Position numbers and translations under genes: made by a program
Source: an uncultured archaeon
GTDB taxonomy: Archaea > Thermoproteota > Nitrososphaeria > Nitrososphaerales > Gagatemarchaeaceae
Direction of reading: 5' to 3'
Length of the DNA: 64,000 bases
NCBI GenBank assembly: GCA_963817525.1
Contig: CAWFOU010000001.1
Location: 832,001-896,000 of the forward strand
In this document: positions 1 to 64,000 of the stretch, one piece after another
Layout: each line of letters opens with the position of its first letter
Position numbering within the stretch: position 1 is the stretch's first letter
The notes under the pieces: model-generated
Database searches by the model: none
What the model was told of the DNA's origin: nothing
Seen by the model: only the letters and a program-made list of their open reading frames with translations

Positions 1-1
1 C

Positions 2-1102
2 ATCACCGGACTCCCCGAGGCTGTGGTCACGATGTCGGACACGATAGGGTCGGCCTTCCCGACCACAAAGGTCACGACCAACGACGCGGGCTTTTACTCG
101 GCGAACTTCACCCTCGCCAAGCCGTCCGCCGGCGTCCTGGACATCGTCACCGTCTCCGCGGCCGCGGCGACCTACAACGGCAGCACGTCGACGATCGAGT
201 TGAACGTCAACCCCTACGGCCCAAAGTCTCTCACCGTCACCCTCGACACCATCCCGTCGGGGTACTCGACGCTGCTGGACTATGCGACCGTCCAGGCCCA
301 CGTCACCGCGGCAGGGATGCCGGTCGCGGGCGTCCCGGTGGTGTTCTCAGAGAAGCTGAACGCTCTCTTCCAGCCCAGCACCGCGACCACTGACTCGTCT
401 GGCACTGCTACGACCGTCCTGACGTTCACGGGCGAGGACGACGGCCTCGACCTGTTCACCGCCCAGGCGTCGATGAGCGGATACAGTCCAGGAGCCGGCT
501 CGAACACCATCGTGGTCCGCCTTGAGGGGAAGGCCCAGCTCAGCGTCTCAGAGGCGCTGTCCTCGTCGAAGCCCTTCGCGGGCACTAACGACACGGTGTT
601 CGGCGAGGTGGGTTGGGTCGGCTCTTCGACCACATACGCCTGGTCCCCGGTCCAGAACGCGCTCTCCGGCGCGACCGTGACGATATCGGACAGCCAAGGG
701 TCGTTCGCGCCGCTGACCGTGACGACCAACGCCGCCGGATACTACACCGCCACCTTCCCGGTCCCGAGCGCGGACGGAGGGCCCGACGTCATCGAGGCCG
801 CCGCGTCCCTCACGGGCTACCGGGGGACGTCTTCATCGCTCTTCATACTGGCGGTCGCTGGCCAAGCCTCGACGACAGATTCGGCAGCCAGCAGCACGAG
901 CGCCTCCGGCACCGCGCAGGCGACCGGCTCCTCCCCTAATACGGCGACCGACTCCTCGTCGACTCCAACGATAAGCACGACGACGTGTTGCTCGACGGGT
1001 TCGGATTCCGTGGTGCTCGCCGTAGTGGCGCTGGTGATCGTGGCGCTCCTGATCCTCCGGGTGGCTCGTTTCGGGCAGAAGAAACGTGGACCAGCGCTGT
1101 AG
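2..1102 (+). CDS. Cell-surface protein with tandem Ig-like (Big_1/invasin-like) repeats, S/T-rich stalk and C-terminal membrane anchor; 5' end lies outside the window
   Basis: Frame is open from base 2. Repeated 'VTTN(D/A)AG(F/Y)Y' and 'TTDSSGTA' beta motifs, an S/T-rich linker, then a hydrophobic helix VVLAVVALVIVALLIL and a basic tail. Confidence 0.7.
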   Translation: MTGLPEAVVTMSDTIGSAFPTTKVTTNDAGFYSANFTLAKPSAGVLDIVTVSAAAATYNGSTSTIELNVNPYGPKSLTVTLDTIPSGYSTLLDYATVQAHVTAAGMPVAGVPVVFSEKLNALFQPSTATTDSSGTATTVLTFTGEDDGLDLFTAQASMSGYSPGAGSNTIVVRLEGKAQLSVSEALSSSKPFAGTNDTVFGEVGWVGSSTTYAWSPVQNALSGATVTISDSQGSFAPLTVTTNAAGYYTATFPVPSADGGPDVIEAAASLTGYRGTSSSLFILAVAGQASTTDSAASSTSASGTAQATGSSPNTATDSSSTPTISTTTCCSTGSDSVVLAVVALVIVALLILRVARFGQKKRGPAL

Positions 1103-1234
1103 GGGAGGCACGGGCGCTTTCGAACGCGGCCGTAGGAGGAGCTGCGGCGGGCCCGGAGAGACGCGCTTAGAGAATTAAGCGAATCCTATCCCAGGGCGGG
1201 TCTGATCAGATCCCGGCGACCGCGCCTGTCTTTC

Positions 1235-1648
1235 TCAGATGTCCTCCGTCTTGATTCCCAAACTCCTCGCCTCGTTCACCTGGCCTTGGTCTTTTGAAAG
1301 CAGGCTCGCACTCATCCTCTTCGCGAGAGAGAGATAAAGCGAGTCGTAAATCGCCATTGTCGTGCTCTCGCTCATTTCAAACGCGCTAGAGATCAGTTCG
1401 TCGTCTTGAGGAATCATTGTGATGTTATCCTTTGAAAGCTCGAGCATGCTCGAGAGAGCGAGCTTGACGGCGCTTTCCTTGGTCACTCCTCTTCTTTTCG
1501 AGATAAGGATTGCATTGGCCGACTCGGCTCTTATCAGGTCGACGCTGATGACGCCTTGCTTAAAATGCGCCTTGAGCCTCTGCCTATCTAGGCCATCCTC
1601 ATTGAGGCAGAATGCTACAAGAGCAGAAGCATCAATGACCGCTGTCAC
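1235..1648 (-). CDS. vapC: VapC PIN-domain toxin
   Basis: N-terminal VIDASAL, E in 'AESANA', 'IYDSLYL' and 'LLSKD' acidic tetrad; overlaps the upstream small gene. Confidence 0.9.
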   Translation of the reverse strand: MTAVIDASALVAFCLNEDGLDRQRLKAHFKQGVISVDLIRAESANAILISKRRGVTKESAVKLALSSMLELSKDNITMIPQDDELISSAFEMSESTTMAIYDSLYLSLAKRMSASLLSKDQGQVNEARSLGIKTEDI

Positions 1649-1862
1649 GATCTTCTCGCACTAACTTTGATGCGGTCCCACGCCTCACCCTGGGTTGGTC
1701 CCTAAGCATTCTCTCGACTCGCTCCAGAGTATCCTCTCTCCTTGCCTGGTCGAGCCTTGCTTCTATGAACGCTCTGATTTCGGAAGGCCACTCGACCTTG
1801 GCTTTGAATTCCTCCATCTCTCTTTTCGTCTTGTCTGGAACTTTCACGCTTACAACTGACAT
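1632..1862 (-). CDS. vapB: VapB-type ribbon-helix-helix antitoxin
   Basis: 76 aa with N-terminal VVSVKVP beta-strand and C-terminal LVREDRD typical of archaeal VapB; directly upstream of and overlapping vapC. Confidence 0.85.
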   Translation of the reverse strand: MSVVSVKVPDKTKREMEEFKAKVEWPSEIRAFIEARLDQARREDTLERVERMLRDQPRVRRGTASKLVREDRDSGH

Positions 1863-2082
1863 GTCACGTACCCCCTCGGTTTACCACGGGGTCTACTTTC
1901 TGATAAACCTTCTGCCCACATTGACCACCGAAGCACAGACCGGACTTTGACGCGGTTAGGCATGCGAACCGGCGACCACACAGTTCGAATTCACGGAACT
2001 GCGATTCTCAGGATTTGGTTAATAATTTGAACGGGTTCAGGCCAGAATCCGAATCTCCGCAAACTGGGTGGAGCGTGAAAAA

Positions 2083-2180
2083 TGGCGGGCCCGGCCGGAT
2101 TTGAACCGGCGACCTCCAGCTTCGCAGGCTTACGAACCAATCTCGGTTTGACGCCCTGATCCGTACTAGGCTACGGGCCC
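2083..2180 (-). tRNA. tRNA-Arg(GCG) with a 19-nt intron at non-canonical position 29/30 (intron 2130-2148); CCA encoded
   Basis: Reverse complement reads GGGCCCG-TA-GCCT-AGTACGGATCA-GGGC-G-TCA[AACCGAGATTGGTTCGTAA]GC-CTGCGAA-GCTGG-AGGTC-GCCGG-TTCAAAT-CCGGC-CGGGCCC-G-CCA. Removing the bracketed part restores the anticodon stem. A relaxed bulge-helix-bulge forms: AGG/CCT, GCGT/TCGT, bulges CA^A and AA^G, ACC/GGT. Confidence 0.92.
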
Positions 2181-2206
2181 CTAACCCCGGGCGTGGGCTA
2201 GACTAG

Positions 2207-3829
2207 TTATGTCTTCCAGCGGAACTGGGCGAGTTTCTCCAGCTTCGCCGCGACCGCCTCCGGCCCTGCGTCCATCACGTAGGGGCCTAGGCGTGGGCCC
2301 CTCTCCGCCCCGATGAGGAGGCCGTAGACCGCGGGGAAGAACTCCCCGGGCTGGATGCCGTTGGACCTTATCGCGTTGAACGCGGCTCCCTGCACCTCGT
2401 CGGCTGTCTTCGCCGCGCGAATCGCGGAGGCGAACTCGGACACGGCCTTGAGCTGCTTCTCCGAGAGCTCTGGGATCTCGCTCTTAGACGCCTTCGCCCC
2501 CTCGCGCCTCGCCCACGCCGCCGCCCACCTGACCCTCGTGAGCAGCTCGGGGGGAGGGGCGTCCTTGAGCATACCGTAGGCGCCGAGGCGCCTCACTACG
2601 TAGTCCTCGATGCTCCCCTCGGGGGCCGCCTCGGAGAGCTCCGCGAGCAACCGGTAGGGGACGTGGAGGCTCGGCCTGGCGGGGACGCGGAGTAGCATCG
2701 TGTATTCGTAGAGCCCCCGCAGCCTTGCCTCCTTCATTGCGTTGGGATCCTTCTTCTCCGAGAAGTAGTGGTCCTCGAGCTCGTCGAACTCGTCCATGTA
2801 GACGGGGACGTCGTCGACTGAGATGCTCCGCGCCCCGACTATGCGCTTGAACATGAGGAGCCTCACGCTCTCTGGGGAGGCGTATGTCAGCCAGTCCTGT
2901 ATCGTGATGACGTTCCCGACCGACTTGCTCACCTTCCTCCCGCTCTTGTCCTCGAACATCTCGTACTTTGCGTGATAGGGGGGCGGGTGCGCGAGGACGT
3001 GTTCGCTTATCCAGTCGTTGATCTTCACCGAGTCCGCTATGTCCTTCCCGTACGCCTCGAAGCGGATGTCGAGCGCGGCCCACCTCGCGGCGAACTCGCT
3101 CTTCCAGATCAGCTTGCCTTCGCCCTCGGTCACCTTCCTCTCGCCCTCGTAGCCGCACCCCTTGACGATCCCGTGCCCGATCTCGGCGCTGTCGCACTTG
3201 TAGTGGACCGTCTTGGCGACCGGGTCGTATGACGAGACCGCGGTGGTGTAGAGCCTCCCGCAGTTCTGGCAGATGGGCGTGTAGGGGAGGACGGTCTGGT
3301 ACTTCTCCTGTCCCGTGAGCTCCTTGATCATGCGGCCGACAAGCTCCGCGTTGTCGAGTATCTTGGTGATCTGGGGGTTGAGCAGGCCGCTCTTGTAGAC
3401 CTCGGCGCCGCTCTTGAAGGTGTAAGGGATGTCTAGGTCGTCGAGGGCCTCCCTGAGGAGGCTCCCCATGTGCTCCCCGTACGACTTGTGGCAGCCGAAG
3501 GGGTCGGGTATCCGGGTAACCGGGTGCGCGATGTACTCCTTGAGCGAAGCGGGGAACCCCGAGGGGACTTTCCTCAGCCCGTCCAGGTCGTCCGAGTACG
3601 CTATGAGCTCTGACTTGTAGCCGAGGTTCTCGAGCGCCAGCTTGACGCCGTAGCTCCTTATGGCGTCCCCGACGCTCCCGATGTGCGGGATGCCAGAGGC
3701 GCCGAGCCCGCTCTCGACCCTGAGGAGGGCAGTGCTCCTGCCGAGCGCGTCCTCCCTCTCCAGGAGCTCGCTCGCGACCCTGTCTAGCCACGTGCCCCTC
3801 CCTATGACCTTGGCTTCCTGGGATGACAA
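2207..3829 (-). CDS. lysS: Lysyl-tRNA synthetase, class I
   Basis: GLGASGIPHIGS (HIGH-like), DDLDGLRKVP, CxxC zinc knuckle, FEAYGKD, KVSKSVGN (KMSKS-like), GPRLG. Confidence 0.96.
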   Translation of the reverse strand: MSSQEAKVIGRGTWLDRVASELLEREDALGRSTALLRVESGLGASGIPHIGSVGDAIRSYGVKLALENLGYKSELIAYSDDLDGLRKVPSGFPASLKEYIAHPVTRIPDPFGCHKSYGEHMGSLLREALDDLDIPYTFKSGAEVYKSGLLNPQITKILDNAELVGRMIKELTGQEKYQTVLPYTPICQNCGRLYTTAVSSYDPVAKTVHYKCDSAEIGHGIVKGCGYEGERKVTEGEGKLIWKSEFAARWAALDIRFEAYGKDIADSVKINDWISEHVLAHPPPYHAKYEMFEDKSGRKVSKSVGNVITIQDWLTYASPESVRLLMFKRIVGARSISVDDVPVYMDEFDELEDHYFSEKKDPNAMKEARLRGLYEYTMLLRVPARPSLHVPYRLLAELSEAAPEGSIEDYVVRRLGAYGMLKDAPPPELLTRVRWAAAWARREGAKASKSEIPELSEKQLKAVSEFASAIRAAKTADEVQGAAFNAIRSNGIQPGEFFPAVYGLLIGAERGPRLGPYVMDAGPEAVAAKLEKLAQFRWKT

Positions 3830-3900
3830 TCGAGTCTACACTACTGCGTTGCGCGCCATTGGCCCACGACGGTTAAAAGATGTTCGGCCCTACTAGGCGA

Positions 3901-6075
3901 CTAGCGGTAGTAGGGGACGGCGACCTTCTCCATCGGCTTGCTCTCCCTGGAGGACCGCACCTTCTTCACCGCGTCCTTGAAGTGGTCGTAGGTCACGATC
4001 GCCTCGTCGAGGTGCTTCTTCGCATCCTCCGGCTTCGGGTACTTTGCCACGTACTCCTGGAGCACCATGGAGACCGCGGTGTTGACCAGGGCCGCGACGT
4101 CCGCGCCGCTGAACCCCTCGGTCATGTCGACCAGCGGCTTGAGGTCCTTCTTGACCTCGTTCTCGATCTGCTTGCCCTCCATGTTTATGGAAAGTATCTG
4201 CTCCCTGGACTCCTTGTCCGGCATGGGTATCGGGATGACCTTGTCGAACCGCCCTGGCCTCACTAGCGCCGGGTCGACCATGTCGATCCTGTTGGTCGCC
4301 GCCAAGACGACGACGCCCTGAAGCTGCTGGATGCCGTCGAGCTCGGTGAGCAGCTGGCTGACCACCCTCTCGGTCACCATGCTGTCGCCTCCCATGCCTC
4401 GGGTCGGCGCCAGCGCGTCGATCTCGTCGAAGAAGATTATGCACGGCGCGGCCTGGCGCGCCCTCCTGAAGACCTCCCTCACACCGCGCTCGGACTCGCC
4501 CACCCACTTGCTCAGCAGCTCTGGCCCCCTCACGCTGATGAAGTTGGCTTCGCTCTCCGTGGCGACCGCCTTTGCGAGCATGGTCTTACCCGTGCCCGAC
4601 GCGCCGTAGAGCAGGATACCCTTTGGCATGTTGTAACCTATCGCCGCGTAGAGGTCGGAGAACTTTAGCGGCCATTCGACGGCTTCCTGGAGCTCCCTCT
4701 TGACGCCATCGAGGCCTCCCAGATCCGCCCACTTTACGTCCGGCGTCTCGAGGTAGACCTCGCGCATCGCGGAGGGCATGACGTCCTTGAGCGCCCCCTC
4801 GAAGTCGGCCATCGTGACTATGAGCTTGTCGAGGATCTCCGGGCTGAGCCTCTCCTCCTCGAGCTTGAGCTCGGGGAGCATCCTGCGGAGCGTCTTCATC
4901 GCGGCCTCCTTGCAGAGGTACTCCGCGTCCGCGCCCACGAACCCGTGGGTGACTGCGGCCAGCTTCTCGAGGTCGACGTCCGGGGTCAGCGGCATGTGCC
5001 TGGTGTGGATCTGAAGTATCTCGTAGCGGCCCTTCTTGTCTGGCACCTTGATCTCGATCTCGCGGTCGAAGCGTCCCGGCCTCCTGAGCGCCGGGTCGAT
5101 GGCGTTGGGCCTGTTGGTCGCCGCGATGACGATGACCTTGCCCCTGGCCTCGAGCCCGTCCATCAGGGAGAGCAGCTGGGATACGACCCTGCGCTCCACC
5201 TCTCCGGTTACCTCCTCCCTCTTGGGGGCGATGGAGTCGATCTCGTCGATGAATATGATGGTCGGCGCCTTTTCCTTTGCCTCCTTGAATATCTCGCGGA
5301 GCCTCGCCTCGGACTCACCGTAGAACTTGCTCATGATCTCGGGGCCCGAGATTGGGATGAAGTGCGCGTTGCTCTCCGTCGCGACCGCCTTTGCGAGCAG
5401 GGTCTTGCCCGTGCCCGGCGGGCCGTACAGGAGGACTCCCTTTGGGGCCTCTACGCCGAGCTTCTCGAATATCTCGGGGTGGCGCAGCGGGAGCTCTATC
5501 ATCTCCCGCACCTTTTGGATCTCGTCCTTGAGGCCGCCGATGTCCTCGTAGGTGACCTGGGGGACGCCGCGCAGCGCCTCTCCCTTTTCCGAGATCACGA
5601 AGACCGTCCGCTGGGTGATCAGCGCGGCCTCGGCCACCGGGCTGACTCCCATGACCTGGAAGGTGAGCCTCCCGCCGAAGTATGGTATCATTACGTTGTC
5701 GCCCTTAGTTACGGGGACGCTCTCGAGGGTGTCCGCTAGGTACCTCTCGTCTATCGGGGGCACCGCCTCCAGCGGGGCCACCACGACCTTCTCAGCCGGC
5801 GGGGCCTTTACCTTCCTGACTATGACCATGTCCCCTATCGCGACGCCCGCGTTGTTGCGTATGAGGCCGTCGATCCTCACTATGCCCCTGCCCTCGTCGG
5901 ACGGGTAGAGCGGTAGGCACTTTGCCACAGTCCGCCTCTTGCCCCTTATCTCGATGACGTCGCCTGTCGAGGCGTCGAGCGCGTCCATGGCGTCGTAGTC
6001 GATCCTCGCCACTCCTCGACCCACGTCCCTGGTGTAAGCTTCCAATACCTTGAGCTGGACTTGCTGCTGACTCAT
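3901..6075 (-). CDS. cdc48: Cdc48/VCP (VAT) AAA+ ATPase
   Basis: Double-psi barrel N-domain ([10 protein letters not shown]), two AAA modules ([15 protein letters not shown] and [15 protein letters not shown]), RPGRFD arginine fingers, C-terminal HbYX motif YYR. Start placed at ATG 6075 (MSQQQ). Confidence 0.96.
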
Positions 6076-6236
6076 GCCTCGATCACGTTCGGACAACCTT
6101 GACTCCTCTATATCCCTTATTAGCCTTGTGGATTCTATTAAGTCGTTGGGATAAGATTTCCGAACTCCCCGACTTGCTTGGGCTCGGAGGATCGGAGCCG
6201 GCGGCCTGCCGGGAGCACACACCTTATCTTTGCTTC

Positions 6237-7097
6237 ATGAGGCAGAGTGGTAGCTTGGACCAAGACCACCTGATCATGGTAACCAACGACGACGGGGTGA
6301 CGAGCCCGGGGATAACCGCCCTGGCCGATGCCGTCTCGGAGCTCGGAAGCGTCATGATAATCGGTCCCGAGGGAGAGCAGAGTGCAGCCGGGATGAGCCT
6401 GACCTTCCACCGGCCGCTCCGCGTCACGAAGGTACGGGTCGGTAAGAGGGTCTGCTATGCGGTCTCTGGGAGCCCCGCCGACTCCACGCTGATCGGCCTC
6501 CACAACATCCTCCCAAGGCGTCCCGAAGCGGTCGTCTCCGGCATAAACAAGGGGGAGAACCTCACCCTGCAGGACATCTTCGCGTCCGGAACGGTGGCGG
6601 CGGCGCTCTCCGCCGCGCTCCTGGGGATCCCGGCGATCGCCTTTTCGATGGAGATCCCCCCGAAGAGGACGATAGTCCACGGACGCAGGGACCCGAACTT
6701 CGCAGTCCCAGCCCGGATAGCGGCCGAGATACTCAGGGAGGTGCTCGACAACGGGCTGCCGAGGGGGATAGACATGCTGAACGTCAACTTCCCGTGGGGG
6801 ACCACCCTGGAGACGCGTGTCAAGATCACTTCGCTGGAGACGAGGAAGTGGAGGGACTCGGTCCTCGAGAGGGAGGACCCCCGCGGCAGGCCCTACTATT
6901 GGCTCTGGGGCTCCAGGATGCCGAACTTTCGAAGGGACTCCGACGCCTACGCCATCCACAAGATGGGCGCCATATCCATCTCCCCGCTCTCCCTGGACTT
7001 CACGCCCAAGAGCAGCCCGGAGATCAAGAGATTCGAGTCAAAGGTGGCTTCGCGGCTAAAGAGGACTAATGAAGAATTGAGTAGCAGGCATAAATAG
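6237..7097 (+). CDS. surE: 5'/3'-nucleotidase SurE
   Basis: VTNDDG, GSPADS, SGINKGEN, SGTVAAA, LNVNFP, DPRGRPYYW motifs; start moved to ATG 6237. Confidence 0.94.
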   Translation: MRQSGSLDQDHLIMVTNDDGVTSPGITALADAVSELGSVMIIGPEGEQSAAGMSLTFHRPLRVTKVRVGKRVCYAVSGSPADSTLIGLHNILPRRPEAVVSGINKGENLTLQDIFASGTVAAALSAALLGIPAIAFSMEIPPKRTIVHGRRDPNFAVPARIAAEILREVLDNGLPRGIDMLNVNFPWGTTLETRVKITSLETRKWRDSVLEREDPRGRPYYWLWGSRMPNFRRDSDAYAIHKMGAISISPLSLDFTPKSSPEIKRFESKVASRLKRTNEELSSRHK

Positions 7098-7130
7098 AGC
7101 ATAGGAGGTTAAACTCGTAAGGGTGTCCCC

Positions 7131-7736
7131 ATGAAGAAATCAGAGGGCGATGCGCCCAAGCCGGGCGTCAGCGGCGCGCACGCAGAGAGCGAGCCCGGCA
7201 GAGTATCTTCCTTGGAGCGGGCCTTCGGCCTGCCCGTTCCTGCCGTCAGAATCGACGGCGTCGTCGTCCTTCCCCTCTCGAAGCTGCTCAGACTGCTGAT
7301 CCCGCCCCTCCTCATATCTTCGCTCCCGAGGAAAGCGATCGGGTTCTCGTTCCCCCGCGGCGTGGAGGGAAAGCTGGTCGGGGTGGCCCTGATCGGGGGG
7401 ACCGCGGCGATCTCCTTTCTGTTCGACGGCGCCTTTGGGATCTATGCGGCCCTGGCGATGGTCTGGCTCATGGGCGGAACGGGCGTGGTGGTCCTCTACA
7501 ACTCCATGGGACCCGGCCTGGCGTTCGTCAAGCAGATGTGCTCGACCTGCAGGCTCCGCCCGATAATCGAGGAGCACGAGATAATGCACCTCAACGGCGA
7601 GAGGTCTGAGGACGCCGTGTGGGACGCGGCGAGGGCGAAGTACTCGTACGAGAGTCTGGGGCTAGCGACCGACCCCAAGATCCACAGCTTCTGCCCGATT
7701 GCGAAAAGGCTCCGTCCAGTGGACGCTTCGACCTAA
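7131..7736 (+). CDS. Hypothetical membrane protein with C-terminal CxxC and HExxH motifs
   Basis: Three hydrophobic segments followed by CSTC...EEHEIMH...SFCP; GC-rich third positions; fills the gap between surE and rli. Confidence 0.6.
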   Translation: MKKSEGDAPKPGVSGAHAESEPGRVSSLERAFGLPVPAVRIDGVVVLPLSKLLRLLIPPLLISSLPRKAIGFSFPRGVEGKLVGVALIGGTAAISFLFDGAFGIYAALAMVWLMGGTGVVVLYNSMGPGLAFVKQMCSTCRLRPIIEEHEIMHLNGERSEDAVWDAARAKYSYESLGLATDPKIHSFCPIAKRLRPVDAST

Positions 7737-7803
7737 AGCTGACTTCCGTCCACTCCTTACGAAAGGCTGAAAGAGACCTCGTCGTGAAAGGACTTCTTCG
7801 CGC

Positions 7804-9633
7804 ATGGTTCACAGGGTAGCCGGACTTGACGAAAATCTCTGCCACTCGGACAAGTGCGGGCTGGAGTGCATTAAGGACTGCCCCGTGAACATCAACGGGG
7901 ACGAGTGCATTGTCCTAGGCGACACAAAGGAGAAGCTCGCGGTCATCTCGGAGGAGCTGTGCATAGGCTGCGGGATATGCGTGAAGGTCTGCCCCTTCGA
8001 GGCTATCACAATCCTGAACCTGAGCGAGGAGCTGCAGGAGGAGAAGATACACCAGTACGGTGTGAACACCTTCAGGCTGTACCGCCTCCCCACCCCCAGG
8101 AAGGGGCAGGTAGTGGGCCTCGTGGGGAGGAACGGGACCGGCAAGTCCACCGCGCTTCAGATACTCTCTGGGCAGCTCGTCCCCAACCTCGGCGACTATG
8201 AGCACCCGGCCACGTGGGCGCGGATCTTAAAGTATCTGAGCGGGAAGGAGCTCAAGGAGCATTTTGAGAAGGTGGAGAGGGGCGAGGTGCGGATCTCTCT
8301 CAAGCCCCAGGCGGTCTACCGCCTCCCCGAGGTCTGGAAGAAGGACGTGGCCTCCCTCCTCACCAAGATGGATGAGACGGGCGAGATGGACGCCGTCGTG
8401 GAGGCGCTCGGGCTGGGGGAGGCGTTGCGGAAGAACGTGGGCGAGCTCAGCGGGGGCGAGCTCCAGAGGGTTGCGGTCGCGGTGGCCTCGCTCAAGGACG
8501 CAGACATGTACCTGTTCGACGAGCCCTCGTCCTACAACGACGTCTACCAGAGGCTCGCGGTCTCCAAGCTCATCAGGTCGATAGCCGAGAAGGGCAAGTA
8601 CGTCCTCCTCGTGGAGCACGACATCACCTTCCTCGACTACGCCAGCGACTATGTGCAGATCGTCTACGGGGAGCCGGGGGTCTACGGCATCGTCTCCTCG
8701 CTCTACCCCTCCAGGAGCGGAATCAACGCACTCCTCGAGGGGTTCCTCCCGAACGAGAACACGAGGTTCAGGGACAAGGCCGTCACGTTCGATATCACCA
8801 CGAGCGTCGAGACGGTCCAGTCGCAGGAGGTCATCGCGAGGTACGGCCGCCTGACCAAGAAGTTCCCCGGGTTCGAGCTCGACGTCCAGGCGGGGGAGAT
8901 GACCGCCGGGACGATCTTCGGGGCGATAGGCGCGAACGCCCTCGGTAAGACCACATTCCTTCGCATGCTCGCGGGCGAGGAGAAGCCCGACACGGGGCAC
9001 GTCAGCGTGGGGGTGAAGATTGCGCTCAAGCCCCAGTACCTCAAGGCGGACTACTCGGGGACCGTCCTTGACTTCATCACCGAGAAGGTTGGCAAGGGGT
9101 ACGACGACACGAACCTGCAGGCCCACCTAGCGGGGCCTCTCAAGATCGAGAAGCTCTTCCCGAGGAACGTGTCAGACCTCAGCGGCGGGGAGCTCCAGAA
9201 GCTCGCCATAGTCTCGACCTTCGCCGCGGAGGCCGACCTCTACGCCCTCGACGAGCCCTCCGCGTTCGTCGACGTGGAGGATAGGTTCGTGATAGCCAAG
9301 GCGATGGGCAGGCTGGTCAAGGCGAGGGGCAAGTCCGCGGTGATAATCGACCACGACATCCAGCTCCTCGACCTCATATCCGACAGGATGATGGTGTTCA
9401 CCGGGGAGCCCGGGCTCAAAGGGGAGGCCACGCCGCCCCTGGGCAAGGAGGAGGGGATGAACAGGTTCCTCGGGGAGATAGGCCTCACCTACAGGAGGGA
9501 CGTCAAGAGCGGGAGGCCGAGGGTGAACAAACCCGGCAGCAAGAGGGACAGGGAGCAGAAGGAGAGGGGCCAGTACTACTACGCCGCTAGGGCGGGGCAG
9601 CCCGAGGGAGAGGAAGAGGAGGAGAGGGAGTGA
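7804..9633 (+). CDS. rli: Ribosome recycling factor ABCE1 (RNase L inhibitor)
   Basis: N-terminal Fe-S cysteines (CHSDKCGLECIKDCP; CIGCGICVKVCP), two ABC domains with LSGGELQ signatures, C-terminal GRPRVNK. Confidence 0.96.
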   Translation: MVHRVAGLDENLCHSDKCGLECIKDCPVNINGDECIVLGDTKEKLAVISEELCIGCGICVKVCPFEAITILNLSEELQEEKIHQYGVNTFRLYRLPTPRKGQVVGLVGRNGTGKSTALQILSGQLVPNLGDYEHPATWARILKYLSGKELKEHFEKVERGEVRISLKPQAVYRLPEVWKKDVASLLTKMDETGEMDAVVEALGLGEALRKNVGELSGGELQRVAVAVASLKDADMYLFDEPSSYNDVYQRLAVSKLIRSIAEKGKYVLLVEHDITFLDYASDYVQIVYGEPGVYGIVSSLYPSRSGINALLEGFLPNENTRFRDKAVTFDITTSVETVQSQEVIARYGRLTKKFPGFELDVQAGEMTAGTIFGAIGANALGKTTFLRMLAGEEKPDTGHVSVGVKIALKPQYLKADYSGTVLDFITEKVGKGYDDTNLQAHLAGPLKIEKLFPRNVSDLSGGELQKLAIVSTFAAEADLYALDEPSAFVDVEDRFVIAKAMGRLVKARGKSAVIIDHDIQLLDLISDRMMVFTGEPGLKGEATPPLGKEEGMNRFLGEIGLTYRRDVKSGRPRVNKPGSKRDREQKERGQYYYAARAGQPEGEEEEERE

Positions 9634-10433
9634 CGATGAGGCTCAAGTCCGGGGAGCCCGCCTCGCTCGAGAGCGGGATAGACGTGATAGGGGACATCGC
9701 GATAGTGAAGCTCCGCCCCGGGACCGAGGGTAAGGAGGCAGGGTTCGCCGAGGGCATCCTCTCCGAGATGAAGAGCGTGAAGTGCGTATACGGCCAGGAG
9801 GGAGGGATCGAGGGCGACTTCCGGCTGCGCAAGCTCCGCCACCTGGCGGGGGAGGAGCGGACGACCACCCTTCACAAGGAGAACGGGATAAGGCTGAAGC
9901 TTGACGTCGAGACGTGCTACTTCTCCCCCCGTCTCTCGACCGAGAGGCTCAGGATAGCCAAGCAGGTGGGGGAGGGGGAGAAGGTGCTCAACATGTTCGC
10001 CGGGGTCGGCCCTTACTCCGTACTCATCGCGAAGCGGACGAGGGTCTGGAGCTGCGAGCTCAACGACGCCGCGTTCAGGTTCCACCTGGAGAACAACCGG
10101 CTCAACAAGGTCGAGGACCGCGTGGAGATGATAGAGGGGGATGCGATGCTCCTCCCGTCGGAGCTCGAGGGCAAGGGGCCATTCGACAGGATACTCATGC
10201 CCCACCCGTCCCAGGCGAACCTGTTCCTCCCAGCAGCGCTCTCCATGCTCGCGCCGGGCGGCGTGGTCCACTACTACAGGCACGTCTCGGGAGAGGACGT
10301 GGCCGAGGCCGAGCGCAGCCTGAAGGGAGAGCTAGACAGCATAGCGCCTGGGCTCCGAGTGGCCTCCGTGAGGAGGGTGAGGGTGATCGGGCCTAGGTAC
10401 ATCGAGCTCGTCGCGGACCTGAGGCTGCCCTAG
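9630..10433 (+). CDS. Trm5/Taw2 (Met-10+) family tRNA methyltransferase
   Basis: DVIGDIAIV, HKENGIRLKLD, YFSPRLSTER, MFAGVGPY SAM-binding motif, DRILMP. Confidence 0.88.
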   Translation: MTMRLKSGEPASLESGIDVIGDIAIVKLRPGTEGKEAGFAEGILSEMKSVKCVYGQEGGIEGDFRLRKLRHLAGEERTTTLHKENGIRLKLDVETCYFSPRLSTERLRIAKQVGEGEKVLNMFAGVGPYSVLIAKRTRVWSCELNDAAFRFHLENNRLNKVEDRVEMIEGDAMLLPSELEGKGPFDRILMPHPSQANLFLPAALSMLAPGGVVHYYRHVSGEDVAEAERSLKGELDSIAPGLRVASVRRVRVIGPRYIELVADLRLP

Positions 10434-10439
10434 CATGGC

Positions 10440-11009
10440 TCAAGCCCTGGCGACGGGTGCGCACCGGGCGAGGAGCTTCGCGACGCGGACGGGCTCAGGG
10501 ACTCCACCCTGCAGGGTGAACGCATCCAGGACGCTCGTCGCGTCGGAGTCGTCTATGCCTGCGTTGCGCAAGTAGAGCCTGTGGCCGGTGCGCAGGAGCA
10601 CCGAGGTGCGGGGGCCGAGCCTCCTGTACTCCTCGAGGCGCTCCTCAGGGTGGCGGAAGTTCCGTGCTATGGCGTCCTCGATCCCCTTCGACTCGTTGTA
10701 GGTCAGGCACACCACCGGGAGGCTGGTCTTGCGGGCGACCTCGTCGATGTCGATGATGTTGTAGCGGCTGATGACGCAGCCGGCGAGCATCAGGAGGTTG
10801 ATGTCCTCCCGCCTGAGCCTTCGATACATCCTGAGGACCGTGGCCGTGGCGTCGTCTCCCCCGACAGTCGCAGCGCCCAGGACGAACCCGTCGACCACCA
10901 GGTCGGTGCGCATCACCACCCCTGCCAGCGTCGACTTCTTCGCGGACGGGCGGAAGCTCTCAGCGACCCCCATCGCCCTGATGGCCTTCTTGCCGGGGTG
11001 CAGGACCAT
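10440..11009 (-). CDS. DUF99 family protein (endonuclease V-like / endonuclease dU)
   Basis: GVAESF, VGGDDAT, YNIID and PEPVRVA motifs characteristic of DUF99. Confidence 0.8.
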   Translation of the reverse strand: MVLHPGKKAIRAMGVAESFRPSAKKSTLAGVVMRTDLVVDGFVLGAATVGGDDATATVLRMYRRLRREDINLLMLAGCVISRYNIIDIDEVARKTSLPVVCLTYNESKGIEDAIARNFRHPEERLEEYRRLGPRTSVLLRTGHRLYLRNAGIDDSDATSVLDAFTLQGGVPEPVRVAKLLARCAPVARA

Positions 11010-11155
11010 GTTGCTAGGGTCGCTCTGCCGAGGCTGAACTTAGCTTTAATACCGCTCGGCAATCCGAAGGAGACGGCGTCTATGAAGTAACAGAGTTACG
11101 GATACAACATATGACCTGAAGGCATTTGACTGAGACGCCAACGCAATCCCCTCAC

Positions 11156-11743
11156 CTACCCCTCCACAAAGCGGAGGCCCTGGTCGAACCTGCTGACAGA
11201 AGCGAGGAACTCCCTCAAGGCCCGGAGCGGGACGACGGGGACGCCCTCCACGACTTTGACCTGGTTGTCGACCATGGTGAGGAGCACGGGCAGGAACGTC
11301 CTTCCGAGTCCGGTGAGCGTCCCCCCGGCGCAGACATTGGTCCTCTCGATCTGCGCCACCGCTGCCGCCTCGAGGCCCGCGGCGCTCGCCGCCCTCCGCC
11401 AGTGCTTGCAGTCCACCGAGAGGACTAGCGAGGGGGACTCTGCGATTATGTCGATCTGCCGCGTCGGCTTGCGCAGCCTCACGTTCATCCTGACCGCGTA
11501 TCCCGCCGCGGAGATCGCGAGAGCGCAGTACTCCTCGAACTCTTTCCAAGTGAGCGACCTGACGACCTGATCGAGGTCCACCCCCAGTCGGGTGAGCGCC
11601 AAGGCCGCGGAAACCCGTCGCGGGGCGGTGGCGGGGACTCCGAGCTCCTCGGCGACGCTCGCGATCACACGGTCAGCCGCTCGGGCCGAGCCAAGCTTCG
11701 CGACGAGAAGGCCCACCGGTTCGGCGGGCCCAGGGATGGGCAA
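11156..11743 (-). CDS. Mrr/NERD-like PD-(D/E)xK endonuclease domain protein
   Basis: LTWKEFEE, QIDIIAE and VDCKHW motifs; start codon uncertain. Confidence 0.75.
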   Translation of the reverse strand: MPIPGPAEPVGLLVAKLGSARAADRVIASVAEELGVPATAPRRVSAALALTRLGVDLDQVVRSLTWKEFEEYCALAISAAGYAVRMNVRLRKPTRQIDIIAESPSLVLSVDCKHWRRAASAAGLEAAAVAQIERTNVCAGGTLTGLGRTFLPVLLTMVDNQVKVVEGVPVVPLRALREFLASVSRFDQGLRFVEG

Positions 11744-11781
11744 GTCGAGGGTGCGCGCCGAATAAGCCGGGAGCGGGGCGC

Positions 11782-11801
11782 GCCGCCGCTTTTGCGGCGG
11801 C
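11782..11801 (-). terminator. GC-rich stem-loop downstream of the substrate-binding protein gene (terminator or mRNA-stabilising hairpin)
   Basis: Perfect 8-bp inverted repeat GCCGCCGC-TTTT-GCGGCGGC about 25 nt past the stop codon at 11826. Confidence 0.4.
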
Positions 11802-11825
11802 CTTGCCAGATTTCCCGCGCGTCCC

Positions 11826-14483
11826 TTAGCGCTTGCGTCTCGTGAAGGCGAAGGCGATCACGATTATGACCACGACAACCACGCCCGCGAGTATGTAGTA
11901 GTCCGTGTTGCTCGACGAGGACGTAGTGGAGGTCGACGAGGCCATGCTCGTGCTAGAGCTGGCCGTGCTCGTCGCCGTGGCTGATGTAACCTGCACGGTC
12001 TGCGTAAGCGGGTTGTAGAGCGTCGAGGCCGGCGTGGACGTCCAGAGAGAGACGGAGTACGAGCCAGGCGTGAGCGTGGTCGGGACGTTGAACGTCACCT
12101 GGCCCGCGGAGTTGCTGGTGGCGTTCGTCTGATAGGCGATCGTCCCGTTGGCGATGAACTGGATCGTCACCGTGGCGTTGGCGGCCGCGGAGGTCGTCTT
12201 CGTGCCCTCGGCGGTCTGGAGCGCGGTCACGGTGATCGCCTGTCCCCGGTCGAGGATGCCAGGTATCGTGGCCTGCTGCGAGACCAAGACCGGTGCCAGG
12301 CCCAGCTGTGGCGCCATGTAGTCGCCCCACTGGTACGCCGGGTTCTTGGTAAGGATGGCGTATGCCGGAGAGGTGGACGCGGAGTACGACGACAGGATGA
12401 ACGGGCCGTTCCCGATTATCCCGGTCCCGTACTGTCCCATGAAGGTCAGCGCGGCGCTGTAGCCCGCGGCCGCGGAGGTGGTGTTGACCAGGCTGACTCC
12501 CGTCAGCGACTGGAGCGAGGCGAACTCGGGCGGGATGTATGCGCCGGTCAAGTCGGAGGTCATCGCCGTCTTCAGGTTGGCCACGTCGGTCGGGCTGACG
12601 AGGGAGAGCCACGGCAGGTTCTTGGTGCCGGCCGCCGAGGTCGACCAGGCGTCCTTGCCTGAGGAGACGAGGTTGGCCATGCCCACGTACATCTGCCAGG
12701 GGAGCATCCCCTGCGCGCCCGTGGTGGGCGTGAAGGCGAAGAGGGCCCCTGCGGCGTTCTCGCCGGCGAAGTACTGGTCAGGGTAGTAGAAGGTCGAGTA
12801 CACCTCCACGGAGGTCGAGTTCAGGATCTGCAGGCCTACAAGGGTCTGCCAGCTAGGCCCGAAGACCGCGGCGGAGTAGCCGTCGTAGACGCTGCTGTTC
12901 GTGTTCTGGGTCACCTCGCCGGCGAGGATGTACTGGTAGAGGATGTCTGCCAGGGTCAGATGCTGTCCGTCCTGCCAGGACTCTGACAGCAGGGGGCCAA
13001 AGTTGGCGACCACAGCGGACTTTGCCATCGTGCCAGAGGGCACGTTGACGAAAGAGTCAGAGGTCGCGTTCATCACGACCGCGTTCGCGGGTACCGCATA
13101 GCTGGGCGTCGGGTCATCCGCCAAGACGTTGAAGCTCCAGCCGACCGGGTAGAGATAACCAGTTGAAGGTTGGTAGAAGACCGGGGGGTTCTGGACCGCC
13201 TCGGACCAGGCGACGCTGTAGGAGTCGGCGTATCCTCCGACCGGGTTGAGGGAGGACTGGGCTACGTGTCTGACGCCGATGTCGGCGGTGCCCGAGGCCG
13301 TGTTCATCGTCAGGAACGAGAGCGCGTTGAGGATCGGGTCGTCCACGAAGTTGGTGGTGACTCCGCTCAAGGAGGTGGAGGCATCGTACGGCTCTAGTGA
13401 GGTCGCAATGCCGATGACCACCGCCGCCTTTACGCCGGCTGACACAAGGGCGTTCAGGTCTGCGTCCCTCTGCGCGAAGCTCGAGAAGTTGGTGTTGAAG
13501 AAGTCGATCGTGTACTGGTCGGCGGTGTTCAGGAGGGCGACAGTCGAGGGCTGCTCGTAGGAGGTGTCGTTGAACGTCCCGAAGGCGAGACCTGTGTTGT
13601 CGCTCGCCGGGAGGGCTCCCGCGACAGGGCCGTAGAGCTCCGCAAAGCCCTCGTCGTAGTAGCTGTAGACGTCACCGTAGCTCGCAGGATAGATGTCCCA
13701 CGTCGCGTTGACCGGGTCGGTCCCGTACACCGCGGTCTCAACAGTAGCGAGGGTGCCAGATATCTGGTTCACCGCGAAGCCCACCTTCTGGAGCTGGCTC
13801 GCGAGGTAGCCTGCGTAGGCGTTCCTTATGGGGTCGTCCGTCCTGTCAAAGAGCCCGATCGTTATCGGGTTGCCGTGGTAATACCACTGGGGTGTGGAAG
13901 CGTACTTGAAGGTCGCGCCGTTGGCGATGAGCGTGCTGTAGATGCTCGCGTTGGCTAGCGAGATGGAGTCCGTGATGTTCGAGAACGGCGCGGTCGCCGT
14001 GGAAGTCGCCAGCTGGTCTGGCTCCCCTCCGAACACCGAGACGGTGGGGATGGCGTTGCCTCCGAGCAAGCTCCCTACGAAGTAGTCCCTGCCGACCAGG
14101 TAGTTGAGCGCGAACCTGACCGGCTGGAACTGGAACGGGTTGAAGCCGGTGGTGGTGTTCGTCGGGTTGACCTCAAGGCCGTACCACGAGGCAGGGGCCT
14201 CGTATTGGTCGAAGCCGGTCGAGGGGACCGTGGTAGCCTCGGTCGGGGTCACCGCAAAGTCGTAGGCCTGAATCTTGCCCGCGACGAGGTCGGAGACGCC
14301 CGACGAGTCGGAGCCCGCGTAGTCCGTTAGCGTGATCTGCTTCAGCGAAGGGGAGGCAGGGATGCTGCTGCCGGTCTGCACGCTCTGGGCCCTTGCCAAG
14401 GGCAGGGCCACTAGGGAGGACAGAGCGAGGACACACATTATGGCTACGGAGGCCGCAAGTTTGTGCTTCGACCCGAACATCAT
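11826..14483 (-). CDS. ABC transporter substrate-binding protein (family 5, peptide/oligosaccharide) with Ig-like domain, S/T linker and C-terminal anchor
   Basis: Signal peptide, NPFQFQPVRFALNYLV, WQDGQHLTLADI, GNGPFIL motifs, many N-x-S/T sequons, C-terminal TM helix and TRRKR tail. Confidence 0.88.
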   Translation of the reverse strand: MMFGSKHKLAASVAIMCVLALSSLVALPLARAQSVQTGSSIPASPSLKQITLTDYAGSDSSGVSDLVAGKIQAYDFAVTPTEATTVPSTGFDQYEAPASWYGLEVNPTNTTTGFNPFQFQPVRFALNYLVGRDYFVGSLLGGNAIPTVSVFGGEPDQLATSTATAPFSNITDSISLANASIYSTLIANGATFKYASTPQWYYHGNPITIGLFDRTDDPIRNAYAGYLASQLQKVGFAVNQISGTLATVETAVYGTDPVNATWDIYPASYGDVYSYYDEGFAELYGPVAGALPASDNTGLAFGTFNDTSYEQPSTVALLNTADQYTIDFFNTNFSSFAQRDADLNALVSAGVKAAVVIGIATSLEPYDASTSLSGVTTNFVDDPILNALSFLTMNTASGTADIGVRHVAQSSLNPVGGYADSYSVAWSEAVQNPPVFYQPSTGYLYPVGWSFNVLADDPTPSYAVPANAVVMNATSDSFVNVPSGTMAKSAVVANFGPLLSESWQDGQHLTLADILYQYILAGEVTQNTNSSVYDGYSAAVFGPSWQTLVGLQILNSTSVEVYSTFYYPDQYFAGENAAGALFAFTPTTGAQGMLPWQMYVGMANLVSSGKDAWSTSAAGTKNLPWLSLVSPTDVANLKTAMTSDLTGAYIPPEFASLQSLTGVSLVNTTSAAAGYSAALTFMGQYGTGIIGNGPFILSSYSASTSPAYAILTKNPAYQWGDYMAPQLGLAPVLVSQQATIPGILDRGQAITVTALQTAEGTKTTSAAANATVTIQFIANGTIAYQTNATSNSAGQVTFNVPTTLTPGSYSVSLWTSTPASTLYNPLTQTVQVTSATATSTASSSTSMASSTSTTSSSSNTDYYILAGVVVVVIIVIAFAFTRRKR

Positions 14484-14513
14484 GATATGAAAGACAATAA
14501 TCGGCTCTTGCGG

Positions 14514-14520
14514 TATATAA
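14514..14520 (-). promoter_or_regulatory. Putative TATA box of the substrate-binding protein gene
   Basis: TTATATA on the minus strand about 30 nt upstream of ATG 14483 in otherwise GC-rich DNA. Confidence 0.55.
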
Positions 14521-14538
14521 CAGTTGTCCGATGCGCTA

Positions 14539-15161
14539 GCCTGTAGCTTAATCCTGCCTTGCGAGAGTCTCCACTTCTCGCGTCTTCTCTGCTCGTCCTA
14601 CGGCCTGATGGAGAGGAACCTGTTGTACAACATGACCTTGAGAGACGCCTCCGCCTTCTGGCTGACGAACCTCCTCGCCCTCAACGTCTCGCCCAGCACG
14701 CGCTTGAACGCGGAGAACGCTATCGTCCCCATCCGCGTCCTTCCCTATGATCTCGGAGGGCTTCTTCCCCTTCATGGATGCCAGGATCCTCCTGCGCATG
14801 TGGGTGTAGTGCATCTCCTCGACGAACCTGACCCACTCCTCGAGCTCCCTCGTGATCCCCTCGAGCGTCCTGTAAGGTACGTCAAACCCGACCTTGACGA
14901 ACGCCAGGAAGGAGATATACGAGTTTGGGAACTCGAACGGCCTGCCCAGCTTGCTCTGGTTCATCGCTTCGAGCTCCTCCCTCCATGAGACCAGAGAGCC
15001 CAGGTCGAGTATCGCGCATCCCCTCTCAATGAGCGCCTCGTCGTAGTCGTGCCATGATCGCATACCCAGTGGCGGCATGACCACGTGGGCGAGAAGATTC
15101 CTTAGACGAGACCCAAGCAAAGAGCCTTGACAAACGTGTGATATTGGATTAAGCTACAACC
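14539..15161 (-). mobile_element. Internally deleted, non-autonomous IS5-family element (623 bp)
   Basis: 16-bp terminal inverted repeats GCCTGTAGCTTAATCC (14539-14554) and GGATTAAGCTACAACC (15146-15161), 14/16 match, each flanked by TA; contains a transposase remnant. Confidence 0.85.
14598..15063 (-). pseudogene. IS5-family transposase remnant lacking the DDE core
   Basis: N-terminus MRSWHDYDEALIERG...GRPFEFP...PYRTLEG is joined near 14725, out of frame, to the C-terminal IAFSAFKRVLGETLRARRF...KVMLYNRFLSIRP*. Confidence 0.85.
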
Positions 15162-15210
15162 TACCGTTGCGATGAACTCTTAAAAGATAGGGACGGCATG
15201 TTGGGCAGAG

Positions 15211-16263
15211 ATGGGCTACGCCCGTTTCATAGTCGGCAAGTCGATTTCCTACGCGCTTGCCCTGTTCGCGGCTGTGTCGCTCCTTTATGTCGGCATCTAC
15301 CCTAACCTCCAGAAGGTCATAGAGGCCTCGGCGAACGAGGCTGCGAGCAACTTCCAGAGGACGCTGCTCAAGAGCCACTCGGGGATCACCCTTGCCCAGG
15401 TCACCGCGGCGGTCGCCACCTACAAGGCCTCCTACCTGAACGCCTTCGGGTTCAGCCAGCCGTTCCCGGTGAAGTTCGCGCTTCAGATGACCAACCTCTT
15501 TGAGTTCCACCTCGGCTCGTCGTTCTTCCTGCAGGCGCCCAACGGCTCGAAGCTGGTGGTCGACATCATCTTGGCCTACCTCCCGAACACCATATTGCTC
15601 TTCACAACGGGGACCCTCCTGGTGGTCGCGGTCGGGGCCGTCCTCGGACTCCTCGGCGCCAAGTCGGCGGGCGGGAAGCTTGACAGGTCCATCCCCATTG
15701 TCGCGGTGATTCACTCGAGCCTCCCTTCCTGGTGGGTCGGATTCCTCTTCATCGCCTACTTCGCCTATTCGCTCAACGTCCTGCCGTCTGGCGGGATCTC
15801 CTCGGTCCCGCCCCCCGCGGGCGTTCTGTCCGGGTTCGCAGACTTCCTCTCCCACCTCACGCTGCCGCTCCTCTCTTTCTTCATAGTTAACGTGGGCGGG
15901 TTCGCCTACGTGATCAGGAGCCTGGTCATCTCGACCATGGGCGAGGACTTTGTGACGACCGCGCGGGCGAGGGGGATGACAGAGAGGAGGGTCATCTTCA
16001 AGCACGTCCTGAGGACGGCCTCGCCCAGCATCGCCACCCAGTCGATACTCGCGGTGGCAGGCTCGTTCGGAGGGGCGATCGTCACCGAGGTCGTCTTCAG
16101 GTGGCCCGGCCTCGGGTACCTCACCTACAACGCAATCGAACAGAACGACCTCCCCGTGATCATCGGCTCGACGTTCGTCCTCACGATAATCCTCTTCCTT
16201 GGCCTCTACATCGGCGAGATCACGTACGGATTCCTCGACCCAAGGATAAAGACGGGGGAATAG
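15211..16263 (+). CDS. dppB: Peptide/nickel ABC transporter permease (DppB/OppB)
   Basis: LPNTILL, EDFVTTARARG EAA loop, TEVVFRWPGLG, LDPRI. Confidence 0.9.
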   Translation: MGYARFIVGKSISYALALFAAVSLLYVGIYPNLQKVIEASANEAASNFQRTLLKSHSGITLAQVTAAVATYKASYLNAFGFSQPFPVKFALQMTNLFEFHLGSSFFLQAPNGSKLVVDIILAYLPNTILLFTTGTLLVVAVGAVLGLLGAKSAGGKLDRSIPIVAVIHSSLPSWWVGFLFIAYFAYSLNVLPSGGISSVPPPAGVLSGFADFLSHLTLPLLSFFIVNVGGFAYVIRSLVISTMGEDFVTTARARGMTERRVIFKHVLRTASPSIATQSILAVAGSFGGAIVTEVVFRWPGLGYLTYNAIEQNDLPVIIGSTFVLTIILFLGLYIGEITYGFLDPRIKTGE

Positions 16264-16266
16264 GCC

Positions 16267-17634
16267 ATGGGCGCCGGAGACTCGGACAGGAGTTACCTCC
16301 GCGAGTTCCTCAAATCGCGCTCGGGGGTGTTCGGGCTCGTCATGCTGGTTCTTCTGTTGGCGACCTCGGTCTACGTGGTAGTGTCCATCCCACAGTCGGA
16401 GGTCTACAAGTGGGACAACCCCGCGGCCTGGCAGGGGAACCCGGCGGCAGCCCCGCCCGTCTGGGTCAACTACTTCGGGGTCGACGCGCCGCAGACGGTG
16501 GGCCTCAGCCTGGGCTCGTGGTCGAGCTCGACGTCGGGAGGCACCTCAGCTTACAGCGCCTCGGGATCGGTAAAGTGGGACCACGGCGTCCCGCCGAGCG
16601 ACGTCGCCGTCATCCCGAGCTTCAGCGGCACGGCCTACGAGGTGGTGGTTGTCTGGACCAAGCCGGACGGGAACAGCCTCCAAGTGACGGTCTCCGGGCC
16701 CGTCTCGGGCACGAGCTACGACCTGACCTCGACCTACTTCCAGGAGGGGGTGATCCAGTACATCCAGACCCAGACCCACGGCTACCTTGGGTCGGTGACT
16801 CCCACGCAGGAGACCGCGGCGCTCTTCGACGACGACGGGCCGAGCCTGCTCAACAACACGGTGCAGCAGGGGACATACGGCGTGACCGTGCAGGTCCTCG
16901 GGAGCCAGTCGCTCTCGCCGCAGACCTCCAGCGTGTCGGTGATAGGCGACTCGTACGGGACGATGGGCACGGATAGCGCGGGAAGACCGATAGACCTCGG
17001 GGTCCTCGCGGGGCTCCCTTGGGCCTTGGAGATAGGGGCGCTGAGCTCCGTGGTCGCGGTGGTGGGGGGCATCCTGTGGGGAGGGCTCGCGGGGTTCTTG
17101 GGCGGATGGAGGGACAAGGTGATGTCCTGGGGCACGCTGGTCGTCCTGGCGATCCCCGCGCTGGCGTTCGTCGTCGCCCTCTCGTACACGGTCACGCTCA
17201 CCCTCCTCTCCGAGGCGATGATAATCGCGGCGCTCTCTTGGCCGTTCTTCGCGATCATCTCGAGGACTGTCACGCTCTCGGTGAGGTCTCAGACGTACGT
17301 CGAGGCCGACAAGGCGATGGGAGTATCGTCGGCCAGGACTTTCGTCACGCACTTCCTCCCCAGGCTGACCCCCGTGACCATCGCGTTTACCGCCCTCAGC
17401 GTCTCTGGGTTCATCATCTTCGGCGAGACCCTGGCATTCCTCGGGATCGAGCCGCAGAACGTGATAACGTGGGGCGGGATCCTGAACAACGCGATAACCT
17501 ACGACGCGTCGGTTCACGGCTGGTGGTGGTGGACCCTGTTCCCCGGCATCATGATATTCGTTGCTTCGCTGCCGTTCGTCTTGGTGGGCTTCGCGCTGGA
17601 CAGGGTGGTCGCCCCCAGGGTAAGCGCAAAATGA
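16267..17634 (+). CDS. dppC: Peptide/nickel ABC transporter permease (DppC/OppC) with extracellular insertion
   Basis: MGTDSAGR, YVEADKAMG EAA loop, LAFLG, TWGGIL, WWWTLFPG. Confidence 0.9.
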   Translation: MGAGDSDRSYLREFLKSRSGVFGLVMLVLLLATSVYVVVSIPQSEVYKWDNPAAWQGNPAAAPPVWVNYFGVDAPQTVGLSLGSWSSSTSGGTSAYSASGSVKWDHGVPPSDVAVIPSFSGTAYEVVVVWTKPDGNSLQVTVSGPVSGTSYDLTSTYFQEGVIQYIQTQTHGYLGSVTPTQETAALFDDDGPSLLNNTVQQGTYGVTVQVLGSQSLSPQTSSVSVIGDSYGTMGTDSAGRPIDLGVLAGLPWALEIGALSSVVAVVGGILWGGLAGFLGGWRDKVMSWGTLVVLAIPALAFVVALSYTVTLTLLSEAMIIAALSWPFFAIISRTVTLSVRSQTYVEADKAMGVSSARTFVTHFLPRLTPVTIAFTALSVSGFIIFGETLAFLGIEPQNVITWGGILNNAITYDASVHGWWWWTLFPGIMIFVASLPFVLVGFALDRVVAPRVSAK

Positions 17635-18569
17635 CGGCCGTCCTCGGGGCGAAGGGGCTCAAGGTCTACTTCTCCTCTCCCCGGGGCGAGGTGAAGGCCG
17701 TGGAGGATGTCGACCTTGAGATCGGCCAGGGCGAGGTCGTGGGCCTGGCCGGCGAGAGCGGCTCGGGCAAGACCACGCTCGCCCTCGGGCTGATGAGGCT
17801 CATCACCCGGCCGGGGCGCATCGCCGGGGGCGAGATAGACTTCGAGGGCGAGGACATCCTCGCCCTCCCTGAGGAGGAGTTCAGGAGGGACTACCGTTGG
17901 AGCAAGATGTCGATGGTCTTCCAGGGCTCGATGAACGGCTTCACCCCAGTCTTCTCGGTGGGGGCGCAGATAGACGAGGTGCTGAAGATACACGGCAGGG
18001 AGGGCGGCCAGCCCGCCGTGCAGAAGCTCCTCCAGATGGTCGACCTCGACGAGACCATCGCGAGGCGCTACCCTCACGAGCTCTCTGGAGGGCAGAAGCA
18101 GAGGGCGTTCATCGCGATGGCGCTGGCGCTCGAGCCCAAGCTCCTCATCGCGGACGAGCCGACCACCGCGCTCGACGTCATAACGCAGGTGAACATTGTC
18201 AACCTCCTGAAGCGACTGAGGAAGGAGTTGGGCATCTCCATCCTGCTGATCACGCACGACCTTGCTCTCCTTTCGGAGGCGGCCGAGAGGCTCTACATCA
18301 TGTACGCCGGGAGGGTCGTCGAGGTCGGCCCGGCCGAGACGGTCCTGAGCAAGCCGGGCCACCCATACACCCAGGGTCTCCTCGCCGCGACGCCGACGCT
18401 CCGAAGCAAGGACATCACGGGGATACCGGGGTTCATGCCCGACCTAGCGCACCTGGCGGAGATGTGCAGCTTCAGCCCGAGGTGCCCCTTCGTGATGGAG
18501 AGGTGCAAGACCGAGAGGCCGGAGATGAGGGGCGTGAAGGGGGAGCAAGTTGCCTGCTGGCTATACTAG
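17631..18569 (+). CDS. dppD: Peptide ABC transporter ATP-binding protein (DppD/OppD)
   Basis: GESGSGKT, YPHELSGGQKQR, ADEPTTALD, HPYT, C-terminal Cys cluster; ATG 17631 overlaps the dppC stop (ATGA). Confidence 0.93.
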   Translation: MTAVLGAKGLKVYFSSPRGEVKAVEDVDLEIGQGEVVGLAGESGSGKTTLALGLMRLITRPGRIAGGEIDFEGEDILALPEEEFRRDYRWSKMSMVFQGSMNGFTPVFSVGAQIDEVLKIHGREGGQPAVQKLLQMVDLDETIARRYPHELSGGQKQRAFIAMALALEPKLLIADEPTTALDVITQVNIVNLLKRLRKELGISILLITHDLALLSEAAERLYIMYAGRVVEVGPAETVLSKPGHPYTQGLLAATPTLRSKDITGIPGFMPDLAHLAEMCSFSPRCPFVMERCKTERPEMRGVKGEQVACWLY

Positions 18570-19548
18570 CGGACGGGAGACGGTCCTCCGGATAGACCAT
18601 CTCGCCGTCTTCTTCATCAAGAAGAGGCTGCTCGAGCGGGGCACCATCGTGAAGGCAGTGGACGGCGTCTCCCTGGACGTGGGACGTGGGGAGATCCTCG
18701 CCCTCGTCGGGGAGAGCGGGTCGGGAAAGACCACTCTGGGGAGGGCGGTCATCGGGCTCGTGAGGCCGACGGGCGGGACGATCACCCTGACGGACGGCGG
18801 GGAGCCCGAGGACGTCGGGAACGCGAAGGGCGCCCGCTGGAAGAAGCTCAGGAGGAAGCTCCAGATGATATTCCAGGACCCCTTCGCCTCGATTGACCCC
18901 AACATGCGAGTGTACGACGCGCTGAGGACCCCGCTCCGGGCCCAGGGCGTCCGGAAGAAGGAGGAGGTGGCCTCTAGGATAGCCGACGTGGTCAAGAGGG
19001 TCGGGCTCCCCGACCACGTGGTCAACAGCTACGTCTTCCAGCTCTCGGGAGGGCAGAGACAGAGGATCGGGATCGCCCGCGTCCTGCTCTTCGACCCCAG
19101 GCTCGTGGTCGCGGACGAGCCAGTCTCGATGCTCGACGCGTCCCTCAAGGGGGACATCCTCCACATCATCGAGAACGAGTCCAAGAGGAACGAGGTCGCC
19201 TTCCTCTTCATCACCCACGACATGGCTGTGGCGAAGGTGGTCGCCGACAGGATAGCCGTGATGTACCTTGGGAAGCTAGTCGAGATAGGGCCCGCGGGGG
19301 ACGTCGTCGACGACCCGCTCCACCCCTACACCAAAGCGATGATCCAGGCGGCGCCCACGATCGACCCGGCGATGAGGGACGAGGTCAAGAAGGTGAACAT
19401 CATCGGCGAGCTTGCGCTCTCCACATCACACCCAACGGGCTGCAAGTTCCACCCGCGCTGCCCCTACGCCATGGATGTCTGCAAGCAGAAGGAGCCGGAG
19501 CTGAAGGAGGTCAAGCCCGGACATTACGTGGCGTGCTGGCTGTTCTGA
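18550..19548 (+). CDS. dppF: Peptide ABC transporter ATP-binding protein (DppF/OppF)
   Basis: KAVDGVS, GESGSGKT, QLSGGQRQR, ADEPVSMLD, GCKFHPRCP, VACW. Confidence 0.93.
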   Translation: MPAGYTSGRETVLRIDHLAVFFIKKRLLERGTIVKAVDGVSLDVGRGEILALVGESGSGKTTLGRAVIGLVRPTGGTITLTDGGEPEDVGNAKGARWKKLRRKLQMIFQDPFASIDPNMRVYDALRTPLRAQGVRKKEEVASRIADVVKRVGLPDHVVNSYVFQLSGGQRQRIGIARVLLFDPRLVVADEPVSMLDASLKGDILHIIENESKRNEVAFLFITHDMAVAKVVADRIAVMYLGKLVEIGPAGDVVDDPLHPYTKAMIQAAPTIDPAMRDEVKKVNIIGELALSTSHPTGCKFHPRCPYAMDVCKQKEPELKEVKPGHYVACWLF

Positions 19549-19731
19549 TCAGGCCCTCTCTGAGACGAACTCGACTATCCCGCTGATGGCGACCACCGCG
19601 CCCGCCACAGCGGAGGCGAACGACAGGATGAGAAGGGGGAGCGACTGGAAGAACGTCCCCGCATAGTCGATGGCTATAGCCCCCAGGAGCAGCCCGACGC
19701 CGACAAGGATCGGCCTGTACGCGCGCCTCAT
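19549..19731 (-). CDS. Small hypothetical membrane protein (2 TM)
   Basis: 60 aa with two hydrophobic helices; purine-rich GGAGGAGAGG upstream. Confidence 0.55.
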   Translation of the reverse strand: MRRAYRPILVGVGLLLGAIAIDYAGTFFQSLPLLILSFASAVAGAVVAISGIVEFVSERA

Positions 19732-19752
19732 CCCCCTCTCCTCCTCCGGAGG

Positions 19753-20064
19753 TCAGGGCACCTGGGGCGCGGAGCCAGGGTCCCGCCTCCTCTGCTTGAG
19801 AGCAGACCAGACGAACCAGCCGTCCATCAGGACGAGGACTACGATCACGACCTGCTGCCAGTCGACGCTCAGTATGCCTGGGATCTGGGTGGAGCCGCTG
19901 GTCGCGGATGTGATGAAGAACAAAGGGTAGCGGACCATCGTGGAGGTGAAGTGCTCGGAGCGCCAGTACGCGGCGCGCCGGCCGTAGTTCTCGGTGATCA
20001 GCGCGAGAAGGGGGATGAGGACCGCGTTGACGACGAGGACCTGGACGAGCTCCGCCAGCTTCAT
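19753..20064 (-). CDS. Hypothetical membrane protein (2 TM)
   Basis: ATG 20064 (MKLAELVQ), two hydrophobic helices; co-directional with the next small gene. Confidence 0.55.
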   Translation of the reverse strand: MKLAELVQVLVVNAVLIPLLALITENYGRRAAYWRSEHFTSTMVRYPLFFITSATSGSTQIPGILSVDWQQVVIVVLVLMDGWFVWSALKQRRRDPGSAPQVP

Positions 20065-20154
20065 GGTGCGCCGAGCGCGCCCCACCCTTCAAAAGACTTG
20101 CGGGCGGGCGCCGAGAATCCTTAAACAATCTCGAGGAGACGGCCAAGAAATACC

Positions 20155-20710
20155 GTGGCCACCGCTAAGAACGTGAGCAGGGCGATAACCTACGTCCTCA
20201 TCGTCGTCGCCATCGTTGGGGGCGCCCAGCTCATAGTGGGCACCGCGCTGGGGTCCTCGCCCGTCTATGTAGTGGTGAGCAAGAGCATGGTCCCCACGCT
20301 CCAGATAGGCGACCTGGTGATCGCGGAGAAGGTGCCTTTCAGCAGCATCCACGTCGGGCAGGTGATAATCTACCAGAGGCCCACGGCAGCCGGGACTTGC
20401 CCCAACCCCGGGGGCATCATCATCGTGCACCGGGTCGTCAACATCACCAGCGCGGGGAAGCTTATCACGCAGGGAGACGACCGGAAGACCAATCCCCTCC
20501 CCGACGAGCCGTACGAGTGGCCGCCGCTCCCCTCGACCTGCGTCAAGGGGGTGGTCGTCCTCGCGGTGCCCTACCTCGGGCTCGTATCCATGCTGGTCCC
20601 GTACCCCTGGAACTACGCCCTCGTGGCCCTGATCCTGATATTCGTGTTCATCACCGAGGTCCGTCCCTCGGACGAGCAGCAGCGCGGAAGAAGGAGAAAC
20701 TACGCCCTAG
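20155..20710 (+). CDS. sec11: Signal peptidase I (S26B, Sec11-type); probable frameshift near 20683
   Basis: VVSKSMVPTLQIGDL (catalytic Ser), IVHRV (His), TQGD. The listed ORF runs on to 21027 across the convergent gene, whereas a +1 shift gives AEEGETTP* ending at the shared CTAG 20707-20710. Confidence 0.85.
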
Positions 20711-21030
20711 TGGGTGGCGACCGGCTCCGCAGGGCGCGGGGTCTCTCCGTCCCTGGCCCTTTCCTTGGTGACGAGGTCCCTGAAGAAGTAGAACGCGATT
20801 ATCACCACGCCAACCGTCAGCGTGAGCCAGACGGGGATGAAGAGCGGCGTGGAGTCTGTCGCGGTGCTCGTGGCCCCCGTGGAACCCCTGTACAGGGAGG
20901 GCACGAAGGCGAGAACTGCTACGCTGATCATGATGAGAGCCACGATGAGCACGCGGCGATGCGACCCCCTCGAGCCGCCCTCAGACGAGCCTTGGCTATG
21001 CGTCCCGCTTCCGCCGTGAGATTCTGACAA
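20707..21030 (-). CDS. Hypothetical membrane protein (2 TM)
   Basis: Two hydrophobic helices (VLIVALIMISVAVLAFV; IPVWLTLTVGVVIIAFYFF); divergent from tbp. Confidence 0.55.
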   Translation of the reverse strand: MSESHGGSGTHSQGSSEGGSRGSHRRVLIVALIMISVAVLAFVPSLYRGSTGATSTATDSTPLFIPVWLTLTVGVVIIAFYFFRDLVTKERARDGETPRPAEPVATH

Positions 21031-21115
21031 AGCTGCGAGTTCCCCGCTTTCAACCCTTCGTCGGCTGCGGATATAACCTCCACGCTGAAAAAACGGCCCT
21101 GCCTATTTATACTCC

Positions 21116-21122
21116 TTATATA
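21116..21122 (+). promoter_or_regulatory. Putative TATA box of tbp (leaderless spacing)
   Basis: TTATATA 23-29 nt upstream of ATG 21145. Confidence 0.55.
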
Positions 21123-21144
21123 CGCGACCGGAACGCCACGGGCG

Positions 21145-21700
21145 ATGCCTCAGACCAAGGCCATCGTGAGCATCGAGAACGTGGTCGCATCGGCATCGAT
21201 CAACCAGACCGTTGACCTGAACCAGATCACCAAGAACTTCGTCGACGTGGAGTACCACCCTGACCAGTTCCCTGGCCTCGTCTTTAGGCTCAAGACACCG
21301 AAGACGGCCACCCTGATATTCAGCTCGGGCAAGATGGTCTGCACGGGCGAAGTCCGAGGACATGGCGCGCAAGGCGGTGCAGGAGGTCGTCAGGCGACTC
21401 AAGAAGGGAGGCATCCCGATAAAGAACGATGCCGAGATCCAGATCCAGAACATCGTGGCCTCGGCGAACCTTGGGGGGAAGGTCCACCTCGAGGAGGCGG
21501 CGAGGCAGCTCCCAAAGTCGATGTACGAGCCGGAGCAGTTCCCCGGCCTCATCCACAGGATGGCGGACCCCAAGACGGTCATCCTGCTCTTCGCGTCGGG
21601 CAAGCTCGTCTGCACGGGAGCGAAGCGCGAGAGCGAGGTCTTCAGGGCCGTGAACAACCTGCACGTGCTCCTGGAAGAGAAGAACCTGATGGTCTACTAG
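21145..21700 (+). CDS. tbp: TATA-box binding protein; apparent 2-nt deletion at ~21348 (likely sequencing error)
   Basis: Repeat 1 ENVVAS...YHPDQFPGLVFRL...IFSSGKMVCTG; repeat 2 in another frame QNIVAS...YEPEQFPGLI...LFASGKLVCTGAK. GGCGAAG should read GGCGCGAAG (GAK). Confidence 0.93.
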
Positions 21701-21704
21701 ACTT

Positions 21705-22331
21705 TCAGCGCCTGCTGACCTGCGAGGAGACCGCGTTGGCCTCCTCGGCCGAGAGCAACGCCTTGGCGCGGAGGATCTTCACGAGCTCCAATATGTCGGT
21801 CATCGCGTGGAGCTTGACGTCGTGCTTCTTCATCGCCGCCGTGCCTCCCTCGAGCCTGTCTATCACGACCGAGGCCGCGTCCACGTCGCACCCCTCCGCC
21901 CTTATCGCCTCGACCGCCGAGAGGATGGACCCGCCCGTGGTTATCACGTCGTCGATCAAGAGGACCTTCCAGCCCGGCCTAGTCACGCCCTCCACCAGCT
22001 TGCCCCTCCCGTGGTCCTTCTCGTCCTTCCTGACGTAGATCATGGGCTTCTCCAGCATGAGCGCGATGGGCGACGAGAGGGTGAGGCCCGCGGAGGGTAT
22101 CCCCGCTATCGCGTCATTGCTCGAGTCCTTGAACTCGTGCTTCAGGAACTCCCCGTAGGCCTCGATGAGGGTCTTGTAGGCCCCCGGGTAGCTCGGTATC
22201 GTGCGCAGGTCGATGTAGTAGGAACTCATCTTGCCGCTGGCGAGGGTGAATGTCCCGAACTGGATGGCCTTGACCTTCACGAGCACCATGGCGAGCTCCT
22301 CGAGGAGCTCCTTCCTGCGCTTCCACGCCAT
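21705..22331 (-). CDS. pyrE: Orotate phosphoribosyltransferase
   Basis: FGTFTLASGKMSSYYIDLR, YVRKDEKDHG, LLIDDVITTGGS PRPP-binding motif; start placed at ATG 22331. Confidence 0.94.
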   Translation of the reverse strand: MAWKRRKELLEELAMVLVKVKAIQFGTFTLASGKMSSYYIDLRTIPSYPGAYKTLIEAYGEFLKHEFKDSSNDAIAGIPSAGLTLSSPIALMLEKPMIYVRKDEKDHGRGKLVEGVTRPGWKVLLIDDVITTGGSILSAVEAIRAEGCDVDAASVVIDRLEGGTAAMKKHDVKLHAMTDILELVKILRAKALLSAEEANAVSSQVSRR

Positions 22332-22434
22332 GCGGCAAGGTCTCCGGGGGAGATACAAAAACATGACAGGCGCCCGCAGGCGGGCCAAAGCTTGATAGAC
22401 GCGGCGCGTGTGGGTCGCGCCACAGAAGCGCCTC

Positions 22435-23535
22435 ATGGAAATCTGGGTCCCCTACGGCGACGTCGAGTCCCTGGTCACGCTGATGCAGGAGAACCTCGGG
22501 GAGACCATCGACCCCAAGCCGGAGTCGCACGTCGAGGAGATCCTCGTGCCGCTCGCCGAGAAGATGAAGGGGGCGCAGAGGCTGATCATCTGCGACCACA
22601 AGCCCGCGACGCTCAAGGTGGTGAAGGCCCTCCTTTCGAAGGTCCCCAAGGAGGGGCACACGTTCGTCTCGCCCAACCCCAGGAAGGTGGAGGCGGCGGT
22701 CCCAGAGCTCAAGGAGTCGGTCGAGAGGCTGCGCCCTCCAGGCGAAGCCGCAGGCGCCGAGGGGCAGGGAGGGAAGGTCTCCCAGGACGTCTCCGGGGCC
22801 GAGAGGAAGTTCGCGATCTCCACTGGAGAGCCTGACCCGCTCTTCGGGTTCATCGACGCCCCACTGGCACTCGCGCTGGGGTCGGTCTCCGGGGCGCGTA
22901 GGCTGGGGTACAGGAAGCGTGACGGCGACGAGGCGCGGCCGCTTCGCGAGGACTCGCCGAGCTACGCGGCGGTCAGGCAGGAGGTCGAGGCCGTCGCAGG
23001 GGTCGACTACGCGACGATAATCACGCGGGGCGGGGAGCCCTACTCTATAGTCGAGGGCGACTCTGTGAAGCAGGCGCGCGCCCACTACCTCGTGGCGGAG
23101 GCCCCGCAGGCCAAGGGGCTGGTGGTCGGGGTCGGGGGGAGGGGCTACGACGACACGCTCTCCCACGCCATCAGGCTCTCCCTCGGCGCCCTGAAGGGCG
23201 TGAGGAAGGGAGGCGAGGTGGTGCTGGTGGCCGAGTGTAGGGAGGGCGTCGGCTCGGAGGCCCTCCAGATGTACCTCACCGGGCGGATGACCGAGAGCTT
23301 CATGAGGAGGGGAGCCTACGTGGAGGGTCTCGAGGAGATTTCCTACGTCACGGAGCTCAACGACAAGTACGGAGTCATCCTGCTCTCGTCCCTCCCCGAG
23401 CTATACGCCGGGGGGAAGCTGAGGTTCAGGACGGCGCGGGGTTCGGGCGAGGCCCTTGGTAAGGTCTTCTCGTCCGTGGGCAGGGCCGCGAAGCTCAATG
23501 TAGTCACGCGCGCCTGCGAGACCGTCCTCCCCTAG
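22435..23535 (+). CDS. LarA (lactate racemase)-fold-like protein, divergent
   Basis: MEIWVPYG start, IICDH, GGRGYDDTL, GGEVVLVAECREGVG resemble LarA N- and C-terminal motifs, but the protein is shorter than typical LarA. Confidence 0.6.
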   Translation: MEIWVPYGDVESLVTLMQENLGETIDPKPESHVEEILVPLAEKMKGAQRLIICDHKPATLKVVKALLSKVPKEGHTFVSPNPRKVEAAVPELKESVERLRPPGEAAGAEGQGGKVSQDVSGAERKFAISTGEPDPLFGFIDAPLALALGSVSGARRLGYRKRDGDEARPLREDSPSYAAVRQEVEAVAGVDYATIITRGGEPYSIVEGDSVKQARAHYLVAEAPQAKGLVVGVGGRGYDDTLSHAIRLSLGALKGVRKGGEVVLVAECREGVGSEALQMYLTGRMTESFMRRGAYVEGLEEISYVTELNDKYGVILLSSLPELYAGGKLRFRTARGSGEALGKVFSSVGRAAKLNVVTRACETVLP

Positions 23536-24683
23536 ACGGGGAAGGTCGCGAAGGTCTGGGGCACCGGGACGCAGAGCAGGCCCACGAGCACCATGAGCGC
23601 GAAAGCTGTCTTCCTCGAGCGCGAGAGCCCCGAGATCGAGTCGAGGGTCTCGCCCTGCACGGGGAACGCGGCCATCAGGAAGACGAGGACGAAGACCACC
23701 CAGTAGTTCGGGAGGTCGACGGCCAGGAGGAGGAGGCCAGTGACGGCCGTCGTCGCGCGGCTCGCGCGCTCCCCTATAGCGAGGCGGGCCATCCTCCCTC
23801 CGTCGAAGAGGCCCGCGGGCATGGAGTTGAAGAACGCCAGCATGAGGCCGAGCCACGCCGCGATCTCGACGGGGGAGAAGACGAGCGTCCCGCCCGCCGG
23901 GACCTGGCCTAGGACCCCCAGGCTCTGGGCGAGCGAGATCACCCCGCCCTGGAGGATGCTCGGGTTGGTCTGGATGGTGGTCGTCTGGTTCCCGCTCGAG
24001 AGTGCCTGCACCTGGGCGTGCGTCAGGATGACGGACGTCCCCGCCCCGAGGAGGGAGATGGCCAGGGCGACCGCGATCATCGCGACCGCGCCGACGAGGT
24101 AAAAGTCGAAGAGCTTGTTCCTGTTCGCAGGAGGGGAGCCCGGGAAGCTCACCGAGCCGAAGGTGGGGAGGAAGTAGAGCGTCGGGAGCGTGATGAAGAG
24201 GGGGACGTTCGGCAGGTAGTAGGTGAGGAAGGAGAAGCTCCCCTTCTTCGCCGCGTACCTCTGCGCGAGGTACCTCACCCCGAAGACCGCGCCCAGCGCG
24301 GCCACAAAGCCCACCCCCATCTCCAGGGGGGAGCTCCCCGGGGAGAGGCTCGGGAATATGGAGGCGACCACGTAGCCCGTCACCAGGAGCGAGAGGAGGG
24401 TGAGGAGGAAGAGGAAGGCAGGGCCGCTGAGCCTCACCTTGAGCTGGGGCGCGGGGGGCGGGGGGTTCTTCACCACCACGAGCGTGGCGCGCTCGGGGTC
24501 GCCGTAGAGCTGTGCCGAGTATTCCGTGTTCTTCAGCCGGTCGAGGAGCCTCAGGAAGCTCTCGCCAGACTTTGCGTCGTACGCGACGCTGTACTCCGCC
24601 GCCCCCTCCTCGGCGACGAAGTAGTCCTTGACGGAGAAGAGGGACCTGACCGCGGCGTCCACGTCGGCGTTGATGGTGGACAT
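23532..24683 (-). CDS. Site-2 protease (M50) family membrane protein lacking the HExxH motif
   Basis: Multi-TM; TFGSV, PPANRNKLFD, AAWLGLMLAFFNSMPAGLFDGGR (NxxPxxxxDG); the HExxH position reads RYLAQ. Start ATG 24683. Confidence 0.75.
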   Translation of the reverse strand: MSTINADVDAAVRSLFSVKDYFVAEEGAAEYSVAYDAKSGESFLRLLDRLKNTEYSAQLYGDPERATLVVVKNPPPPAPQLKVRLSGPAFLFLLTLLSLLVTGYVVASIFPSLSPGSSPLEMGVGFVAALGAVFGVRYLAQRYAAKKGSFSFLTYYLPNVPLFITLPTLYFLPTFGSVSFPGSPPANRNKLFDFYLVGAVAMIAVALAISLLGAGTSVILTHAQVQALSSGNQTTTIQTNPSILQGGVISLAQSLGVLGQVPAGGTLVFSPVEIAAWLGLMLAFFNSMPAGLFDGGRMARLAIGERASRATTAVTGLLLLAVDLPNYWVVFVLVFLMAAFPVQGETLDSISGLSRSRKTAFALMVLVGLLCVPVPQTFATFPV

Positions 24684-24783
24684 TGCCCTCTGGGGGCCTC
24701 GCGGAAATAATCGCATAAAGCCTTAGCGAAGCGCGATTCTGTGAACCTTATTTAGGACGCCAGCGTCGCGCGCAGACGGCGGA

Positions 24784-25281
24784 ATGCAGAAATCGATATT
24801 GGGCAAGGCCGGGGACTACACCGTCCGGTACGCCGAGGCCGCGGACGTACCCAGCGTGATAAACGTCAACGCCGCGACCCTCCCCGAGCACTACTCGGAC
24901 TACTTCTACTATGAGATCCTCAACGAGTTCCCCAACACCTTCATCGTCGCCGAGCTGGGCGGGCAGGTGGTGAGCTACGTGATGTGCAGGGTGGAGTACG
25001 GCCTCTCCGTCATGAAGAGGTTCGGGCTAGCGAGGAAGGGGCACATCATCTCCATCGCCACCATGGAGCCTCACAGGGGGAAGGGCGTCGGGACGACGCT
25101 CATCCAGAAGGCGATGGAAGAGATGAGGAAGGGAGGGTGCAAGGAGGTCTTCCTTGAGGTCAGGGTCACCAACGACGAGGCGGTGCGCCTCTACAGGAAG
25201 CTCAGCTTCCAGGTGACCGGGACGATGACGGGCTACTACAAGGACGGGGAGTCCGCCTACTTGATGGCGCAGCAGCTCTGA
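24784..25281 (+). CDS. Protein N-terminal acetyltransferase (Ard1/RimI GNAT)
   Basis: LPEHYSDYF, GHIISIA, HRGKGVG acetyl-CoA motif, FLEVRVTN, YYKDGESAYLM. Confidence 0.92.
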   Translation: MQKSILGKAGDYTVRYAEAADVPSVINVNAATLPEHYSDYFYYEILNEFPNTFIVAELGGQVVSYVMCRVEYGLSVMKRFGLARKGHIISIATMEPHRGKGVGTTLIQKAMEEMRKGGCKEVFLEVRVTNDEAVRLYRKLSFQVTGTMTGYYKDGESAYLMAQQL

Positions 25282-25326
25282 CCTCCAAGCCAATATAGCG
25301 CGACTGCCCCGCGGCAAGGGGAGCAC

Positions 25327-27012
25327 ATGGAGCAGACCTCCTTCAGGGAGCTCGCAGAGACGCTCGAGAAGGTGAGGCTCGCGAAGGGCAAGAACGAGAA
25401 GGTGTCGACCCTGGCTTCGCTCTTCTCCAGGCTCAAGAGCGAGGACGAGGTGGAGTACGCCGCGCGGTTCGCGGCGGGGAGGTCGACCCGGAAGGGGGCC
25501 GCCGACGAGACGCAGGTGGGGTACTCTGCGCTGATAGGGGTCCTGCGCGAGGTCACGGGCGTCACGGAGGAGGAGCTCAGGAAGAGCTACCTCAGACACG
25601 GCGACCTCAGCGAGTCCTTCGCCGACTTTATCGGGCGTAGGAGGGAGGCGACGCTCTTCGAAGGGGCCGAGGGGGGCCTGGGCATCCTCGACGTCGCGTC
25701 CACGTTCGACAGGATCACCGCCGCCCACGGGAAGGGCTCCACCGCGCTGAAGAAGGACCTCGTGAAATTCCTCCTGCTCAGGGGCGAGGGCCCGCTGGAG
25801 GCGAAGTACATCGTGAAGATACTAAGCAGGGAGATGAGGATAGGCCTCGTGGAGGGCCTGGTCGAGGCGGCAGTCGCCCAGGCCTTCGGGAAGGACACCG
25901 GGAGAGAGAGGGTGAAGGAAGCGTACCTCATCCTCGGGGACGTGGGGCTCCTCGCGCGCGAGGCGAAGGGCGGGAGGCTCGGGGAGGTCAAGATAGAGCC
26001 CATGCGCCCCACCAACTTCATGCTAGCCGAGCCCATGTCCTCTGCGGAGGAGATATCGAGCTACTTCGAGGGGCGGGCGCTCTACGCCGAGTACAAGTAC
26101 GACGGGGTGAGGGCGCAGGTGCACAAGCTCGGGGGAGAGGTCAAGATATTCTCCCGGAGGCTCGAGGAGATGACCGGGAGCTTCCCCGAAGTGGTCGAGG
26201 AGGTCGCGCGCATACCCCACAACGTGGTCCTCGACGGCGAGATAGTCGCGTTCAGGGAGGGAGAGGGGCCCCTCTCGTTCCAGCTGATCCAGAGGCGGCT
26301 GAGGAGGGCGGACGTCGAGGAGTCGAAGAGGATCGCGCCCATCCGCTACTACTGCTTCGACATCCTCTATCTGGACAGGAGCCCCATCTACAGGGAGGCC
26401 TTCAGGGCGAGGCGCGCGGCGCTCTGGGCCCTCCTCAAGGGGACGCACGTGAGGAGGGCCGACTCGAAGACCGTCCGGACGGCCAAGGAGATAGGGGAGT
26501 TCTTCAGGGAGAGCAGGTCGCTGGGATACGAGGGGCTGGTGCTGAAGGACCCGGACAGCCCCTACACGCCGGGGAGGCGGGGGAGGTTCTGGGCCAAGCT
26601 CAAGGAGGAGCTCGACACGCTGGACGTGGTGATCGTCGCCGCGGAATTCGGGCACGGCAAGCGTGCCGGGAGGATCAGCGACTATACGTTCGCGGTCAGG
26701 GACGGCGCCGGGCTCAAGGTGATCGGCAAGGCCTACTCCGGGCTCACGGACAAGGAGATCGAGGAGATGATGGCGAGGATCAAGAGGATCACCGTGGGCG
26801 AGGTGGGGTACCGGATGGCCGTGAGGCCGGAGATAGTGATCGAGGTCGCGTTCGACAGCATCCAGAGGAGCGACAGGCACGACAGCGGGTACGCGCTGAG
26901 GTTCCCGCGCATAAAGTCGATCAGGGAGGACAAGGGCGTCGCCGACATCGACACCCTCGCGAGAGTGAGGGAACTGTACGAGGGTCAGAAGGTAAAGGCG
27001 GAGCCGCTCTAG
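25327..27012 (+). CDS. lig: ATP-dependent DNA ligase
   Basis: EYKYDGVRAQ (motif I), LDGEI, FDILY, EGLVLK, WAKLK, LRFPRI...REDK. Confidence 0.96.
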   Translation: MEQTSFRELAETLEKVRLAKGKNEKVSTLASLFSRLKSEDEVEYAARFAAGRSTRKGAADETQVGYSALIGVLREVTGVTEEELRKSYLRHGDLSESFADFIGRRREATLFEGAEGGLGILDVASTFDRITAAHGKGSTALKKDLVKFLLLRGEGPLEAKYIVKILSREMRIGLVEGLVEAAVAQAFGKDTGRERVKEAYLILGDVGLLAREAKGGRLGEVKIEPMRPTNFMLAEPMSSAEEISSYFEGRALYAEYKYDGVRAQVHKLGGEVKIFSRRLEEMTGSFPEVVEEVARIPHNVVLDGEIVAFREGEGPLSFQLIQRRLRRADVEESKRIAPIRYYCFDILYLDRSPIYREAFRARRAALWALLKGTHVRRADSKTVRTAKEIGEFFRESRSLGYEGLVLKDPDSPYTPGRRGRFWAKLKEELDTLDVVIVAAEFGHGKRAGRISDYTFAVRDGAGLKVIGKAYSGLTDKEIEEMMARIKRITVGEVGYRMAVRPEIVIEVAFDSIQRSDRHDSGYALRFPRIKSIREDKGVADIDTLARVRELYEGQKVKAEPL

Positions 27013-27075
27013 CGTGCGACCGACCGTCCGTGTCGCCCTCGTGGGAGGTTAAATATTGCTGGCTGTTAGTTCGCC

Positions 27076-27414
27076 ATGCCGGACATGGCCGAGAAGGTCC
27101 CTGCGTGGCTCGAAAGGTTACTGCTCCCACAGATAAGCGAGCTAAAGGGAGAGGTGAAGGTGTTGGGCACGAGGATCAACAGCCTAGACGAGAAACTCTC
27201 TTCGAGGATTGATGCCCTCGACGAGAGGCTGTCCTCGAGAATCAACAGCCTAGACGAGAAGCTCTCTTCGAGGATGGATGGCTTGGACACCAAGATAGAC
27301 CTAGTCGATGAGAAGCTGAGCTCGAAGATCGATGAGCTCGACAAACGGTTTGACATGACCCAGCGCCTCGCCGTGGTCGAGGCACAGCTCAAGGAACTGC
27401 GCGCCAAGGCCTAG
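27076..27414 (+). CDS. Coiled-coil protein built from 11-residue repeats
   Basis: About five copies of (I)xxLDE(K/R)LSS(R/K); C-terminal RLAVVEAQLKEL. Confidence 0.7.
   Translation: MPDMAEKVPAWLERLLLPQISELKGEVKVLGTRINSLDEKLSSRIDALDERLSSRINSLDEKLSSRMDGLDTKIDLVDEKLSSKIDELDKRFDMTQRLAVVEAQLKELRAKA
27175..27345 (+). repeat. Intragenic 33-bp degenerate tandem repeat
   Basis: ATCAACAGCCTAGACGAGAA occurs at 27175 and 27241 (66 bp apart) with degenerate copies between and after. Confidence 0.75.
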
Positions 27415-27430
27415 AACGGCGTCGCCCGCT

Positions 27431-29002
27431 TCAGAACGTCAGGGCAGAGGCCGCATAAAACGCCCTCAGCTCCTTAGCCAGCGACTCATAGTCGGACACC
27501 CCTCTCCCCACGAGCGAGTCGAGGAATGCCGTTCTTCTCTCTAGCTCCGCGGAGATCCTCTTCGCAGAGTGCCCGAAGCCTTGCCCTCGCCTACCCAGGC
27601 TCGCCGAGCCTTCGCGCTGGACGACCTCGGCCTGGCGGGAGAAGACGCTCGTCCAGGTTCGGCCCGTCCCCTCGGCGGCCGGCTCGACCACGCTCTGGAC
27701 GAACCTGTGCCCGTCCTGCCCTTTCACCATGAACACGACGGCATCTATCAGCCAGAGCGAGCTCTGCGCCACGGAGAGAGGGGGCTGGGTGAGCCTCGTC
27801 GTCAGGCCCTCCGCGTTGGAGGCGTGGAAGGTGGTGAGGCACCCCGTCCCCGTCGCGGCCGCCTGGAATAGTGCCTGCACCTCCTCGCCCCTCGACTCGC
27901 CGAGGACCACAAAGTCGGGCCTCTCCCTCAGGCTGAGCTTGACCAGGTCGAAGAGAGTTACGTCGCCGCCCCCCGCGCCGTTGACGTATCGCGTGTGGAG
28001 GGGCTTCCAGCCGCCCTGGGGGAGGGTGATCTCCCTCGTGTCCTCGATGGAGAGGACCTTCCAGTTTGGGTTGAGCACCGTGGCGATGGCGTTGAGCAGA
28101 GTCGTCTTCCCGGAGGCGGTCACCCCCGCGATGACCACGAACCCCTTCATCTCGAGGAGGAGCCACAAGTACGCGGCCAGCGCCGAGTCGATGGTGCCCG
28201 CGCGGATGAGCTCGGAGACCGTGTATGGGGTGGCCCGCAGCTTCCTGATGCTGAAGGAGCTCCCGAGCGAGCTCACCTCCTTCCCCCAGGTCGCCGCGAG
28301 ACGGTAGCCCTCGGGGAGGACGCAGTCCACCACGGGAGAGGAGACTGAGAGCGAGCGCCCCGAGCGCTGGACGAGCCGGGCGACGACGCTGTTGAGCTCG
28401 TCCTGGTCGCGGAAGAGGACGTTGCTCTCCAGCCACCCGTGGGAGTTGTACCTCTTGTGCCAGACCTTGACGGGCCTCCCCGGGCCTTCGCAGGAGACGT
28501 CCTCAAGCTCCGGGTCCCTGAGAAGGGGGTCAAGGAGCGAGTACCCGAGTATCTCCCGCATGAGGTAGTGGGTCACTGCCTTGGACTCGTCCTTCTGCTC
28601 GTTGGAGCGCTCCTCGAGGAGCCCCGCCCTCTTCAGCTCCGCGAAGAGGTACCCCAGCGGGTCGACGGAGATGATGGGCGAGGGGGCGAGCCACGTCGAA
28701 AGCGAGTCGATCGCCTCCCCGACAGCGCCTGCCACGTCGGGCCGCACATAGGGCTCCTTCACGAGGTAGAAGCCCTTGCCGCCGTCGTCGTAGACGTAGA
28801 CGGCGAAGCTCGACCTGTAGGCCGCGCCCCCCGCCGACCTCAGCTCGTACTCCACAACGTAGTTCTCGACGAGCCGGCCTCCGTGGGGGGCGTCGAAGGG
28901 GATGGCCTTGAGCGCGGGCCCGGAGGCGTACCCGAGGCCCCCGGTCCTTCCCGCGAGCCGGGCGACCCCGCTAAACCGGGTAGTCCAGGCTCTTGGCTCC
29001 AA
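27431..29002 (-). CDS. Type IV pilus / type II-IV secretion ATPase (PilB/FlaI-like)
   Basis: LDPLLRDPELEDVSC, FSIRK, Walker A GVTASGKTT, SIEDTRE, LRERPDFVVLGESRGEE, TTFHA. Confidence 0.92.
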   Translation of the reverse strand: MEPRAWTTRFSGVARLAGRTGGLGYASGPALKAIPFDAPHGGRLVENYVVEYELRSAGGAAYRSSFAVYVYDDGGKGFYLVKEPYVRPDVAGAVGEAIDSLSTWLAPSPIISVDPLGYLFAELKRAGLLEERSNEQKDESKAVTHYLMREILGYSLLDPLLRDPELEDVSCEGPGRPVKVWHKRYNSHGWLESNVLFRDQDELNSVVARLVQRSGRSLSVSSPVVDCVLPEGYRLAATWGKEVSSLGSSFSIRKLRATPYTVSELIRAGTIDSALAAYLWLLLEMKGFVVIAGVTASGKTTLLNAIATVLNPNWKVLSIEDTREITLPQGGWKPLHTRYVNGAGGGDVTLFDLVKLSLRERPDFVVLGESRGEEVQALFQAAATGTGCLTTFHASNAEGLTTRLTQPPLSVAQSSLWLIDAVVFMVKGQDGHRFVQSVVEPAAEGTGRTWTSVFSRQAEVVQREGSASLGRRGQGFGHSAKRISAELERRTAFLDSLVGRGVSDYESLAKELRAFYAASALTF

Positions 29003-29387
29003 ATACTATGCTCACCTCTCCCTTCTGACCGGGCGGCACGGAGATCGCGCAGACCTTGCCGGGCTCGAGCACCCCCGCGCAGCTCGACGACCATTTCACC
29101 AGCCCGCCGTTGAGGTATGCGGCCGTGAGCGTCCCCTGCACCCACCCATAGTCGTAGACCCACGCGTAGGAGCCGCTGGAGTTCGACTGGACTGCGACGA
29201 GAGCCAGCAAGAGCCCATCCTCCCGCGCGGCGCCTTGCGAGCTCGAGGAGAGAAGGCCTCCGGAGCTTCGGATCGAGCCGAGGGCGACGACACCGATAGC
29301 CCCGAGGAGGGCAATCGTTATCATCAGGACCAAGAGCGAGGAGACGAGCTCGCTCACCCCTCGCCTGCGCCTAGAGCGCGACGTCGT
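28971..29387 (-). CDS. Archaeal type IV pilin-like protein; start codon unresolved (first canonical start GTG 29357, leader suggests ACG 29384/29387)
   Basis: In-frame class III signal peptide SRSRRRRG|VSELVSSLLVLMITIALLG; located in the pilus operon. Confidence 0.7.
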   Translation of the reverse strand, partial: TTSRSRRRRGVSELVSSLLVLMITIALLGAIGVVALGSIRSSGGLLSSSSQGAAREDGLLLALVAVQSNSSGSYAWVYDYGWVQGTLTAAYLNGGLVKWSSSCAGVLEPGKVCAISVPPGQKGEVSIVFGAKSLDYPV

Positions 29388-30009
29388 CGAACCCCCCGCT
29401 CGATGTGACCAGGAGACTGTGAGAGCCCCCTCCGCTGGGAAAGTAGATGGTGAACGCGGTGCCCGATAGCGCCCCCGCCGCAGGGATTGAGGAAAGGACC
29501 TGTGACGAAGGGATCCAAGGGCCCTGGACGGCCACGCCCCCGGGGAGGGTCAGCGTGCAGGAGGTCCCGCTCTGTATCATCACCTCCTGCCAGCCTGACG
29601 AGACGGAGGCCTGTGCGCCGAGCATCCCTGCAACCCACGCCTGCCCGTTTGTGGCCACCTGGAGCGTGCCTACCTGGGGCGAGAGGACGGAGAAGAACGT
29701 GGTCTCGCCGGCTTCGCATAGAGATGTCGTCGTCGAGTAGGCCGACCCGTTGAAGGCGAGGACGCCGTCGGCGGAGCTCGCCTCGTCCAGCGCCAGCGAG
29801 GTGAGCGTGGTCGCGGAGGAGGAGTTGACCTCGAGGCGCTCGATGGCGGGCGTCCCGCCCAGCAGCGTTAGCGTGTTGGCGAAGAGCGGCTGCGGGTCCA
29901 GGGTGGACTCGCGCCTCAGGCCGTCGTAGAGGACCGAGGCGAGGGAGAGGGAGATGACCACGAGCACGACGGTCGCCTCGTACTGCGCGATCGCTGGGCG
30001 GCTCTTCAT
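29371..30009 (-). CDS. Archaeal type IV pilin-like protein (minor pilin)
   Basis: MKSRPA|IAQYEATVVLVVISLSLA class III-like leader plus hydrophobic helix; beta-rich S/T/G body. Confidence 0.7.
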   Translation of the reverse strand: MKSRPAIAQYEATVVLVVISLSLASVLYDGLRRESTLDPQPLFANTLTLLGGTPAIERLEVNSSSATTLTSLALDEASSADGVLAFNGSAYSTTTSLCEAGETTFFSVLSPQVGTLQVATNGQAWVAGMLGAQASVSSGWQEVMIQSGTSCTLTLPGGVAVQGPWIPSSQVLSSIPAAGALSGTAFTIYFPSGGGSHSLLVTSSGGFDDVAL

Positions 30010-30017
30010 TTCGCAGC

Positions 30018-30470
30018 TCAGGCCTGGATGTTGAAAGCCTTGGCCACGGAGTTGCTCACCACGGTCACCGTGAACGTCGAGAAGGTCGGGACTTGGAAGT
30101 TTGTCTTGACTTCGGCCGTGAGCGAGTCGCCGGGCTGCATTGTCGAGCTCCCCGACGTCGTGGAGAGGACGGTGACGTTCCCGCCGGCCGCGTCCTTGAA
30201 CGCGTTCGAGGAGGTCCCGTAGCTGACGTCTATCGCGAGTAGGGTGACCGGGATGTTGCCGTCGTTCTTGATGTCAAGGGTCATCGTCTCCCCGTCGGGG
30301 GCGACGTTGCTGTCGAGCAGGGTCACGGAGGGGTCCTGGATCTCCGAGACAACCATCTGCCTGAACGTGGTGTAGAGTATCCCGCCGATCATCAGCGTTA
30401 TCACGACGAGTATCACCGTCGCGAGGAACGGGCTGATACCGTTCCGCTTGCTCTGGAGCTTCATCCACAC
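30018..30470 (-). CDS. Archaeal type IV pilin
   Basis: SKRNG|ISPFLATVILVVITLMIGG canonical class III signal peptide; IKNDG motif. Confidence 0.85.
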   Translation of the reverse strand: MWMKLQSKRNGISPFLATVILVVITLMIGGILYTTFRQMVVSEIQDPSVTLLDSNVAPDGETMTLDIKNDGNIPVTLLAIDVSYGTSSNAFKDAAGGNVTVLSTTSGSSTMQPGDSLTAEVKTNFQVPTFSTFTVTVVSNSVAKAFNIQA

Positions 30471-30504
30471 TGAACTGTGCTGCGGTATTTATCCGCCCCC
30501 GCGC

Positions 30505-32121
30505 TCAGACGACGCCGAACGCGAAGAGGGAGACCAGCGTGGAGGCCATCAGGATGGGCAGCGCTACCTCGTGCCTCACGGTCTGCGTCAGGAGCTTCGA
30601 CAGCAGCACCCCGCACAGCACTGAGACGGTCGAGACCGAGAGTATGAGTGATGCCTGCGAGGCCTGGACGGTGAAGAGCGGGAGGCCTATCGGGACGCCC
30701 TGCTGCGCGAACCCCGCGAGGAAGGTTATCGAGGCCACGGAGATCACGGGGACTATCGCGCCCACGAGCACAAAGGGTATCATCGACTGGGTCACGCTCT
30801 TCCTCGCTTCGGCCACGCGCCTGAAGAGCGACGACAGCTCCTCCAGGTGCTCGAAGCCCGCACCCGTCTCGAACGCGATCGAGAGTATCCCGAACCCCAG
30901 CCTGACCAGCCACGAGGGGTGGGTCACCCTTCGCTGGGCCTCCGTGGGGGTGAGCCCGAGCCTCGTTGACTGGTAGAAGGCGAGGACCGGCTCCTTTATC
31001 GAGACGAACGACTCGGCCCGCGCACTGAGCTTGGAGAGTGCCTCCGGGAGGCTCACCCCAGCTCGGCTCTCCTCCGCCAGGTCGTGGAGCATCGCGCTCA
31101 CCTCCTCCTCGCCCCTCCTAATCGCGGAGTAGTGCTTCCTGGTCTCGTAGAATCCGAGGAGCGAGACCGCGAGGGGAACGACGATGTACTCGCGCGCCCC
31201 GAGCATCCCCGCCTGGAACGCGAGCGTGGCGCCGCCCCACCCGGCGAGCGAGATAGCCAGCCACAGCGCCGAGGGCGGGCGGTCGTAGACCATCGGCTGG
31301 ATCGCGTCGGTCATGACGAGGAAGACCACCGCCGCCACCACAAGGAACGCGAAGGAGACGAGGAAGAGGTACGAGGAGGCGAACCCCGAGACCGCGGCCC
31401 CGACCATCTCGAGGCCCACCGGGAAGAGCGCGAGGAGGATGAAGGTCACCTCCGCCAACGAGCCCACCGAGACGCTGAACGAGGACCAGGCCTGCTCGAG
31501 CTTCTGGATCTGGAACGCCGTCTCCTGCCTGACGAACTCTCCCACGTCCCGCCCAGTGGCGAGCGTCTTGAGGAACCCCTGGACGAAGGCCCTCACCCTC
31601 GCGCTTGGGTGCCCCGCGAACGCCTTCTCCGCCACCGCCGCTGGGGAGCCCGAGACGAAGGCGTCGTCCCTCGCGAGGAGCTCGCCTTCCTTGGTGAATG
31701 CGGGGAAGACGCGCGCCCCGATGGCGGAGACCCGCTTGAACCCCTCCTGCAGCGTCGGGTTCGCCTGGTGGACGAAGACAGAGAGGGTCATCAGGAAGAA
31801 GGGAAGCTCGGCGTCGGCAGCCTTCCTGCGCGAGTTCGCGCGCGAGAAGAGCACCACCAGCGGCATGACCTGCACCATGGCGAGGGCGCCCAGTATGAGG
31901 GCCGCCTGGTCGAAGGGGAGGAGAAGGAGCGCGAGCGCCTCCGCGGGCGCGGGGAAGACGAGCGATGAGACGACGAACCTCGAGTACGTCCTCGGGGAGA
32001 TGAACACGCTCGCCGCGGAGAGCTTTGGCATGAGCCGGGCCTGCAGCCTCACGGCCACGCTTGGGAGCGGGCAGAGGTACGCGAGGCGCTGCACCAGCAG
32101 CTCGGGCGTCGGTCTCTCCAT
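30505..32121 (-). CDS. Type IV pilus membrane platform protein (TadC/FlaJ, T2SS-F domains)
   Basis: Multi-TM with two T2SSF-like segments (ELPFFLMTL...; LHDLAEESRAGVSLPEAL); heads the pilin/ATPase operon. Confidence 0.82.
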   Translation of the reverse strand: MERPTPELLVQRLAYLCPLPSVAVRLQARLMPKLSAASVFISPRTYSRFVVSSLVFPAPAEALALLLLPFDQAALILGALAMVQVMPLVVLFSRANSRRKAADAELPFFLMTLSVFVHQANPTLQEGFKRVSAIGARVFPAFTKEGELLARDDAFVSGSPAAVAEKAFAGHPSARVRAFVQGFLKTLATGRDVGEFVRQETAFQIQKLEQAWSSFSVSVGSLAEVTFILLALFPVGLEMVGAAVSGFASSYLFLVSFAFLVVAAVVFLVMTDAIQPMVYDRPPSALWLAISLAGWGGATLAFQAGMLGAREYIVVPLAVSLLGFYETRKHYSAIRRGEEEVSAMLHDLAEESRAGVSLPEALSKLSARAESFVSIKEPVLAFYQSTRLGLTPTEAQRRVTHPSWLVRLGFGILSIAFETGAGFEHLEELSSLFRRVAEARKSVTQSMIPFVLVGAIVPVISVASITFLAGFAQQGVPIGLPLFTVQASQASLILSVSTVSVLCGVLLSKLLTQTVRHEVALPILMASTLVSLFAFGVV

Positions 32122-32172
32122 CGCCCTTTAGACTCGTGCTGCTTAAAAGCGGCAATTGAATCTCCGCGCGGC

Positions 32173-32793
32173 GTGTACTACCAGCTGCTGATGCTGGCCT
32201 CCCTCCTACTGGCAGGCTACCAGGACGCCCGGGAGCGGCTGGTCTCCGACTACTACTGGATCCCCGGGATAATCGCCGCCGTCCTCGCGGTGGCCTTTCT
32301 TCCCTCGATGGACTTTGCGCTGGTGGCGAGGATCACGCTCATCGGCGTCATAGCGTTCGCGTTCGCCTGGTTCGGGTTCATCGGGCAGGCCGACGCCATC
32401 GCCCTGACCCTCATCTCCTCCGACCCGACCCCTTACGCCCCCATACCCGTCCTCCTCGCGACGGGGGTGGTGGCGCTGGCGCACATCGGCTACCTCTACG
32501 CGAATGGGACGACGAGGAAGCCCAAACTGATCACCCTCCAGGAGTTCCGGACGCAGGCCAAGTGGATACCAAAGGCGCTCATCGTCAACGGGGAGCGGCG
32601 GGAGATAACGAACGACGTCAACGTCTCGCGGGAGCTCACGGAGGAGCACGCCAGCGCGGGGCCTGAGGACGCGACCACCATGGTAGAGGTGCAGTATGGG
32701 GTCCCCCAGGTGACCTACATCGCCGCGGGGTTCGTGGTCTACGTGGCCTATCTCGCCATCTTCCAGCCCCACCTCCTCACGGCGCTCCCCTGA
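32173..32793 (+). CDS. Prepilin/preflagellin peptidase (A24, PibD/FlaK-like)
   Basis: YQDARERLVSD and IGQADAIAL catalytic aspartates; multi-TM; divergent from the pilus operon. Confidence 0.82.
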   Translation: MYYQLLMLASLLLAGYQDARERLVSDYYWIPGIIAAVLAVAFLPSMDFALVARITLIGVIAFAFAWFGFIGQADAIALTLISSDPTPYAPIPVLLATGVVALAHIGYLYANGTTRKPKLITLQEFRTQAKWIPKALIVNGERREITNDVNVSRELTEEHASAGPEDATTMVEVQYGVPQVTYIAAGFVVYVAYLAIFQPHLLTALP

Positions 32794-32812
32794 GCGCGAC
32801 GGCAAGAGTAAA

Positions 32813-33652
32813 ATGGCCAGCGCGGGGCCGGCCTCGCGACAGCCATCCATGGTCAACTGGGAGTCCATCCTCAAGGAGGCGGGCGAGCAGGTCCAGAGCA
32901 TCTCTGACAGTCTCAAGGGGAGGCAGCTAGGCCTGGAGGCTCAGGGTCAGGGGGCGGGAGGCGACATCACGATGAAGGTGGACGCCGACGCGGAGAGGAG
33001 CATCATGGACCTTGTGAAGGGGCAGGTCGACGACGTGAGGTTCGTGACCGAGGAGGCGGGGGTGGTCGGCCCCGCTGGCGCGGCCTGGACGGTGATAATC
33101 GACCCCATCGACGGCTCGATGAACTACGCGAGGGGGCTCCCCTTCTACTGCACCTCCATCGCGGTGCTCGACGGGCCCTCCCTCGAGGACGCGAAGTTCG
33201 GGATGGTGCGAAACCTCATCAGCGAGGAGTGCTACTTCGCGGAGAAGGGGCGCGGGGCAGAGAGGGACGGGAAGCCGATAAGGACCTCGAAGGCCAAGAA
33301 CCTCAAGGACTCGTGCGTCGGGATAGACATGTCCAAGGCCCCCCTCTCCACCGTGCAGAGGCTCGTCCCGCTCATCGCCGCGGTGAGGAAGCCCGCGCAC
33401 TTCGGGGCCAACGCCCTCGAGCAGGCCTTCTTGGCTGACGGGAAGGTCGACGCCTTCGTGGACATACGCGACAGGATGAGGGTCGTGGACTTTGCGGCGG
33501 GCTACCTCATCGCCAAGGAGGCGGGCGCGGTCATGTCCGACCCGCTGGGGAAGCCAGTGAACACCAAGGTGTCCCTCGAGGAGAAGTTCAACGTGGTCGC
33601 TTCGTGCAACTCGACGCTCCAGGAGAAGATCCTGAAGCTCCTCAGTCCTTGA
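32813..33652 (+). CDS. suhB: Inositol monophosphatase / FBPase family protein
   Basis: VTEE, IIDPIDGSMN, VVDFAAGYLIAKEAG motifs. Confidence 0.9.
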   Translation: MASAGPASRQPSMVNWESILKEAGEQVQSISDSLKGRQLGLEAQGQGAGGDITMKVDADAERSIMDLVKGQVDDVRFVTEEAGVVGPAGAAWTVIIDPIDGSMNYARGLPFYCTSIAVLDGPSLEDAKFGMVRNLISEECYFAEKGRGAERDGKPIRTSKAKNLKDSCVGIDMSKAPLSTVQRLVPLIAAVRKPAHFGANALEQAFLADGKVDAFVDIRDRMRVVDFAAGYLIAKEAGAVMSDPLGKPVNTKVSLEEKFNVVASCNSTLQEKILKLLSP

Positions 33653-34241
33653 CCCAGGGGGAGGCCGCAAACTCGGCGACGCTCCTGTAGAGCGCATCGG
33701 CGGGGGGGCTGTCGGGCCTCTTCCTGATCATCACGAAGCGCACCCCCGCGGCGCGCGCGGCCTTCAGGTCGTTTATCCTGTCCCCGACGAAGACCGCCTC
33801 CGCTTCCTTCGCCTCTAGGCTTGCGAGGGCCATCCGGACCTGCGCCGTCCTGTCCATCGAGTCCTCGCGCGTGAAGCTCGAGGCGAAGAACCTCCCTATG
33901 CTCAGCCCCTCGAGCACCCTGTCGCACGCCGCCCTCCCCTGCATCGTGACCAGGGAGAGCTTCGCCCCGCCTGAGAGGGAGGAGAGGGCATCCATCGCGC
34001 CGTCCTCGAGCCTCGCCTGCGGGACGGCCAGCGCCTCGTACTTGTCGATGGTCCTCATGATGGGGCCGAGGAGGAGCGGGTCATTGGCCACGACGTTCTG
34101 GACGTCGAGGAAGAACGGGGCGAACTCGAGCGACGTGCCAGTGAGCCCGCGCAACTCCTCCCTCACCTTGTCCCACTGCACCGGGAGGGAGATGAGGGTC
34201 CCGTCCAGGTCGAAGACGAAGTACCTGGTACCCGCGTCCAA
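33642..34241 (-). CDS. HAD-superfamily hydrolase (phosphoglycolate phosphatase-like)
   Basis: FDLDGTL motif I, LVT motif II, FVGDRINDLKAARAAG motif IV; start placed at TTG 34241 just after the upstream stop. Confidence 0.85.
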   Translation of the reverse strand: MDAGTRYFVFDLDGTLISLPVQWDKVREELRGLTGTSLEFAPFFLDVQNVVANDPLLLGPIMRTIDKYEALAVPQARLEDGAMDALSSLSGGAKLSLVTMQGRAACDRVLEGLSIGRFFASSFTREDSMDRTAQVRMALASLEAKEAEAVFVGDRINDLKAARAAGVRFVMIRKRPDSPPADALYRSVAEFAASPWVKD

Positions 34242-34246
34242 AGCGA

Positions 34247-35329
34247 CTAGAGCACCTTCTGCTTGAAGCCGTCCTCTCTCCAGAGGTATGCGCCCACGTC
34301 CATGTCTCTGAGCAGGTAGTAGCCCGCGGGGAGGAGGTCGGTCAGCGGGGGCTTGTCGGGCACGTCCTCGTCCATGCCGAGCTTTACGTATAGGTCGGCG
34401 AGGTTGGCGTACTCCGGCATCCCCAAGTGCTTCACCGCGATGTAGCCCCAGAGAGGCATGGTCGAGTGGAACTTGCCCGCGTCGACCTCTGTGATACACG
34501 GGTTCCCCTCGGCAGACTCCTTCACGTCGACCGAGTAGGCGCCGTCGGGCCTGGGGTCGATTGCCTTCACCGCCCGCTCGCCCACCTCGTTGAGGTGCGC
34601 GTCGTGGATCGTCCTAGAGACCGAGGGGGTCCCCGTGATGCCCGAAGGTGAGATGTGCCTGAAGGGGTACTCCAGCCTCTCGCGCGAGTACGAGGTGACG
34701 AGCTCCCCTCCCTTCCAGATGCTGTCCCAGGCGATGTTCCTCCCGGGGAGGAACTCCTGGAGGATGAACTCGTCGTACCCCACGCCGCCCCTCTTGACCC
34801 AGAGCTCGATCCACAGCCTCGCCTCCTCGGCGTCCGCGCAGAGCAGGCTGAGCCTACCCCCGGCCCCGTGCCTCGCCCTGACCCAGAGCGGCTTGCCGAG
34901 CTCCGAGAAGGCCGCGCGGACGTCCGCCTTGCCCTCTATCGCCACCGTGTTTGCGACGGGGATCGCCTCTGCCCTCAGCCTTTTCTCTGAGAGGAGCTTG
35001 TCCTGCCCGACCCGCATGACCTTCGCGGAGGGGAGGAAGACCTTGCAGGGGACGCTCGCCCTCTTGCTCGCGATGACGTAGGCCTCGCTCGAGGGCTGAG
35101 GGTGGAGAAAGTCCACCCTCTCCTTGGAGGCTATCTCCGCGACGCGCGGGATGAACGACTTGTCGCTGTGCTTCGGGGTGAGGTACCTTGCGTCGACCTC
35201 GGGATAGAGGATGTGGTATTTGTTGTAGTCCGTCCCCACGATGTAGTAATCGCTCTTCGAGGCCCTGAGCGCGCGGACGAAGTTCACCCCGGCGAGCCCG
35301 CCGGAGCCCGTGACCAGCACTCTAGTCAT
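34247..35329 (-). CDS. ATP-grasp carboxylate-amine ligase (CarB-like, stand-alone)
   Basis: VLVTGSGG, QDKLL, LQEFLPG, YSVDVKE, ITEVDAGKF (usually ExN). Confidence 0.8.
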   Translation of the reverse strand: MTRVLVTGSGGLAGVNFVRALRASKSDYYIVGTDYNKYHILYPEVDARYLTPKHSDKSFIPRVAEIASKERVDFLHPQPSSEAYVIASKRASVPCKVFLPSAKVMRVGQDKLLSEKRLRAEAIPVANTVAIEGKADVRAAFSELGKPLWVRARHGAGGRLSLLCADAEEARLWIELWVKRGGVGYDEFILQEFLPGRNIAWDSIWKGGELVTSYSRERLEYPFRHISPSGITGTPSVSRTIHDAHLNEVGERAVKAIDPRPDGAYSVDVKESAEGNPCITEVDAGKFHSTMPLWGYIAVKHLGMPEYANLADLYVKLGMDEDVPDKPPLTDLLPAGYYLLRDMDVGAYLWREDGFKQKVL

Positions 35330-35336
35330 TTGGCGC

Positions 35337-36575
35337 TCATGCTCCCGAGACCCTCATCTTGAACGACGGGCCTGAGGGCGAGATGAGCAGTCCCCCGCCC
35401 TTCTTGGCGACCGAACCCGAGGCGACCTCGACCTTCGACCCCGCCCGCGTCTTGACCAAGAGTGCAAGGCCCTTGGGCGGGCGAGCACCCAGAGTGATCT
35501 CGCCGCCCTCAGTGACTTTCAGGGGCACCTCGCGCGCGCGCCACCACCTTGCTATGTCCGCGCCGCTCCCCACGAATATCCCCTTCCTCCGGCCCAGGCC
35601 CCTCAGCACCTTCCAATAGACCCTCCCGCCCCTCATCCTCACGGCCTCCTGGTGCCACAGGAGGGTGAACAGTCCTTCGACGCCCTCTACGGCCTCCATC
35701 GACGCCTTCACGTCCGCGAGCCCCTCCTCCTCCGTCTTCTTGAGGTAGCCCCAGAGCGTGGTGTCCATCAGCGAGAGCGGGAGCTCCAGGAGGAGGAGAG
35801 GCTTCCACCCGTCGTCCGGGGGATGGAAGGGGAGCGCGAGGCCGAGCTTGAAGCCAAGCCTGTCGTTCGTACCCACGGTGGTGTCGTAGTCGAACCCAGC
35901 ACCATCCATCACCTTCCATGACTTGGCAAAGTCGAACCTGAGGTAGTGCTCCCTAAGGCCGCGGGGCCTCACGCCTATCCCGTCTGTCAGTCGCTCCACG
36001 GCCTTCGCCATCTCCTCCTCGGAGTCGTGGGTCCCAAAGTCGCCGTGGAGCCCGACCTCCCATCCCTTGGCGTCGAGCCTCCTCGCCGAGGCCCTGACTT
36101 TTTCGAGCGGGTACTCCGCGGACATCAGGTAGAAGCTCGAGTGGAAGCCCTCGGCCCCTTCCCTTTCGCGGATGAGGTCGATGTTGTCGTAGAGCGATAT
36201 GAGGCCCTTCCTGGCCTTTCGAAGGTCCGCCGCGCTGAAGCGGTCCTTCACCTTCTCGATGTGGTCCCAGGGGCGCTCGATGTTGTCCACGTCGTGGGTC
36301 AGGCAGACGGCGAGCGGGGCCGCGCGGGGCCACCTCGCCTTGCGGACGAAGAACCCGTCCCTCTCGACGGAGGACCGCTCGAGCTCCGCGAGGAACTCCA
36401 TGACCCTGTATTCCAAGGACGGCGTGGCCGAGTCCTTGGGGGGAGTGCCGCCGAGGACCGAGCACAGTTCGTCGACCAGGTCTGCGGGGACGTCTTCTGG
36501 GCGGAGGCAGCCCGAGGCCAGCCCGAGGCTCCCCTCCAAGAAGCCCGCCGCGTAGACCGTCCGCGGGCCTGTCAA
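35337..36575 (-). CDS. Polysaccharide deacetylase (CE4/NodB-like) family protein
   Basis: CLTHDVD, EVGLHG, GLREHYLRF, FDYDTT, ELPLSLMD, LLWH. Confidence 0.85.
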   Translation of the reverse strand: MTGPRTVYAAGFLEGSLGLASGCLRPEDVPADLVDELCSVLGGTPPKDSATPSLEYRVMEFLAELERSSVERDGFFVRKARWPRAAPLAVCLTHDVDNIERPWDHIEKVKDRFSAADLRKARKGLISLYDNIDLIREREGAEGFHSSFYLMSAEYPLEKVRASARRLDAKGWEVGLHGDFGTHDSEEEMAKAVERLTDGIGVRPRGLREHYLRFDFAKSWKVMDGAGFDYDTTVGTNDRLGFKLGLALPFHPPDDGWKPLLLLELPLSLMDTTLWGYLKKTEEEGLADVKASMEAVEGVEGLFTLLWHQEAVRMRGGRVYWKVLRGLGRRKGIFVGSGADIARWWRAREVPLKVTEGGEITLGARPPKGLALLVKTRAGSKVEVASGSVAKKGGGLLISPSGPSFKMRVSGA

Positions 36576-37540
36576 CTCGCTCCCGCTCCGCGGTCCAGGG
36601 AGGGGAAGAGCGTGGCGAGGTGGGCCTCGATCTTCTGCTGCACCTCATCGAAGGGGGCCGTGGCGTCGATGACCGGATAACCGTCCCTCTTCGCGATCTC
36701 CAGGTATTCCTGTCTCTCCGACTCCAGGACCTCCCTCGGGTAGTGGATGTGGGTCACGCGCTCGTCTATCACCCGCAGCGACCTGTCCACGGGGACGTTG
36801 AGCACGAGGGCGAAGGTGGGCCTGGGCGACAGGTAGAGGCCCGAGATGGCCGTCACCGGGTAACCCAACGCCTTGTACTTGATGTAGGTGCTCCAGATGA
36901 ACCTGTCGTAGATCACGACCTTGCCTTCGAGCCGGCATCCCGCAGAGCTGTAGAGCTGCATGACCAGGTTGTCCAGGAGCGAAAGGACTGGCCTGAGAGG
37001 GTTGCCGCCTCGCTTGAACCGGAACCTGTCTGCCCCTCCGACCGCGCTACCTCCGGGGACCCTTATCGAGGCCAGCCGCTCGACGAAGAGATACCTATGG
37101 AAAGGCATGACGTCGCTCGAGTATCCCCGCGCCTCGAGCCACCTTCCCGTGGCCGTCGAGTGGGTGGACTTGCCGCTGCCATCGATGCCGAGGAAGGCGA
37201 TGGACCCGCCTTTCTTCCCGGTCATCAAGGCGTGGAGCGCCCTCCTTTGGAACTCGTCGTTGAGGAAGAGTGCGGAGACGAGCAGGAGGACCCCCGCCGA
37301 GGGGAAGATGAAGGCCCCCGTGAGCGTCATGAGGAACCCGCCGAGGGAGGCGAGGAAGACCCTGAGCGCGTTGGGGACGTCGTTGAGAGGGTCGAGGTGC
37401 TTCGCGAAGCTAGCGGCCACCCCGTAGGCGCCGAAGGCCGCCCCGAAGAAGATCGGCAGGAGGACCCCCGCGATTGGGATGAGAAGCGCGAGCAAGAGCG
37501 TGACGGCGAAGAATGCTGCCGAGACGACTTTCATCTTCAA
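36572..37540 (-). CDS. Thymidylate-kinase-like P-loop kinase fused to an N-terminal membrane domain
   Basis: About four TM helices, then FLGIDGSGKST P-loop, IYDRF motif and VIDAT. Confidence 0.78.
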   Translation of the reverse strand: MKMKVVSAAFFAVTLLLALLIPIAGVLLPIFFGAAFGAYGVAASFAKHLDPLNDVPNALRVFLASLGGFLMTLTGAFIFPSAGVLLLVSALFLNDEFQRRALHALMTGKKGGSIAFLGIDGSGKSTHSTATGRWLEARGYSSDVMPFHRYLFVERLASIRVPGGSAVGGADRFRFKRGGNPLRPVLSLLDNLVMQLYSSAGCRLEGKVVIYDRFIWSTYIKYKALGYPVTAISGLYLSPRPTFALVLNVPVDRSLRVIDERVTHIHYPREVLESERQEYLEIAKRDGYPVIDATAPFDEVQQKIEAHLATLFPSLDRGAGAS

Positions 37541-37666
37541 TGCGATTGCACGCTCTCCTTACGGGCTCCCGGCTGAGCCCCTTAATTATCTCGCTCAAGA
37601 AATGGGCGTAAGCGATCGGGCGCACGTAGCGTGCTGGTCTACGGGCGGTTTCTGTGAGCGGGGCGT

Positions 37667-37807
37667 CTACCGCTCGTCTCTGCTGTCCCTCACATCTCGG
37701 ACAATCTGCCAGTCAGGTATCTTGCTGAGGATTGCTTGGGCTTTCCTAAGCCCTTCTTCTAGCTCGCGCTGCCTTTTCCTGCTCATCCTCGGCTTTCGCT
37801 CGCCCAT
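37667..37807 (-). CDS. Small orphan VapB-like antitoxin fragment
   Basis: 46 aa ending IVRDVRDSRDER, similar to the C-termini of the two VapBs in this window (LVREDRD, QVRKDRD); no toxin downstream. Confidence 0.45.
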   Translation of the reverse strand: MGERKPRMSRKRQRELEEGLRKAQAILSKIPDWQIVRDVRDSRDER

Positions 37808-37874
37808 AGTCAGCACTAAAGCTTGACTTGCAGATAAGCGCCTTGGTCTCACAGGGCTGTGGAACGCATCGATG

Positions 37875-37891
37875 TTTATATACGCGTAAAC
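37875..37891 (+). promoter_or_regulatory. TATA box with overlapping palindrome (putative autoregulatory operator) of vapBC
   Basis: TTTATATA at 37875-37882, 22-29 nt before ATG 37904, overlapping the palindrome TACGCGTA. Confidence 0.5.
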
Positions 37892-37903
37892 AATCTTGCT
37901 TAC

Positions 37904-38137
37904 ATGATGAGTGAAGTCATCAGCGTAAGAGTTCGGAGGGGGGTCAAGAGAGAACTCGAGGCGGCAGGCATCAACACGTCAGAAGAGGTCAAGAGCTACC
38001 TGGAGGAACTCGCTTGGAAGACAAGAAGCAAGCGAGCATTGGACGAAATGAACGAGGTCATTAACGAGAGGGTGAAACCCTCGAGGAAGGGATTCGCCTC
38101 GGCGCAGGTAAGGAAAGACCGCGATGACCATAGTTGA
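37904..38137 (+). CDS. vapB: VapB-type antitoxin
   Basis: MSEVISVRV RHH strand, QVRKDRD C-terminus; overlaps the downstream vapC. Confidence 0.85.
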   Translation: MMSEVISVRVRRGVKRELEAAGINTSEEVKSYLEELAWKTRSKRALDEMNEVINERVKPSRKGFASAQVRKDRDDHS

Positions 38138-38510
38138 CTCTTCGGCCTATGTGAAATATTTCGCCAAGGAGCCAGGTTGGGACGAGGCCGCGAGTCACCT
38201 TGTCCAGCCCACCAGCATCGGGCTGGCGTTCGCCGAGGTGGCGAACGCGCTTTCAAAGAAGGTCGCGCTCGACGAAATGAGCCAGGACGATGCCGAGCTG
38301 CTACTACGCAAGATGATGGAGGTCACGAGACTAGTCGGAGGCGTCGAATCCGTCGTCCCAGCGATCAAATTATCCAGGGAGAAGCGGATTACGGTCTACG
38401 ACGCTCTATTCATCGTGGCGGCGCTCGAGTACAAACTCGGATTGACGACATGCGACGCCAAACAGGCACGAGCCGCCCAAGAGCTCGGCATCTCGGTGGA
38501 CATCGTCTGA
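38124..38510 (+). CDS. vapC: VapC PIN-domain toxin
   Basis: IVDSSA, AEVANAL, ITVYDALFI, LTTCDAKQ. Confidence 0.9.
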   Translation: MTIVDSSAYVKYFAKEPGWDEAASHLVQPTSIGLAFAEVANALSKKVALDEMSQDDAELLLRKMMEVTRLVGGVESVVPAIKLSREKRITVYDALFIVAALEYKLGLTTCDAKQARAAQELGISVDIV

Positions 38511-38511
38511 C

Positions 38512-40107
38512 ATGGGGCCGTCCCATGCTCCTCGGCCACGGCACGCACTGAACGTGCTCCAAAGCAACACTGAAAGCACGAGCCCGACAGGCCCGGGCTC
38601 TCGGACTCTGAAAGGCTTGGGCTCGCAAATCTCCCTGAGAAGGACCGGGCTGGTGGTCTTCGGCGCCAGGATCGTGAGCATCTTCACGGGCCTGGTCTTC
38701 CTGGTGATGATGACCCGCTCCCTCTCGGCCCAGCAGTTCGGGCTCTACGAGGTCATCACCGACCTCGTGGCCTTCGCGGCCTACCCCGCTGGCCTGGTCG
38801 CATTCTGGGCCACCAGGGACATCGCGCGCGGGAAGATGTTCGGCAAGACCGCGATAGCGCTCAACATCGCCCTCAGCGCATTCGGCATCCTGATCTACGT
38901 CGCCCTATCCTACTTCAGCGCGTCGAGGATCCCCTCAGCCAACCTCGTCACGCTGCTCTTCGCGGTCCTCCTCGTCCCCGTCTCATACTTCAACCAGGCA
39001 GCGAACTCCGTGGTGGCCGGGCACAGGCCCGTGGTGCTGGGGTACGCGGTCATCTTCTCCGAAGCTGCCAAGCTGGCCGTCGCCTTTCCCCTCCTCATCG
39101 TCTACAAGGTCGGGATAGACGGGGTGATCCTCGCCGTGATGGTGGCGAACCTGGCCCAGGGCATCTCGTCGGCCGCGCTGGCCGGCGACGCGACCTCCAG
39201 TCCCGTGAGCATCGAGCAGGGGAGGAGGTGGCTCGCCCACTCGTGGCTCCCCATGCTGACGACCCTCCCGCTCATCCTCAGCGTCGCTGACACATTCATC
39301 GCCTCGCTCACCGACGCCAACACGGTACTGGTGGGGCACTACCAGGCCGCCTTCTCCGTGGCGAGCCTCGCCGGATACTCCCTCTACCTTGCCTCGGCGA
39401 TGTACCCCCTCCTCCTAAAGGGCGGGAGCGACGAGGTGATGTCCATGACGCTCGACCTCGCGCTCGCCTTCGGCATCCCGATGGCGGTCGGTGCGGCCGT
39501 CCTCGCCACGCCGATCCTCCACATCCTCAACCCCACCTACCTCGACGCCAGCACCGCGCTGGGCATCCTCGCCATAGCCGCGCTCGCCAACACGGTCTCC
39601 GCAGTATTCGACCAGACGCTCCTCGGCAAGGACAGGGTGGACGTCGACGAGTCCGCCAAGGTCAAGGACTACCTCAGAAGCAGTATACTCTTCGTCGCCG
39701 CCGTCGACCTCGCCCTCGCCGCCACCTACCTCTTCTCGGTCTACCTGACCGCGACCTACGGGCTCTCCGCGGGGCTCTCCATCGGGTCGACCCTCGACGT
39801 CTGGGCCGGCGCCCAGCTCTCGGTCTTCACCTTCTTCCTCTTCGTGAAGGCTGCGCGAATACGCAAGCTGGGGAAGCTGGCCATACCCCGCTCCGTGGGG
39901 TACTACGTCGTTGGGGCGGGGATAATGGCGTTCGTCCTGGTCCTGCTGGAGCCGTTCATCCTATACCACCAGGGGACGTTCTTCCTCGCGTTCGAGCTTG
40001 TCCTGGTGAGCGGCGTGGGGCTGGCCGCCTACGGGTCGTTCGTCCTAGCTCTCGACAAGAATCTCAGGGACTTTTTCCGGAGGGCGATCAAGGAGGGCTT
40101 CGCCTGA
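38512..40107 (+). CDS. Polysaccharide/oligosaccharide flippase (Wzx/MOP superfamily)
   Basis: About 14 TM helices, RSLSAQQFGLY and VGHYQAA motifs; glycosylation context; start uncertain. Confidence 0.75.
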   Translation: MGPSHAPRPRHALNVLQSNTESTSPTGPGSRTLKGLGSQISLRRTGLVVFGARIVSIFTGLVFLVMMTRSLSAQQFGLYEVITDLVAFAAYPAGLVAFWATRDIARGKMFGKTAIALNIALSAFGILIYVALSYFSASRIPSANLVTLLFAVLLVPVSYFNQAANSVVAGHRPVVLGYAVIFSEAAKLAVAFPLLIVYKVGIDGVILAVMVANLAQGISSAALAGDATSSPVSIEQGRRWLAHSWLPMLTTLPLILSVADTFIASLTDANTVLVGHYQAAFSVASLAGYSLYLASAMYPLLLKGGSDEVMSMTLDLALAFGIPMAVGAAVLATPILHILNPTYLDASTALGILAIAALANTVSAVFDQTLLGKDRVDVDESAKVKDYLRSSILFVAAVDLALAATYLFSVYLTATYGLSAGLSIGSTLDVWAGAQLSVFTFFLFVKAARIRKLGKLAIPRSVGYYVVGAGIMAFVLVLLEPFILYHQGTFFLAFELVLVSGVGLAAYGSFVLALDKNLRDFFRRAIKEGFA

Positions 40108-40414
40108 GCTCCCGCGCGTCCCTCTCAGAGAAGACCTCCTCTATCCCGTAGCGCTGCATTATCGAAGACGCCACGGCTTCCGTGAGGCTGACCTTCTGGT
40201 ATCTCCTCGACCTCTTCAGGGAGCCGGGAGCGGCCTCTTCGACGTGGACGACCGTGACGGACGCGCGAGGCATCCCCAGACCGAGAGCCCTTGCCGCGAC
40301 GCTCACCCTCGCGCAAGGCCTCTTGAGCCAGAGGAGCCTCGCCCTCCCGGCCCGCCTGAGCCTCCTCAGCGGCTCGTCGTCTATGATGAACCTGAAGCGC
40401 ACCACCGACCTCAC
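40088..40414 (-). pseudogene. Degenerate PIN-domain (VapC) remnant
   Basis: C-terminal YQKVSLTEAVASSIMQRYGIEEVFSERD resembles LSFADAVS..LM..EKVREIASFD of the VapC at 41909, but the catalytic aspartates are altered. Confidence 0.5.
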
Positions 40415-40453
40415 CAGTTGAAGAGACTAGCTGCCGCCGCGATATAAGCGCGC

Positions 40454-41551
40454 CTAGCCTTCGACCAGCCGCCTCAGCGAGGCGACCTCCTCTCCGTGCA
40501 GGGCCGTCAACTCGTCCTGCTTTCGCCTGACCCTCGCCGCCCACTCCGCCCTCGCCGGTCCCGAGCAGAGCCGCCCTACTTTCTCCGCGACGTCGTCGAC
40601 CGTGGAGTCCGCATAGAGGAGCGTGTCCCCGAAGAGCTCCTCGACGGCCTCCTCCTTGGACGAGATGACGGGCAGGGAGCTCGCCACGAACTCGAAGAGG
40701 ACGTGGGAGAGCGTGTACGGCTCGTCGGTGATGTTGATCGCAAAGTCCGCGGAGGCCTTCAAGGACTCGTAGACCTCCCTCTTCAGGAAGCCCGCGTACT
40801 TCACGTTGGGCGGGAGGTTCAGCGCCGCGAACCTCCTCTCCAGCTTCTCGGTCGGGCCGCTCACAACGAGCGACACGCCAGCTTCCCTCTCCCTGCCGAC
40901 GGCCGCGGCCTCGACCTCGAGCCTCTCCAGCGGGTGCCCTCCGTGAGAGGAGATGGCGAGGAGCGGCCCCGCGGCCATCTCGCGCCTGAGGGCCTCGTCG
41001 CGCCTCATCTCGTTCTTGGGCACGTAGTCGTGGTAGACCAGGACCCTCCTCGCGCCCATCTTCACCAGCATCCTCCCCCAGAAGCTGTGTGGCGCGGTGT
41101 TGGCGTCAGCCGCCCGCGAGACCACCTGCTCAAGGAACGCTATCCCGCGCGCGAGGGGGCTCCGCCCCGCCAGGGTCTTGACGCTCCAGATGGAGTGGTG
41201 GTCGACGACGAGCCTCGCGCCCGTGAGCCGGCAGTAGAGGAGGCAGGTGAGAGGGCAGAAGATGGGCGGGTTCTGGGCGTAGACCACGCGGGGGCGCTTC
41301 TGGGCCAGGATGAAGAGCGTCCTGAAGAAGAGGGCGAGGTAGCGGACGGGGGCGAAGTACCGAGGGCCGTAGAGCACGGTGATGCTCACTCGCTCGGCAC
41401 CCACCACCTCGGCAAGCTCATCCCCGCGAAATCCGAATGGCACCCAGCACAAGGACTTACCAGTATACTTTCGCAAGGGCTTAGTTCTAACCGGCAGCGT
41501 CTTCACATCTGAAGGCGGTCCATATAAAGGATGAACTCGAGTTCCTCTCAA
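40454..41551 (-). CDS. Glycosyltransferase, GT-B fold (GT4-like)
   Basis: PRVVYAQNPP, LVVDHH, NVKYAGFL, ADFAI...LFEFVASSLPVISS; start uncertain. Confidence 0.82.
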   Translation of the reverse strand: MRGTRVHPLYGPPSDVKTLPVRTKPLRKYTGKSLCWVPFGFRGDELAEVVGAERVSITVLYGPRYFAPVRYLALFFRTLFILAQKRPRVVYAQNPPIFCPLTCLLYCRLTGARLVVDHHSIWSVKTLAGRSPLARGIAFLEQVVSRAADANTAPHSFWGRMLVKMGARRVLVYHDYVPKNEMRRDEALRREMAAGPLLAISSHGGHPLERLEVEAAAVGREREAGVSLVVSGPTEKLERRFAALNLPPNVKYAGFLKREVYESLKASADFAINITDEPYTLSHVLFEFVASSLPVISSKEEAVEELFGDTLLYADSTVDDVAEKVGRLCSGPARAEWAARVRRKQDELTALHGEEVASLRRLVEG

Positions 41552-41654
41552 ACCTAGAGCCAGCCGGGAGCCTATGTCGCCAGTCGGATAGCGGACCTCA
41601 TGATTTCAGACCGGTTCATGGTGCTGCTTAAATACATGGGAGCGCTCTTGAGTC

Positions 41655-41912
41655 ATGAGAACGTTGTCGGAGCAGAGGGCTATCAGGAGCAAGGTTTCGC
41701 CGGGCTTCCAGGTCGCCGTCCCTGCCGAGCTGAGGAAGAGGTTCGGGGTGGGGGTGGGCGACGAGGTCGTATGGATATTAGAGGGGGACCAGGTCAGGGC
41801 GGACTTCAAGAGGAGGCCGAGCCTCGAGAGCATAGTTTCCCTCGGAGCAAGCGGTCTCAAGGGGGCAGACGCCGTAGAGTCGAAGAAGAGGGCGCAGAGG
41901 GGAGAGGACTGA
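41655..41912 (+). CDS. AbrB/MazE/SpoVT-type antitoxin
   Basis: SKVSPGFQVAVPAELRKRFGVGVGDEVVW swapped-hairpin signature. Confidence 0.88.
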   Translation: MRTLSEQRAIRSKVSPGFQVAVPAELRKRFGVGVGDEVVWILEGDQVRADFKRRPSLESIVSLGASGLKGADAVESKKRAQRGED

Positions 41913-42301
41913 TATTTCTGGACTCGTCATTCGTCATAGCCCTCGCGGATGCCGACGACCAGTTCCATGACAAGGCCGTCGCAGCACTTCCGAAGCTCCA
42001 CCCTAGACGCCTCGTCTCCGACCTGGTGATCTCCGAGAGCACCACCGCAGTCGGCGCAAGGCTGGGCGTCAAGGCCGGCCGCGCGGTCTTCGAGAACCTC
42101 CTCTACGACTCATCCACAAAGACCGTATTCGGCGGCAAACGGCTCTACGAACGGGCAGTCCCGATATTCACGAAATATGGCGGACGCCTTTCCTTTGCTG
42201 ACGCGGTGAGCGTGCGGCTGATGTATGACGAGAAGGTCAGGGAGATAGCCTCCTTCGACTCCGACTTTGACCGAGTCGATGGAATGTCTAGGATACCGTA
42301 G
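41909..42301 (+). CDS. vapC: VapC PIN-domain toxin (apparent CTG start)
   Basis: (M)IFLDSSFVIAL..DQFH, VISE, LSFADAVS, IASFDSDF; CTG overlaps the antitoxin TGA. Confidence 0.88.
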   Translation: MIFLDSSFVIALADADDQFHDKAVAALPKLHPRRLVSDLVISESTTAVGARLGVKAGRAVFENLLYDSSTKTVFGGKRLYERAVPIFTKYGGRLSFADAVSVRLMYDEKVREIASFDSDFDRVDGMSRIP

Positions 42302-42345
42302 CGAGCCTCGAGTCTCGCCTCGGGCAGCGGGCAGCCGGCCCGGCG

Positions 42346-43745
42346 CTAGGACCTTCGGAGCGCTTCGACCGCGTTCATCCTCGACGCCCTCCACGCGGGG
42401 ATGAGCCCGCCGAAGCTCCCCACCGCAACCGCGAGGAGTATCGCGAGGAGCACCAGCTCCGGGGTGATCGCCGGGGTTATCGCGAGCGTAGACGAGGTCG
42501 TGGTGGCCGCCGGGGCCGCGAAGGAGAACCCGCCGGCGCCACCGCGCGAGAGGCCGCGCTTGCTGCCGAGGAAGCCGTGCTCGCCACTCTTGCCCCTGCT
42601 CCCCCGCCCCCGAACCCGGGGACCCTCAAGGTCCCGCTGAGCGCCCCTATCACGAGGAATGAAAGCAGGTAGCCCGCGCCCGCGCCGACGAATCCCCCTA
42701 TGAGCCCTGTCACTATGGCCTCGGTGAGGAATACCGCCATTATCCCGTTGCTCGTCGAGCCCAGCGCCTTGAGGACGCCTATCTCCCGCGTCCTCTCGAT
42801 GACCGAGGTGAGCATAGTAGTCATTATGCCGATGAAGGCGACGAGGACCGAGGTCCCCGCGACCGCCTCGAGCAGGGTCGAGGTCCCCGACGTGACGGAC
42901 TGGATGGAAGACAGGAGGGAGCTCACCGAGGTTATCCTGACGTCCGAGCCGTACTCCGCGGTGAGCTCGTTAGTGACCTCCGTGACCGTGTTGGGGTTGG
43001 TCGCTACTACCATGATCCCGGTGAAGCTCGTGCTCTTGAGGATTGACTCGCCCGAGGCGAGAGGGATGAATATCGTCGTATCAGGGGAGATCGTAAAGCC
43101 CTGCCCGAACTGGTCGTAGACGCCGCGGACGACGAAGGAGTGCGAGGTCGAGGCCGACGCCCCGCTCGCCGCGCCCCCGAACCCGATGAACTGGGCCGCC
43201 CCGTTCGCGCCGACGAACGAGAACGACGACGTCCTCCCCAGACCTGAGACGGAGACGACCTGGTTGACGCTGAAGTTGCTAGCCCCAGAGAGGTCCGGGT
43301 AGGCGACGCTGTAGCCTATGGCTGCGCCGACGGTGTCGGTGGAGGTGGGGACGGCCCCCACCCCCAGCTTGAGGGTGGGGAAGACGCTCGAGAGCTGCGA
43401 CAAGTCTAACGCGACGACCGATGCTTGTATGGTGTAGCTCCCGTCCTTGACCTCCCCGTTCGCCTGAATGTAGCCGAGAGCGGCCGAGACCCCCGTCATG
43501 TTCTGGATGAGCGAGACGTCAGAGGCGGTGAGGGTGGTCGTCCTCCCCGTGGGCGCGACGAAGAGCGTGGTCGCCCCCAAGCTGGAGAACTGCGCGGTGC
43601 TCGCGTTGCTGTATCCCTGGGTCGCGCCGACGAGAGCCACGATGGTGGCCGGACCTATCACTATGCCCAGTATGGTCAGCACCGCGCGGAGCTTCCGCTC
43701 CGTGAGCGCGCGCATGGCGTACTTCAGGAGGCCGAGCGGGCGCAT
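42346..43745 (-). CDS. MacB/FtsX-type ABC permease; apparent 1-nt frameshift at ~42545
   Basis: RKLRAVLTILGIVIG, SVIERTREIGVLKALG; the C-terminal GLIPAWRASRMNAVEALRRS* is in the adjacent frame, ending at 42346. Confidence 0.88.
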
Positions 43746-43780
43746 GCTTCGCTACCCCTCCCCGAGGGCCGCGCAGGAGG

Positions 43781-46418
43781 TCAAATCACAGACTGCTCCG
43801 CTCTCTGTTCCTGGGGCATGCTCGCGAGCCTCTTCACCCTGTATCGTCTCGCCATGAACGCACCCACTATGAGGACCGCCGCCACGACGCCGACAACCCC
43901 GTAGGCGATGTCCTTGAGCTCCGAGGTGCTCGTGGAGCCATTGGAGACCGTCGTGGTCGTCGCGCCGGACAGCTCGCTCTGGGTCTCTACCGTCGCGGGC
44001 ACCGTGAACGCCTTGACGTGGCTGGCCCCGAAGGTGTCCATGTAGGTAAGGGTGAGCGCTATCTGGACCGTGGAGCCTGTCGCCCCGCGGCTAGAGTTAC
44101 CCAGGCCAGCAAAGCCTCCAGGGAAGGAGAAGTTGGCGGGAAGGGTGAAGTTCCCTATCCTGGTGAAGTTCCCGCTCCGGCTGAAGCTCCTCGTGCTGGT
44201 CGTGGTGGTGCTCACGCTCCCGCTGTGAGAAGTGGTAGATGTGGTCGTCGTGGCTGCCGCAATGGGGGCGACGAAGGGTATCGTCACGCTGAAGGGCAGC
44301 GGCGTGTTGGGGTCGATCTCCCCGAGGTAGACGGGGGTCGCCGATGTGGTGCCCACCACTCCTGACAACGAGGCGTAGTAGATGGACGCGCCCCCCTCGT
44401 CGAGGATGGACCCGGTCACCGTGAAGCCCGCGGTCGACTGGGAGACGGTCGTGTCCTGGAGGATCAGTATCACGGTCCCCTCGAGGGTGAAGCTCACCGG
44501 AAAGTCCTGGGAGTGGGAGGTCCCGCTGGAGTCTGTGAACGAGACGGTGAGGTCCCCGCTGTAGATCCCGGCCGAGGCGCTCGGGCTGCTGGTCAGCTCC
44601 GCGGTGAACGTCTCGTTCGCCCCGGGGTTGAGCTGCGACTCTGGGGTCGGCGAGCCTATCGAGGCGAGCACGAGCGGCGAGCCAGCCTGGAGCGAGAAAG
44701 TCGGGGAGTAGAGCGTGGCGCTCCCGTCGTTAGTGAGCGTGAAGATCGCCCTCGTGGTGGTCCCGGCGGTCACCGTCGAGTTCTCCTGTGTGACCGACAG
44801 CGGGAAGCTGCTCGTGGTCGCCGACACTATCGGCGCCGGCGAGATGACGCTGCTCAGAGTGAGGCGCGACCGAGTTGGAGGTCGTCCACGAGAGGCCAAG
44901 CGTGAAGTTGTAGCTCGCGGGCTTTATCGTGCTCGCCAGGTCGAGGTCGAAGGTGAGCGATATGACCTGGCCGTCGTCCGCGCTCGCGGCGAAGGCCGTA
45001 GCCGTGGAGTGGCCGTTGAGGTCGGAGAAGCCGGACGGCAGGGAGAGCGTCCCCTCGATGCTGGTCACGCTCTGAGACCCGAGGTATTGCAGGCTCACCA
45101 CGAGGGGGACGTCCGAGCTTCCCGGCTCCGGCGAGATGACGGAAGTCGCAGAGGAGCTGGTCGAGTTCAGGGCCTTTTCCCAGGTCGTGCCCTCGACCTG
45201 GAACGAGGACTGGAGCTGGGCGATGGGCGGCGGCGTGAGGACCGTCGTCTGGGTCGTGCCCGAGGACATGGAGGTCATCCATGTAAGGGAGAGCGTGTAG
45301 TTGTAGCTCCCGGGCTGGACGCTGCTCCCGATGTCCAAGTAGAACGTGAGCTGGACCACACCATACTGGTCGGTCGCCGCGGCGGAGACCGCGGTAGCGC
45401 TGCCCTTCCCGTTGAGGTCGGTGATCCCCGTCGGGAGCTCGACCGTCCCCTGGAGGCTGGTCACTGGGTTGAGGCCCAGGTACTGCAACGTGACGACTAG
45501 GGAGGCGTCCTGCGTGCCCGCCAGGGGCGAGGTCGCGCCCGAGCCCCACAGCGCGCTCACCGTCGTGAACGACGAGGAAGAGGACACGCCGCTGCCGACT
45601 ATGAACTCCAGGTTCTGAGAGAAGGTCTGGCTGTTCTCGTATGGGTCGAGGTACTTGGCGTTGAAAGTGAGCGCGACGCCCTGCCCGCTAAGGGAGGACG
45701 GGACGAAGAAATCTACCGTGCCCGAAACGTTCGAGCCCGCGTCGAGCGACTGGATCGTGGGGATCTGGTCGAGGACCGTGATGGCGCTAGGGGTGGAGAC
45801 CGACAGAGCTAGGTTGCTCGTGTCGCCCTGTCCGGTGTTGGAGAGCGTGAAGGTGACGTTGTTGTCCTCGCCGGCGACGAGGTGGGACGTCGTCGAGGTG
45901 AAGCTGAGCACTGCCGGGCTGCGCAGGCCGACAGGGACAGTCACCGCCTGGGTTATCTGGTCTGACGTGCTGTTGCTTGTGTACATGATCGACATCGGGA
46001 TGTCGTAGGTCGAGCCCGTGGCCGAGGTCGGAGCGGTCGGGCTGATGTTGAGGTAGAAGGTCTCGGTGACGAGGGTGTTCGGCTCGATGGAGCTAGAGGC
46101 TATCACCTCGGGCTGGGTCGTGCCATCGGGCCCCGTGAACACGGTCACCCCGGAGAGGTTGAGCTGGAAGGTCGTCTGCGGGGAGAAGCACGGCCCGGCG
46201 AAGAGGAGAGACACCGTGAGGGGGAAGTTCTGGGCTCCGGGGTAGGCGCTCTCCGGAGCGCTAGCCGTGCCCCAGGTCGCCGCCGTTACGCTGAAGGGGT
46301 CGGTGTTCGCCGTGCACGAGACGCTCGGCGATGCGGAGGCGGGTGAGCCCGTGAAAGCGAGCACCTCCAGCAGGAGCAGCGAGAGGACGGCCAGCGATGC
46401 CCGCGAGTTCTTCTTCAT
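43781..46418 (-). CDS. Large S-layer-domain (COG1361-like) Ig-repeat surface protein with C-terminal anchor; apparent frameshift at ~44864
   Basis: Signal peptide; internal repeats LVV(T/S)LQYLG..VTS..GT..LP.G..DLNG...YNxTL.L.W.TS; continuation in ORF 43781-44899 with a terminal TM helix. Confidence 0.75.
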
Positions 46419-46425
46419 TCTCGTC

Positions 46426-47160
46426 TCAGTTCTCCCTTATGTCCACAATCTGGCCGTCGCGGACGGAGATGACCCTGTGCGCTCGGTCCACCACGTCCGG
46501 GTTGTGCGTGATCACCACTAGCGTCTTGCCGAACACCTCGTTGAGCTGCTTCATCAGGGCCATCATCATCTCGGTGTTCTTCGTGTCGAGATTTCCTGTG
46601 GGCTCGTCCGCGAGCACGATGGTCGGATCGTTGGCGAGCGCCCTCGCGACCGCCACCCTCTGGCGCTGCCCTCCTGAGATGTGGTTGACGTTCTTGTTCG
46701 CCTTTTCGGCGATCCCGAGCCTGGCTAGCAGCGACATCGCCCTCTTCCTTGTGAGCGTCGGGTCCGCCCCTGCTATGAAGAGCGGGAGCTCCACGTTGTC
46801 GAGGACCGACATCCGCGAGAGCAGGTTAAAGTCCTGGAAGACAAAGCCGAGCTTCTTGCTCCGGATCTCCGCGAGCTCCGCGTTCGGGAGCATGGAGACG
46901 TCGACCCCGTCGATGAACACCTTGCCAGAAGTCGCCCTGTCGAGGCACCCCAGGATGTTAAGGAGCGTCGTCTTGCCGCAGCCGGATGGGCCGATTATCG
47001 CGACGAACTCGCCCTTCTCGACGGCAAAGTCCAACCCCTGCAGCGCGTAGACCGCGTCCTCCCCCGCGCCATACCTCTTCTTCAGGCCGACGACCTTGAT
47101 CGCGTACTCCTGTTCGGACGCTCTAACCGGGGCCTGGAGGACCGCAGAAGAGCCGCTCAT
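46426..47160 (-). CDS. LolD/MacB-type ABC ATP-binding protein
   Basis: GPSGCGKT, GFVFQDFNL, ISGGQRQRVAVARAL, LADEPTGNLD, ITHN. Confidence 0.93.
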   Translation of the reverse strand: MSGSSAVLQAPVRASEQEYAIKVVGLKKRYGAGEDAVYALQGLDFAVEKGEFVAIIGPSGCGKTTLLNILGCLDRATSGKVFIDGVDVSMLPNAELAEIRSKKLGFVFQDFNLLSRMSVLDNVELPLFIAGADPTLTRKRAMSLLARLGIAEKANKNVNHISGGQRQRVAVARALANDPTIVLADEPTGNLDTKNTEMMMALMKQLNEVFGKTLVVITHNPDVVDRAHRVISVRDGQIVDIREN

Positions 47161-47531
47161 TTCTTCTTCTCCCCTACCGTCGTGTCAGCCTGGGCAGCGA
47201 GGGTCGGGCTGGGGGTCGGCTGCGTGACCTCAGGCTCCGGCGCTGCGGCGACGGTCGAGACCGCCCCCGGGACGTCCGTGATGAGCGAAAAAAGCTCCAA
47301 TACCGCCCCGACCGCGATGAGCCCGAACCCGACGAGGGACTCGATGGTGCTCGTGTTGCTGGTGGTCGACGACGCGGAGGACCCGATGGCGAACCGGAAG
47401 GCGGAGGCTGGCGTCGCCGCCGAGGACGAGGTCGTGCCCTTTGTTATCAGGGTATAGAGGGGGCTGGAGGGCAGGAGCAGCAACAGTCCGGCCAAGATCA
47501 CCAGTATGCTGATTACGGCTAGGCGACGCAA
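47157..47531 (-). CDS. Hypothetical membrane protein (2 TM), first gene of the exporter operon
   Basis: Two hydrophobic helices with an S/T-rich loop; stop overlaps the ATPase start (ATGA). Confidence 0.65.
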   Translation of the reverse strand: MRRLAVISILVILAGLLLLLPSSPLYTLITKGTTSSSAATPASAFRFAIGSSASSTTSNTSTIESLVGFGLIAVGAVLELFSLITDVPGAVSTVAAAPEPEVTQPTPSPTLAAQADTTVGEKKK

Positions 47532-47818
47532 ACCTATCGAGACCTCCGAGTCGAGGTCAGGTTATAGCGCTTTTCCTGAATGGTTCCCAAATCCTTAGTA
47601 AATCTCCCCACGCTCCGCTCTCCTTGCCCTGATGATGGTTTCGGGGCAGCGGACATTAAAGAATCTTAGGTATCCGGCCTCTGCTTCCCCCGCTACGGCG
47701 AGGCGCGACGACCCCTCACTCCCGGGCCCTAGGAATTCTAGTCTTCGAATCCGGCCTCGACGGGGCGCTGTCCGCCACGATAGCTTAAGAACAGACGGGC
47801 ATGGCTTTCGCGTCGGCA

Positions 47819-49660
47819 ATGAAGGTGGCGATAATCACGCGGGACTATCCGCCCGCGATAGGCGGAATCGCCACCCACGTCGAGGGGCTGGTCAAGGCAC
47901 TGAGGAGGCTCGGCGTCGAGGCCGACCTCTACGTGGGGAGGCACGACGTGAGGACCCTCCTCCTCCCCTTCGACATCCCGCTCAAGGAGTACGACGTCGT
48001 CCACGTCCAGAGCCTCCCCTACGGGGCGTTTGTCTGCGGTGTCCCCCTCGTCGTAACCGTTCACTCCCCCGTTCTGGAGGAGTTCGGCCACTACAGGAAG
48101 ACCCTCAAGCTCGAGTCCGTGCCGGCCATAGCCCTGGAAAAGGCGTCGCTCTCGAGGGCCAGAGCTGTCCTCGCGGTCAGCGGCGAGAGCCGCGCGGAGC
48201 TCGTGAGCAGGTACGGGGTGCGCCATGAGAGGGTCCAGGTCATAGGAAACGGCGTAGATAGCGAAAGGTTCTCGGGGCGGAGGGATCCCGACGCGGCGGC
48301 GGCGCGGAGGGTGCTCGTTGTCTCGAGGCTAGAGCCCCGCAAGAACGTGAGGGAGGCAATAGGGGCCGTCGCTGAGCTGCCTGAGGGGACTTGCAACCTG
48401 GAGATAGCGGGGGACGGGTCGGAGAGGGAGGCGCTGGTCGAGCTGGCGAAGAACATCGGCGCGGGCGACTCTGTCCACTTCCTCGGCAGGGTCGACGGGG
48501 CGTCCCTCCCCGAGGTGTACGCGCGGTCCGCAATCTTCCTGACCACCAGCGAATCGGAGGGGTTCGGGCTGTCCCTACTCGAGGCGATGGCTTGTGTTGT
48601 GAGGGGTACGCTCGTATCCACCAGTAACGGCGCCATGCCCATCGAGAACATCAGGAAGGGGACACTAGTCTTGACTCACTCAGGCAGGTATAGACCCGTC
48701 CTTCAGACCTTTGTCGGGATTCGGGGCGGAGTAATGTATGTGATCGAGACTTCGCATGGGCGCTTATGTATTACGCCGACCCATAAGTTCCTGACAAGAA
48801 GTGGCTGGATGTCCGCCGAATCTCTATACTTCGCTTGCAAGTCTGAGCATGCAGCAGAGAGGGTACATCGCCGGCTTCTTCGATGGAGAGAGTCATATGA
48901 CAATAAACATAGTAAGGCAAACGAAGACTTCGAGGCACCTAGGGACCGGGCTTGGAATCCGGCCGATGATAGAGGTCGCTCAGAACTCTCGGCGTCAGGA
49001 AGTTCTTTACTGGATAAAAGGAAAGCTCGGAGGCCGCGTCGTGCCGGATTTACCTCGACACGAATCAAGATTGGTAATCGGGGGCAGACGCTCGGTAGGT
49101 CCCATCTTAGAGACATTATTGCCACTGCTGATTTGCAAGAGGAACGTCGCGATGCTAGTTCTGGAGGTCTGCAACAGGAGGTTGTCATTCGTCCAGAATA
49201 TGCCGGAGGATTGGATTTGGTTTATCGACAAGGCGATCCAGGTGCGAATGATAAATTCGGAATTCAGCCCGGAGCGGCTTCAGAAGGGTGTCGGGAGGCT
49301 GAATGGATTGAAATCGGAAGTATTGAACCGATACAGTATGTCGGGCAAATATTCGATCTCTCCGTAGCAGCAGACAACTCATACGTAGCGAACGGCCTGA
49401 CGGTCCACAACTCCGGCTGCGCGTGCGTGGCATCTGACCTCCCTACCCACAGGGGCCTTATCGAGCATGGCGTGAACGGGATGATATACCGAAATCGGGG
49501 GGAGCTTGTCGCCTGCCTGAAGGAACTCCTATCCTCGCCGGCGAAGGTAGAGAGGCTAGGTGCGGCCGCTAGCCGGGTGGCGAGCGGGCTCACCTGGGAG
49601 AAGGTAGCAATGAAGGTAACTGGGGCCTACGAGAGTGTCCTGCAACGCCCGAAGCCCTGA
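47819..49660 (+). CDS. GT4 glycosyltransferase interrupted by an intein
   Basis: MKVAIITRDYPPAIGGI, VVTVH, VIGNGVD, SRLEPRKN, EGFGLSLLEAMA|intein|SGCACVASD, TWEKVA. Confidence 0.92.
   Translation: MKVAIITRDYPPAIGGIATHVEGLVKALRRLGVEADLYVGRHDVRTLLLPFDIPLKEYDVVHVQSLPYGAFVCGVPLVVTVHSPVLEEFGHYRKTLKLESVPAIALEKASLSRARAVLAVSGESRAELVSRYGVRHERVQVIGNGVDSERFSGRRDPDAAAARRVLVVSRLEPRKNVREAIGAVAELPEGTCNLEIAGDGSEREALVELAKNIGAGDSVHFLGRVDGASLPEVYARSAIFLTTSESEGFGLSLLEAMACVVRGTLVSTSNGAMPIENIRKGTLVLTHSGRYRPVLQTFVGIRGGVMYVIETSHGRLCITPTHKFLTRSGWMSAESLYFACKSEHAAERVHRRLLRWRESYDNKHSKANEDFEAPRDRAWNPADDRGRSELSASGSSLLDKRKARRPRRAGFTSTRIKIGNRGQTLGRSHLRDIIATADLQEERRDASSGGLQQEVVIRPEYAGGLDLVYRQGDPGANDKFGIQPGAASEGCREAEWIEIGSIEPIQYVGQIFDLSVAADNSYVANGLTVHNSGCACVASDLPTHRGLIEHGVNGMIYRNRGELVACLKELLSSPAKVERLGAAASRVASGLTWEKVAMKVTGAYESVLQRPKP
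48593..49411 (+). mobile_element. Intein (273 aa), class 1, with no in-frame endonuclease
   Basis: Block A C1-VVRGTLVST, block B LCITPTHKFLT (TxxH), block F IFDLSV..NSYVANG, block G LTVHN followed by Ser+1. Removing it restores EAMASG. Sampled lines are ~50% GC versus ~67% in the N-extein. Confidence 0.95.
48801..49367 (+). CDS. Single-motif LAGLIDADG homing endonuclease overprinted in the +1 frame of the intein (start GTG 48801 or ATG 48849)
   Basis: YIAGFFDGE helix, IEVAQ, VLYWIKGKLGG and LLPLLICKRNVA follow the order and spacing of I-CreI-type motifs (LAGFVDGDG, FQVTQ, LQPFLKLKQKQA). Confidence 0.85.
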   Translation: MAGCPPNLYTSLASLSMQQRGYIAGFFDGESHMTINIVRQTKTSRHLGTGLGIRPMIEVAQNSRRQEVLYWIKGKLGGRVVPDLPRHESRLVIGGRRSVGPILETLLPLLICKRNVAMLVLEVCNRRLSFVQNMPEDWIWFIDKAIQVRMINSEFSPERLQKGVGRLNGLKSEVLNRYSMSGKYSISP

Positions 49661-49714
49661 GCCGTGCAGCTTCAAAAGGTCGGCGGGACAACCGTATGAC
49701 GGTCGCATACTGAG

Positions 49715-50947
49715 ATGGGCGAGACTACGAAGCCGCTTCATGACTGGGTGCTCTACGTCACGAACCACTTCACCCATCTTGTCGTCGAGGCGCAGGCGGC
49801 TTCTCCGAGATACCACCTCGCGAGAAAGCTCTCGGAGAAGGGGCAGAAGCTGCTGGTATACTGCCCCATCGGGCGTCATGTTGGGAGTCCTCTCCGCGAC
49901 TTTGTCATCAACCTCTGCCCCAAAAGAATCGTTTCTGGCTACACGGTATACCTCTTCCCACCCGTGATCGTCAGCCCTTCGAGCGCGACCACTCCCTTGA
50001 CTCTGATCATGGGAAGCCTCTTCATCCTTGCCTACCTCACGCTCACGCGAATCAAGGTCGCAGCTCAATACAGCACGACGATTCTCGTGGGGTCAGTGGC
50101 GGCGGTGGTGAGGATGAGAAAGAAGATTCCGCTCGTGGCGAACTACGGTGACCCCGACTTCGCAAGGGAACGCGGGCTAGCAAGACAGGGCTTCAAGTTC
50201 TGCGAAGACCTAGTCATGACCAGACGAAACGCCTTCGCCATGGTCTACGTTGACGAAGTCGTGGGCGAGTACATCAAGGGCAACTTCCCCGTCGAGAGGA
50301 CGCTCTTCCTTCCGAATGGTGGATACGAGGCCGGCTTTGTCCCTCCAATGCCTGATTCTTCGGGCGTTGTCTCGCTGAGAAAGAAGCTTGGATTGGAGGG
50401 CAAGTCAGTGATACTCTATGCAGGTCAGCTGACCGCGGTCTATCGCCTCGACATCCTGGTCTCGGCCGCGCCTTCCATAATCTCGCGGGTTCCAACCGCG
50501 AAGTTTGTGATAATCGGTAGCGGGCCTACCTCCAGAACGCTGAAGCTAGCTGTAAAAGAAGCCCATCTCGAAGACTATTTCGACTTCACTGGCGCCGTTC
50601 CCTACGATGAGCTCAGCCCCTTTCTCGTCCTCTCTGACCTTTGCGTTCAGCTGCTAGACGACTGGTGCATGGGCACCAAGGTCGTGATGTACATGGTCCA
50701 TAGGCGGCCGGTTATCTCAAGCGGCGGCTGGTTCCATAGGTACGGAAGGTTTCTCCGAAACGGAGAGAACTCGATTCTGATCCCTCCTAGCGTCGAGGCC
50801 TTTGGTGAGGAGGCGGTCAAAGCTCTACAGGATCCCTTGCGAAGGGCCAAAATCGGGGAATCGGCCTGGACTACGGTCCACCGATACACTTGGGACGAGC
50901 ACGCGGAAGAGACTCTGAAGCTGCTCCACGCTTCGATTCTCGGCTAG
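49715..50947 (+). CDS. GT4-family glycosyltransferase
   Basis: LPNG, ILYAGQL, FVIIGSGP, FTGAVPYDEL, GTKVVMYM..RPVIS, YTWD. Confidence 0.85.
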   Translation: MGETTKPLHDWVLYVTNHFTHLVVEAQAASPRYHLARKLSEKGQKLLVYCPIGRHVGSPLRDFVINLCPKRIVSGYTVYLFPPVIVSPSSATTPLTLIMGSLFILAYLTLTRIKVAAQYSTTILVGSVAAVVRMRKKIPLVANYGDPDFARERGLARQGFKFCEDLVMTRRNAFAMVYVDEVVGEYIKGNFPVERTLFLPNGGYEAGFVPPMPDSSGVVSLRKKLGLEGKSVILYAGQLTAVYRLDILVSAAPSIISRVPTAKFVIIGSGPTSRTLKLAVKEAHLEDYFDFTGAVPYDELSPFLVLSDLCVQLLDDWCMGTKVVMYMVHRRPVISSGGWFHRYGRFLRNGENSILIPPSVEAFGEEAVKALQDPLRRAKIGESAWTTVHRYTWDEHAEETLKLLHASILG

Positions 50948-51711
50948 TCGCCACTCGCGGCTGTTTCCTGCTTCTGCGCAATGCACCAAGTCATCATGTA
51001 GTTCATGGAGTCCGTGTAGCCATAGATTCCCAGGCGCTCCGCCTCTGCTTTGGTGACAGGGCTCGTCCCCTCCGGACCCTTATCCGAATGGTTGTAAGTG
51101 AGGCGGAGGACTTCGGCGTTACCCCACCCGTCGGACGAGATGACCTTGAAATGCTCGAAGAGCGACTTGAATCCATCCGGAGAGAACCGGTAGTAGTCGC
51201 CGTAGTTCCCGCCATGGTGTATCGGGTAGATGAACACGGATGTGCAGACGCAGATGCCGTTGGGCTTGAGGACCCTCCGGACTTCATCCACGGCTCTCCA
51301 CGGATGCTGGAGATGCTCCACAATCTGATCGAGGACGATGATGTCGTACGAGTCGTGGGCATAGGGGAGCTTCTCCGCGTCAATCCGCGGATAGTCAGGC
51401 GCGACCTGGACCGTCGCGCCGAAGGATTCCAACATCTTTACGATGGTGCCCTCGCTGCCGCCGATTTCAGTGGCCACTTTTCCCCTGAAAAATTCAGGGC
51501 CAAGGCTGTTTGAAAGAGTCGAAAAGATCGCGTTATACATCGGGATCCTCAACCAGTTTACTGATGCGTTCATTCCGGACGTGCCAGCGTTCTTGCTACC
51601 CATGGTTGCCTTGTGCCTTGGGATCGGCGTGAGTTGAAACTCGAGCCCCATCTTCTCGAACGCGGCCTGCAGAGCTTTGTTTATCCTGAAGAGCGAGTCC
51701 TTGGTGCTCAT
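50944..51711 (-). CDS. Class I SAM-dependent methyltransferase
   Basis: EIGGSEG, DAEKLPY..DSYD, VEHL, RVLKPNG, DYYRFS. Confidence 0.85.
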   Translation of the reverse strand: MSTKDSLFRINKALQAAFEKMGLEFQLTPIPRHKATMGSKNAGTSGMNASVNWLRIPMYNAIFSTLSNSLGPEFFRGKVATEIGGSEGTIVKMLESFGATVQVAPDYPRIDAEKLPYAHDSYDIIVLDQIVEHLQHPWRAVDEVRRVLKPNGICVCTSVFIYPIHHGGNYGDYYRFSPDGFKSLFEHFKVISSDGWGNAEVLRLTYNHSDKGPEGTSPVTKAEAERLGIYGYTDSMNYMMTWCIAQKQETAASGD

Positions 51712-51844
51712 GACCGATATTCTTCCGGGGGACGTTTCACGGTATTAAGTTATTGACATTGCCGCGAGTGGGCTGAGCCCGTAAAGAGTATGCGTCATTG
51801 TACAACACCCAATTAATGGTCTGCCGAACCCTCTGGCGAGAGCG

Positions 51845-52672
51845 TTGCTTGACAGGGCCTCGTTGGTGAGGAGGCACTACGCCAATTGGCCCTACATCAT
51901 CTCTACCTCCGCGCTGGGAAAGACGCCCTCCAGGTTCGTCTTGCGAGACGGAAGAGTGTTGGAGTTCACGGAGGCCGAGAAGCGCTTCGAGTTCGCGAAC
52001 TTCGCCAGACTTCTGGACGCCGGGTGGCGAGTCGAGGACGTCGACGACATCCACATGACCATGAAGAAGGACGTGATGATGAAGATACGATATCGAGAGC
52101 CCCCCGACATATTCAGCATGAGAGAGGTCTTTTTGGACCAGGTGTACTCCTGCGATTGCGCGGGAAAGGTCGTTCTTGACGTAGGCATGTTCAACGGCGA
52201 CTCCTCGGTCTTCTTCGCTTCCCGAGGCGCAAGCAAGGTGGTGGGCGTCGAGCCTTTTCCCGATTCCGTCGAGCTGGCGCGCGAGAACATAAGGCTAAAC
52301 GGAATGGAAAGCAGGATCGAAGCCAAGAGCGCGGCCATCGACACCGCCACAGGTACCGGGATGCTCTCAGTTCGCAAAGGCGAGGTGAACTTCTGCAGAT
52401 TGGACTCCCCGGGGGACGACATGGTGCATGTTGCCACGATTGGCATCGACGATGAAATCAGGAATCAGTCGGTCGACATCGTAAAGATGGATTGCGAGGG
52501 TTGCGAGTACCGGGTGCTGGGCGCCATCAGCAAAAGGTCGCTCTCTCGGCTAAGCGAGATCATACTCGAATTCCACAACGGGGCGTCCGGAGTGAGCGAG
52601 ATGTTACGAGACAATGGCTTCAAGCTAACCTTCGAAGACAGGCAGATAGGCATCCTCAGAGCCAAGCGATGA
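51845..52672 (+). CDS. FkbM-family methyltransferase
   Basis: VLDVGMFNGDS, GVEP, VKMDCEGCE, ILEFH. Confidence 0.88.
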   Translation: MLDRASLVRRHYANWPYIISTSALGKTPSRFVLRDGRVLEFTEAEKRFEFANFARLLDAGWRVEDVDDIHMTMKKDVMMKIRYREPPDIFSMREVFLDQVYSCDCAGKVVLDVGMFNGDSSVFFASRGASKVVGVEPFPDSVELARENIRLNGMESRIEAKSAAIDTATGTGMLSVRKGEVNFCRLDSPGDDMVHVATIGIDDEIRNQSVDIVKMDCEGCEYRVLGAISKRSLSRLSEIILEFHNGASGVSEMLRDNGFKLTFEDRQIGILRAKR

Positions 52673-52691
52673 CTACCAGCTCAGGACAGCG

Positions 52692-53942
52692 TCAACTGCG
52701 ATTCGCTTCCCGAAGGACTTTTGAATAAATCTCTTCGAGCCTTTCGCCTGCGGATTCCATGGTGTATCGCCTCGAAAGCGCAAGCCCTTCGCTTCCCTTC
52801 TGCTCGAGGTATCCCGGACGACGCAGCCGCTCAAGGAGGGTAAGGCCACCCTGTTCAGGCCTAACGTCGACAAGAAAACCACCTAGCTGCTCCGTCGAGT
52901 CGCGGTTGTTCCGCTTGAATGCCGCCACAGGCCTGTTACACGCGAACGCTTCGATCGTTGCAAGGCCTTCGTTAAGCTTCTCCAACCTGTAGGGGACGAA
53001 GACAAGGTCGCAAGCCGAGTAGTACAGCGGGAGCTGCTCGTGAGGAATCTTCCCGAGCAGTAGCACCTTTGTCTCAAGTCCGGCCGCCTTGACATACTGC
53101 CTGAATTCCTCCGCTCCTATCCCGAACCCGACCAGATGCAACATGATGTCTTCGCCACCATCCTCGATTGCCCGTCCCACTATGTCCACCATGAGGTAAG
53201 GGTCCTTTGCGAAGAGCATCGAGTGCCTCCTAGGAATGTAGCTGACACTCAGGATGTTCTTCATGCGCGGGTCGAACCCGAGCTTCCTCTGCGCCTCGCT
53301 CTTTTCCGACTCGTGAAAGACCGCGCTGTCCACGATTGGGGTATCGAAAAGCTCCTGTTTCGTTCTGGGCACAGCCAAGGCGGACACGAGCGCCCTGATC
53401 TCCGAGTCGTATTCGCCCAGAAGGACCGCGCGAGATGCCTTGAGAGCGGGGATGAGGGAAAGCCTCCAGACCAACCTCTGTGGGTTGTCGTCAGGGAGCG
53501 CTCCGCCCGTGTATTGAACCACGGTCGGAATTCGCCACCCAGCGAGAAAGGCTGGAACGAAGAAAGACGAATAATAGCTCGAGTAGTGCAGCAATTGTGT
53601 AGAGTCCCTTTCCGCCTCAGCCATCAGGTTCAGGGTAAAAGGCGGCCCCAGCGCTTGCCCAAAGACAGTCGTGTAACCAGCCTCATACGACCGCGCGGGC
53701 AGGAGCGTCCTGGGTGCCAAGAGCCTGTTGTAGACCGGTATTCTCTTGACCTCGTGCCCGAATTTGTGGACGTAGGTTTCCGTCTTCGACACGCCTATCG
53801 AGGGGATGTAGACGACGCCCTTGTGCCCCCTCCTGCGGATGGCGAGGCAATATTGGTCGAGATACGACTCCCATTCGAGCACCTTCTCCCAAGGCGAAAA
53901 CCGCCCGTCGAGCAATTCCGTGACAACGAACCCGACATTCAA
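52692..53942 (-). CDS. GT4-family glycosyltransferase
   Basis: LGKIPHEQLPLYYSACDLVFVP, NEGLATIEAFACNRPV. Confidence 0.85.
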   Translation of the reverse strand: MNVGFVVTELLDGRFSPWEKVLEWESYLDQYCLAIRRRGHKGVVYIPSIGVSKTETYVHKFGHEVKRIPVYNRLLAPRTLLPARSYEAGYTTVFGQALGPPFTLNLMAEAERDSTQLLHYSSYYSSFFVPAFLAGWRIPTVVQYTGGALPDDNPQRLVWRLSLIPALKASRAVLLGEYDSEIRALVSALAVPRTKQELFDTPIVDSAVFHESEKSEAQRKLGFDPRMKNILSVSYIPRRHSMLFAKDPYLMVDIVGRAIEDGGEDIMLHLVGFGIGAEEFRQYVKAAGLETKVLLLGKIPHEQLPLYYSACDLVFVPYRLEKLNEGLATIEAFACNRPVAAFKRNNRDSTEQLGGFLVDVRPEQGGLTLLERLRRPGYLEQKGSEGLALSRRYTMESAGERLEEIYSKVLREANRS

Positions 53943-54037
53943 AGCCGAATTGGAGCGTCACGCCCTCCAACCCTATTTAGAGGTGAAGATTACCTCGGAA
54001 AGGCTAAAGCCTCCGCCTTCCCGAAGCGCCTCGCGCT

Positions 54038-55038
54038 TTGGTCAGCTCGAGCCTGGAGGGCGCTAGAATCGCCGTGACTGGTGGGGCGGGCTTCATCGGC
54101 AGCCACCTGTGCGATAGGATCATCCAGGAGAAGCCGTCCAGACTCATAGTCGTCGACGACTTTTCCCTGGGGAAGCAGAGGAATGTCAGGCTCTTCGCGG
54201 GCAACCGCAACGTGAGAATCTACCGGACAGACGCGGCCGACTACCCAACGATGGACAGAATTCTGGAGAAGGAGCGGATAGACGTGGCATTTGACCTCGC
54301 GGTCATACCCCTGCCAAAATCTCTCGAGCTGCCCATGGAGACGGTCGAGACCAACGTCAAGCTGACGACCACTCTGTGTGAGCTCCTGCGAAAGAAGAGG
54401 TTCAAGACCTTGGTGCACTGCTCATCCTCAGAGGCCTACGGGAACGCGCTTCACGTCCCGATGGACGAGAGCCATCCACAGCTTCCGCTCACTCCTTATG
54501 CCGCGAGCAAGATCGCAGGGGACCACATCGCAATCTCATACGACAGGGCCTTCGACCTCGACATCGCCATCGCCAGACCCTTCAACACCTACGGCCCTCG
54601 GCAGAACGAGTTCTCGTATGCGGGGGTCATCCCCCGAACCATAATGAAGATGATGCGCGGCGAGCCGCCGGAAATCTTCGGTGACGGTCACCAGACGAGG
54701 GACTTCTCGTATGTCGGGGACATGATAGAGGGGATAATCGCCGTCTTCGAGACCCATTCGACAAGGGGGCGAGTCGTGAACATCGCGAGCGGGAAAGAGG
54801 TAAGGATCAAGAAATCATCGAGACAATCGCCGAATGCACGGATTACCACGGCGACATCGTCTACAAACCTTCAAGACCGGGCGACGTGGTTAGGCACAGA
54901 GCGGATATCTCGCTCGCAAAAAGTCTCTTTGGCTACACCCCGAAGACCGGGCTCGAGGAGGGGCTCAAGAGGACGGTCGATTGGTATAGAGAGGAGTCGA
55001 AGGCAACCGGAGGGGAAAAGCGGCGACGCGCCGCCTAG
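54038..55038 (+). CDS. NAD-dependent nucleotide-sugar epimerase/dehydratase; apparent 1-nt frameshift at ~54811
   Basis: VTGGAGFIGSH, SSSEAYG, YAASK, RPFNTYGP, GDGHQTRDF. The C-terminus RPGDVVRHRADISLAKSLFGYTPKTGLEEGLKRTVDWY is in the adjacent frame, ending at TAG 55038. Confidence 0.88.
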
Positions 55039-56939
55039 GTCAGCACGCCTATCCCGTCCGAAGGTTTTTGGACCCTCGCCTCTTCGATGTACAACCTGTA
55101 CCACATTACAAATGTGACGAGCGCGAACAGCTTGCTCGAGTTGAGATAAGGGTCCTGTATGAGTGACCTTACCTCATCCCTGTCGAGAAGACCGGTGTAA
55201 CCTTTCGAGACCACCGGGTCCAGGATTTGAGGCACTATCTCCTTCCACTCTTTTTGCATCCATGACTCAATCGGAGCGCCGAAGCCCTGCTTCTTTCGCG
55301 TAGCAATCTCGCGTGGAATCAGGCCTTTCTTCACCGCCATCCTCTTGAAGATGTACTTGGTCATCCTCCCGTTCATCTTCATCCTCGACGGGATTGTCGC
55401 GACCAAATCTGCGAGCCGCTGGTCGAGGAGCGGACACCGCGCTTCCAGTGAAACTGCCATCGACATCCTGTCCACCTTCACGAGGATGTCCTCCTCAAGG
55501 TACGACCTCACCGTGGCATAGTCCACCCTGTCGAGGCCGTCTTGGCTGGGACAATTCGCCATCAACTCCCTCACGTAAGAGTATGTGTCAACCGGCTTGT
55601 GCCGGGCTAGGTGGCTCTTCGCATACAAGCGCTCCAAACCCGTGGAATCGTGCAGAGTGACGCGCATGACAAAGCGGTCGGCGTGAGACTGGCTACCGTA
55701 GTCCTTCTCATAGGCGTGCCTGGCCATCCGCTTGAACTGCTTGTCGACTGGAAGGCGCGTCATGGCCTTGAGGGCGGGTCGCCTCAGCGGTGCTGGCACC
55801 TTCGAGTAGATGGGATACGAGCGGGGGTCGAGGAGGAACGGATAGCCCATAAAAAGCTCGTCTCCCCCGTCGCCGCTGAGCGCGACAGTCACCTCTTGCC
55901 TGGTGACCTCGGAGAGGTAATACGTGGGAATCATTGAGTGGTCGGCGAAAGGCTCGTCGAAGTGCCAGATCAGCTTTGGGAGGATCTTGTATGCCTCGGG
56001 CGTCACCGTGTGCTCGTGGTGGTCGGTCTTCAGGAAGTCCGCGACCTTTTGGGCGTGGGCGGTCTCGCTGGTCTCGTTCTGGAAGCCAATGCAGATCGTC
56101 TTGACGGGGACGTCGGAGAGCTTGCTCATGAAGGCGACCACGGTGCTCGAGTCGATTCCCCCCGACAGGAATGCGCCAAGCGGGACGTCGCTCCTCATCC
56201 TAATCTTCACGGCCTCCTCGATTGAAGAATACAGGAGGTCTATCGCCGCTTCCTCGGTCAACGAGCGGTCAGGCCTCATAGCAAAATCCCAAAACCGGTG
56301 CGTCGAAAGCCTGCCCTTTTCGTAGACTCCATATGTGGCCGGAGGGAGCTTCCGGATGTCCCTGAAGATTGACAGCGGAGAAGGCACGTACATGTATGTG
56401 AAGTAATAGTCCAGCGCGGCGTAGTCCAACGACCTTCCGATGGTCTCGTAGCGCAGTATGGACTTCAATTCGGACGCGAAGAGGAACACGCCACCCACAA
56501 TCGCGTAGTAGAGCGGCTTCTTTCCGAACCGGTCCCTGGCGACCAAGAGCCTCCTCTGGTTCGCGTCCCAGAGGGCAAACGCGAACATACCCCTGAGGTG
56601 GGTGACCAAGTCGTCGCCCCAGGCCTCGTAGGCGTGGACGAGCGTCTCCGTGTCGGAGGCCGTGTAGAACCGATGCCCCAGTCTCTCCCACTCTGCTTTG
56701 AGCTCCAGGTAATTGTAGATCTCCCCGTTAAAAACGACCCAGACCGAGCCGTCCTCGTTGTGGATGGGCTGGTCTCCCGTCGCGAGGTCTATCATCTTGA
56801 GCCTGTCTATCCCCAGACCCACGCCGTCATCGATGTAGTAGTCGGTCTGGTCAGGCCCTCGGTGCCTTATCGCGTCGCACATCGACCTCAGCAGAGACTT
56901 GTCGGAGAGCCCGACAAATCCGCAGATGCCGCAGCCCAT
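55035..56939 (-). CDS. asnB: Asparagine synthase (glutamine-hydrolysing)-like amidotransferase
   Basis: CGICG, HRGPD, FNGEIYN, ARDRFGKKPLYY, LSGGIDSS, LSGDGGDELF, KVDRMSMA, KQGF; probably a glycan amidotransferase given its context. Confidence 0.93.
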   Translation of the reverse strand: MGCGICGFVGLSDKSLLRSMCDAIRHRGPDQTDYYIDDGVGLGIDRLKMIDLATGDQPIHNEDGSVWVVFNGEIYNYLELKAEWERLGHRFYTASDTETLVHAYEAWGDDLVTHLRGMFAFALWDANQRRLLVARDRFGKKPLYYAIVGGVFLFASELKSILRYETIGRSLDYAALDYYFTYMYVPSPLSIFRDIRKLPPATYGVYEKGRLSTHRFWDFAMRPDRSLTEEAAIDLLYSSIEEAVKIRMRSDVPLGAFLSGGIDSSTVVAFMSKLSDVPVKTICIGFQNETSETAHAQKVADFLKTDHHEHTVTPEAYKILPKLIWHFDEPFADHSMIPTYYLSEVTRQEVTVALSGDGGDELFMGYPFLLDPRSYPIYSKVPAPLRRPALKAMTRLPVDKQFKRMARHAYEKDYGSQSHADRFVMRVTLHDSTGLERLYAKSHLARHKPVDTYSYVRELMANCPSQDGLDRVDYATVRSYLEEDILVKVDRMSMAVSLEARCPLLDQRLADLVATIPSRMKMNGRMTKYIFKRMAVKKGLIPREIATRKKQGFGAPIESWMQKEWKEIVPQILDPVVSKGYTGLLDRDEVRSLIQDPYLNSSKLFALVTFVMWYRLYIEEARVQKPSDGIGVLT

Positions 56940-56981
56940 CGAGAACTCGACCCGGGAGTTACTTATGAAGGTGCTGGGATT

Positions 56982-58666
56982 CTACGACCAATCGAGCTGG
57001 AATCTGTAGAGAGTGAAGTCAGAGCCGTGGAGCACGGGCTGCGTTCCGACGATCGTGAAGGGATTTCCGGTGACCTGGCCAGGTTGGGCGGTTGAGTTGA
57101 AGAATTGCGCGAGGAACTGGTCCTCTGTAGGAAATGCCGAAGATGGCTCGTTGACATATAGGAAGCAGACAGGCCATTTCATTGCAGTAAAATTGCCATA
57201 GGTGATTTCTGGAGCGATGGAACTTGGACCATAGAGTAGGCCTGTGCATGTAGGTCTTGAACTCCTGGCGTAAACGTCCATCCATAGGGCGGGCCGACGA
57301 ATTCCACCGCTTGGTTGCTGTCGTTTGCTGCAAAATAGTTCCTCATGAGCGCAGCGTCCGTGTGGTAGCCCGGTTGGAAGGGGTTCTGGCTCGTGTAGTC
57401 GATGTTGGAGGCGGCGTAGACCTGGTAGACGGGCACAGCAATTAGTAGGAAGGCCACGCAGACGACCGCCAGACCGAGCATGCGCTTCCGGCTCTTGAAG
57501 ACTATCGCGAGGAAGAATGGCGCTACCAAGAAGTAGGCGGGGAGGGCTGTGTCAGAGAACCTGATGACTGTGGAATAGTCCCCGAAAGAGAAATAGTAGG
57601 GGCTTGGTGCGTAGATGAAAGAGACGATGAGATAGGAGCCCAACGCAAAAACCGACGTGAGGAGAAGGAACCTCGCCGTAATGTCCTTGCCCCGGAAGCT
57701 CTTCTGAAGGAGTATCATGAATCCTCCCAGCGCTATCAGGACGCAGATTGGCCCCCATCCCAGGACGATTCCGCCGAAGAAAATCAGGAGGGTGTTGGTC
57801 GCGATGTACTCCCGGTACCAGGGCACGGCCCCTGCGGCCGTGGTGTGCGAGTTGGATGTGATGCTCTGCACAAGAGAGGTCGATATCGGCGCCACCTGTT
57901 GGGCGTATGCCTGAGTGGTGACAAATAGGAAGAACAGGCTTGCAAGGGCGAAGAGCAGCACTGGAACCACGACCAGAGCAGTGGGGGAGAGGCGTCCTGA
58001 TACAAGCCCGGCATGCCTCTTCGCGAGCGCTAGCATGAGAACTATCACTATCCCGCCGATGAGGAGCGCGTTGTATGGCTCCCTCGTTCCCGCCGCGAAG
58101 CCGAAGAAGCACGCCGAGAGCAAAGGGAAGACAAGGCTGCCTCGGACACTGGTTGACTTCATGTACCTAGCCAGCAAGTAGATTCCGCACATCGCCATGC
58201 AGAGACCGACAGGTTCGGTCAGAAACCCCAGGGAGAGGAGGATGAATGCGATCAGGACGAAGCAAGATAGCAGCGAAAGTGCCGTGGTCAGCTCGTCGAA
58301 CTCCAAGAGCTTCAAGAGCTTGTAGAACACGATGAATGTCGTCGCGGTCCAGAAGAACAGGTAAAACGGCAGGAGATACGAGAAGGCGTCGGTGCTGGTT
58401 ATCCCCAACGCCTTGAAGATCAGAATATTCACCGAGCCCACGAACCAGCGGTCGGAATACAGGGCGCCATGCAGGGCATCATAGAAGTAGCCGAACTCAT
58501 CGGAGACGAAGAAGCCGGTCGTCCAATAGCTGTAGAACCGGTACGCACAGAGCAAAGCTAGAACACCCAATGCTCCGGCTAGGGCTTTCGCGTCAAGCGT
58601 ACGAACTCGTGATATCCCAATGAGGCGTGATCTGATTCCCGGCACCATTCTGTGACCGAAAAGCAT
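56982..58666 (-). CDS. GT-C-like polytopic membrane protein; apparent frameshift at ~57231
   Basis: Multi-TM with an early-loop SDEFGY acidic motif, LTEP and TREP; C-terminal continuation GPSSIAPEI...YRFQLDWS* in ORF 56982-57281. Confidence 0.65.
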
Positions 58667-58906
58667 CCTGACTGTCGGAACGAGGTATGAAGATAAGCGT
58701 TCTCGAACTAATCCGAGTCTGCCCCCTGCCTAAATCACTTTGCATGACCGGATTGGAGGTATCGGGAGAATCCCTCGCGAACTCTGACACATATCTAGTG
58801 CGTAGTGCACCTACTCATGCTCGTGATGCGCCTCTAGCTGGGAAAACAGGGGCCGCACTCCCCATGCGTTGTGTTTTATAAGACGCCGTCTTGAAGTCGA
58901 ACAATC

Positions 58907-60033
58907 TTGAGCGAGGTCAAGAGTCAAATCAGGATTCCGGTGTGTGCACCGCTGCTTACGGGTCTAGAACTTGATTACCTGAAGGAGTGTTTGCAATCAA
59001 ATTGGATAAGTTCAAACGGCCCTCTTGTGGCAGAATTCGAGAGGAGATTTGCAAAATACTGTGAACGGGGCTTTGGGGTTACCACAAACAGCGGCACGAC
59101 CGCTTTGCATCTGGCCCTTGGGCCCTGAAGATAGGCCCCGGAGACGAAGTCATCCTTCCATCCTTTACCATGATCGCGAGCATCAACGCGATAGAATATA
59201 CCGGTGCAAGTTCGATTCTTGTCGATTCTAATCCGATTACGTGGACAATCGACGTGTCAAAGCTGTCATCGAAGGTCACCCGCCGAACCAAGGCGATAAT
59301 GCCAGTCCACATCTACGGGCACCCCGCCGACATGGATCCAATCCTTGACCTGGCAGGTCGACATGGCCTATTCGTCTTGGAGGACGCTGCTGAAGGTCAT
59401 GGGGCTCTGTACAAAGGCGCAAAAATCGGTTCGTTCGGCGACGTCTCTAGCTTCAGTTTCTATTCGAACAAGATAATTACAACAGGCGAGGGCGGAATGA
59501 ATCTGACGAACGATAAGTCTCTGGCAGAAAGAATGGCCTGGCTTAGAGCTCATGCCTTTGGAAGGGGGGGCAAACACTTCTGGCACGAGGAACTCGGATT
59601 TGGATATAGAATGTCTGCGCTGCAGGCGGCAGTAGGCCTCGGTCAATTTGACAGGATTGAGGAGATGGTCTCAAGAAGAATCTCCCACGCGATACTTTAC
59701 AACGAACTTCTGCGTGGCATCGAGGGAATAGAGTTACCACCAAACGAGCCGTGGGCAAAGAACGTCTACTGGATGTACTCCGTCAGGCTGAGGGACTCCT
59801 CAACCCGAGATGCGCTGATTCTATGGCTTGCCAGCCGGGGTATCGAGACCCGAACTTTCTTTTATCCCATCCATCGCCAACCACTTTACGCAAAGAGGTA
59901 TGAGACTCAAGACTTCCCGGTCGCGGATAGTCTGTCGGCGACAGGAATCAACCTCCCTTCCGGAAACGGTCTTTCAGATCAAGAGATATCTGAGGTTTGT
60001 AGCGAAATCAAAACATTCTTCAAGAACAGATAG
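58907..60033 (+). CDS. DegT/DnrJ/EryC1 aminotransferase (perosamine synthetase-like); apparent 1-nt frameshift at ~59120
   Basis: WISSNGP, NSGTTALHLAL, then in the next frame LKIGPGDEVILPSFT, VHIYG, EDAAE, SFYSNKIITTGEGG; adjacent to gmd. Confidence 0.9.
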
Positions 60034-60044
60034 ACGCTACCCTT

Positions 60045-61094
60045 GTGCGGAAAGCGCTCATAACGGGAATAACCGGTCAAGACGGCGCCTACCTCGCAGA
60101 ACTACTTCTTGCGAAGGGGTACCGGGTGTACGGTACATTCCGTAGGCTTTCGACGCCAAACTTTTGGAGGCTGCAAAGCCTTGGCATTCATCACAAGGTA
60201 AAGCTGATCTCGGTTGACCTCATTGATATGAGCAGTATGGTTGAGGCCTTGGCAATTTCCCAGCCTGACGAGATTTATCATCTTGCAGCCCAGAGCTTCG
60301 TCGGTTCGTCATTTGACCAACCTTTAGCAACGGCCGACATGTCAGGCCTTGCCACGACGCGGATGCTTGAATCCATTAGGCTAATTTCTAAGGATGCCAA
60401 ATTCTACCAGGCTTCGACCAGCGAACTGTACGGAAACTCCTCCGGAACGAAGGATGAGGAAACTCCCTTTATGCCAAGAAGCCCGTATGCGGCCTCAAAG
60501 CTGTATGCTTATTGGATTACGAGAATATATCGAGACAGCTATCGGATTTTTGCATGCAACGGAATCCTGTTCAACCACGAGTCGCCTCTTCGGGGACTTG
60601 AATTCGTCACTAGAAAAGTCACGAACGCGGCAGCGAGAATTAGTCTGGGGCTGCAGAAAAACATCGTACTCGGAAACGTCCAAGCCGAACGGGACTGGGG
60701 GTTTGCTCCAGACTATGTCCGTAGCATGTGGATGATGATGCAACAGGACAACCCGGGTGATTTTGTTGTCGCGACTGGGCGGACGCATTCTGTGAAAAGT
60801 TTCGTTACCGAGGCTTTAGACCATCTAGGAATCAGTTATGACGACCGCGTAAGGGTCGATAGGAAGCTGATGCGTCCCCTCGAGGTAGACAGTCTAAAGG
60901 GCAACCCCGGCAAAGCAAAGACGGACCTCGGATGGGCACCGACTGTTAATTTCAGACAATTGGTTGGAAAGATGGTCGACGAAGATGTTAAGAGGTGGAA
61001 GGATCAGCAGAATGGCAAAATCCGACCTTGGGATGCGCCATTCTATCCTGAAGATTTGGAGATTATTGTGAGCAGGTACGGCTTGGACCAATGA
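60045..61094 (+). CDS. gmd: GDP-mannose 4,6-dehydratase
   Basis: ALITGITGQDGAYLA, LAAQSFV, YQASTSELYG, SPYAASK, GILFNHESPLRG, FVTRK, RDWG. Confidence 0.96.
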   Translation: MRKALITGITGQDGAYLAELLLAKGYRVYGTFRRLSTPNFWRLQSLGIHHKVKLISVDLIDMSSMVEALAISQPDEIYHLAAQSFVGSSFDQPLATADMSGLATTRMLESIRLISKDAKFYQASTSELYGNSSGTKDEETPFMPRSPYAASKLYAYWITRIYRDSYRIFACNGILFNHESPLRGLEFVTRKVTNAAARISLGLQKNIVLGNVQAERDWGFAPDYVRSMWMMMQQDNPGDFVVATGRTHSVKSFVTEALDHLGISYDDRVRVDRKLMRPLEVDSLKGNPGKAKTDLGWAPTVNFRQLVGKMVDEDVKRWKDQQNGKIRPWDAPFYPEDLEIIVSRYGLDQ

Positions 61095-61150
61095 CATGAG
61101 TCCGAACCGAAAAGTAACGCCACTTGAACTGATGAAGCAGTGTTCTTGAT

Positions 61151-61861
61151 TTGCAAATCCGAGATCCGGATTCCACACGAATAAACGCATATATTGAAAA
61201 GTCGAAGAGTAGCCAAGAGGCCACACCCCATTCTCTCGAACTGACTCAAGCCATGGCATCGAGATGGAAGGGACATTGGGAAAAAATGGGGGATGCTGGA
61301 AAAGTTGGCCGCGCTCCGGACAAATACGACGAATTGATCTTGCTCGACCTGGACAAGAAGCTACGCGCTGGGGCGCATGATAAATTGCTGGATGTAGGTT
61401 CTGGAATGAACCTGGCTAAAGGAGTGCAAAGCGGTCTGACCATATCTTTGGATATCGCCTACTCGATGGCAAAGTCCTCGGGCGCGTTGTATGCCGTCGT
61501 GGGAACTGCGGATCACTTACCAATTATGAATTTGGCCATGGACAGAATCATTGCATACTCGGTCGTGCAATACATGTCCCTCAGCGAAGTGTCCGGCCTA
61601 TTCGCGGAAATCTCCCGATGCTTGGCAAGGGAAGGTCGCTGCTTAATCGGCGATATTCCAATTGTCGAGTTGAGAAGCGTCCATAGGAGGTTGCTGCGCT
61701 GGGCCGCTGAGAAATCCTCTCGCTCTCAGCTCTTTCAATACTTCTCGCGCAAATGGCTCTTGTCAGAAGCAGACAAAGTAGACCTGCACGGGACTTTTTT
61801 GAAGCAGGATGAGGGCTTGCCTTTTTCAGCCCTACGTGAGGACCTCCTTCTCACCAAGTGA
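61151..61861 (+). CDS. Class I SAM-dependent methyltransferase
   Basis: LLDVGSG, LDIAYSM, ADHLP, YSVVQY, RCLAREG..IGDIP; start uncertain. Confidence 0.75.
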   Translation: MQIRDPDSTRINAYIEKSKSSQEATPHSLELTQAMASRWKGHWEKMGDAGKVGRAPDKYDELILLDLDKKLRAGAHDKLLDVGSGMNLAKGVQSGLTISLDIAYSMAKSSGALYAVVGTADHLPIMNLAMDRIIAYSVVQYMSLSEVSGLFAEISRCLAREGRCLIGDIPIVELRSVHRRLLRWAAEKSSRSQLFQYFSRKWLLSEADKVDLHGTFLKQDEGLPFSALREDLLLTK

Positions 61862-62030
61862 CAAGCTCGTTTGATTGCGAACAGTCAGTGGAGTAAAGGC
61901 GACTGGTTAAGACACCACCTGGGTTCTGAATTGAGAAATCTAATACCCGTCCTCATGCCGCGCCAGCCAAGTGACCAACGCAGCCCGAGGAAATGGCTGA
62001 AATCCGCGTCAACGACAACATACGCGGGAG

Positions 62031-64000
62031 ATGACAAGAATGCCTCTTGAGCGGCTGGTCAAACTAGTCGGCGGGAAGGAAATACCCTTCGATCTAGGCG
62101 TAATTTTCCTCCTCTGCGCCAGAGTGGCGTTCTGGTTTGAACCCCCAAATGTTCTGATGCAAGGGGATTCGGTCTGGCCCTTTGCGTACAGTGGCACGAG
62201 TATATCTTGGGACCCGACTCAAAATGGCGGCCTTCCCAACCTACAACCTCTCGCGTCCTTCTTCCTCAACGGCTTTTTTAGCGGGTTCCGAGCAATCGGG
62301 TTCTCCGAGTCCAATTCGCTCAAGGCGTACATTATTATCTCCCTCTTTTTCCTGGTTTCGTCAACCTATTTTCTCGCGCGCGAATTAACGACCTCCGACA
62401 GGCGACTTACCGGCCTCCTTGCAGCTGTCGCGATTTCCTTCAGTCCTGTGCTTGCTTTGTACGGGACGGAGAGCATTTGGGGCTTAGAGTATGGGACAGG
62501 CGGAGTCATCGCCTTCGCCGGAACGATAGCGTCGGCAGCAGTAGTTGTCAGAGAGATGCGTAGACATTCTCTCATTAATTGCGCGTTGATAGGGCTATTT
62601 TCTATTCCCGTCTTGTACACGTACCCAGCAATCGAATTCCCAATTTTTCTGCTCGCGTTCGTCACGGCGTATCTCATATATGCGCACACCTTTGGAGAAA
62701 GAAAGATTTCGTCCTCCGCGACATTCGTCGCCGTTTCTCTTCTTTGTTGTGTTGTGTTCAACGCTTGGTGGGCTCTTCCCCAATACTACTACGTTCATTT
62801 GGGTTCTCAAATTCTGGCGAGCAGGGGATTCAATTCAACCGTAACAGATTTGAGTCTGCTAGATTCATTTAGAGTCCTTGCCTCGTGGGGGTTTTCCGAA
62901 CTTCAAGGAGCGTTCGGGCATCTGTACGTGCCCTACGCGCCAACCTTTTACTCGAATTCATTGGTAATCGTCTCCACCGTGATTGTTCCTGTAATTGCTT
63001 TCGCCGCGCTGCTTCTGCGGAAGAGCCGTATCGTCGTGTCTCTTGCACTGATTGGACTAATTGCAATATTCCTTTCCAAAGGCACAGGAGATCCCGGCGG
63101 CTACATTTATTCCGATTTGCTTAGGTTTCCAATCTTCGGCCTCTTTGACAACCCAACGTTTTTTGTACCAATCGTGGCGCTGACCTATAGTCTACTTCTT
63201 GGCATTTCGTTAACGGTAGTGATTCTTAGGGCACGGACGAAATTCGTCGGAAGACGCTCTCAAGTATTAGTTCTTGCAACCTCCGCCCTCCTTCTCTCGC
63301 CTGTAATTCTGGCGGGATGGCCATTAGTGACAGGAGATGTAGTTACAAATTGGTATTTTCCATCCCAACGAGGAGTAGACGTTCCATCTTATTATGCAGA
63401 GGCTAACCAATATTTGGCTTCAACAGGAGGTAATTTCCGCGTTATGATTCTACCGGCTATATCGACCTACATTTCTACGGACTGGCACTACGAAGGTACG
63501 TCCGCATTCTATTGGTGGTATGCATTCTCAGAACCGCTAGTTATTTCTTCAAGCTATTTCAACGCCGCCGAAGGGCAGCTAATCAACAGTCTTTATTCTT
63601 CCATCGAAGGAAACGGCACTAACGCTGCGATGCAAATCATGTTGTCGCTAAACATACGTTACGTGGTACTCGATGAATCAATCAATAATGACACGCTGGC
63701 AGGGTTACCACCAAACGATTTACCCGGCTCTATCAACTTCCTCACCCATGACCGAGACCTGCAGTTCGTGCACCAGTTTGGGGAATTAATGATTTATGAA
63801 GTTCTGCCCAACTACGGTCTAATTTATGGATCAACCAATCTCATCACAGTTGAGCCTTCGGCGACGGCCAACCCAAGTTCAAACCTCACGGCCGGCATCG
63901 GATACCCAGTACTCGTCAATTTCACAATTCCGGATATATCGAACGATGCAGCTTCGAATCAGCCTATCGTGACCTACACGCAATCCTCGGAAACGAGTTA
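62031..64000 (+). CDS. Large GT-C-like membrane protein (AftD/DUF3367-like N-terminal region); runs off the window end and is missing from the ORF track
   Basis: Manually translated about 300 codons from ATG 62031 without a stop: MTRMPLERLVK...WFEPPNVLMQGD...WDPTQNGG...FNAWWALP...SFRVLASW. Downstream sequence includes PSYYAEANQYL..FRVMILP and NIRYVVLD. Confidence 0.7.
   Translation, partial: MTRMPLERLVKLVGGKEIPFDLGVIFLLCARVAFWFEPPNVLMQGDSVWPFAYSGTSISWDPTQNGGLPNLQPLASFFLNGFFSGFRAIGFSESNSLKAYIIISLFFLVSSTYFLARELTTSDRRLTGLLAAVAISFSPVLALYGTESIWGLEYGTGGVIAFAGTIASAAVVVREMRRHSLINCALIGLFSIPVLYTYPAIEFPIFLLAFVTAYLIYAHTFGERKISSSATFVAVSLLCCVVFNAWWALPQYYYVHLGSQILASRGFNSTVTDLSLLDSFRVLASWGFSELQGAFGHLYVPYAPTFYSNSLVIVSTVIVPVIAFAALLLRKSRIVVSLALIGLIAIFLSKGTGDPGGYIYSDLLRFPIFGLFDNPTFFVPIVALTYSLLLGISLTVVILRARTKFVGRRSQVLVLATSALLLSPVILAGWPLVTGDVVTNWYFPSQRGVDVPSYYAEANQYLASTGGNFRVMILPAISTYISTDWHYEGTSAFYWWYAFSEPLVISSSYFNAAEGQLINSLYSSIEGNGTNAAMQIMLSLNIRYVVLDESINNDTLAGLPPNDLPGSINFLTHDRDLQFVHQFGELMIYEVLPNYGLIYGSTNLITVEPSATANPSSNLTAGIGYPVLVNFTIPDISNDAASNQPIVTYTQSSETS

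Follow-up and report, generated by a model that had tools for sequence, protein, structure and literature searches.

The locus lies on the forward strand of a 64,000-nt stretch of DNA from an uncultured archaeon (the window), where a single open frame at 47801-49660(+) encodes a GT4 glycosyltransferase of 619 aa (Pfam Glycos_transf_1, E 8.4e-30) split by an 819-nt intein at 48593-49411(+). The N-extein (47801-48592, +), identified with Pfam Glyco_transf_4 and Glycos_transf_1, comprises 264 aa ending in ...GFGLSLLEAMA and is 68-77% identical to orthologues in 7 of the 22 other genomes of the genus. The C-extein (49412-49660, +), delimited by the ORF and by comparison with empty sites, starts with SGCACVASDLP, of which the first residue is the +1 Ser. 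Six orthologues of the same genus possess an uninterrupted LEAM[SA]|S and the intein boundaries are therefore exact. Between these boundaries, 273 codons run in frame 0 from C1 (TGT, 48593-48595) to HN with no stop, and each of the four known copies of the element is exactly 819 nt long. A four-way alignment revealed that C1 (Cys), the TxxH of block B (TPTH), the C-terminal HN (VHN) and the +1 Ser are kept in every copy; we take TPTH, HN and the +1 Ser to be intein block motifs. When searched alone, the intein scored above the Pfam cut-offs for Intein_splicing (37.5 bits against 35.8) and Hint_2 (32.4 bits against 28.4), while the whole precursor fell slightly under the former (34.3 bits). By its sequence features the element belongs to the class 1 inteins (Hint fold), and it is predicted to splice.

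Two parts of frame 0 carry the splicing blocks: a Hint-N part with blocks A and B (48593-48847, +; TPTH at B) and a Hint-C part with blocks F and G (49320-49411, +; ...FDLSVAADNSYVANGLTVHN). Both are under selection in frame 0, as judged from the phase of variation, dN/dS and a match to the metagenomic protein P0004 described below (residues 344-366 for Hint-C). The 157 codons between them (48848-49318, +) form a stop-free filler or linker rich in R, A, G, E, S and D, recognised by resampling, dN/dS and composition. Its protein sequence is unconserved, and Pfam detected no endonuclease match in frame 0 between the Hint blocks. The endonuclease resides in the +1 frame, in an ORF of 188 aa that runs from GTG 48801 to TAG 49367 (48801-49367, +; 172 aa from ATG 48849) and whose tail overlaps Hint-C as far as 49367. 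This ORF contains the sequences YIAGFFDGE (residues 22-30), IEVAQ and LLPLLICKR, and was assigned to the single-motif, I-CreI-like LAGLIDADG endonucleases on the basis of Pfam, a fold model, Foldseek and dN/dS. The element is thus not a canonical in-frame, two-motif (DOD) intein, the endonuclease being in the +1 frame with one motif. Instead, all four copies have the non-canonical arrangement of an endonuclease ORF between the splicing blocks, in another frame, within an intein frame that stays open. A first-pass annotation of this DNA had described an intein open from C1 to HN|S, filler without an endonuclease motif between blocks B and F, and a +1 ORF of 172-188 aa opening after the TGA at 48792-48794 and closing at a TAG; each of these elements, including the three endonuclease sequences, was found where it had been placed.

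The same gene, insertion site and offset recur in four independent assemblies (the window, G012/L002 (= L015), L013 and L014), whose inteins share 72-79% nucleotide identity with no indel. As all known copies come from one gene in one genus-level group, they are not independent evolutionary samples. Near-identical proteins from further sources, P0068 and P0069, differ from L013 and L014 at one and two positions, respectively, and P0001 provides a fifth endonuclease ORF. A search with the intein region returned only the four known alleles together with P0071 and P0072, which are ordinary two-motif inteins having just the Hint parts in common with the GT4 intein.

The offset could be spurious if the endonuclease were truly in frame and two compensating consensus indels had arisen near 48840 and 49325. 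The source is a metagenome-assembled genome of 15 contigs with 8.75% contamination, and a homologous in-frame form exists in P0004, both of which count towards this explanation. However, the offset is common to four assemblies of different sources that align without gaps, and errors would leave unexplained the roughly seven frame-0 stops that are missing from all four copies. The first-pass annotation had proposed searching reads for cancelling indels and homologous inteins for a conserved offset. The second search yielded the same offset in three further assemblies. For the first, Logan contigs (short contigs of public runs) from four runs of two studies, one run possibly being the window's own sample, contain no inserted or deleted letter over 48400-49430; the junction zones are bridged by records 1, 2, 6 and 9 (48751-48918) and by records 3, 8, 10 and 15 (49054-49438). 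On the strength of the four gapless assemblies and the indel-free contigs we reject assembly error, to which we assign next to no probability.

The openness of frame 0 is itself informative. Over 48849-49319, 39 of the 157 endonuclease codons begin with AA, AG or GA and 23 end in T, yet none of the T-ending codons precedes one of the 39; the corresponding chance probability, (1-39/157)^23, is 1.4e-3. The hand count from which the intein frame had first been argued to be selected against stops, with odds of about 1 in 1000, proved exact on recount. Counting from 48801 gives 42 of 173, 30 and 0 (P ~2.4e-4). Synonymous-codon resampling of the endonuclease frame predicted a mean of 5.9-7.9 frame-0 stops where none is observed, and under three schemes the resamples free of stops numbered 0-1 of 3000 for every one of the four homologous sequences. 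The remaining four frames of the same stretch contain 2-18 stops. Stop avoidance in frame 0 therefore holds for all four copies, with no stop against about seven expected.

Frame-specific selection was evident from substitution rates. For the overlap, the three forward frames gave dN/dS values of 0.09-0.22 (+1), 1.9-2.9 (0) and 0.96-1.28 (+2); the values for the Hint parts are 0.10-0.23 over 48593-48799 and 0.03-0.11 in Hint-C. The phase of variation follows the same division, peaking at frame-0 position 3 in 48593-48818 (hence throughout Hint-N until about 48818) and in 49328-49411, and at frame-0 position 1, which is the third position of the +1 frame, across 48848-49313. Differences between G000 and G012 at frame-0 positions 1, 2 and 3 number 19/15/33 in Hint-N and 73/35/26 in the overlap. 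Thus, selection changes frame at the intein block boundaries, and dual coding with purifying selection on the +1 frame is confirmed as it had been claimed. With two frames that each bear their own selection signature in four gapless copies, the dual-coding call is unusually clean.

Homing endonucleases commonly decay after fixation, as part of the homing cycle, and the divergence of the GT4 intein resembles that of its exteins. Both points would accord with an endonuclease put out of frame and no longer produced, leaving a de facto mini-intein and a decaying +1 ORF. An untranslated remnant, however, would not retain so low a dN/dS at a dS of 0.7-1.7, nor a +1 frame free of stops over 173 codons in all four copies; moreover, the motif acid E30 and the invariant K113 are kept. 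We regard such a relic as very unlikely.

E30 and K113 presumably correspond to the catalytic Asp and the active-site Lys of I-CreI, respectively, and the motif reads YIAGFFDGE in three of the four copies and YIAGFLDGE in the fourth. Evidence from the single sequence is marginal (LAGLIDADG_1, E 1.2e-4, 23.3 bits against a cut-off of 23.1; I-MsoI, E 0.0056), the strong matches being those of profile and fold. A family profile built from 43 relatives matched I-CreI over its full length with an E of 7e-33; identity to solved family members is only 18-23%. AlphaFold produced a model of the endonuclease (pLDDT 89.5, pTM 0.85) with an alpha-beta-beta-alpha-beta-beta-alpha core, for which the best Foldseek matches were I-MsoI, I-CvuI and I-CreI (probability 1.00, target-normalised TM 0.63-0.79); I-TnaI and I-Vdi141I were also among the matches at probability 1.00. 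The initial assignment to the single-motif I-CreI type is therefore upheld. Examination of both frames by profile and structure prediction, also proposed at the outset, placed the Hint profiles in frame 0 and LAGLIDADG_1 in the +1 frame above their cut-offs. The AlphaFold model of the frame-0 intein, built from a four-row alignment, was poor everywhere including the Hint parts (mean pLDDT 34.5; linker 21-30), and it is consequently evidence neither for the Hint fold nor for disorder of the linker.

The endonuclease is predicted to form a homodimer. The dimer model scored 0.73 against 0.24 for the best control; among proteins with solved structures, 20 of 30 pairs and 1 of 23 single chains attained that level. 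The score may reflect recall of solved I-CreI dimers. Across runs, at least 97% of contacts were held in common with a partner pLDDT of at least 78, and the interface is formed through the LAGLIDADG helix (residues 16-30). In possessing one motif, about 160-190 aa, the same fold and a full-length profile match, the enzyme resembles the group I intron-encoded I-CreI, I-MsoI and I-CvuI and the archaeal I-Vdi141I, and the likeness would go further if the predicted symmetric dimer, joined at the motif helix, and the pseudo-palindrome as candidate target were borne out. It departs from that family in being encoded within an intein coding sequence rather than an intron or free gene, and in a motif that ends in E-S and not D-G. 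If it is indeed of the dimer type, the enzyme could not function as a single in-frame domain.

The candidate internal start codon of the endonuclease is at 48801-48803(+), where the window has GTG and the other three copies have GTG, ATG and GTG. This NTG is kept in all four whilst the frame-0 residue changes (S/G/N/S), and ORF lists and the alignment reveal it to be the sole start position 5' of the LAGLIDADG motif that is common to the four copies. Just 5' of it, the TGA at 48792-48794(+) closes the +1 frame in every copy, although frame 0 by itself may account for its conservation, since it falls inside Leu-Thr codons of block B. A stretch of Hint-N upstream of the start (48713-48800, +) has reduced synonymous variation, with invariant third positions in 11 of 29 codons against 5 of 40 in 48593-48712 (Fisher p = 0.02), and includes an invariant CATGGGyGCTTATG at 48756-48770. 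From this reduced variation and the TA-containing invariant stretch one might speculate that the region holds a promoter or initiation signal for the endonuclease. No Shine-Dalgarno-like sequence was seen 5' of 48801 on inspection of the four-way alignment by eye. The first-pass annotation had offered either an internal start or a +1 frameshift as the route to a separate protein; with the conserved start codon and the changing frame-0 residue, translation from the internal start appears to be the best reading.

Two forms of frameshifting were weighed against internal initiation. Ribosomes might enter the +1 frame near 48840 and leave it again near 49325, so that a one-chain canonical intein was made with no separate protein. 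P0004 demonstrates that a Hint-endonuclease-Hint chain is viable, and the +1 ORF has no clear ribosome-binding signal 5'. Nevertheless, this route calls for two programmed shifts, no other DNA in the element is as poorly conserved as the 5' junction zone (48818-48862), and no slippery motif common to the copies was seen by eye at either junction in the four-way alignment. Such recoding would also offer no reason for frame 0 to be open over 157 codons, nor for the conserved NTG at 48801, and we judge it highly improbable. Alternatively, some ribosomes might slip +1 once within Hint-N, the active nuclease then being a fusion of N-extein, Hint-N and endonuclease that terminates at the stop of the +1 frame. 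This would render an internal initiation signal unnecessary, and the +1 ORF opens just three codons 5' of the NTG. However, no conserved shift site was seen, the +1 TGA at 48792 confines any shift to 48795-48850, and about 330 extra residues would be attached to the dimer-forming helix. A fusion product is accordingly highly improbable too.

From the anatomy of the locus, the frame-specific selection, the avoidance of stops, the endonuclease fold and the empty sites, we infer that the GT4 gene of this uncultured soil archaeon harbours a non-canonical bipartite intein, and consider it probable that a splicing-competent precursor is made in frame 0 whilst the endonuclease is translated separately and acts as a homodimer. 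Reading of frame 0 would proceed from the N-extein through blocks A and B, the 157-codon linker and blocks F and G to the C-extein, the sole requirement on the linker being the absence of stop codons. The precursor would then splice like a mini-intein with a large loop, restoring the glycosyltransferase. Translation of the endonuclease as its own polypeptide would most likely begin at the conserved NTG (48801), the message being internal or leaderless. Its homodimer may cut intein-less alleles near LEAM[SA]|S, and repair of the cut allele would copy the whole element in.

An exhaustive search for relatives of the endonuclease yielded 66 hits, one of which is embedded in an intein. This is P0004, a 727-aa metagenomic protein with a weak match to the terminase large subunit, whose intein carries a homologous endonuclease in frame; by eye, it has a single LAGLIDADG motif. 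Its Intein_splicing score is 23.6 bits, below the Pfam cut-off of 35.8. The two inteins are collinear, with identities of 36% in Hint-N (E 7e-12), 39% in Hint-C (E 0.002) and 28% over 156 columns between the P0004 endonuclease and the +1 ORF (E 3e-18). P0004 differs from the GT4 intein in its one continuous frame, its host gene and its intein length (298 aa against 273). Besides P0004, the inspection of long hits covered P0003 (919 aa), which was discarded since its listed sequence is a tandem repeat and looks spurious; five more long hits are on the list (P0014, P0017, P0024, P0037 and P0059; 317-350 aa, two matched stretches each). A word-indexed search, which is weak evidence, found a longer protein with the endonuclease in frame in 0 of 1875 candidates. 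Viral-contig scans for P0002 and P0004 gave no match, their cluster members being short JGI contigs only.

Most relatives of the endonuclease are of free-standing size. The window's genome contains seven other matches to the single-motif LAGLIDADG profile, and the five that were inspected all stand alone. No hidden overlap with a longer frame was detected in these five or in 7 of 10 loci from relatives; the remaining three loci listed no open frame, probably due to their orientation. The size of the relatives and the stand-alone matches favour an origin by invasion, which is possible. The original proposal of an out-of-frame invasion of a mini-intein by an intron-type endonuclease gene is nonetheless not established: P0004 carries the in-frame form, and therefore descent by frameshift from an in-frame form, or the reverse, is as possible as invasion. 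We would tentatively raise the idea, doubtful as it is, that the GT4 and P0004 inteins are two states of one lineage, a matched pair that catches the step between a separate, dimeric, overprinted endonuclease and a fused, in-frame one. If so, the pair would show directly how inteins gain or release endonuclease domains via one-base frame changes, a single-motif enzyme could serve an intein only as a dimer, whether free or as two precursors, and the free-standing single-motif LAGLIDADG genes of the same genome would be a donor pool. Comparison of the two inteins would allow the 'splicing first, endonuclease later' model of how inteins arose to be put to the test.

Inteins of the same kind were reportedly described by Gorbalenya in 1998 under the name 'Non-canonical inteins', as cited by later preprints. 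The novelty that the first-pass annotation had implied accordingly lacks support, since publications already describe inteins whose endonuclease lies in a different frame or on the opposite strand. The cyanobacterial DnaX (DNA polymerase III gamma/tau) intein encodes a LAGLIDADG endonuclease in an overlapping +2 ORF, and its in-frame stretch is predicted to be disordered (Phillips, DeSimone & Gogarten, bioRxiv 10.64898/2026.09.14.751524). As with the GT4 intein, its endonuclease frame is described as being under purifying selection and its extein frame as having an elevated omega, and the alleles that bear it are sporadically distributed. The two differ in host (cyanobacterial versus archaeal), in gene (a replication protein versus a GT4 glycosyltransferase) and in offset (+2 versus +1). 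By its description, the dnaX endonuclease is also set apart by two LAGLIDADG motifs and an overlay on monomeric I-WcaI, compared with the single-motif, I-CreI-like and predicted homodimeric enzyme of the GT4 intein. Shine-Dalgarno motifs are reported upstream of the dnaX ORF, whereas none is evident at 48801, and no in-frame relative was found in that study, whereas the GT4 intein has P0004.

A second preprint describes actinobacteriophage inteins in which splicing domain and endonuclease are separate ORFs in the same DNA, and proposes that free-standing endonuclease genes invade inteins and later may enter the frame by indels (Gosselin, Arsenault & Gogarten, bioRxiv 10.1101/2025.01.02.630785). 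Its cases comprise two anti-sense enzymes, one LAGLIDADG and one VSR-like, and a sense enzyme in frame 3 that is endonuclease VII-like, all in phage genes, unlike the sense +1 LAGLIDADG enzyme in a cellular archaeal gene seen here. The two preprints describe Synechocystis dnaX differently, as anti-sense (10.1101/2025.01.02.630785) and as a +2 ORF (10.64898/2026.09.14.751524). No archaeal case was found in term searches of paper listings, and the supplementary tables and figures of the actinobacteriophage preprint may list a sense-strand LAGLIDADG case. A known HNH insert element is similarly stop-free in its host frame with an endonuclease in another frame, whose GTG start lies a few codons inside the overlap. 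It is without a splicing domain, however, and the insert stays in the host protein, whereas the GT4 element has complete flanking Hint blocks and a LAGLIDADG enzyme.

The architecture is thus known but rare, and what distinguishes the present case is the archaeal host, the single-motif enzyme and the in-frame homologue in a terminase-like protein. Described before in cyanobacteria and phages, the architecture is now seen in archaea as well, and in a host gene that is non-informational. Overprinting is difficult to demonstrate and gene callers seldom annotate it, and database 'mini-inteins' or 'degenerate' inteins may conceal active endonucleases in other frames. In practical terms, the element is predicted to provide a compact mini-intein scaffold that tolerates an arbitrary 157-residue loop.

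The distribution of the intein is patchy. An orthologue of the gene is present in 8 of the 23 genomes of the genus, two with the intein and six with the empty site LEAM[SA]|S, and in a tree of the exteins the intein-bearing L013 groups with the empty L017 (support 97/98). GC3 is 0.46-0.64 in the intein versus 0.75-0.90 in the exteins. Nucleotide identity is about equal in the two (0.72-0.79 and 0.71-0.79), so vertical descent with precise losses may also account for the pattern. No conflict could be resolved when intein and extein similarity were compared over four taxa, which limits the case for horizontal transfer to the interleaved tree and GC3. Pseudo-palindromic symmetry, with matches at 4-8 of 11 positions, is present in all six empty sites about a point 5 nt upstream of where the intein inserts; this point was the best of 21 centres tried on related sequences. 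The GT4 intein may supply a new enzyme of the I-CreI family, as predicted, together with a known candidate target.

The GT4 glycosyltransferase gene at 47801-49660 (+ strand) is a single open frame of 619 codons that carries an intein at 48593-49411 (+; codons 265 to 537). Both ends of the gene were assigned to the GT4 family by Pfam (Glycos_transf_1, E 8.4e-30; Glyco_transf_4, E 7.4e-23). Cys is the first residue of the intein, block B reads TPTH, and VHN at the end is followed by Ser; searched alone, the intein exceeded the Pfam thresholds of both Intein_splicing (37.5 bits; cut-off 35.8) and Hint_2 (32.4 bits; cut-off 28.4). From about 48848 to 49318 (+), the frame of the intein and host gene (frame 0) encodes a filler rich in R, A, G, E, S and D, without a domain match. 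The +1 frame, closed upstream by TGA 48792, runs from GTG 48801 to TAG 49365-49367 (+; 188 aa, with a further ATG at 48849). It encodes one LAGLIDADG motif, YIAGFFDGE, and marginally exceeded the Pfam LAGLIDADG_1 cut-off (23.3 bits; cut-off 23.1). The observations of the first-pass annotation, namely an intein, an open frame 0 and a +1 LAGLIDADG ORF, were thus borne out in full, coordinates included.

The intein is foreign by composition: its GC content is 0.50-0.54, whereas the part of the gene that precedes it has 0.65-0.68. Its host gene is flanked by an ABC-transporter ATPase (46426-47160, -), a second GT4-type glycosyltransferase of 410 aa (49715-50947, +) and a class I SAM methyltransferase (Methyltransf_11; 50944-51711, -), and is therefore part of a gene cluster for glycosylation or surface polysaccharides. 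Downstream of 49700, GC content falls from ~0.65 to ~0.57.

The arrangement is not confined to the 2.8-Mb MAG (G000) that contains the window. In G012, a second species of the genus, the gene, the intein and the insertion site are all as in the window; the host frame is open for 610 codons and the +1 ORF (199 codons) is 71% identical to that of the window. Two metagenome contigs, L013 and L014, have the same arrangement. Each of the four inteins measures exactly 819 nt; they align without gaps at 72-79% nucleotide identity and share the same frame offset. Two database proteins, P0068 and P0069, are identical to L013 and L014 but for one and two differences, respectively, yet come from other sources. 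A fifth endonuclease ORF (P0001), 74% identical, was found on a 1.1-kb contig. Furthermore, short contigs from four public soil runs (two studies), one of which may be the source sample, bridged both junction zones without an inserted or deleted letter over 48400-49430. Two compensating consensus errors are thus excluded by the four gapless copies and the indel-free contigs spanning the junctions.

Across 48400-49430 the run contigs differed from the window at one base only: position 49162, inside the overlap, is T in the window and C in contigs of runs X1, X2 and X5 (X3 has no coverage here), which reflects either strain variation or an error in the consensus. Two further contigs of X5 matched only 48557-48591 (35 nt), the EX7E-type motif region directly before the insertion site, and then ran into unrelated sequence. 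These contigs probably stem from glycosyltransferases in other organisms and do not represent an intein-free allele of the gene.

Variation among the four copies peaks at frame-0 position 3 in 48593 to ~48818 and ~49328 to 49411. Over 48848-49313 the peak is instead at frame-0 position 1, where +1 codons have their third position. Differences between the window copy and that of G012 at frame-0 positions 1, 2 and 3 numbered 19, 15 and 33 in Hint-N, compared with 73, 35 and 26 in the overlap. Pairwise dN/dS (Nei-Gojobori, four copies) was 0.10-0.23 for Hint-N and 0.03-0.11 for Hint-C in frame 0; in the overlap it was 0.09-0.22 for frame +1, 1.9-2.9 for frame 0 and 0.96-1.28 for frame +2. The endonuclease is therefore conserved as a protein, while the frame-0 filler is not.

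Over the overlap, frame 0 contains no stops in any of the four copies, with 2 to 18 in the remaining four frames. The endonuclease was randomised by resampling synonymous codons, permuting synonymous codons or shuffling codon order (3000 replicates per sequence and scheme), giving a mean of 5.9-7.9 expected frame-0 stops and stop-free outcomes in 0 or 1 of 3000 replicates per sequence and scheme. The claim that the intein frame has been selected to stay stop-free thus held for all four sequences. The hand count offered in its favour was also exact: 39 of 157 endonuclease codons start with AA, AG or GA and 23 end in T, with no adjacencies (P ~1.4e-3). Since frame 0 is free of the stops expected under these schemes, it must, judging from sequence, be translated through. 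The dual-coding interpretation is well supported.

The +1 protein was searched exhaustively with HMMER against 1.84 billion representatives, which gave 66 matches at E <= 1e-3; most have a length of 118-230 aa, as is typical of single-motif enzymes that stand free. Searched as a single sequence, the protein gave only a weak match (I-MsoI, E 0.0056). A profile built from 43 of the 66 matches, however, matched I-CreI (E 7e-33), I-CvuI and I-MsoI over their whole length. AlphaFold predicted an alpha-beta-beta-alpha-beta-beta-alpha core (pLDDT 89.5, pTM 0.85), for which the best Foldseek matches were I-MsoI, I-CvuI and I-CreI; I-TnaI and the archaeal I-Vdi141I were among the other matches (all probability 1.00). 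Profile and fold together uphold the earlier assignment to the I-CreI-like single-motif enzymes. E30, at the acidic end of the motif, is kept in all four copies, and K113 does not vary among the 43 relatives aligned; we take these to correspond to the catalytic Asp and the active-site Lys of I-CreI, respectively. Modelling of two copies yielded a symmetric dimer via residues 16-30 with a score of 0.73, against 0.24 for the best control. Among proteins of solved structure, 20 of 30 pairs and 1 of 23 single chains attained that mark. Runs shared at least 97% of contacts, with a partner pLDDT of at least 78. The model supports a symmetric homodimer, although its score may reflect likeness and not independent evidence, as I-CreI dimers have already been solved.

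Position 48801 is the only start-codon position before the motif common to all four copies (GTG, GTG, ATG and GTG); the overlying frame-0 codon varies between Ser, Gly and Asn and always ends in T. The ATG at 48849 is not conserved among the copies, and no Shine-Dalgarno-like sequence was seen upstream of 48801 in their alignment. Third positions are invariant in 11 of the 29 Hint-N codons before the start, compared with 5 of 40 earlier (p = 0.02), and this low-variation stretch holds an invariant CATGGGyGCTTATG (48756-48770). As a guess, an internal promoter might yield a near-leaderless message for the endonuclease. Within the element, DNA conservation is lowest in the 5' junction zone, and no slippery site common to the four aligned copies was seen at either junction; these points and the open frame 0 speak against programmed frameshifting.

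An orthologue of the host gene was detected in 8 of 23 genomes of the genus (E <= 1e-40), two with the intein and six empty, the latter reading uninterrupted through LEAM[SA]|S. A tree of 10 extein sequences placed intein-bearing L013 as sister to the empty orthologue L017 (support 97/98) and intein-bearing L014 as sister to the empty L023 (80/82); the remaining forks were weak. GC3 was 0.46-0.64 in the inteins versus 0.75-0.90 in the exteins, which fits something other than simple ageing of the element in situ. However, identity among the inteins is close to that among the exteins, so the intein may instead be old and inherited, with precise losses. In the six empty sites, pseudo-palindromic symmetry is centred 5 nt before the insertion point, on its upstream side (4-8 of 11 positions match; best of 21 centres tried), a pattern suggestive of a homodimer target destroyed by insertion.

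Inteins with an endonuclease encoded apart from the splicing frame were reportedly described by Gorbalenya in 1998. One preprint describes actinobacteriophage inteins in which the enzyme is an anti-sense LAGLIDADG, an anti-sense VSR-like or a frame-3 endonuclease VII-like one (bioRxiv 10.1101/2025.01.02.630785). In the cyanobacterial dnaX intein of another, the LAGLIDADG enzyme occupies a +2 ORF, the in-frame stretch is predicted to be disordered and, as in the window intein, selection depends on the frame (bioRxiv 10.64898/2026.09.14.751524). The ShiLan insert (PMC11855218) also hides an enzyme, of the HNH type, but is without a splicing domain, whereas the window intein has Hint parts. The novelty implied earlier is thus not established, as this architecture is already in print. 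No published archaeal, glycosyltransferase or sense-strand single-motif case was found in the literature searched. The window intein is a new, clean archaeal case of a rare, already described architecture; its dimer-type endonuclease and in-frame relative are worth pursuing.

This relative, P0004, is a metagenomic protein of 727 aa that weakly matches terminase (22.2 bits; cut-off 22). Its intein is collinear with that of the window, with all three parts in one frame: Hint-N and Hint-C matched window frame 0 (36% identity, E 7e-12; 39%, E 0.002) and the endonuclease matched the +1 ORF (28%, E 3e-18). Both in-frame and out-of-frame forms of related parts therefore exist. By eye, the in-frame endonuclease has only one LAGLIDADG motif; within a one-chain intein, such a domain could pair only if two precursors, or two inteins after excision, came together, which is unusual.

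The first-pass annotation had an intron-type gene invading a mini-intein out of frame. This is not established, since P0004 makes a frame change of a fused form equally possible. Collinearity with P0004 is no proof of a single lineage, however, because the Hint parts also resemble those of ordinary inteins (P0071 and P0072). Invasion by a free endonuclease gene, equally open, is a model put forward by the Gogarten group (bioRxiv 10.1101/2025.01.02.630785) and is favoured by the free-standing size of nearly all endonuclease relatives. It is also favoured by seven further single-motif LAGLIDADG profile matches in G000, of which six fall in open frames of 161-268 aa and the seventh in one of 534 aa. 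Five of them (C7:792825-793238, C1:676726-677031, C7:1045284-1045664, C7:814453-814629 and C7:778017-778325; L025-L029) were inspected and stand alone, without a long overlapping frame.

G000 is also rich in inteins (for example C1:935531-935761, C7:452736-453038 and C1:1130879-1133989), with 25 Intein_splicing matches (Pfam, E <= 0.01) distributed over some 14 long open frames (623-1813 aa). Some of these frames hold several matches, suggesting multiple inteins in one gene. The endonuclease profile, run over G000, had no match inside long frames. Free-standing ORFs resembling the single-motif LAGLIDADG ones of G000 are also present elsewhere in the genus; one such ORF (L004) has an N-terminal C2H2-like zinc-finger stretch.
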